Source: a virus. From it: a DNA stretch of 5,760 nt. Below are positions 1 to 5,760 of the stretch, one piece after another (within the stretch, counting starts at the first letter, position 1; each line of letters starts with the position of its first letter). The notes below the pieces were generated by a model. That model searched no databases and was not told where the DNA came from. It saw nothing but the letters and a program-made list of their open reading frames with translations. Location: IMG/VR virus record IMGVR_UViG_3300029391_000100. One strand, given 5' to 3'. The position numbers and the translations under genes were made by a program.

Positions 1-123
1 TGACACTAGGTAACTGTCTATAAAAACTACTTGTGAACCGTCTTTGCAAGCGAATTCCTTTACTTTGAAGTGCTGCCCTACTTTTTTGTTTGCGTCTGTG
101 TCCATGATATAGCTTTCAATCAT
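1..123. repeat. Terminal direct repeat, copy A; identical to 5638..5760 and marks the circular junction of a 5637-nt genome
   Basis: Base-by-base comparison of 1..123 with 5638..5760 shows identity over all 123 nt. The repeat runs to the end of the window, so it may be longer in the source contig. Confidence 0.9.
1..123 (-). CDS. Duplicate of the first 41 codons of the M15 peptidase gene, an artefact of the circular overlap (same gene as 5371..5760)
   Basis: The sequence is identical to 5638..5760. The ATG is the reverse complement of 'cat' at 121..123. The upstream in-frame stop TAA is the reverse complement of 151..153. Confidence 0.8.
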   Translation of the reverse strand, partial: MIESYIMDTDANKKVGQHFKVKEFACKDGSQVVFIDSYLVS

Positions 124-130
124 TTCGGTT

Positions 131-135
131 ACCTC
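131..135 (-). promoter_or_regulatory. Shine-Dalgarno GAGGT for the peptidase gene, 7 nt before the ATG at 123
   Basis: The minus strand reads 'gaaagcgaGGTaaccgaaATG'. Forward 'acctc' at 131..135 is the reverse complement of GAGGT. Confidence 0.6.
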
Positions 136-148
136 GCTTTCTATTGTG

Positions 149-177
149 GATTATACTATATATTTTGTCGTCTGTCA
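149..177 (-). promoter_or_regulatory. Consensus sigma70/sigmaA-type promoter on the minus strand: -35 TTGACA (177..172), 17-nt spacer, -10 TATAAT (154..149), preceded by an A-tract
   Basis: Forward 149..154 'attata' is the reverse complement of TATAAT. Forward 172..177 'tgtcaa' is the reverse complement of TTGACA. The spacer 155..171 is 17 nt. The minus strand upstream reads 'caaaccaaaaaacaa', which is UP-element-like. The -10 lies 25 nt before the peptidase ATG. Confidence 0.7.
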
Positions 178-196
178 ATTGTTTTTTGGTTTGAAT

Positions 197-210
197 GGCG
201 CTTTAGCGCC
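197..210. other. Short GC hairpin ggcgc-ttta-gcgcc between the Rep stop and the main promoter; weak or doubtful terminator
   Basis: A perfect 5-bp inverted repeat with a 4-nt loop is seen directly. On the minus strand it is followed by an A-rich rather than U-rich tract, so an intrinsic-terminator function is uncertain. Confidence 0.3.
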
Positions 211-269
211 TTTCCGTGCGTAGCGTATGCGGAGCTCGGATAATCCATTCCTTGTAAGCGCTGTGCGCG

Positions 270-1274
270 TCATACTTTTGGCTCACGCCACTTTTGTTTT
301 AGCTTGTCCTTTTCTTTTTGAATATTGAGATAGGTTTCATAATCCACGCTTGTGCTCTGTTCGAGATTGACCAAACTTTGTATTGCACTGCGTCTGCGTC
401 TGGCTCTAACCTCTCTCAGCTCGTCAGAATGTGCCTTAAAATAGCTTTCTTTGTCTTGGCTGGTATCTTTATCTAGAATCTTATCAAAATAGCGTGGAGG
501 CCTTTTTTCGCGTCCTCCTGCGCATATGATGCTATCTGTTTTTAAGATTTCATCTTTGTGCTCGTTTAGATATTTTTCGCCGATACCTTTCGACATGATT
601 CTAAACTCTGGTTCTCGACCTTCCATCCAGTATTTTACTGATTGTTCTGTCCCTATAGCTTTTTTGTTGACGTATTGTGCCACGTATGCGAAACTTCCCG
701 GTTGTGCTGGTGAAAAGTCTATCATGCCTTTGCCCCATATTTTTTGTAGCCACTCGCTTTTAAAATAGCTGTTGCCCTTTTGGTTTTTATACCATTGTGC
801 ATCAGGCGGTTTTAGTCCAAATACTATTGCATGATAGTGTGGTCTTTTTGTTCTGTCACCATATTCAGCCGCTAGGAAATATTTTATCGGCTTCTTGTAC
901 GCTTTCCGCAGCCGTTTTAGAAATAGCTGCACGTCTCGTTTGCTTACTGTCTGACTTTGTATGCTTTTGTATCCTTTGATGATTTCGCCGTAGGGTATAT
1001 GGTCGTCGTCATACGTCAGTGTTAGAAAAATCACATCGTCCCACTCTTTGGCTTCTAGCTCTATTCTGGTTGCCCATTGGTCTGCTATCTGTTTGCGGCA
1101 ATACTCGCATTTACCGCATGGTAACAATGCGAATTTTCCTTTTTTGATTCCGTCCATGATGTCCGCTTGCAGTCCTTGTTTTGATAGGTTTTCCAGACTT
1201 CCCCACAGTTTCGGTTTTTTCATATCCATTTGAAATACTAATGGTTTTGTACATGGCATTTTTGTTACCGGCAC
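270..1274 (-). CDS. Rolling-circle replication initiation protein (Microviridae VP4 / phiX174 gpA-like Rep). The probable true start is the ATG at 1259 (MPCTKPL...); the track start at 1274 is a GTG.
   Basis: Superfamily I Rep motifs are present: motif 1 FLTLTY, motif 2 HYHAIVF and motif 3 YVAQYVNKK with a double Tyr. The N-terminus has the Cys-rich segment PCGKCEYCR typical of gokushovirus VP4. Positions 1272..1274 are 'cac' (GTG), and the first ATG is the reverse complement of 'cat' at 1257..1259. The stop TGA is the reverse complement of 270..272. Confidence 0.9.
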   Translation of the reverse strand: MPVTKMPCTKPLVFQMDMKKPKLWGSLENLSKQGLQADIMDGIKKGKFALLPCGKCEYCRKQIADQWATRIELEAKEWDDVIFLTLTYDDDHIPYGEIIKGYKSIQSQTVSKRDVQLFLKRLRKAYKKPIKYFLAAEYGDRTKRPHYHAIVFGLKPPDAQWYKNQKGNSYFKSEWLQKIWGKGMIDFSPAQPGSFAYVAQYVNKKAIGTEQSVKYWMEGREPEFRIMSKGIGEKYLNEHKDEILKTDSIICAGGREKRPPRYFDKILDKDTSQDKESYFKAHSDELREVRARRRRSAIQSLVNLEQSTSVDYETYLNIQKEKDKLKQKWREPKV

Positions 1275-1334
1275 AAGCTTCCTTGTCTATCTTGTGCCGA
1301 TTGACACCTCGCTTCCTTTATATATTAACTTGTT

Positions 1335-1354
1335 GTAGTCGTAGTAGTAGTAGT
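1335..1354. repeat. Trinucleotide microsatellite (GTA)n: four perfect units at 1341..1352 plus imperfect flanking units
   Basis: Direct reading gives 'gtagtcgtagtagtagtagt'. Confidence 0.6.
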
Positions 1355-1521
1355 GTTGAAAGTGTTGAAAACTTGTTTTTTTAACGCTACTACGTTTATT
1401 TATTGCTTGTTTTCTTGTTAAAAATTTTGTTGAAAACTTGTTGAATTGTTGAATGTTCGTCATTTTGACGAATTTATTTGTGCAACTTGTTGTTGAAAAC
1501 CTGTTGAAAGTGTTGAAAACT
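1354..1521. repeat. Iteron array. Eight copies of TGTTGAA(A)(AC) (TTCAACA on the coding strand) in three clusters, including an exact 20-mer direct repeat. This is the probable Rep-binding and origin region.
   Basis: Units start at 1354, 1363, 1429, 1438, 1447, 1491, 1502 and 1511. The 20-mer 'tgttgaaagtgttgaaaact' occurs at 1354..1373 and 1502..1521. The flanking 'acttgtt' recurs at 1371, 1436 and 1485. The region lies in the only large noncoding stretch, immediately upstream of the Rep gene. Confidence 0.6.
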
Positions 1522-1561
1522 CAAGTTTTCCACATTCTCTATTTTCTGGATTATTGTTGTT

Positions 1562-1591
1562 AAAAAAAGGGGGATGTTTTACCATCCCCCT
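1562..1591 (-). terminator. Rho-independent terminator on the minus strand immediately after VP2
   Basis: A perfect 9-bp stem (1568..1576 'agggggatg' and 1583..1591 'catccccct') has a 6-nt loop. On the minus strand it is followed by a run of 7 U (forward A-run 1562..1568). The VP2 stop TAA is at 1601..1599. Confidence 0.75.
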
Positions 1592-1598
1592 TCCTTTC

Positions 1599-2471
1599 TT
1601 AGTCTCCTGTGTATGATTTTCCAGATTTGAATCCATCTATTAGTTTGCGTCTTCTTGCTGTCTTGTTGATAGTATCTTCTGCTATTTTGTCAACACCTTC
1701 TTTGGCTGCTTTACCAGCCTTTCCTACTGCGTCTTTCGCTGCTTTACCAGCTTTCGAAAGACCCGCGCCTAACTTGTTAGCTGCATAGCTGTATTGCTGC
1801 GCCTGTTTTGCGCTTGAGGTTGCCAGCTCGCTCGCTGCCTGTTCCCAGCTTTTCGCATTCTTAAACTGTTTTGCGCTGGTGGCCTGTTTTGCCAGGTTCA
1901 AGTATTTGTCTGCTAGCTCTGCTGTGTTGTTGCCGTATTCGTACATAGCGGATACACTTGCCGCTTGTGCGCTCTGTTGGTTATAACGTTGGCTTCCAAT
2001 GCTTGCAGATGCTCCCGATGGTGCGCTTGTTGCACCGTTGGTCGCTGCCAGAATAGGATTGATGCCCGCTGCAATCATGTCCTTTACGGTATCCTGATAG
2101 GCCGTTCCGCGCATTTCCTTTTGAAACGCTCGTTCTGCTGCTGCTTCTGCGCTGTTGTACTTCTTGGCGCTTGCTTGGCTTCCAGCATTCGCAAGGTTGC
2201 TCAGTAGCCCGCTCATCATTTGTAGTGCGTTTGCGGTGTTTACACTGCTTTGGTTACCAAATGTTGCAATGCCTGTTGGCGTGCTGATTTGTGTTGAACC
2301 TATCTGCTGTGGTGCTGTTACACTGCCGGTTGTGGTCTCGCTGCCGGTTGTGGTTTCGCTGCCTGACCCTTGGCTGTTTTTGGCGCTGCTCTGGTTACTG
2401 CTTGTTATGATGCCTGTTAACATGCTCAGCCCTTTCATGAGGGATGGCAAAAGCTTTAAGAATGTTTCCAT
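1599..2471 (-). CDS. Minor capsid / DNA pilot protein (gokushovirus VP2-like)
   Basis: The 290-aa protein is rich in Gly, Ser, Ala and Gln, with a moderately hydrophobic N-terminal segment (FLKLLPSLMKGLSMLTGII). It sits directly downstream of the major capsid gene, as VP2 does in Microviridae. The ATG is the reverse complement of 'cat' at 2469..2471. Confidence 0.7.
   Translation of the reverse strand: METFLKLLPSLMKGLSMLTGIITSSNQSSAKNSQGSGSETTTGSETTTGSVTAPQQIGSTQISTPTGIATFGNQSSVNTANALQMMSGLLSNLANAGSQASAKKYNSAEAAAERAFQKEMRGTAYQDTVKDMIAAGINPILAATNGATSAPSGASASIGSQRYNQQSAQAASVSAMYEYGNNTAELADKYLNLAKQATSAKQFKNAKSWEQAASELATSSAKQAQQYSYAANKLGAGLSKAGKAAKDAVGKAGKAAKEGVDKIAEDTINKTARRRKLIDGFKSGKSYTGD
2324..2364. 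repeat. In-frame 18-bp tandem duplication inside VP2 (two copies plus a partial third), encoding GSETTT-GSETTT
   Basis: 'ctgccggttgtggtctcg' (2324..2341) and 'ctgccggttgtggtttcg' (2342..2359) differ at one base, then 'ctgcc' follows. The protein reads ...SGSETTTGSETTTGSVT... Confidence 0.8.
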
Positions 2472-2472
2472 T

Positions 2473-2499
2473 CAAAAATAGCCCCGCTTTTGCGGGGCT
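2473..2499 (-). terminator. GC-rich hairpin with U-tract between VP1 and VP2. It is a candidate leaky intrinsic terminator and also sits between the VP2 Shine-Dalgarno and the start codon.
   Basis: The minus strand reads AGCCCCGC-AAAA-GCGGGGCT (8-bp stem, 2499..2480) followed by ATTTTTGA and then the VP2 ATG at 2471. Confidence 0.55.
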
Positions 2500-2500
2500 T

Positions 2501-2509
2501 CCTCCTTCC
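2501..2509 (-). promoter_or_regulatory. Shine-Dalgarno GGAAGGAGG for VP2, 29 nt upstream of the ATG in linear sequence and about 9 nt if the intervening hairpin is folded
   Basis: Forward 'cctccttcc' at 2501..2509 is the reverse complement of GGAAGGAGG. It overlaps the last VP1 codons, and the VP1 stop TAA is at 2512..2510. Confidence 0.5.
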
Positions 2510-4183
2510 TTAAATTCTTTCGATGCCCGGGATGCTGTAGATAGGCATTTCGCGGTACCAGTCTTCGGTGAAGTAGAAGTCACATAAGAACTGATGGCTT
2601 TTTGCGCTTGTTACTGCAATCGTTCGGTCAATGTTCTGTGTTCCTTCCTGTATCCACTCTGCTGAGAGACGCGGAAGCGCGTTATAATCGTCCGCATAGT
2701 GCCATGCATCCAAACTAGTCTTGTAGTTAGAACGCATTTCACCGGTTACGTAGGAAGGTTTGTAGCGGTAGTCTGCCCATGCTTCTTGATATCCAAAGAT
2801 TTCGTTATCTTCTGCCGTGCCCTGTGCATAGATTTCACGGTTATACACCGGCTGTTCACCCAGTGCTGCAAGTCTCGGGTCGTAGTAGGTGAATCGCCCG
2901 CCGCGTGTCCACTTTGTCGCAAGCCCTTGCTGGTAGCTGTGTTCCACTCGTACCACTGCCAGACCGATGATGTAGCCGTTTTCGGTCGCTGCATAGTCTA
3001 CCATTTGCTTGCTGCACGTGGTCAGGCTGTATGCTGCCGTATTGCCTAGTGCCTGACCGGTTGTCGTGTCCGTCTGGCTCGTCTGGACGACCTGATTTAC
3101 ATTGATTGCGATGCGTTGCCCGCCGATGTATTCAGGAATTTGAAGTCGGCTGTCTGGTGACGTTACGCCCCATGTGCCCGATAGGAATTCACGGTATCGC
3201 GTGCCGTTGCGTGCATCTGCCTCGAAGATGTGCTGCAGTGCGATGCTCATGCGTAAATCCTGAATGCTGATCGCGCTTACTCCGCTTAGGTCTGCGCCTA
3301 GATAAGCTATATCATCTACTTTTGAGTTTTTGTTATTGCTTCCAGTTACTAGTCCGGTTCCTTTTCCTACAGTGTCGTTTTCAATTGCTGGTGCGTATTC
3401 GCCTGCATTTGGTTGGTTAAAGTAGATTGCATCTTTTCCACCTGCTGTTCCGAATACGCTTAGTTCTCTGTTTTTGTACAGTCCAACTGGTGCATTGCCA
3501 GTCAGGCTGATTTCCACAGGGTCAGTTTTCAACGGCGAAGGCAAACAGGATGTGAAGTAGTCGTGGAATTTGCCTACCTTTGCCGGAAATCGTGCATATA
3601 AGCTTGCTTCGTTTGTGTTTGTCGTTAGATCCGGTCTGTTTACATAGTATTCTTTTGTATCGTTTCCGGGTGTTTCGTCAGTTCCTCCTTCATCGCTTTT
3701 TTTGTACCCCAGCATGAGCGGTGCTTCTAGGTTTTCATCTCTGAACCACTCGTTGTAAATCATGGCGTATGCGCGTGCTGGCAGCGCGTTGACCTTGATT
3801 TTATTTTTTACTTCGGTTGGCAGTCCGAAGTAGTCGCCTATACTGCCATTTACCAGACCGCTTTTGCCTCCGATTGCGCAAGTCGGTGTGCTGTATTCGG
3901 TCTTTTCTGCCCAGTAGTTTGTATCGTTCTCGCCAAACATGTTCTCCCAGTGCTCCCACAGCAGACGGCACGGAACAAAAAAGAAATAGGTATCCATGTA
4001 GCAGTTATCCATGATAGGATAGATGGGAGTACTCATTCGGATAAGGCCGTTAAGTTGTACTTTTGCGGTATCGCCCGGAAGCACCTCATCACAGTAGATA
4101 GGCACCAAATCGCCTTCGTTGATGGTCGTCAACAGCTGGTGACTTCGGTCAAATTTGCTTCGCGGTCGTTCCATTCGTGGCAC
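2510..4183 (-). CDS. Major capsid protein VP1 (Microviridae F-like, gokushovirus type). The start is ambiguous: GTG at 4183 or ATG at 4174 (MERPRSKFDRSH...).
   Basis: The 557-aa protein has the characteristic N-terminal signature RSKFDRSHQLLTTINEGDLVPIYCDEVLPGDT of gokushovirus VP1. Positions 4181..4183 are 'cac' (GTG), and the first ATG is the reverse complement of 'cat' at 4172..4174. No Shine-Dalgarno lies upstream of either start. Confidence 0.9.
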   Translation of the reverse strand: MPRMERPRSKFDRSHQLLTTINEGDLVPIYCDEVLPGDTAKVQLNGLIRMSTPIYPIMDNCYMDTYFFFVPCRLLWEHWENMFGENDTNYWAEKTEYSTPTCAIGGKSGLVNGSIGDYFGLPTEVKNKIKVNALPARAYAMIYNEWFRDENLEAPLMLGYKKSDEGGTDETPGNDTKEYYVNRPDLTTNTNEASLYARFPAKVGKFHDYFTSCLPSPLKTDPVEISLTGNAPVGLYKNRELSVFGTAGGKDAIYFNQPNAGEYAPAIENDTVGKGTGLVTGSNNKNSKVDDIAYLGADLSGVSAISIQDLRMSIALQHIFEADARNGTRYREFLSGTWGVTSPDSRLQIPEYIGGQRIAINVNQVVQTSQTDTTTGQALGNTAAYSLTTCSKQMVDYAATENGYIIGLAVVRVEHSYQQGLATKWTRGGRFTYYDPRLAALGEQPVYNREIYAQGTAEDNEIFGYQEAWADYRYKPSYVTGEMRSNYKTSLDAWHYADDYNALPRLSAEWIQEGTQNIDRTIAVTSAKSHQFLCDFYFTEDWYREMPIYSIPGIERI

Positions 4184-4199
4184 TTGCGCGAAATGGTTT

Positions 4200-4646
4200 T
4201 CACTGTTTCGGTTCGTTTTCCTTCACCTCTTCCCTCTTTTCTTCCTCTTTCTGCTTCGGCTGTTCGTCTTTCTGCTTCGGCTGTTCGGTCTGTTGCATCT
4301 GTTTCAGCTGTTCCAGTGTTTCGGCTGCAGCCTCGGCTTTTTCGTGCATCGTCATGATGTCTTTTGGCATATTTTCGAGGTCGGTGCCTTCGGTGTATAC
4401 CATGCTTTTAGCTTTGATGCTGGTATCCCCCGCTTCCAGCCGTGCGATTGCGCTTGCAAGGTCGTAGCCCTCGCCGGCTCGTTGGATTTTTTCGTATGTG
4501 TTCTCGTTCGGCTGCTCGATGTAGTCGGTTGTGCCGTTTGGTTGCTTTACCGCTTTCCACGTTGGCGCGGTCGTGCTGCCCGGATTGTTTGGTACTCTCT
4601 CGGTCGTCATACCGTAGAAGCGTACCATCACCTCAGGATTTAACAT
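4200..4646 (-). CDS. Hypothetical 148-aa protein with a Lys/Glu-rich low-complexity C-terminal tail. It is a candidate internal scaffolding (VP3-like) protein by position immediately upstream of VP1.
   Basis: It has a strong Shine-Dalgarno: the minus strand reads 'GAAGGAGGcagccaATG'. The C-terminus is ...QTEQPKQKDEQPKQKEEEKREEVKENEPKQ. Assignment as VP3 rests on position and composition only, because I could not recognise a family signature. Confidence 0.6.
   Translation of the reverse strand: MLNPEVMVRFYGMTTERVPNNPGSTTAPTWKAVKQPNGTTDYIEQPNENTYEKIQRAGEGYDLASAIARLEAGDTSIKAKSMVYTEGTDLENMPKDIMTMHEKAEAAAETLEQLKQMQQTEQPKQKDEQPKQKEEEKREEVKENEPKQ
4241..4282. repeat. In-frame 21-bp tandem duplication (two copies, 41 of 42 nt identical) in the tail of the 148-aa ORF, encoding EQPKQKD/EQPKQKE
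   Basis: 'ctttctgcttcggctgttcgt' (4241..4261) and 'ctttctgcttcggctgttcgg' (4262..4282). Confidence 0.8.
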
Positions 4647-4887
4647 TGGCTGCCTCCTTCAGGTCGATGAGCCGTGTGATGTGTTCAGGCATTGCCTCGC
4701 TCATGTAGCCTGTTTCTGTGTCGAATTCGCCCAGTTCTACTAGCGAAATATCTTCAATTTCGCTGGGCTTGCTCTCGTTGGCCTTCCATCGTGCCGTTCT
4801 AACTGCCTGTGCTCGGTTGTTCTGCAAGAATGGCTGTGAGTAGCCGTTGGTGAGCGAATCGTGGAATGAATAGAATTTCAGTTTCAT
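4633..4887 (-). CDS. Hypothetical 84-aa protein of unknown function; it could be VP5-like or a second scaffold candidate
   Basis: It has a Shine-Dalgarno: the minus strand reads 'taAAGGAGaaaaacATG'. Its 3' end overlaps the next ORF's start by 14 nt (ATGTTAAATCCTGA), consistent with translational coupling. No transmembrane segment is present. Confidence 0.55.
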   Translation of the reverse strand: MKLKFYSFHDSLTNGYSQPFLQNNRAQAVRTARWKANESKPSEIEDISLVELGEFDTETGYMSEAMPEHITRLIDLKEAANVKS

Positions 4888-5016
4888 GTTTTTCTCCTTT
4901 ACTTTTCGTCTTTGTTTGCGTCCTTCAGAGCGTGGTAAATTTCGTCGAGCTTTTCAAGAATGTTCATCATTAGTGCAATTGCTTCTTTAACGTCCTTGAC
5001 TTTGATTAACGCCATT
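4888..5016 (-). CDS. Unlisted 42-aa ORF (MALIKVKDVKEAIALMMNILEKLDEIYHALKDANKDEK) with a consensus Shine-Dalgarno
   Basis: The minus strand reads 'gAAAGGAGGcgaattaATG', giving 7-nt spacing. The stop TAA lies immediately before the Shine-Dalgarno of the 84-aa ORF. It is below the length cutoff of the supplied track and was found by manual translation. Confidence 0.5.
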
Positions 5017-5046
5017 AATTCGCCTCCTTTCTTTGGTTTGCATCGC

Positions 5047-5163
5047 TTACAGTCGGATACCGCCTCGTGAGATTTTCGGTCGGACGTTGATGTCTTTTAC
5101 TTTCTTTGCAGTCTGAGTAAATCGTTTCTGGTCGCCTTTACCTGCTCCGCTTCTATGTGCCAT
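5047..5163 (-). CDS. Unlisted 38-aa highly basic ORF (MAHRSGAGKGDQKRFTQTAKKVKDINVRPKISRGGIRL). It is a candidate DNA-binding/packaging protein analogous to phiX174 J and gokushovirus ORF8.
   Basis: Manual translation of the minus strand gives about 11 Lys/Arg/His in 38 residues, a size and charge like phiX174 J (38 aa). It has a strong Shine-Dalgarno: 'gcgAAGGGAGtaaaacaATG'. It sits among the structural genes. Confidence 0.55.
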   Translation of the reverse strand: MAHRSGAGKGDQKRFTQTAKKVKDINVRPKISRGGIRL

Positions 5164-5167
5164 TGTT

Positions 5168-5368
5168 TTACTCCCTTCGCATTAGTTCTAGTTCAATGTC
5201 GTTTATAAAGCTTTTTATTAGCCAAGTTTCGTTTACTATCTTTTTAGCGTCCTCGATGTTTGACACTTTTTTAAGCATTTTGTAATTGTCATCAATTTCT
5301 TTGTACTTTCGTTTGAGTAGAATTTCTAGTGCTTCTTTGGTCTGGTCTCTTACGTTCCATGTTTTCAT
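5168..5368 (-). CDS. Hypothetical 66-aa charged helical protein. The track's 83-aa version (to 5419) is probably an over-extension.
   Basis: The internal ATG at 5368..5366 is preceded by 'AAGGGGGTGtaacaATG'. The longer version would overlap the peptidase gene by about 50 nt and has no Shine-Dalgarno. The peptidase stop TAA (5373..5371) lies 2 nt before this ATG. Confidence 0.5.
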   Translation of the reverse strand: MKTWNVRDQTKEALEILLKRKYKEIDDNYKMLKKVSNIEDAKKIVNETWLIKSFINDIELELMRRE

Positions 5369-5370
5369 TG

Positions 5371-5760
5371 TTACACCCCCTTTCTGTATTTTTTGGTGCG
5401 TGTGTCGATGTGTACCCACGTGTCATATACGATAATGCCGCATTCATTCGGAATGATTGCATTCAGTTCGTTGGCGATTTCTTTTGCTTTCATTCCATTT
5501 ACTCGAATGTCCGCTGCCATTCCTCGCATGTGATATGAGTACTTTGCACCGCCTACCGCTTCATTCCTTGTTGGTGTCCGGTATCCACTGTTGATGATGA
5601 CAGGTTTTCCGATTTTGTTTCTGAGGATGTCTAGGATTGACACTAGGTAACTGTCTATAAAAACTACTTGTGAACCGTCTTTGCAAGCGAATTCCTTTAC
5701 TTTGAAGTGCTGCCCTACTTTTTTGTTTGCGTCTGTGTCCATGATATAGCTTTCAATCAT
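5371..5760 (-). CDS. Peptidase M15 family zinc D-Ala-D-Ala carboxypeptidase-like peptidoglycan hydrolase; putative lysis enzyme
   Basis: The 129-aa protein has zinc-binding signatures SYHMRGMAAD (H-x6-D) and a downstream VHID, plus SGYRTP, all characteristic of M15/VanY-like peptidases. The ATG at 5760..5758 is the first ATG after the upstream stop, once the circular wrap is taken into account. Confidence 0.8.
   Translation of the reverse strand: MIESYIMDTDANKKVGQHFKVKEFACKDGSQVVFIDSYLVSILDILRNKIGKPVIINSGYRTPTRNEAVGGAKYSYHMRGMAADIRVNGMKAKEIANELNAIIPNECGIIVYDTWVHIDTRTKKYRKGV
5638..5760. repeat. Terminal direct repeat, copy B (circular overlap)
   Basis: Identical to 1..123. Confidence 0.9.

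Follow-up and report, generated by a model that had tools for sequence, protein, structure and literature searches.

Identical sequence at both ends of a viral contig raises the question of whether the contig is a complete circular genome or part of something longer, and, if complete, what kind of virus it represents and which of its features merit attention. We addressed this for IMG/VR record IMGVR_UViG_3300029391_000100, analysed over its whole length of 5,760 nt (hereafter the window), which a first-pass annotation had read as a circular Microviridae genome of 5637 nt. Positions 1–123 and 5638–5760 form a terminal direct repeat (no strand assigned) within the 5' end of a peptidase gene; the copies are 100% identical at a spacing of 5637 nt, giving, as read from the sequence, a circle of 5637 nt, the overlap of the ends being an assembly signature. 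The end-to-start junction is covered in a single alignment by 91 related IMG/VR contigs, and 61 of 97 related contigs carry terminal repeats of their own. The nearest GenBank relative, KX513876.1 (Human gut gokushovirus SH-CHD13; 86.8% nucleotide identity over 93% of the genome), is a circular record of exactly 5637 nt and reads through the junction without a break. This length lies within the size range of the Microviridae (circular ssDNA, ~4.4–6.3 kb), with which the end overlap is compatible.

It is extremely improbable that the 123-nt repeat is instead a genuine tandem duplication, or that the sequence belongs to a prophage or another larger linear locus. Related microvirus DNA is joined to bacterial genes in six metagenome contigs, among them L137 from the window's own clade, and two contigs of 10–11 kb each hold two microvirus genomes head to tail. 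However, the phage part sits at the contig end in every microvirus–bacterial contig, and the junctions, at three or more distinct points of the phage sequence, interrupt genes (VP2, GH8, SpoIIE), as chimeras formed during assembly or amplification do. Moreover, the phage parts of L120, L148 and L160 (near-exact match) reach 99.9–100% identity to contigs that are free circles, and in L137 a 3.0-kb stretch of the phage part is 99.9% identical to L079. The unit length shared with the deposited circular genome and the 91 contigs that read through the junction also speak against a linear locus. No dif-like XerCD site, as in temperate enterogokushoviruses, was found in the window (best match with 11–12 mismatches in 28), and a scan of 185,579 species genomes with the pattern of a conserved element described below returned no prophage copy in a bacterial genome, the sole match being an 851-nt scaffold. 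With neither a dif-like site nor a prophage copy there is no signal of lysogeny, and the virus would grow only lytically. Overall, we conclude with high confidence that the window is the complete 5637-nt circular genome of a gokushovirus (Microviridae, Gokushovirinae) of the mammalian gut, presumably lytic.

The credible genes all lie on the window's minus strand, as do the features below unless stated, and the window displays the strand complementary to the coding strand; in Microviridae the packaged strand is the coding strand. They run Rep/VP4, M15 peptidase, 66-aa ORF, J-like basic 38-aa ORF, second 38-aa ORF, VP5, VP3, VP1 and VP2, and the ORF map agrees with the one-strand arrangement and the order originally proposed (peptidase, four small ORFs, scaffold, VP1, VP2, Rep), the four small ORFs being 5419/5368–5168, 5163–5047, 5015–4899 and 4887–4633. 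Two 58-aa ORFs between VP2 and Rep were rejected as genes, half of the corresponding sequences in relatives being interrupted by in-frame stop codons. Rep (334 aa, 270–1274; PF23343 1.3e-20; phrog_942 4e-107) starts with GTG at 1274, an alternative ATG at 1259 being the start annotated in KX513876. It carries CxxCxxC (aa 53) and the three predicted rolling-circle motifs, FLTLTY, HYH (aa 146) and YVAQYVNKK (aa 197), and with its two HUH tyrosines would copy the genome by rolling circle. The major capsid protein VP1 (557 aa, 2510–4183; phrog_514 5e-200) matches Phage_F (PF02305, 5e-148) over residues 6–553, contains the expected signature KFDRSH...EVLPGDT, and has a hypervariable insertion at residues ~161–320 that is mostly gapped against phiX174 F. 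The DNA pilot protein VP2 (290 aa, 1599–2471; phrog_18604 9e-127 and several 'pilot protein' PHROGs) is of low complexity, as had been noted; close to its N-terminus GSETTT is repeated in tandem, and an 18-nt tandem repeat lies at 2323–2358. Directly upstream of VP1 lies a candidate VP3-type internal scaffolding protein (148 aa, 4200–4646), whose tail is both acidic and rich in lysine and whose match to PF09675 (Chlamy_scaf, 3e-5) scores 24.6 bits against a cut-off of 25, that is, 0.4 bits short. VP5 (84 aa, 4633–4887) is a DNA-binding protein of the Phage_ORF5 family (PF20577 6.5e-14; phrog_1670 1.6e-17). On sequence comparison, the highly basic 38-aa protein (5047–5163) is a candidate J/ORF8-like DNA-binding (packaging) protein; its 97 homologues are stop-free, and it is 37% identical to the putative DNA-binding protein of phiMH2K (E = 0.012). 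A T=1 capsid would be built and filled by VP1, VP3 and VP2 together with this small basic protein. The other 38-aa ORF (4899–5015), predicted to form an amphipathic helix, is conserved in both gokushovirus clades, with 36 of 36 aligned residues identical in KX513876 and 66–79% identity in clade B.

A Phage_F-type capsid and an HUH Rep with motifs 1–3 and paired tyrosines assign the genome to the Microviridae. Within the family it was placed by pairwise identities, rather than by a formal tree, to phiX174 and to the ICTV gokushovirus exemplars Chp2, phiMH2K and SpV4. Full-length comparison of VP1 with the capsid proteins of the three exemplars gives 37–40% identity, as against local matches of 22–24% to phiX174 F. 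Rep shares 33% identity with Chp2 ORF4 and with phiMH2K VP4, VP2 is 43–44% identical to its counterparts (local; 44% to Chp2 VP2), and VP5 27–37% (37.5% to phiMH2K VP5). VP5, the VP3-type scaffold and the J-like protein are all present, as expected of this group, and spike and external-scaffold genes are lacking as in the exemplars; BLASTP at E <= 1 matched none of the phiX174 proteins G, D, E, C and K. The window's VP1 is matched by 3448 phage records, and the close relatives are all filed under Gokushovirinae. The order VP4-VP5-VP3-VP1-VP2 fits the type reported for human-gut gokushoviruses (Roux et al. 2012, PMC3394797). These identities, families, gene order and missing phiX174 genes uphold the gokushovirus-like assignment made at first pass. 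Pichovirinae were rejected on gene order, because their core order VP4-VP2-VP1 differs from VP4...VP1-VP2 in the window; Alpavirinae, Bacteroidota prophages in which only VP1, VP2 and VP4 are recognisable, on gene content, because the VP5 and VP3 families are recognised here; and the phiX174-like Bullavirinae because of the missing G, D, E, C and K homologues and the large VP1 insertion absent from F. Compared with Chp2, phiMH2K and SpV4, the window is ~1 kb larger, has the gut-type gene order, and carries, unlike them, an M15 peptidase cassette and a three-hairpin element.

The peptidase gene (5371–5760; on the circle from 123 to 1 and then from 5637 to 5371) encodes a 129-aa M15_3 zinc peptidase, a putative endolysin. 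That the genome includes an M15 peptidase, as had been annotated, is confirmed by matches to PF08291 (9e-24, 84 bits against a cut-off of 23.2) and phrog_894 (endolysin, 6e-42) and by the catalytic residues SGYR, H77-x6-D84 and H117-x-D119, in which H77, D84 and H117 are the zinc ligands of the M15 family (clan MD, LAS-type); SGYR is invariant in 32 homologues. Most likely, the enzyme would cut the peptide stems of peptidoglycan and release progeny. phiX174 lyses its host with an overprinted MraY inhibitor, whereas the putative lysis gene here is an acquired peptidase, which would replace the absent E-type gene. Much less probably, the peptidase is not a classical endolysin and, like VanX or VanY, targets precursors of peptidoglycan inside the cell, or acts at entry. 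A search of the annotated coding-strand genes (19-aa windows, mean hydropathy >1.6) turned up neither a holin nor a signal peptide or transmembrane segment, and the small ORFs adjoining the peptidase are hydrophilic and form no holin–endolysin cassette, so that an endolysin would be without a known export route. The peptidase's only sequence match among solved structures is PDB 1lbu (2.8e-5), a D-Ala-D-Ala carboxypeptidase, and the weak fold matches of its structure model include VanY and VanXYc. These fold matches, however, are not significant (none at E <= 0.001, with a poor model of pLDDT 63), and the closest homologues outside the microviruses, M15 proteins of a single domain at 40–47% identity, come from dsDNA phages that infect Vibrio, Klebsiella and E. 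coli, and some of these proteins are annotated as endolysins; for an entry role, we know of no room for an enzyme in a T=1 capsid. In the same hydropathy scan, a single window exceeded the threshold, at 1.61, in an alternative frame within VP1. The endolysin reading, which we prefer, agrees with the lysis role proposed earlier for the M15_3 peptidases of human-gut gokushoviruses (Roux et al. 2012, PMC3394797). The nearest non-microviral homologues here belong to phages of Gammaproteobacteria, whereas most gokushoviral peptidases were affiliated with Faecalibacterium by Roux et al. 2012.

The sequence also suggests how these genes may be expressed. The only sigma-70-type promoter in the window with a 12/12 consensus match, TTGACA-17 nt-TATAAT (150–178), precedes a GAGG ribosome-binding site and then the start codon of the peptidase, an ATG at 123 (= 5760). 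From this promoter (178 to 150), one unit would carry the M15 peptidase, the 66-aa ORF, the J-like gene, the 38-aa ORF, VP5, VP3 and VP1. The gap that separates the VP1 stop codon from the ATG of VP2 contains a GC-rich hairpin, AGCCCCGC-aaaa-GCGGGGCT, and after it ATTTTT (2480–2499), with a Shine-Dalgarno AAGGAGG on its 5' side; the hairpin is identical in KX513876, and compensatory changes preserve its pairing in KX513864. As a candidate leaky terminator or attenuator, it and its T-run would lower read-through into VP2. The long unit would stop at a strong intrinsic terminator, AAGGGGGATG-gtaaaa-CATCCCCCTT followed by T7 (1555–1597, -23.7 kcal/mol), which lies 1 nt past the VP2 stop (1599–1601; the listed span begins at 1597) and is conserved in KX513876. 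Rep would be expressed separately, from the AT-rich VP2–Rep spacer, although no convincing Rep promoter was found in the window. In this spacer TGTTGAAA occurs six times on the plus strand (coding strand: TTTCAACA; 1354–1518) against 0.28 expected, six being reached in 0 of 200 shuffles; clade B also has an array of the TGTTGAAA 8-mer, but with reversed orientation and immediately upstream of the conserved element. These copies may be protein-binding sites or part of a Rep promoter/origin region. Transcription of phiX174 relies on promoters and leaky terminators, and the window resembles that phage in its one-strand coding with such signals as well as in its F-type capsid fold, HUH Rep YxxxY site (YVAQYVNKK), pilot protein and small basic packaging protein.

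Most of this genome is familiar. KX513876.1 shares the order VP4-peptidase-(small ORFs)-VP5-VP3-VP1-VP2, the element after Rep and both terminator hairpins, with protein identities of 96% for Rep (VP4), 92% for VP2, 84% for VP1, 90% for VP5, 87.5% for the VP3 candidate and 83% for the peptidase. It differs in that an unrelated ORF of 68 aa lies upstream of its peptidase, in lacking the 66-aa ORF downstream, and in the hypervariable VP1 loop (aa 161–320), which is only 40–57% identical between the two. Contig L126 is colinear with the whole window genome at 86.7%, and dozens of IMG/VR and human-gut metagenome contigs are colinear at 85–88%. The gene order and M15 peptidase had been singled out as notable; both are present, and neither is new, since they occur in KX513876.1, where "peptidase M15" is already annotated, and KX513864.1, and in published work (PMC9239249), with PF08291 peptidases and this gene order described for human-gut gokushoviruses by Roux et al. 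2012 (PMC3394797). The genome is an ordinary member of a well-sampled gokushovirus lineage of the human and pig gut, of a kind already known.

One non-coding feature departs from this picture. A conserved element of ~85 nt (185–270) begins on the final base of the Rep TGA stop codon (270–272) and comprises three hairpins: GCGC-aca-GCGC, an interrupted 6+2-bp stem (tCCGaGC...GCaCGGa) and GGCGC-taaa-GCGCC. Of its cells, 99.8% are paired, and six pairs covary through compensatory base changes. On average the element is 89% identical, whereas third codon positions in the neighbouring peptidase gene are 60% identical, and it changes more slowly than the protein beside it. Within 160 nt downstream of it, a promoter of at least 10/12 matches occurs in 93% of element-bearing relatives against 4% of background windows. 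The element is accessory, being absent from KX513864, whose Rep is 81% identical, and linked to the downstream promoter and peptidase cassette. It has no match in Rfam (nothing at E <= 1 within 150–300), a covariance-model search did not find it in the Chp2, phiMH2K or SpV4 genomes, and we found no published description of it. We put it at a little short of an even chance that this is a real, selected, structured and not-yet-described functional nucleic-acid element of gut gokushoviruses. The function ranked most likely, though tentatively and at lower odds, is a host-recognised priming site or origin for the complementary strand on the packaged single strand. Known complementary-strand origins of ssDNA phages include the primosome assembly hairpin of phiX174 and the three-hairpin primase site of G4. 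The element resembles these in being intergenic and on the coding, presumed packaged, strand and in having several stable hairpins with invariant loops and linkers and compensatory substitutions. Comparable conserved intergenic hairpins occur in reekeekee- and roodoodooviruses (PMC9865509), but it shares no sequence similarity with any of these hairpins, those of phiX174 and G4 included. Otherwise, the Rep message may end in a structured RNA, formed by the element, whose role would be to control or insulate the strong promoter just downstream; since in the window the element would be transcribed as the tail of that message, an RNA role is equally possible.

The element is also the left edge of a 751-nt segment comprising the element, the consensus promoter, the peptidase and the 66-aa ORF, whose right edge is the start of the J-like gene. 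The hydrophilic 66-aa ORF (5168–5368), at the right end of this segment, starts at an ATG 3 nt past the peptidase stop (the mechanical ORF starts at GTG 5419); its 64 full-length homologues in relatives have no in-frame stops, and it matches no Pfam or PHROG family. The segment (270 to 1, then 5637 to 5157) is 91–94% identical to the clade-B contig L088, in which VP1 is only 41% and Rep 39% identical, but 80% identical to the close relative KX513876.1. Judged by these identities, it appears to be a mobile cassette exchanged between distantly related gokushoviruses. We consider it very unlikely that the pattern reflects an assembly chimera of two co-occurring microviruses. The conserved element is a sequence common to both clades, and contig L091, a clade-B genome fused to a clade-A genome, is just such a join; yet three independent contigs (L126, L147 and L086) keep colinearity with the window through both junctions of the cassette, the identity to L088 is 91–94% rather than 100%, and the right-hand junction falls where the clades have no nucleotide similarity. 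A natural exchange has a precedent in a ~700-nt peptidase region common to otherwise very different microviruses (Kirchberger et al. 2022, PMC9239249); unlike that case, the present exchange has mapped boundaries, and it is much more recent (91–94% against 72% nucleotide identity). On this reading, the element would also delimit, on the left, a putative lysis cassette travelling between lineages only ~40% identical in capsid and Rep. This short, highly conserved, folded DNA or RNA element beside the peptidase gene is the one feature worth following up in an otherwise ordinary genome.

The first-pass annotation described the window as a closed circle of 5637 nt with all genes on one strand, and both statements held. 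The terminal 123 bases are identical at the two ends at a spacing of 5637. KX513876.1 (human gut gokushovirus SH-CHD13, the nearest GenBank relative) was deposited as a circular genome of exactly 5637 nt and is continuous through the window's junction, which is also covered in a single alignment by 91 related IMG/VR contigs. Terminal repeats of their own were found in 61 of 97 related IMG/VR contigs, and L126, a human-gut metagenome contig of 5662 nt, is colinear with the entire window at 86.7% identity.

All credible genes are encoded by the minus strand of the window, and the ORF map reproduced the gene order first proposed: Rep/VP4 (1274..270), the M15 peptidase (123..1 then 5637..5371, listed as 5760..5371), a 66-aa ORF (5368..5168), a basic 38-aa ORF (5163..5047), a second 38-aa ORF (5015..4899), VP5 (4887..4633), a VP3-type scaffold (4646..4200), VP1 (4183..2510) and VP2 (2471..1599), counted from Rep in coding-strand order. 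The four small ORFs (66-aa, both 38-aa and VP5) are genuine open frames. In 64–97 related genomes the first three had no, or almost no, in-frame stops, and VP5 retained 69–100% amino acid identity across clade A, the window's own gokushovirus clade. Two 58-aa ORFs in the VP2–Rep spacer were rejected as genes, with stops in half of the homologous stretches. The second 38-aa ORF is of amphipathic-helix type; 36/36 aligned residues are identical to KX513876, and identity to its counterpart in the distant clade B is ~72–79%. This conservation is unusually strong for a protein of the lysis/accessory region that carries no functional annotation.

Profile searches identified VP1 (Pfam Phage_F, 5e-148), Rep (PF23343, 1.3e-20), VP5 (PF20577, 6.5e-14) and the peptidase (PF08291, 9e-24), while the scaffold candidate scored 24.6 bits against Chlamy_scaf, for which the cut-off is 25. 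PHROGs concurred with these identities and assigned VP2 to pilot-protein families (9e-127). Rep carries the motifs CxxCxxC, FLTLTY, HYH and YVAQYVNKK. VP1 showed 37–40% full-length identity to Chp2, phiMH2K and SpV4 versus 22–24% local identity to phiX174 F, and Rep showed 33% to Chp2 ORF4 and phiMH2K VP4 versus 22% to phiX174 A. VP5 (37.5% to phiMH2K VP5) and the basic 38-aa protein (37% to the phiMH2K J-like protein) had no phiX174 match; conversely, phiX174 G and D found no match in the window at E <= 1, nor did E, C and K. VP1 residues 161–320 are hypervariable and mostly missing in F, and the equivalent region forms the gokushovirus surface loop (Roux et al. 2012, PMC3394797). The order VP4-VP5-VP3-VP1-VP2, shared by the window, is that of human-gut gokushoviruses, whereas Pichovirinae have VP4-VP2-VP1 and VP3 and VP5 are not recognisable in Alpavirinae (PMC3394797). 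The reading as a gokushovirus-like microvirus, as first annotated, is supported by the pairwise identities of its proteins to the gokushovirus exemplars and phiX174, by its gene content and by the published gut gene order.

The window is an ordinary addition to a gut gokushovirus lineage that is already known and abundant, and its novelty as a genome is low. KX513876.1 and MT121961.1 are 86–87% identical to it over about 90% of the genome, and clade A comprises at least 35 IMG/VR contigs with Rep 93–97% identical to that of the window. "Peptidase M15" is already annotated in KX513876.1 and KX513864.1, the latter a further GenBank gokushovirus. The M15_3 peptidases of gut gokushoviruses, with their horizontal origin and proposed lysis role, were published in 2012 (PMC3394797) and taken up again in 2020 and 2022 (2022: PMC9239249). 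As one more species-level variant (~87% to its nearest relatives) of a heavily sampled lineage, the genome matters little; the only part worth more work is a conserved element and the cassette that it borders.

The element is a non-coding stretch of three hairpins at 270..185 (86 bases, minus strand), whose first base is also the final base of the Rep stop. It occurs at 82–96% identity in 12 GenBank gokushoviruses, most of which are otherwise unalignable to the window at the nucleotide level. A search pattern of 27 nt taken from the element retrieved 97 IMG/VR contigs, 72 metagenome contigs and one bacterial genome contig. In all, ~170 contigs of gut gokushoviruses, divided between two very different clades, carry it, always downstream of Rep and upstream of a strong promoter and the peptidase. 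Across 85 distinct copies, the three-hairpin structure was 99.8% paired versus 11–44% in shifted controls, with changes on both sides at six pairs; the central helix had 75 double changes and 0 single-sided or broken pairs. The observed scores were reached in 0/500 shuffles, and RNAalifold independently gave the same structure. In the last helix, the outer pair was G:T in 13 cases and A:C in one, which hints weakly at folding of the coding strand.

Conservation of a 32-aa ORF that overlaps the Rep stop was considered as an alternative reading and rejected: the core measures 73, 74 or 75 nt depending on the genome, 61/85 copies are without a start codon, and the changes are stem-paired. The variable core length and the missing start codons indicate that the element is not protein-coding. 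Mean pairwise identity of the element is 89%. In the adjacent peptidase gene (55 genomes), third codon positions average 60% and first and second positions 84%. The element is therefore under purifying selection, and recent transfer alone does not account for its similarity.

A window scan against Rfam gave no match at the element (E <= 1; three weak chance matches lay elsewhere), and a literature search on the element and on KX513876 found no description of it. The covariance model did not find the element in KX513864, whose Rep is 81% identical, or in Chp2, phiMH2K, SpV4 or phiX174. It is therefore accessory, and a universal viral-strand origin is unlikely. We ranked the functions that might be inferred for it. 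First is a signal on the packaged strand that the host would recognise for priming of the complementary strand, a tentative reading in which the element is likened to the G4 and phiX174 hairpins. The conserved hairpins reported in reekeekee- and roodoodooviruses (PMC9865509) can likewise be compared with it. Next, and also possible without being probable, the element would give the Rep message a structured 3' end, or would insulate or regulate the promoter downstream. A recombination-promoting site or cassette border element seems improbable, and other functions come last.

Downstream of the element, a perfect TTGACA-17-TATAAT promoter (178..150) precedes the GAGG ribosome-binding site and ATG of the peptidase gene. 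About 0.001 such sites would be expected by chance, as estimated from coding-strand base composition, and a promoter of at least 10/12 stands at the same place in 93% of related genomes versus 4% of background windows. A 20-nt GC hairpin with a T-run separates the VP2 Shine-Dalgarno AAGGAGG on its 5' side from the VP2 ATG on its 3' side (2472-2509, minus). This VP1–VP2 hairpin, AGCCCCGC-aaaa-GCGGGGCT with ATTTTT behind it, has the same sequence in KX513876, and compensatory changes preserve its pairing in KX513864. It is a possible attenuator, and it could move the ribosome-binding site close to the start codon as well. A strong terminator, consisting of a 10-bp GC-rich stem and T7, directly follows the VP2 stop. 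A first transcription unit would thus run from the peptidase to VP2, attenuated ahead of VP2, and Rep would be expressed separately from the AT-rich spacer, in which no good Rep promoter was identified. Comparable promoter and leaky-terminator logic operates in phiX174, which the putative two-unit plan of the window would mirror.

The VP2–Rep spacer also holds six copies of TGTTGAAA (1354-1518, + strand; 0.28 expected). In clade B the array of the same 8-mer faces the other way with respect to the genes and immediately precedes the element. We take it to be somewhat like a DnaA box (TTTTCAACA versus TTATCCACA). A Rep-upstream motif shared by clades A and B was sought as an origin candidate and none was present; clade B has no VP2–Rep spacer.

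The peptidase carries the M15 zinc ligands, with the motifs SGYR, H77-x6-D84 and H117-x-D119. Its only PDB sequence match was 1lbu, a Streptomyces D-Ala-D-Ala carboxypeptidase (2.8e-5). The structure model was poor (pLDDT 63), and a fold search with it returned no match at E <= 0.001; the matches above that value (1lbu, Hedgehog-N, VanY and the RB49 L-Ala-D-Glu peptidase) do no more than fit the expected clan. A hydropathy search for a holin found no holin-like or signal sequence on the coding strand. Outside microviruses, the closest homologues (40–47% identity) come from Vibrio, Klebsiella and E. coli phages, whose single-domain M15 proteins are in some cases annotated as endolysins; they point only weakly to a Gram-negative host. 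The database held 1590 relatives of the peptidase; the best 120 of these are at least 83% identical and lie nearly all on microvirus-size contigs, so they were set aside as a guide to the host.

Element-bearing genomes split into clades A and B, and clade B differs strongly from the window in Rep (~39%), VP1 (~40%) and VP2 (~48%), with peptidases 64–93% identical (47% in one contig). In the clade-B contig L088 (VP1 41%, Rep 39%), a segment is 91–94% identical to window 270->1/5637->5157 (751 nt, minus), which comprises the element, promoter, peptidase and 66-aa ORF; outside it, the two genomes are essentially unalignable. The counterpart in clade-A relatives is only ~80–85% identical, and KX513876 instead flanks the peptidase on its opposite side with an unrelated 68-aa ORF. 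To judge from these sequence comparisons, distant gokushoviruses seem to have exchanged the cassette recently. Three independent contigs show the window's arrangement across both junctions, so natural recombination, not a chimeric assembly, accounts for the pattern. A comparable but older exchange was described by Kirchberger et al. 2022 (PMC9239249). Two further contigs, L091 (IMG/VR, 10.7 kb) and L156 (11.3 kb), each contain two different microvirus genomes head to tail, in L091 one of clade B and one of clade A. The assembly probably joined them through the cassette they share, but true heterodimers are conceivable.

Prophages were rejected as a route to the host, as they amounted to one short scaffold and a set of phage–bacterial joins resembling chimeras. 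A dif-site search found no dif-like site in the window. Among 185,579 species genomes scanned with the element pattern, the sole match was an 851-nt scaffold (L110, NZ_JACWEU010000120.1) of an Acinetobacter lwoffii assembly, where the covariance model scored the element at 106 bits; this scaffold is probably contamination. Six human-gut metagenome contigs (L120, L137, L148, L149, L160 and L173) join microvirus DNA to bacterial genes, both Firmicutes-like and Bacteroidota-like, among them CbiM/LarC, FeoB/PTS, a hybrid two-component regulator, PGM with a SpoIIE fragment, and GH8. Such contigs could be prophages or rare integrations. Against this, the phage part always lies at the contig end, the junctions fall at at least three different phage positions, and they interrupt VP2, a GH8 gene and a SpoIIE gene. 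Free circular contigs match the phage parts of L120, L148 and L160 at 99.9–100% identity; in L137, 3.0 kb of the phage part is 99.9% identical to contig L079, and the phage parts of L149 and L173 match at 80–90%. We take the six to be assembly or amplification chimeras rather than prophages.

Microviruses are usually described as showing little mosaicism, and the cassette provides a clean, recent and boundary-mapped example of exchange between distant members. To our knowledge, no origin has been defined for gut gokushoviruses, and the element is a concrete candidate, open to experiment, for a signal in replication or regulation.

Follow-up and report, generated by a model that had tools for sequence, protein, structure and literature searches.

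We identified a conserved cis-acting element of about 210 bp in the genome of a gut gokushovirus (Microviridae), for which replication-origin function is the most plausible role. The element is probably (at odds that we put near 0.6) a portable copy of the basal unwinding system (BUS) of a host oriC, predicted to recruit host DnaA. The observations that bear on this reading concern its motif content and geometry, its conservation, mobility and inversion among related phages, and its identity with modules of authentic bacterial origins.

The window, by which we mean the whole 5,760-nt stretch of DNA analysed, is a circular genome of ~5.64 kb with a 121-nt assembly overlap (1-121 = 5640-5760). 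The encoded Rep contains the motifs HYH and two-tyrosine YVARYVxKK, whose columns are invariant in the Rep alignment. Its start is a GTG at 1274, and its relative in KX513876 is annotated from an ATG equivalent to 1259. The 290-aa ORF on the other side of the element had no match in a Pfam search, and its counterparts in KX513876 and KT264784 are annotated as VP2. Between the stop of this ORF and the Rep ORF lies the sole long noncoding stretch of the genome (1275-1598). A strong terminator (1592-1560, minus strand), absent from the original prediction, divides the upstream 290-aa gene from the repeats. At the Rep end, a perfect inverted repeat that is invariant among close relatives may serve in Rep translation control or as a strand-specific cis site (Table 1). 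A Rep promoter inside 1275-1598 was considered and rejected, as the region holds just a weak 9/12 match at 1563-1534 and no convincing -35/-10 pair by eye. Elsewhere, a possible 32-aa basic ORF at 185-270 would be ATGA-coupled to Rep, its coding status uncertain and its frames differing among relatives, and small unassigned ORFs occupy 4899-5419.

Table 1. Coordinates of the cassette, its parts and the neighbouring features in the window.
Feature	Position	Strand	Description
Rep/VP4 ORF	270-1274	-	HUH rolling-circle initiator; Pfam REP_ORF2-G2P, PF23343, 1.3e-20
Perfect 9-bp inverted repeat	1269-1299	-	CGGCACAAG / CTTGTGCCG, 13-nt loop; spans Shine-Dalgarno-like AAGGAAG and GTG 1274
Whole cassette	1317-1520	+	AT-rich end, putative DnaA-trios, three clusters of DnaA-box-like 9-mers
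AT-rich tract	1317-1329	+	TTTATATATTAAC; lies beyond the trios; candidate DNA unwinding element (DUE)
Putative DnaA-trio array	1330-1353	+	TTG TTG TAG TCG TAG TAG TAG TAG; 5'-TAG-3' = 3'-GAT-5'
Tandem box pair adjoining trios	1354-1371	+	proximal TGTTGAAAG 1354-1362, distal TGTTGAAAA 1363-1371
Central box cluster	1416-1455	+	TGTTAAAAA (degenerate, 1416), TGTTGAAAA (1428), TGTTGAATT (1439), TGTTGAATG (1447)
Small hairpin	1455-1473	+	GTTCGTCATTTTGACGAAT; between box clusters 2 and 3
Third box cluster	1491-1519	+	TGTTGAAAA (1491), TGTTGAAAG (1502), TGTTGAAAA (1511)
Inverted box	1526-1534	-	TGTGGAAAA on -, TTTTCCACA on +
Intrinsic terminator of 290-aa gene	stem 1592-1567, T-run 1566-1560	-	GC-rich stem, TTTTTTT; bounds cassette region
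290-aa ORF	1599-2471	-	upstream of cassette on gene strand; VP2 by position and relatives' annotation

The noncoding stretch is dense in short repeats. The heptamer TGTTGAA starts at 1354, 1363, 1428, 1439, 1447, 1491, 1502 and 1511, with one more copy at 2292. These nine copies compare with 1.09 +/- 1.02 expected per window (200 dinucleotide-preserving shuffles; maximum 5, none reaching 9), and all lie on the plus strand, reading TTCAACA on the gene strand. Three points of the original prediction hold here: the location of the repeats in the only large intergenic region, beside the Rep gene, which the ORF list bears out; the grouping of eight heptamers (1354-1517) into three clusters, which begin at 1354, 1428 and 1491 with spacings of 74 and 63 nt; and the presence of an exact 20-mer repeat (TGTTGAAAGTGTTGAAAACT, at 1354-1373 and 1502-1521) together with a recurring ACTTGTT (four copies, at 1328, 1371, 1436 and 1485). 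The prediction also listed an AT-rich stretch and a (GTA)n microsatellite next to the repeats. Both are present (1317-1329 and 1335-1354), and the label 'microsatellite' does not fit: the run is not hypervariable, ranks among the best-conserved parts of the element, and has a sequence that matches DnaA-trios.

Extended to nine positions, the repeats have the consensus TGTTGAAAA, at times TGTGGAAAA or TGTGGATAA, and look like DnaA boxes. Most have A in place of the C at position 6 of TTWTNCACA. The inverted box is the only perfect TTWTNCACA match in the genome; it is confined to the window clade and a few relatives, and could pair with 1511-1521 as a hairpin bearing a double-stranded box. The central cluster is the best-conserved block in the module alignment. 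Several relatives have a hairpin of different sequence at the position of the small hairpin that follows it.

The BUS consists of tandem DnaA boxes, DnaA-trios and an AT-rich DUE, as in B. subtilis incC and C. difficile oriC2 (PMC6669920, PMC8287927, PMC7561715). A DnaA-trio has the form NAN, with 3'-GAT-5' preferred, and CACCTACTACTATTACTACTATGA is an example from C. difficile (PMC7561715, PMC8287927). The published search rule for a BUS asks for one box with at most 2 mismatches to TTATCCACA, a tandem partner, if present, with at most 4, the trio-distal box being the closer match, and no more than 16 bp between the better box and the first trio, typically with a peak at 10-13 bp (PMC8287927).

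The phage cassette reproduces this arrangement closely. The distal box departs from TGTGNAWAA at 1 position and from TGTGGATAA at 2, and the proximal box has 3 mismatches. Next to this pair, four TAG copies (1342-1353), preceded by a TCG and a TAG, give at least three consecutive trios; in the period-3 run detected by TRF (6.7 copies at 1335-1354) we see a nearly invariant putative DnaA-trio run, (TAG)n. The gap from the trios to the better box is 9 bp in the window and 9-13 bp in 113 related modules. A stricter pattern, at least three TAGs with a box of at most 2 mismatches no more than 16 nt further on, is found a single time in the genome and never in 2000 dinucleotide-preserving shuffles. 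The polarity of the trios relative to the boxes is that of the bacterial dnaA-dnaN origins L251, L258, L268 and L286, and agrees with the C. difficile trio CTACTACTA. The AT-rich tract is only 13 nt long in this genome; the equivalent 20 nt across 119 modules have a mean A+T content of 71%.

The box match, the spacer, the trios on the correct strand, the AT-rich tract and a box variant found in real origins are thus all those of a BUS. The site is not, as the element is located between the VP2-like gene and Rep rather than beside dnaA/dnaN. Because it lies outside that chromosomal context, in a 5.6-kb microvirus, we describe it as an oriC-like cassette or mimic and not as a chromosomal oriC.

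We identified the cassette in at least 119 distinct microvirus contigs. A blastn search returned 42 phage records, all Microviridae/Gokushovirus, with 72-94% identity over query positions 43-260. The cassette is a single-copy unit of ~210 bp (~212 bp) that retains 72-80% nucleotide identity where the Reps share 33-40%. Close relatives are more than 90% identical throughout, too similar to separate boxes from spacers, and we therefore relied on distant relatives. At least three consecutive NAN trios abut the boxes in 118 of 119 modules, across a box-trio spacer of 0-4 bp that is often G-rich, and TTGTTGTAGnnGTAGTAGTAG is nearly invariant in an alignment of 36. Measured against TGTGNAWAA in 113 modules, 110 proximal boxes have 0-2 mismatches and 111 distal boxes have 1-2. 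The box consensus is the same across genomes whose Reps share from 33% to 100% identity, and at aligned box positions TGTTGAAAA swaps with TGTGGAAAA and TGTGGATAA, both perfect DnaA boxes. A phage-specific feature is the invariant TAACTTGTTG that links the AT-rich tract to the trios.

The position and orientation of the cassette vary. In 49 contigs it sits between VP2 and Rep, upstream of the latter and in opposite orientation, with one additional contig scored as VP1->Rep. In 69 contigs it is downstream, between Rep and the next gene, in the same (66) or opposite (3) orientation. The two main arrangements have in common that the AT-rich end points toward Rep. The cases include three clean in-place inversions with collinear flanks, whose two junctions map to TATAATAT..TAACTTG and to GTTGAAAAC. 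A further ~39 Rep relatives (gokushoviruses with comparably distant Reps) have no array, and the cassette is thus an accessory rather than the core origin of the family. Within IMG/VR the trio signature is found solely in ~5.5-kb microvirus contigs, barring coding low-complexity matches. A general mobile element was considered and rejected, as the trio matches in large contigs are low-complexity coding repeats and a search of PLSDB plasmids with the cassette gave no match.

The same arrangement of boxes, trios and AT-rich tract is present between dnaA and dnaN in bacterial MAGs. A scan of a genome collection for three copies of TGTTGAAA retrieved MAG contigs of Oscillospiraceae, Ruminococcus, Eubacteriales and Anaerofilum. 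Loci beside dnaA have the order AT-rich tract, (TAG)4-5, GGGG/GGGC/GGTA and TGTTGAAAcTGTTGAAAA, accompanied by 5-23 further boxes. Five of these loci encode Bac_DnaA and Bac_DnaA_C (Pfam), and DNA_pol3_beta (dnaN) is on the opposite side in L251, L268 and L286. Seven dnaA-adjacent intergenic regions are dominated by TGTTGAAA (74 copies) and TGTGGAAA (17 copies), numbers that carry ascertainment bias, since the loci, all MAG contigs, were retrieved by searching for this very box. Box position 4 is T or G in 80/19% of the bacterial copies versus 90/10% of the phage copies, the phage split coming from a seed that admitted T or G only. The similarity between phage and bacterial modules is just motif-level, in stretches of 20-45 nt, which led us to reject a recent capture from a sampled host origin.

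The bacterial DnaA proteins at these loci read GGRDHS-T-(I/V)-V-Y where B. subtilis DnaA reads GGRDHTTVIH, equivalent to T435S and H439Y. Residues 435 and 439 are listed as base-specific contacts (PMC7561715). This pairing indicates that Oscillospiraceae/Ruminococcaceae use the variant box TTTTCAACA together with a T435S and H439Y DnaA. With most phage boxes off the TTWTNCACA consensus, the predicted DnaA binding depends on analogy with these unstudied Oscillospiraceae origins. As TGTTGAAAA (TTTTCAACA) is used in dnaA-dnaN origins of the Oscillospiraceae/Ruminococcaceae type, those Clostridia are the predicted hosts.

From these features we infer DnaA binding, unwinding and a downstream use of the opening. 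Host ATP-DnaA would bind the boxes on the double-stranded replicative form and, starting at the pair beside the trios, polymerise onto the TAG strand, melting the adjacent AT-rich tract. The opening could then load the host helicase and primosome, giving the replicative form a DnaA-dependent origin for its replication or persistence; alternatively, it could supply the single-stranded substrate needed by the phage HUH Rep. An element that acts on duplex DNA via a host protein should work regardless of which side of Rep it occupies and which way it points. We hold more tentatively, at somewhat less than even odds, the wider proposal that a large clade of abundant gut gokushoviruses carries a working host origin-opening module, in which host DnaA and not Rep would open the replicative form for theta-like, plasmid-style replication or persistence of a 'lytic' ssDNA phage, or as a melted bubble for the HUH Rep. 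The Microviridae studied to date, phiX174 among them, are not known to require DnaA, and we know of no hybrid DnaA-plus-nickase initiation described for rolling-circle replicons. We found no report in the literature on Microviridae or gokushovirus DnaA boxes, oriC or DnaA-trios, in a search that covered few subscription journals, and a prior description is possible.

DnaA might instead bind the cassette without starting replication, as a decoy that titrates DnaA-ATP (in the manner of datA and other DnaA-box clusters) and thereby blocks or reprogrammes initiation on the host chromosome, or as a means of coupling transcription to DnaA status. The sequence features that point to DnaA binding are shared with the main reading, and a pure decoy or transcriptional role would leave an identical signature. 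With 8-10 boxes on each copy, a multicopy replicative form would soak up DnaA effectively. In the commonest arrangement, ~90 nt separate the cassette from the main sigma70-type promoter downstream, which makes a regulatory effect conceivable. We nevertheless consider both roles unlikely. A decoy or operator needs boxes alone, and 118 of 119 modules combine them with trios, a short spacer and an AT-rich tract in the exact geometry for unwinding. Promoter proximity, moreover, has been lost in the window clade (promoter at 178-150 versus cassette at 1317-1520), and there the cassette has not decayed.

The original prediction proposed a candidate replication origin of the iteron type with Rep-binding repeats. 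On this model the phage Rep would bind the heptamers as its iterons, at a rolling-circle (plus-strand) origin beside its gene. The origin assignment survives, as the most plausible function of a conserved cis element; the Rep-iteron mechanism does not fare well, and we give it little credence. The heptamer was to be compared across related genomes, and loss of the repeats from relatives, the outcome that would have told against the prediction, is not seen within the clade, where 7-10 copies are kept in ~119 related contigs. Iterons normally co-vary with their initiator, and these repeats stay unchanged while Rep diverges to 33-40% identity and, at the extreme, to 33%. Direct repeats near an initiator gene in the only large intergenic region (in the window clade), with their AT-rich end toward Rep in both main arrangements, do resemble iterons. 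Identical repeats, however, build bacterial dnaA-dnaN origins, and the ~39 Rep relatives without any array show that such Reps occur without them.

A nick site within the cassette is hard to reconcile with its mobility. The phiX174 origin core is CAACTTG|ATA, and TAACTTG by the AT-rich tract has AACTTG in common with it. This hexamer, which recurs within the box spacing, is the only part of the phiX origin that does so, and no phiX-type 18-mer origin (CAACTTG|ATATTAATAAC...) was present at 3 or fewer mismatches on either strand. A strand-specific nick site should not tolerate relocation or inversion, which argues against a Rep-nick origin: the cassette has been relocated and inverted in place, its polarity and position are not fixed, and base skew does not follow it. 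At fourfold sites the A>T skew tracks the gene strand alike in both orientation classes (0.58 and 0.60). On the assumption that skew reflects the packaged strand, this near-equality also led us to reject a packaged strand that flips with cassette orientation.

The skew bears likewise on a single-strand (complementary-strand) origin, in which the folded packaged strand would attract RNA polymerase or primase, or else a DnaA-dependent primosome of the 'ABC primosome' type by way of a hairpin that carries a DnaA box. The hairpin at 1455-1473 and a pairing of 1506-1521 with 1524-1539, which puts a DnaA box in a stem in this clade, would suit such an origin, and the region folds slightly better than shuffles (z = -1.8 and -2.1 for the two strands). 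Such an origin is strictly strand-specific, and the cassette is found either way round while the gene-strand skew does not change; the hairpins are not conserved, the box hairpin being missing from most relatives, and the fold stability is unremarkable. We regard this reading as very improbable. A small RNA or known RNA family was ruled out by an Rfam scan of the whole window, which found nothing near gathering thresholds.

Also very improbable is another binder, either Spo0A of a spore-forming host or a small phage protein such as the ORFs at 4899-5419 might encode: TGTTGAA is one base from the 0A-box consensus TGNCGAA (0A box TGTCGAA) and one Clostridia origin, L325, carries TGTCGAAAG at the trio-proximal position, but position 4 of the boxes is T or G (with the T/G-only seed), the G variants are perfect DnaA boxes and not 0A boxes, and the linkage of boxes to trios, spacer and AT-rich tract, like the dnaA-dnaN siting, is specific to DnaA. 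Inspection by eye also raised a CodY box and a Firmicute dif/XerCD site like CTTCCTTTATATATTAAC, both of which we set aside; the AT-rich part is better explained as an unwinding tract that travels with the trios.

Taken together, conservation across diverged Reps, relocation, inversion and the existence of array-less relatives argue against Rep iterons, a strand-specific nick site and a single-strand origin. The same pattern of conservation, relocation and inversion favours a host-DnaA-dependent duplex-opening or origin element on the replicative form.

Gokushoviruses are the dominant microviruses of animal guts, and their replication signals are essentially undefined. The analysis supplies a concrete cis element and a likely protein partner, host DnaA, and suggests Oscillospiraceae/Ruminococcaceae as hosts for a widespread clade without an assigned one. 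If the element is functional, a minimal ssDNA rolling-circle phage has borrowed the origin-opening logic of its host's chromosome, with bearing on replication, on possible episomal persistence in slow-growing anaerobes and on possible interference with host initiation. DnaA-box variants would then also be a host-prediction signal for uncultured microviruses. The variant box with a T435S/H439Y DnaA, for its part, would offer students of bacterial replication a natural variant in specificity.

The cassette can be compared with several known systems. CRESS-DNA viruses and geminiviruses likewise have intergenic direct repeats beside an HUH Rep gene. Their iterons co-vary with Rep and have a fixed polarity beside a nonanucleotide stem-loop, unlike the repeats of the window phage, which are constant across 33%-identical Reps and invertible. 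phiX174 belongs to the same family and has a homologous two-tyrosine HUH Rep (YVARYVxKK). It carries a 30-nt origin inside gene A and makes its complementary strand from PriA or primase sites; the gokushovirus element, in contrast, lacks a phiX-like origin sequence, lies outside Rep, is orientation-independent and is absent from many gokushoviruses.

At the plasmid and phage origins of pSC101, F, RK2, R6K and P1 oriR, an initiator encoded by the replicon is joined by DnaA boxes for the host protein, and the window phage is similarly a mobile replicon with its own initiator and predicted host DnaA sites in its origin region. Those origins are theta-type, with iterons for the plasmid Rep and one to few auxiliary DnaA boxes, and to our knowledge they do not reproduce a trio-based BUS. 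The phage differs from them in having no recognisable Rep iterons, an HUH nickase as initiator, and a DnaA module that appears complete and self-contained. Compared with the bacterial BUS, the phage element is set in a 5.6-kb ssDNA phage that encodes an HUH Rep, away from dnaA/dnaN; it is a compact ~210-bp unit, relocated and inverted among relatives, with a phage-only invariant TAACTTGTTG. It nonetheless has the same elements as the bacterial BUS, in the same order and orientation, with the same box-trio spacing (9-13 bp) and (TAG)n, and in relatives the same short G-rich spacer.

The original prediction took the TGTTGAA repeats of the window for Rep-binding iterons of a rolling-circle origin. 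We recovered the eight copies in three clusters at 1354-1517, the exact 20-mer repeat (1354-1373 equals 1502-1521), the recurring ACTTGTT flank (four copies) and the TAG/GTA run at 1335-1354 with its adjoining AT-rich stretch. The window contains nine heptamers against 1.09 expected, a count reached by no shuffle. Close relatives (about 50 IMG/VR contigs with Rep 93-97% identical) carry 7-9 copies upstream of Rep, at positions that do not change, and are too alike to tell which columns matter. A sensitive blastn search with the intergenic region alone matched 42 phage records. All belong to Microviridae or Gokushovirus, and their source samples are human, pig, monkey, mink, raccoon and dog. 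These matches span window ~1317-1534 at 72-80% identity, and the remainder of those genomes is unalignable as DNA. Loci retrieved via Rep alignment include genomes that have the same array and a Rep just 33-40% identical. The reading of the region as origin-like and functional is probably right; Rep iterons are disfavoured, since the repeats are kept despite Rep divergence.

We collected 119 distinct ~5.5-kb contigs that carry this ~210-bp cassette. Neither the repeat array nor the TAG run was found in ~39 further Rep relatives, whose Reps have at most 42% identity to any cassette-bearing Rep, with one exception at 55%. Two of these relatives (L092 and L095) contain another 8-mer, GTCTACCC, in 3-5 copies within ~200 nt, which may be a different repeat element of another gokushovirus lineage. 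The 55% exception (L096) contains four copies of TGTTAAAA at 4538-4620, without the trio signature, and may hold a degenerate or variant cassette. A 10.7-kb contig (L028, ~2x unit length) has heptamer clusters in both orientations (9 forward and 8 reverse), which probably marks it as a head-to-head dimer or as an artefact of assembly or MDA.

An alignment of 36 diverse modules defines the architecture. The cassette begins with an AT-rich end, TATTATATA, followed by the unvarying TAACTTGTTG and a TAG-nn(G)-TAG-TAG-TAG part. A 0-4-bp spacer, frequently G-rich (GGAG, GGGC, AGGT), separates this part from two abutting 9-mers that resemble DnaA boxes. Next come a variable AT-rich spacer and a strongly conserved cluster of four boxes; a small hairpin then leads to a last cluster of three or four boxes. 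Over 1,004 seed matches the boxes give the logo TGTTGAAAA, with T (90%) or G (10%) at position 4. The forms with G, TGTGGAAAA and TGTGGATAA, fit the DnaA-box consensus TTWTNCACA perfectly; in the window genome only an inverted box at 1526-1534 does so.

The TAG run had been described as a (GTA)n microsatellite. It is instead among the most conserved parts of the cassette and, with its neighbours, matches the DnaA-trio array of the basal unwinding system (BUS) of bacterial origins. By definition a BUS has a pair of DnaA boxes followed by a short spacer, three or more trios (3'-GAT-5', that is, 5'-TAG-3') and an AT-rich region that unwinds (PMC8287927, PMC6669920). The gene-strand sequence in the window is TTTTCAACA-C-TTTCAACA-CTACTACTACTACGACTAC-AACAAGTTAATATATAAA; for comparison, C. 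difficile oriC2 has the trio CACCTACTACTATTACTACTATGA (PMC7561715). At least three NAN trios occur in 118 of the 119 modules, and the geometry agrees with the published rule that places the better box 9-13 bp from the trios. The strict form of the pattern appeared in 0 of 2,000 shuffles of the window genome. At the level of sequence, the cassette has every motif and spacing of the BUS for which we looked.

A scan of GTDB, with each species represented by one genome, gave at least 120 loci with three TGTTGAAA copies within ~84 nt. Among the 120 matches listed, about a quarter have record titles naming Oscillospiraceae, Ruminococcus, Ruminococcaceae or related Clostridia MAGs. The full phage-like architecture is present in several listed loci, from Oscillospiraceae (L251, L268, L286, L343), Ruminococcus (L258), Eubacteriales (L288) and Anaerofilum (L309); an example reads gtatatatgttTAGTAGTAGTAGTAGggggTGTTGAAAcTGTTGAAAA, then 5-23 more TGTTGAAA/TGTGGAAA boxes. 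The arrays adjoin dnaA (Bac_DnaA and Bac_DnaA_C by Pfam in L251, L258, L268, L286 and L288), with dnaN on the far side (three DNA_pol3_beta domains by Pfam in L251, L268 and L286); neighbours of the remaining loci were assigned by ORF sizes alone. The order is dnaA, boxes, trios, AT-rich tract, dnaN, which is where Firmicute origins have their unwinding half. Position 4 of the bacterial boxes is T in 80% and G in 19%, near the phage ratio. None of these bacterial loci carries the phage-specific signature. Because the phages come from the gut, Oscillospirales are their likely hosts.

In these seven dnaA-dnaN origins of Oscillospiraceae/Ruminococcus type, TGTTGAAA (TTTCAACA) is the dominant DnaA-box variant. 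The DnaA of these bacteria reads GGRDHS-T-(I/V)-V-Y where B. subtilis has GGRDHTTVIH, equivalent to T435S and H439Y (in E. coli numbering, Ser replaces T435 and Tyr replaces H439). Residues 435 and 439 are listed among the base-specific contacts of DnaA (PMC7561715). We infer that these changes agree with a changed box preference; this DnaA looks like a natural specificity variant, of which we found no published description in the literature searched. Similar arrays of TAG trios and TGTTGAAA boxes occur outside Clostridia, in Mesoaciditoga (L320), Chloroflexota (L313) and Anaerolineae MAGs (L244 and L339). The Mesoaciditoga array (2438-2755) has groEL on one side and a metallophosphatase gene on the other; dnaA does not adjoin it.

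The window holds a complete circular microvirus genome of ~5,639 bp (bases 1-121 equal 5640-5760) with all recognisable genes on the - strand. Its closest records are Human gut gokushovirus KX513876 and Gokushovirinae sp. MT121961 (identity ~87%). The peptidase is presumably the lysis enzyme. The promoter and terminators suggest a single main transcript; Rep expression would then depend on read-through or on a weak promoter. The inverted repeat at the start of Rep is unvarying in ~40 close relatives and may serve in Rep translation control or as a cis site.

Features of the window genome
Feature	Position	Strand	Remarks
Peptidase M15	5760/121..5371	-	Peptidase_M15_3, 8.9e-24; first gene past main promoter
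VP5-like ORF	4887..4633	-	
Scaffold VP3	4646..4200	-	
Tandem repeat in VP3	4242-4287		In-frame; 21-nt unit, 2.2 copies
Major capsid F/VP1	4183..2510	-	
Intrinsic terminator	2499-2480		After VP1
290-aa ORF	2471..1599	-	VP2 by annotation of relatives; no Pfam hit
Tandem repeat in VP2-like gene	2323-2363		In-frame; 18-nt unit, 2.3 copies
Intrinsic terminator	1592-1567 + T-run		After VP2-like gene
Noncoding stretch	1275-1598		Sole long one in window
Inverted repeat	1269-1299		Perfect 9 bp, 13-nt loop; spans SD-like AAGGAAG and GTG at 1274
Rep/VP4	1274..270	-	HUH initiator
Second conserved element	185-270	-	Noncoding-looking; just 3' of Rep
Sigma70-type promoter	178..150	-	Perfect consensus TTGACA-17-TATAAT; just 5' of peptidase M15 gene

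Pig and human microviruses that have otherwise diverged still share the second conserved element at 82-96% identity. It is present in 71 of the 119 cassette-bearing genomes, every time in gene-strand orientation, and abuts the cassette directly in most relatives. It contains a GC hairpin (GGCGC-TAAA-GCGCC). As a candidate strand-specific signal it might be, for instance, a nick site or single-strand origin. It could also encode a 32-aa basic peptide, MTRTALTRNGLSELRIRYARKGAKAPFKPKNN, ATGA-coupled to Rep; frames differ among relatives.

VP2 and Rep flank the cassette in 49 of the 119 contigs (the window clade), where the gene strand carries TTCAACA; one extra contig was scored VP1->Rep. Another 66 have the cassette downstream of Rep, with TGTTGAA as the gene-strand form, and in three (L004, L069 and L184) it is downstream but inverted. 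Compared with the nearest same-orientation genome, these three have flanks collinear over ~1-2 kb (82-91% identity) around a 212-213-bp segment that aligns in reverse. The junctions are exact (TATAATAT..TAACTTG and GTTGAAAAC) and lie between GC-rich GCGCAC-type flanks. The cassette is therefore a discrete unit whose predicted function is independent of orientation. Fourfold-site A>T skew tracks the gene strand alike in both orientation classes (0.58 vs 0.60), with no sign of a packaged-strand switch, and a single-strand origin is a disfavoured reading of the cassette. The AT-rich end points toward Rep in both main arrangements, and the phage-specific TAACTTGTTG sits exactly on the trio/AT-rich boundary, together a hint, not evidence, of cooperation with Rep.

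Gene-strand A>T skew at fourfold-degenerate sites is very strong (0.54 in the window; means of 0.58-0.60 across the 119 genomes) and may stem from packaged-strand mutation bias or from selection. The coding strand of phiX174 is T-rich, the opposite direction. One contig (L013, IMGVR_UViG_3300045988_015275) has a Rep 96% identical to that of the window, a VP2-Rep gap of just ~115 nt and the cassette downstream of Rep in opposite orientation; it either arose by recombination between the two layouts or is an assembly chimera.

The most likely identity of the cassette is a host-DnaA-dependent, oriC/BUS-like element that imitates the module by which the host oriC is unwound. Host DnaA would work through the cassette on the double-stranded replicative form, and the opening could serve helicase loading for replicative-form replication or episomal persistence, or provide the HUH Rep with single-stranded DNA. 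Such a mimic would explain why the cassette is kept despite extreme Rep divergence and, acting on double-stranded DNA, why its position and orientation vary. Its absence from other gokushoviruses would follow from host specificity, as these presumably have other hosts. A DnaA decoy or regulatory site is a serious rival that likewise involves DnaA; the trios, spacer and AT-rich tract are kept as well as the boxes, as mimicry of an unwinding module would explain. Binding by another protein is disfavoured beside the match to DnaA boxes and trios.

We found no phiX174-type origin sequence or Rfam family in the cassette and no plasmid homologue in PLSDB. In the literature searched, with incomplete coverage, neither DnaA boxes nor DnaA-trios nor oriC-like elements are described for Microviridae. 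By definition the cassette is no chromosomal oriC. Among plasmids and phages there are similar origins, in which host DnaA boxes are combined with the replicon's own initiator, but the cassette differs from them in holding a complete trio-based unwinding module and in being carried by a rolling-circle single-stranded-DNA phage. The cassette would represent a new form of host-initiator-dependent origin in an unexpected carrier.

Follow-up and report, generated by a model that had tools for sequence, protein, structure and literature searches.

The window, that is, the whole analysed stretch of 5,760 nucleotides, belongs to a gokushovirus of the gut, one of the small phages with single-stranded DNA. 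No genes were found on its plus strand, and the features considered here are collected in Table 1. Contigs encoding an identical VP1, inspected for transcript-like ends, came from DNA metagenomes in 7/7 of the places listed and were nearly complete genomes or concatemers, which carry no information on transcripts. The only match to related sequence in bacterial genomes, a weak hint at the host, was a 5.7-kb phage contig binned into the 'Bacteroides sp. CAG:545' MAG. To our knowledge, the ribosomes of the Bacteroides phylum do not use Shine-Dalgarno (SD) sequences, and the phage's own canonical SDs and sigma-70-type promoter argue against a Bacteroides host.

Six genes upstream of VP2 have canonical SDs located 4-6 nt from the AUG (as measured with an 8-mer window). 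The -35 hexamer of the promoter is kept in relatives, and this promoter is likely the start of the transcript that passes through VP1. The annotated AUG of VP1 at 4174 stands without a conventional SD. Translation of VP1 probably starts at an ACG (4216-4214) that lies 7 nt past the SD GAGGUG (4229-4224), and the annotated start is probably wrong; with the upstream ACG and its canonical SD the seeming lack of an SD in VP1 disappears. The start of VP2, whose homologues carry the annotation VP2 or DNA pilot protein, is called at differing AUGs between assemblies. The AUG adopted here is equivalent to the one annotated in GenBank relatives; an in-frame UGA (2474-2472) makes a start farther upstream impossible, and the 11 codons following the AUG vary synonymously among relatives and are thus coding. 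The SD-hairpin-AUG layout described below explains the disagreement of gene finders on the starts in these genomes.

Table 1. Positions of the genes and signals discussed in the text
Feature	Positions	Strand	Description and basis
Sigma-70-type promoter	150..178	(-)	TTGACA-17 nt-TATAAT, 12/12 match; upstream of the M15 peptidase gene
VP4 (Rep) SD-hairpin-AUG module	1257..1310	(-)	SD GAGGUG 1310-1305, UCAA, stem, UAACAAAA, AUG 1259
VP2 terminator-type hairpin	1562..1592	(-)	Past the VP2 stop; stronger than the post-VP1 hairpin; 10-bp stem 1592-1583/1576-1567, loop GUAAAA
VP2 gene, DNA pilot protein	1599..2471	(-)	290 aa; PHROG matches to 'pilot protein for DNA ejection' and phrog_18604, E = 9e-127
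VP2 start codon AUG	2469..2471	(-)	Homologous start in class A and class B relatives
AUUUUUGA, U-run and 8-nt hairpin-AUG spacer	2472..2479	(-)	U5 2478-2474; ends in the in-frame UGA
Post-VP1 hairpin	2480..2499	(-)	5' arm AGCCCCGC 2499-2492, loop AAAA 2491-2488, 3' arm GCGGGGCU 2487-2480
Purine tract GGAAGGAGG, strong SD sequence	2501..2509	(-)	Core AAGGAGG; anti-SD duplex -11.3 kcal/mol
VP1 stop codon UAA	2510..2512	(-)	Sequence and Pfam Phage_F match of the ORF
VP1 gene, major capsid protein	2510..4216	(-)	Pfam Phage_F, E = 5e-148 for the ORF

On the minus strand VP1 ends with GAA AGA AUU UAA and is followed by GGAAGGAGG, A(2500), AGCCCCGC, AAAA, GCGGGGCU, AUUUUUGA and the AUG of VP2. A hairpin between the SD and the start codon of VP2, as proposed in the first-pass annotation, is found exactly on this strand, where the stem begins 10 nt past the VP1 stop codon in sense orientation. 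The stem had been described as 8 bp of GC; all eight pairs are present, but seven are G-C and one, a terminal pair, is A-U. The shortening of the SD-to-AUG distance by folding was likewise borne out by counting in the sequence: the last G of the SD and the A of the VP2 AUG are 29 nt apart in linear RNA and 1 + 8 = 9 nt apart when the 20-nt hairpin is excluded. No SD-like duplex was found in the 8 nt preceding the AUG, and the only SD of VP2 sits about 28-29 nt upstream of it.

Stability and conservation of the post-VP1 hairpin

The stable minus-strand fold anticipated for the hairpin was found: in a 61-nt context its energy is -21.6 kcal/mol, compared to -10.0 +/- 2.4 kcal/mol in shuffled sequences (z = -4.85, 0/200). 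The hairpin by itself reaches -16.6 kcal/mol as RNA (z = -4.0) and -11.5 kcal/mol as DNA (z = -4.2), and each pair of the stem has a probability of 0.93-1.0 in contexts of 100-220 nt. The ensemble prediction also has the SD core mostly paired to the U-run, with an unpaired probability of about 0.2; this pairing is predicted to be weak, through G-U pairs, and it would compete against 30S binding. By such weak pairing with the U-run, like that of a terminator A-tract, the purine tract may double as the terminator's upstream 'A-tract'.

In a pattern scan the post-VP1 hairpin was the top terminator-like site of the window. Since such patterns are not enriched in the window as a whole (9 found vs 9.3 expected from shuffled sequence), the match by itself proves little, and it is conservation and covariation that give the element real support. 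In 48 relatives whose flanks are complete, the spacer is always 38 nt long, and its mean column conservation is 96.7%, compared to 78-80% at the third codon positions of the flanking genes. Of the cells of the stem 95.5% are paired, a share that drops to 22-48% if the partner is slid; the stem's covariation score is 0.254 vs 0.057 in shuffles (0/500). Pairs 5, 6 and 8 covary between C-G, G-C, U-A and U-G, and in some relatives the stem is lengthened through paired insertions. All 14 distinct variants share the SD core AAGGAG; the 2 nt directly past the VP1 stop vary between G and A, and changes in the tract are purine-to-purine only. The U5 is invariant in relatives; in those of class B the U-run is broken (AUUCUU). 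Where insertions part the VP1 stop from the module (L101, L132, L133 and L138), the SD remains with the hairpin.

A search of all Rfam families at a permissive E-value gave no match at the element and three weak sub-threshold matches elsewhere in the window. Two other candidate structures were set aside. The relatives' sequences lose some of the five pairs of a 5-bp hairpin over the AUG (GAAUG/CAUUC), and an antisense function is opposed by the plus strand itself, in which the complementary hairpin precedes UCCUCCUU with no U-run and which carries no genes.

Terminator anatomy and placement of the Shine-Dalgarno sequence

The element combines a stable GC-rich hairpin on the transcribed strand with a position downstream of a gene and a sense orientation, as is typical of a terminator. 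Its tail (A + U5 + GA, 5 U in 8 nt) was accepted by the scan, though it is weak and short compared to a U-tract of about 7-9 nt, and its score is 3.4-3.95 vs 5.4 at the VP2 terminator. A short distance between stop codon and stem makes terminators leaky, as the trailing ribosome partly suppresses termination. The short U-run and the stem 10 nt past the stop therefore lead us to expect partial, leaky termination.

A GC hairpin with a U-run right past the VP1 stop occurs in several gokushovirus lineages, with the SD on either side of it, and unrelated hairpins with a U-run occupy the site in L063, L064, L065 and L119. The same stem (AGCCGGG...CCCGGCU AUU..) is an ordinary, often bidirectional, terminator-like element in 62 non-microvirus phage loci, which lie on unrelated large phage contigs. 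A distant clade has the stop of VP2 overlapping with the start of VP4, which leaves the post-VP1 hairpin as the sole terminator-like signal found that could set the capsid apart from the pilot and Rep genes. The recurrence across lineages and the presence of the same stem elsewhere support the earlier proposal that a terminator at this site would lower the dosage of the VP2 transcript.

For the placement of the SD we compared about 150 sequences of microviruses in which a GC hairpin and U-run follow VP1, and divided them into class A (SD upstream of the hairpin) and class B (SD downstream of it). The SD is only upstream in 85 + 47 distinct sequences and only downstream in 9 + 5, counts that are not independent, as the members of a clade are related, and for which three start calls and one threshold case were corrected by hand. 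With these corrections, none of the distinct microvirus sequences with a post-VP1 hairpin had two SDs, one to either side of it, or lacked an SD altogether. In 84 distinct relatives folding brings an upstream SD to 9-13 nt from the AUG (9 nt in the window's phage), and a downstream SD lies at the usual 5-8 nt from the AUG. The purine tract has a G-rich core (GGAG or GAGG) upstream whenever there is no downstream SD and has no G at all otherwise; class B relatives carry the A-rich tract AAAAACAA in the position of the upstream SD. The two classes have homologous hairpins and near-identical VP2 N-termini (MSILAALATGAKLLGGV vs MSLLAALATGAKLLGGV), and their genomes are interleaved on the VP1 tree. 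Since both SD placements go with homologous hairpins, the hairpin has a role that is independent of the SD position, most likely, judging by sequence comparison, that of a leaky terminator or an mRNA 3' stabiliser.

The real SD of VP2 appears to be the upstream one, which would act across the folded hairpin in the manner of T4 genes 38 and 25. The linear distance of 29 nt exceeds about 15 nt, there is no SD at a canonical distance, and the stable hairpin lies wholly between SD and AUG and is conserved with compensatory changes. The absence of another SD, the rule that the SD is found on one side only and the folded spacing of 9 nt, which is within the T4 range, favour the structure-assisted VP2 start of the T4 gene 38 type that had been suggested from the window.

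Two further hairpins of the genome are informative in this respect. The VP2 terminator (-23.7 kcal/mol, z = -5.4) runs into U7 (1568-1562), with the stem closed by the first two of these U's, and is conserved only within the window's own subclade. It is preceded by UAA and GAAAGGAAGG, a near-identical purine tract with no gene directly downstream, and therefore an SD-like tract beside a hairpin need not be an SD. The VP4 module (-19.8 kcal/mol, z = -3.1) has a stem of 10 pairs (1300-1291/1277-1268) with a conserved 13-nt loop AUAGACAAGGAAG and without a U-run. Its stem covaries (A-U/C-G/G-C and C-G/U-A), the SD and UCAA are kept in relatives, and its downstream spacer ranges over 4-13 nt among them. 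A third such module ahead of VP1 was considered and rejected, as no stable fold is found there (z = +0.32) and the ACG start with its canonical SD is the better explanation.

Proposed mechanism and competing explanations

We see about an even chance that the spacer is a composite signal, in which a leaky terminator past VP1 is joined to a hairpin-bridged ribosome-binding site of VP2. Transcription from the promoter upstream of the M15 peptidase gene would proceed through small ORFs, VP5, VP3 and VP1. At the GC hairpin and U5 past the VP1 stop some RNA polymerases would terminate, as the anatomy and the comparison suggest, and the resulting 3' hairpin would also stabilise the VP1-containing mRNA. 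Such partial termination means that VP2 would be transcribed less, and in many relatives the Rep gene behind VP2 would be reduced likewise. By analogy with protein H of phiX174, VP2 would be required at a much lower copy number than the capsid protein with its 60 copies. In the read-through transcripts the hairpin would refold, as the natural variants in SD position support, leaving 1 nt between the SD AAGGAGG and the 5' base of the stem and 8 nt between the 3' base and the AUG. The 30S subunit could then engage SD and AUG at an effective distance of ~9 nt despite the 29 nt of linear sequence. The output of VP2 would be the product of two factors, the share of transcripts read through and the efficiency of a somewhat stretched, structure-dependent ribosome-binding site.

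A more far-reaching reading can be put forward tentatively: one and the same fold would act as an attenuator and as a required part of the ribosome-binding site, VP2 would be translated only when the hairpin has re-formed, and this would be a general architecture of gut gokushoviruses. The purine tract would accordingly have three roles, as SD, as partner of the U-run and as the first sequence that a ribosome encounters past VP1. The architecture would extend over >100 sampled genomes, be repeated at Rep without a terminator and be interchangeable with the hairpin-SD-AUG order.

One would argue that the element is only a terminator or 3' stabiliser, that the purine tract is its A-tract and that VP2 has no SD and is translated from an A/U-rich leader or by reinitiation after VP1. 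This would agree with the tract UAAGAAAGGA(A/G)G that also precedes the VP2 terminator with no gene just downstream, and with the minimum-free-energy fold and the ensemble, both of which lengthen the stem by pairing of the SD with the U-run. The A-rich tract AAAAACAA that class B has in the same place, the purine-to-purine variation and the annotated VP1 start, likewise without a conventional SD and AUG, point in the same direction. However, such an explanation does not account for a G-rich SD core exactly where a downstream SD is missing, nor for the strong canonical SDs that the phage's other genes use. Additionally, the lack of an SD in VP1 vanishes with the upstream ACG start, and the VP4 module has the same SD-hairpin-AUG layout without a terminator. 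We regard the terminator-only explanation as unlikely.

The opposite explanation, which we hold to be improbable, is that the element is translational only, with the U-run as an unstructured A/U-rich spacer causing little or no termination. The U-run is indeed short, with a tail score lower than that of the VP2 terminator, the stem lies 10 nt past the stop, where a following ribosome can suppress termination, and the VP4 module is a bridging hairpin without a U-run in these very phages. Contrastingly, the homologous hairpin of class B lies outside the SD-AUG interval and cannot bridge it, yet it is kept with a U-rich tail. The unrelated hairpins and U-runs at the same post-VP1 site in other lineages, as well as the terminator-like use of the same stem in unrelated phages, also speak against a purely translational element.

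It is very improbable that the hairpin is a DNA-level signal in the packaged strand, which has mRNA sense, serving the start of the complementary strand or packaging. The hairpin does fold as DNA, lies just past the major capsid gene, and its compensatory changes keep the DNA hairpin as well as the RNA hairpin. In phiX174 and G4 the priming signals lie in the F-G intergenic region and are much larger multi-hairpin structures of tens to more than 100 nt. Here, however, a single 20-nt hairpin occupies a 38-nt spacer, so the several hairpins expected of an origin are lacking, and there is no Rfam match. The conserved U(T)-run, the SD and the rule that the SD may lie on either side would be left unexplained, and one natural variant holds the stem via a U-G pair, a kind of pair that RNA tolerates better.

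Equally little credence is given to a stabiliser of the STAB-SD type, in which a 30S subunit at the SD-like sequence would block 5'-to-3' exonucleolytic decay of the VP2 mRNA: the long purine-rich SD of most relatives (GAAAGGAGG) would suit it, but VP2 would be left without an SD of its own, though class B VP2 has one at a canonical distance, and such stabilisation is compatible with the split ribosome-binding site, not an alternative to it. In the known case, cry3A of Bacillus thuringiensis, a 30S subunit bound at a far SD-like sequence stabilises the mRNA without initiation (PMC4113751). A strong SD-like sequence far from the start codon is common to both systems; in cry3A it lies about 125 nt upstream, whereas here folding gives a functional distance and the sequence is the sole SD of VP2.

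Comparison with known systems and implications

The closest parallels of the proposed VP2 start are the split initiation regions of T4 (Nivinskas et al., 1999; Malys and Nivinskas, 2009), in which folding reduces the SD-AUG distance from 22 to 5 nt in gene 38 and from 27 to 11 nt in gene 25 (PMC3014915). In both systems the hairpin lies wholly between an over-distant SD and the AUG, folding gives a workable spacing, and the stem is conserved within the clade and absent from more distant relatives. The present hairpin differs in having terminator anatomy, with a GC stem and a U-run right past the stop of a highly expressed gene, in belonging to ssDNA Microviridae and in having natural variants with the SD across the homologous hairpin. 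The function of the T4 hairpins was shown by mutation, whereas here it is proposed from sequence comparison.

As for transcription, the Rho-independent terminators TJ, TF and TG of phiX174 are leaky, and each of them blocks 20-40% of transcription. These and TH belong to the same virus family and lie between structural genes, where they grade mRNA dosage; TF follows the major capsid gene F, as the hairpin here follows VP1. However, phiX174 belongs to another subfamily without sequence homology, the level of termination is known there and termination is predicted here, and in the account consulted no phiX174 terminator is described as lying within the ribosome-binding site of the next gene.

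Internal intrinsic terminators also set subunit stoichiometry in the ABC importers of Ruminiclostridium cellulolyticum (PMC9045158). The stem-loops lie behind a gene needed in excess, their U-tracts have less U than canonical ones, and the hairpin partly stops transcription and stabilises the upstream transcript, all of which resembles the present case. The operons are cellular, in contrast to ours, and the abstract describes no overlap with the SD of the next gene. In E. coli thrS the binding site of the ribosome has two single-stranded parts, and a folded hairpin is accommodated between them. What is split off there is a single-stranded platform farther upstream, the SD and AUG lying next to each other; the hairpin is a regulatory operator bound by ThrRS and not a terminator.

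Literature searches gave no earlier account of terminators or split ribosome-binding sites in gokushoviruses, subscription-journal papers such as the SpV4 and Chp2 originals lying largely outside the search. If our interpretation is true, the spacer provides a deeply sampled structure-bridged ribosome-binding site from another phage family; very few natural cases are known, chiefly T4 genes 38 and 25. Natural controls would be built in, as the same hairpin is found with the SD on either side, and the bridging hairpin would be one that also has terminator anatomy. A 38-nt composite of terminator and ribosome-binding site would also offer synthetic operons a compact means of setting a protein ratio. 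No published account of transcription signals in gut gokushoviruses came to our notice, and the analysis gives a first testable outline of their transcription units: from a promoter through the genes for lysis, scaffold and capsid to an attenuator, and behind it the pilot gene, together with Rep in many relatives.

The VP1-VP2 spacer and its hairpin

The best-supported explanation of our data, with about an even chance of being right as a whole, is the dual interpretation of the first-pass annotation: the hairpin between VP1 and VP2 acts as a leaky terminator that lowers VP2 dosage and, when folded, brings the VP2 Shine-Dalgarno sequence (SD) close to its AUG. Taken alone, the terminator or 3'-end role is likely, and the bridged SD only slightly less so. 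The layout claimed for the spacer is indeed present in the sequence (see the table), and the SD-to-AUG distance is 29 nt linear and 9 nt without the hairpin, as had been proposed. The stem consists of 7 G-C pairs and 1 A-U pair and has an energy of -16.6 kcal/mol as RNA. Folding bears the structure out: a 61-nt context is 4.85 standard deviations more stable than shuffles (0/200), and in longer contexts every stem pair has a probability of 0.93-1.0. The hairpin is the top-ranked terminator-like site of the window; such sites are no more frequent in the whole window than in shuffles (9 observed vs 9.3), so a match to the pattern counts for little by itself.

The element occupies the same place in 51 IMG/VR and GenBank relatives (VP1 76-87% identical). 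The spacer keeps a constant length of 38 nt, its mean column conservation is 96.7% compared to 78% (VP1) and 80% (VP2) at the adjoining third codon positions, and its mean pairwise identity is 94.9% compared to 85.2% and 79.7% in the flanks. Stem substitutions are few and compensatory: C-G became G-C at two neighbouring pairs in one subclade and U-A in locus L022, and locus L053 has a U-G intermediate. Stem cells are paired in 95.5% of cases vs 22-48% with the partner slid, the covariation score is 0.254 vs 0.057 in shuffles (0/500), and a wider set of 14 distinct 20-nt hairpins shows two-sided changes at three pairs and has 6 extra pair types vs 3.1 expected (3/500). Other relatives have longer stems through whole-pair insertions (AGCCGGGG..CCCCGGCU, AGCCGGGA..UCCCGGCU). 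Judged by the spacer conservation and the covarying pairs, the hairpin structure is under selection on the coding-sense strand.

Genome context and the start of VP1

The exact 123-nt terminal redundancy of the window shows that it represents a circular genome, 5637 nt long, of a gokushovirus (Microviridae); the M15 peptidase gene runs across the circle junction, and an 11.6-kb ENA scaffold (L268) contains about two tandem genome copies. Coding genes lie on the minus strand only, in the order promoter, M15 peptidase, three small ORFs, ORF5/VP5, VP3 scaffold protein, VP1, VP2, non-coding repeat region and VP4/Rep. The -35 hexamer of the promoter is retained in relatives and the -10 hexamer is variable; a conserved small hairpin lies between this promoter and the VP4 stop. 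The major capsid protein, VP1, matches Phage_F with E = 5e-148. VP2 has no match in Pfam, matches PHROG families for DNA-ejection pilot protein, and has homologues labelled VP2 or DNA pilot protein in GenBank. In GenBank, Human gut gokushovirus KX513876 comes closest, at 86.7% nucleotide identity. Eleven metagenome contigs (ENA, JGI, Logan assemblies) encode a VP1 protein identical to that of the window. A 5.7-kb contig with 85% identical VP1 (L147, CAVKUS010000079.1) lies in a 'Bacteroides sp. CAG:545' MAG bin, which is doubtful as host evidence since it is at odds with the SD-rich, sigma-70-type signals of the phage.

The start codon of VP1 is probably a non-canonical ACG upstream of the annotated AUG: the peptide between the two codons is conserved, the ACG is invariant (54/54 relatives matching the search pattern), and with the extension the Phage_F alignment begins at model position 1, compared to 9 otherwise. 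The 42 nt in question encode TNRNSENHFAQVPR, identical in 20 of 23 distinct nucleotide variants, and 7 of the 11 variable sites fall at codon position 3. The ACG stands 7 nt after an SD, an in-frame UGA shuts the frame just upstream, and distant VP1 genes have AUG at this position (MNRNSEYNFAQ...).

Six copies of UUUCAACA (0.28 expected; 0/200 shuffles reach 6) are found in the non-coding stretch that separates VP4 from the VP2 terminator, and in related phages the same repeats directly follow the VP2 stop. The repeats could be iterons, or else an origin or regulatory region.

Features of the VP1-VP2 spacer and of the surrounding genome, in window positions
Feature	Position	Strand	Details
Terminal redundancy	1-123 and 5638-5760		exact
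Sigma-70 promoter	178-150	minus	TTGACA-17-TATAAT, 12/12 consensus match, precedes M15 peptidase gene
Small hairpin	213-200	minus	GGCGCUAAAGCGCC
VP4/Rep SD-hairpin-AUG module	1310-1257	minus	GAGGUG (1310-1305), UCAA, 10-pair stem (1300-1291/1277-1268), loop AUAGACAAGGAAG, UAACAAAA, AUG 1259
Repeats	1354-1518	coding strand	mostly GUUUUCAACA
VP2 terminator	1562-1601	minus	hairpin + U7, canonical, -23.7 kcal/mol
VP2 AUG	2471	minus	
Tail of spacer hairpin	2479-2472	minus	AUUUUUGA
Spacer hairpin	2499-2480	minus	AGCCCCGC-AAAA-GCGGGGCU
Putative VP2 SD tract	2509-2501	minus	GGAAGGAGG, then A
VP1 stop	2512-2510	minus	UAA
Annotated VP1 AUG	4174	minus	
Probable VP1 start	4216-4214	minus	ACG
In-frame stop	4225-4223	minus	UGA
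Putative VP1 SD	4229-4224	minus	GAGGUG

Position of the Shine-Dalgarno sequence relative to the hairpin

Six upstream genes have strong SDs with a gap of 4-6 nt to the AUG (8-mer window measure), and for VP2 the sole SD is the one located 28-29 nt before the AUG. In a distant clade with about 47% VP1 identity, a homologous hairpin, AGCCGGG..CCCGGCU followed by AUUUU or AUUCUU, is found after the VP1 stop in two layouts. Class A, the layout of the window, reads UAA-GAAAGGAGG-A-hairpin-AUUUUAGUAU-AUG and lacks an SD on the downstream side of the hairpin; class B reads UAA-CACAAAAACAA-hairpin-AUUCUUGU-AAAGGAG-AUAAAA-AUG and has no SD upstream. VP2 N-termini are near-identical across the classes (locus L120, MSILAALATGAKLLGGV; locus L127, MSLLAALATGAKLLGGV), therefore both use the same start codon. 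Among 105 non-identical post-VP1 regions, 85 are class A, 9 are class B and about 10 lack a hairpin, the class counts following manual correction (three start-codon calls, one threshold case) and taking in lineages with unrelated hairpins (L063-65, L119, L144); after correction none with a hairpin has an SD on both sides of it or on neither. An independent hairpin pattern scan of IMG/VR gave 58 microvirus loci; these comprise 47 distinct sequences of class A and 5 of class B, again none with an SD on both sides or neither.

In four loci (L101, L132, L133, L138) the module is set apart from the VP1 stop by 10-71 nt of inserted sequence, and the SD still stands 1-2 nt from the stem. At locus L274 the gene caller set the VP2 start 16 codons downstream despite an identical junction sequence, which shows that the missing proximal SD misled start prediction. 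The SD-AUG spacing is 5-8 nt in class B and, when folded, 9-13 nt in class A; for comparison, folding shortens it from 22 to 5 nt in T4 gene 38 and from 27 to 11 nt in gene 25, where structure-destabilising mutations reduce translation (PMC3014915).

In the VP1 tree class B members are interspersed among class A, which could reflect repeated switching or recombination; whichever the origin, both layouts are workable in closely related phages. The module GAAAGGAGGA-AGCCGGG..CCCGGCU-AUUUU is nearly the same between clades with VP1 only about 47% identical (L061-type and L115-L145 loci). Together with the interleaved classes, this suggests extreme constraint or recombinational exchange of spacer and VP2 module.

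A second SD-hairpin-AUG module precedes VP4/Rep (fold -19.8 kcal/mol, z = -3.1). Among its 24 distinct variants one stem pair is A-U, C-G or G-C, another is C-G or U-A, and the downstream spacer ranges from 4 to 13 nt; the SD is stronger in some (AAAGGAGGUG). This module has neither a U-run nor a downstream SD, which supports the split ribosome-binding site (RBS) at VP2; as read from sequence, it shows that the lineage uses such layouts independently of termination. Variation in its 13-nt loop is restricted to positions 10 and 12, and this near-invariance suggests a bound factor or a DNA-level role, e.g. a Rep or origin signal.

Proposed termination after VP1 and alternative explanations

Class B keeps the homologous hairpin, with its U-rich tail, although it is not placed between SD and AUG there; the hairpin therefore has some role besides bridging. 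Unrelated GC hairpins with U-runs occupy the same post-VP1 site in loci L063 and L064 (GGGAGGCCC..GGGCCUCCC), L065 and L119, and the stem sequence AGCCGGG..CCCGGCU recurs outside microviruses: 62 phage loci carry it as a terminator-like element of ordinary and often bidirectional type (AAAAAAU-hairpin-AUUUUUUU). The window itself has a further hairpin of this kind, canonical and with U7, after VP2. The U-run consists of A + U5 and has a tail that scores 3.4-3.95 vs 5.4 for the VP2 terminator, and the stem begins 10 nt past the VP1 stop codon; in E. coli a trailing ribosome suppresses terminators at such distances, and full efficiency requires more than about 27 nt (PMC4824070). Given the short U-run, the low score and this distance, termination would be expected to be partial. 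Such predicted strength fits both phiX174, where transcription drops by 20-40% at each of the terminators TJ, TF and TG, and clostridial operons in which stoichiometry is set by internal terminators whose U-tracts are weak (PMC9045158).

One could hold that the element is a terminator only, the purine tract being its A-tract with no SD role. The tract UAA-GAAAGGA also precedes the VP2 terminator, where no gene directly follows, and ViennaRNA predicts weak pairing of GGAGG with UUUUU via G-U and A-U, the SD core being unpaired only about 20% of the time. This explanation is unlikely and leaves the either-side rule for the SD unexplained. The shared tract and predicted pairing suggest, however, that the purine tract may double as an A-tract; A-to-G changes that keep pairing with U could then turn an A-tract into an SD, which would make the step between classes B and A an easy one in evolution. 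That the hairpin serves the split RBS with little or no termination, as the VP4/Rep module does without a U-run, is quite unlikely for a hairpin that class B retains outside the SD-AUG interval. A DNA-level role in the packaged strand and a STAB-SD-type mRNA stabiliser are both very improbable.

As for its distribution, the VP2 terminator is confined to the subclade of the window itself and absent from the next subclade and the distant clade. In the latter the VP2 stop overlaps the VP4 start, and no terminator-like signal other than the post-VP1 hairpin was found between the gene for the abundant capsid protein and those for the low-copy pilot and Rep proteins. Our literature search, thin on older subscription-journal papers, found no description of terminators or split RBSs in Gokushovirinae. 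Among gut gokushoviruses the element is widespread, and it joins two known mechanisms in a combination for which we found no earlier description.

Follow-up and report, generated by a model that had tools for sequence, protein, structure and literature searches.

The window, that is, the whole 5,760 nt stretch of DNA analysed here, is a complete gokushovirus-type Microviridae genome in which the minus strand carries every gene. Along that strand these are an M15 peptidase (5760..5371; Pfam Peptidase_M15_3, E=8.9e-24; PHROG endolysin), an accessory 66-aa ORF beginning MKTWNVRDQ and called orf67 here (5368..5168), the 38-codon ORF considered below (5163..5047), a second 38-aa ORF of acidic character (5015..4899), VP5 (4887..4633; Pfam Phage_ORF5), the VP3 scaffold (4646..4200; Chlamy_scaf), the major capsid protein VP1 (4183..2510; Pfam Phage_F, E=5e-148), the VP2 pilot protein (2471..1599), and the VP4 replication initiator (1274..270). 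VP1, VP2, VP3, VP4, and VP5 were all assigned with Pfam and PHROG and amount to a full gokushovirus gene set. The ATG of the M15 peptidase occupies the final three bases of the window, and the genome was apparently linearised at the start of this gene.

The 38-codon ORF runs from an ATG at 5163..5161 to a TAA stop at 5049..5047 (minus strand) and encodes MAHRSGAGKGDQKRFTQTAKKVKDINVRPKISRGGIRL, a peptide of 4.2 kDa with a net charge of +9 and a pI of 11.85. An unlisted, basic 38-aa micro-ORF had been described at 5047–5163 in the initial annotation, with the strand unstated, and the sequence confirms it on the minus strand. Its content of Lys, Arg, and His, put there at about 30%, is 12 of 38 residues (six K, five R, and one H; 31.6%), while Asp and Glu together account for two. 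The ATG begins 4 nt past the TAA of the upstream ORF (5170..5168), also as described. The AAGGGAG Shine-Dalgarno (SD) sequence that had been placed at ideal spacing is present at 5177..5171, overlapping the final codons of the ORF upstream, and is separated from the ATG by a 7 nt spacer (TAAAACA) which includes the upstream stop codon. Scored as SD:anti-SD duplex energy, it reaches -7.9 kcal/mol, within the best 4.7% of 191 ATGs scored on both strands. Stronger values are found for VP3, orf67, and the acidic ORF (approximately -11.6 to -12.0 kcal/mol) and for VP5 (-8.7 kcal/mol), so the ribosome binding site is good, yet not the strongest in the genome. By the same measure, the GTG start listed for VP1 (4183, minus strand) has a poor SD (+0.4 kcal/mol) and that listed for VP4 (1274, minus strand) a moderate one (-5.4 kcal/mol); the true starts of these two genes may be internal ATGs, for example the one giving MERPRSKF for VP1.

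There are 82 ORFs of at least 25 aa in the window, and a 38-codon ORF is therefore not above chance by length alone. It could be a chance ORF in a noncoding spacer, preceded by a fortuitous SD-like purine run and with an excess of Lys and Arg driven by composition; the coding strand is strongly biased toward A over T, favouring AAA, AAG, and AGA codons, and the four closest GenBank relatives (KX513876, MT121961, KX513864, and KT264784, with peptides 82–87% identical) carry no annotation for it. What sets the ORF above chance is that its frame is held intact in all 54 close relatives, with a pN/pS of about 0.10. These relatives were fetched via VP1, independently of the ORF itself; 59 loci were obtained in this way, of which 54 are close (67–95% VP1 identity). 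The initial annotation had pointed to such genomes as the place where a spurious ORF would be missing or broken by stops and where coding potential could be judged. In every one of the 54 the ORF is exactly 117 nt long, with 38 codons and zero internal stops. The 54 nucleotide sequences are all distinct but encode just 26 distinct proteins, and variable sites are distributed 16/10/38 over the three codon positions, so that all 38 third positions vary. For all pairs the pN/pS comes to 0.10, and comparing the window with its relatives gives 0.16.

The five alternative frames behave differently: they have stops in many genomes or, in three cases, pN/pS values of 1.5 to 2.8, and each is interrupted in at least one of the 54 sequences. 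One antisense frame, broken in 20 of the 54, does have a low pN/pS (0.25), as expected of a mirror image of the sense frame. An overlapping functional element on the opposite strand was considered as a source of the conservation, but nothing of the kind came to light: the antisense frames are interrupted and Rfam has zero matches across the window. The conservation analysis refutes the chance-ORF explanation, to which we assign practically no weight, and the product also shares a PHROG with characterised VP8 proteins, as described below. The 38-codon ORF is a real gene under purifying selection.

It is also a core gene of this clade. All 54 close relatives retain it, compared with 47 for the acidic ORF and seven for orf67, and the neighbouring accessory ORFs are variable. 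Its SD is found in every relative with sufficient upstream sequence (median -8.7 kcal/mol, range -12.9 to -7.8) and has been kept despite at least four differing upstream contexts (the M15 peptidase, orf67, or others). In five distant VP1 relatives (L058–L062; 31–34% VP1 identity), tblastn with the window peptide found no convincing match.

A few of the relatives show irregularities at the start of the gene. The start codon is ATA in L034 and GTG in L031, and ATG in all the others; the rest of both ORFs is intact, and the two codons may reflect sequencing error, a rare start codon, or recent loss. In L012 (295–804) the M15 peptidase runs in frame into the gene without a stop, giving a 169-aa fusion ORF. 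The junction adjoins a run of A residues, and an assembly indel is thus the likeliest cause. In L017, L024, and L042 the gene is extended in frame upstream.

As to identity, MAHRSGAGKGDQKRFTQTAKKVKDINVRPKISRGGIRL matches phrog_10695 (39 positions) with E=5.6e-07. The same profile takes ORF8 of Chp2 (5.8e-19), VP8 of phiEC6098 (1.6e-10), and XCD03966.1 of Dulem virus 202, a GenBank "DNA binding protein" (1.3e-09), although the PHROG has no functional label of its own ("unknown function"). Diverse relatives were gathered by an exhaustive representative search (14 matches, E≤0.001) and by tblastn of phage records. One profile (A1) contained SpV4, which makes its match to the SpV4 structure 9CGM circular; the PDB was accordingly searched with a second profile (A2) of 13 sequences, comprising the window peptide and uncultured metagenomic relatives only. 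With hhalign, A2 aligns to Chp2 ORF8 at 94.9% probability (E=4.6e-08), up to both C-termini. Against 177,635 distinct PDB sequences its first and second matches, aligned end to end, are 8DES_E (E=0.0031), the "Putative DNA binding protein" of phiEC6098, and 9CGM (E=0.055), the "DNA binding protein ORF8" of SpV4, present as 60 chains in that entry. These are the only two solved VP8 chains. The match to them is specific but modest, as expected for peptides of fewer than 40 residues, and would not be overwhelming alone.

Single-sequence similarities point the same way to varying degrees. Between the window peptide and SpV4 VP8 similarity is weak (E=0.12); both have 38 residues, and 13 identities were counted by eye in a gapless alignment, while the MAFFT and HMMER alignments open a gap of one residue close to the N-terminus. 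A tblastn search with MAHRSGAGKGDQKRFTQTAKKVKDINVRPKISRGGIRL matched 825 phage records, 363 of them over 80% or more of the query length, and the named organism groups among the matches listed are all microviruses. With Chp2 ORF8 as query, tblastn finds Chlamydia phages only, and only over the last 17 residues, the low-complexity filter masking the Arg-rich part. Pfam gives no match for the known VP8 proteins and NCBIfam none for phiEC6098 VP8; neither has a VP8 model, so their silence is uninformative about membership. The Dulem virus 202 protein (39 aa) is about 67–68% identical to the window peptide over its full length, and is encoded two genes (~120 nt) upstream of an 80-codon "nonstructural protein" ORF, which corresponds to the position of VP5 in the window.

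VP8 proteins are short (about 37–44 aa) and strongly basic, end in RGG(I/R)R(L/F), and are retained as core genes in gokushovirus-type genomes with VP1 to VP5; the family is regarded as conserved across gokushoviral subfamilies (PMC9239249). The window peptide, of 38 aa and ending SRGGIRL-stop, has these properties, and judged by its sequence it is a member of the VP8 family. Taking the ORF itself (5163..5047), its conservation, the phrog_10695 match, and the profile matches to 8DES_E and 9CGM together, we are confident that it is VP8 (ORF8), the small basic internal DNA-binding protein of gokushovirus-type Microviridae. The central proposal of the initial annotation, a J-like DNA-packaging candidate equivalent to gokushovirus ORF8, is to this extent supported by the PHROG, by the alignment with Chp2 ORF8, and by the PDB matches to VP8. 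It had presented the role of ORF8 in gokushoviruses as one proposed; for the presence of VP8 in the virion that wording understates the case, since cryo-EM puts VP8 inside the capsids of SpV4 and phiEC6098 (PMC11281519).

The window shares its gokushovirus genome context with Chp2, phiEC6098, and SpV4, and a set of motifs with the VP8 proteins of the first two: a MA(H/R) start, a central F-(S/T/R)-x-(T/Y)-A, and a C-terminal RGGIR(L/F). SpV4 VP8 is more divergent, with a MRRK start, L-T-H-S-A, and RGGRRF. Lengths are likewise comparable (38–39 aa for SpV4 and phiEC6098 VP8, and 44 as annotated for Chp2 ORF8). There are also differences. Unlike the characterised VP8 proteins, the window peptide favours Lys over Arg and includes two Asp residues, and the N-terminal third of its sequence is rich in Gly (GAGKGD). 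The gene lies between the M15 peptidase or accessory ORF and VP5, whereas Chp2 ORF8 lies between VP3 and ORF4. The net charge of +9 is the lowest among the VP8 and J proteins compared, the others spanning +11 to +19 and including SpV4 (+13), phiEC6098 (+17), and Chp2 (+19) VP8 and phiX174 J (+12), and is +9 or +10 in all 55 members of the clade, while at 5.76 kb the window is the largest genome compared, those of the characterised VP8 proteins being 4.4–4.6 kb. At 60 copies, the window VP8 would offset approximately 9% of the phosphates, compared with 12–25% for the other VP8 and J proteins. Charge neutralisation may be less important here than tethering, which does not conflict with the VP8 assignment.

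The comparison with phiX174 protein J was drawn in the initial annotation, which described J as a 38-aa DNA-condensing protein; the J sequence used here, from NC_001422, indeed has 38 codons and is annotated there as "DNA condensation; core protein". Each virion contains 60 copies of J as an internal protein, whose basic N-terminal part binds ssDNA while a hydrophobic capsid-protein pocket anchors the C-terminus (PMC11281519, PMC11980548). Common descent of the window peptide with J, that is, true membership of the Bullavirinae Microvir_J family, might be suggested by several resemblances. Both have 38 codons and are very basic, both have two adjacent glycines ahead of a short C-terminal tail with a hydrophobic last residue (RGGIRL and VGGQQF, respectively), and the final four residues of VP8 and of J can be superposed in one and the same VP1/F pocket (PMC11281519). 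Only these four superpose, and the N-terminus runs toward the 5-fold axis in SpV4 VP8 but toward the 2-fold axis in phiX174 J (PMC11281519). The profile searches argue against homology: Pfam Microvir_J (PF04726) finds phiX174 J (60.9 bits, E=1.7e-16) but neither the window peptide nor the known VP8 proteins, even with the threshold relaxed to E=10, A2 aligned to J with hhalign reaches a probability of 0.8%, and J falls in phrog_2354 and phrog_3780 ("DNA condensation"), outside phrog_10695. Thus, of the two families that the initial annotation had suggested for comparison, ORF8 matches and J does not. The genome context is not that of J either; in the phiX174 type of genome J is found between D/E and F, with an external scaffold D and a spike G, and no homologue of D or G was detected in the window with Pfam or PHROG. 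Homology to J is accordingly very unlikely, and at the level of sequence the VP8 described here is an analogue of J and not a detectable homologue.

Conservation within the family is concentrated in two blocks. The most conserved is the C-terminal SRGGIRL-stop (5047..5067, minus strand), a putative capsid anchor. A2 shows no variation at R33, G34, or G35 and almost none at R37 and L38, and the motif is conserved across A1 and A2 as well as in 8DES_E and 9CGM; the corresponding C-termini are RGGIRF in Chp2 ORF8, RGGIRL in phiEC6098 VP8, and RGGRRF in SpV4 VP8. The second block is the mid-section F15-T-Q-T-A-K20 (5104..5121, minus strand), a candidate second VP1-contact segment, in which F15 and T18 never vary and A19 hardly does. 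Further invariant or nearly invariant columns are K23, N26, P29, and K30, and positions 5–14 are variable yet basic, being rich in Gly, Lys, and Arg.

These two blocks coincide with the two segments of SpV4 VP8 that touch the capsid. In the 2.5-Å cryo-EM structure of SpV4, VP8 lies on the inner capsid surface, its residues 33–38 and its mid-section (residues 14–20) touch VP1, and a hydrophobic pocket of VP1 close to the 2-fold axis encloses its last residue; residues 9–13 are ordered only in DNA-filled particles, and in phiEC6098 VP8 the C-terminal 10 residues are ordered (PMC11281519). The presumed binding partner in the window, VP1, is closely homologous to the two capsid proteins of known structure (9CGM_A, E=3.5e-115; 8DES_A, E=3.2e-108), and the Tyr of its DTY motif is conserved, aligning with SpV4 Y83 beside the pocket for the VP8 C-terminus.

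VP8 and J are described as conserved ssDNA-binding, charge-mitigating proteins which replace the internal scaffold during packaging (PMC11980548; PMC7062461; PMC9239249). By homology to the VP8 proteins of SpV4 and phiEC6098, and by analogy to phiX174 J, we infer copy number, capsid docking, and DNA binding for the window peptide along the same lines. VP8 would be translated from its own ribosome binding site, and at packaging some 60 copies would accompany the single-stranded genome into the T=1 procapsid. The C-terminal RGGIRL tail and the F-T-x-T-A mid-section would dock on the inner face of VP1, the final hydrophobic residue sitting in the VP1 pocket. The variable, Gly/Lys/Arg-rich N-terminal third, presumably flexible, would reach inside and bind the DNA backbone non-specifically, offsetting part of its negative charge and tethering the genome to the shell.

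A conserved small protein could instead have some other main role outside the virion, for example regulating when replication gives way to packaging, or acting as a translational-coupling leader for the downstream small ORF and VP5. The position of the gene within the variable accessory region that separates VP4 from VP5, the conserved small ORF that closely follows it, and the low charge relative to characterised VP8 proteins could be read in this way. On the other hand, homologues are physically present in virions (60 chains in 9CGM) and the conserved residues map onto the capsid-contact segments. Coupling would be unneeded, since the downstream ORF has a stronger SD of its own (-11.6 kcal/mol), and VP8 is kept in the seven of 54 relatives with no detectable acidic ORF downstream. 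Such a role is thus extremely improbable, and a virion VP8 is by far the preferred reading.

The class of gene is already established, including by cryo-EM, and the window ORF adds a member to a known family. VP8 is a core structural gene that is often missed by annotation pipelines, its 38 codons falling under most gene-caller and track cut-offs; with VP8 identified, the gene map of this human-gut-type microvirus is complete. An SD combined with the C-terminal RGGIR(L/F) signature is a reliable means of finding members of the family. On the question of how much neutralisation of DNA charge a T=1 ssDNA capsid needs, the VP8 of this clade, with its low charge beside a large genome, contributes a minor data point.

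The acidic ORF 31 nt downstream of VP8 (4899–5015, minus strand) is a second unlisted ORF of 38 aa and encodes MALIKVKDVKEAIALMMNILEKLDEIYHALKDANKDEK, which looks helical and mildly acidic. It is preceded by the SD AAGGAGG (-11.6 kcal/mol) and is found in 46–47 of the 54 relatives, with ~95% identity and a pN/pS of 0.09. There is no Pfam match and only a weak PHROG match (E=0.033), but it looks like a real gene. It could conceivably work as a pair with VP8, a two-peptide module not described before, by chaperoning VP8, timing its delivery, or being a second internal peptide of the virion. This idea comes from adjacency (in 47 of 54 genomes), co-conservation, and charge, and we regard it as a long shot. 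In two relatives, L025 and L056, no homologue of the acidic ORF was detected; directly past the VP8 stop codon they have a tandem repeat, aaggctgcatgctg, with at least 2.5 copies in the 40 nt read.

On the other side of VP8, orf67 has a very strong SD (-12.0 kcal/mol) and, being present in only seven of the 54 relatives, is an accessory gene; an 83-aa version listed from a GTG at 5419 overlaps the M15 peptidase. The M15 peptidase is found in all 54. In eight of them (L009, L021, L041, L043–L045, L051, and L054) it comes after VP8 and is only ~44% identical there, which suggests that the lysis cassette has been replaced or relocated in these loci.
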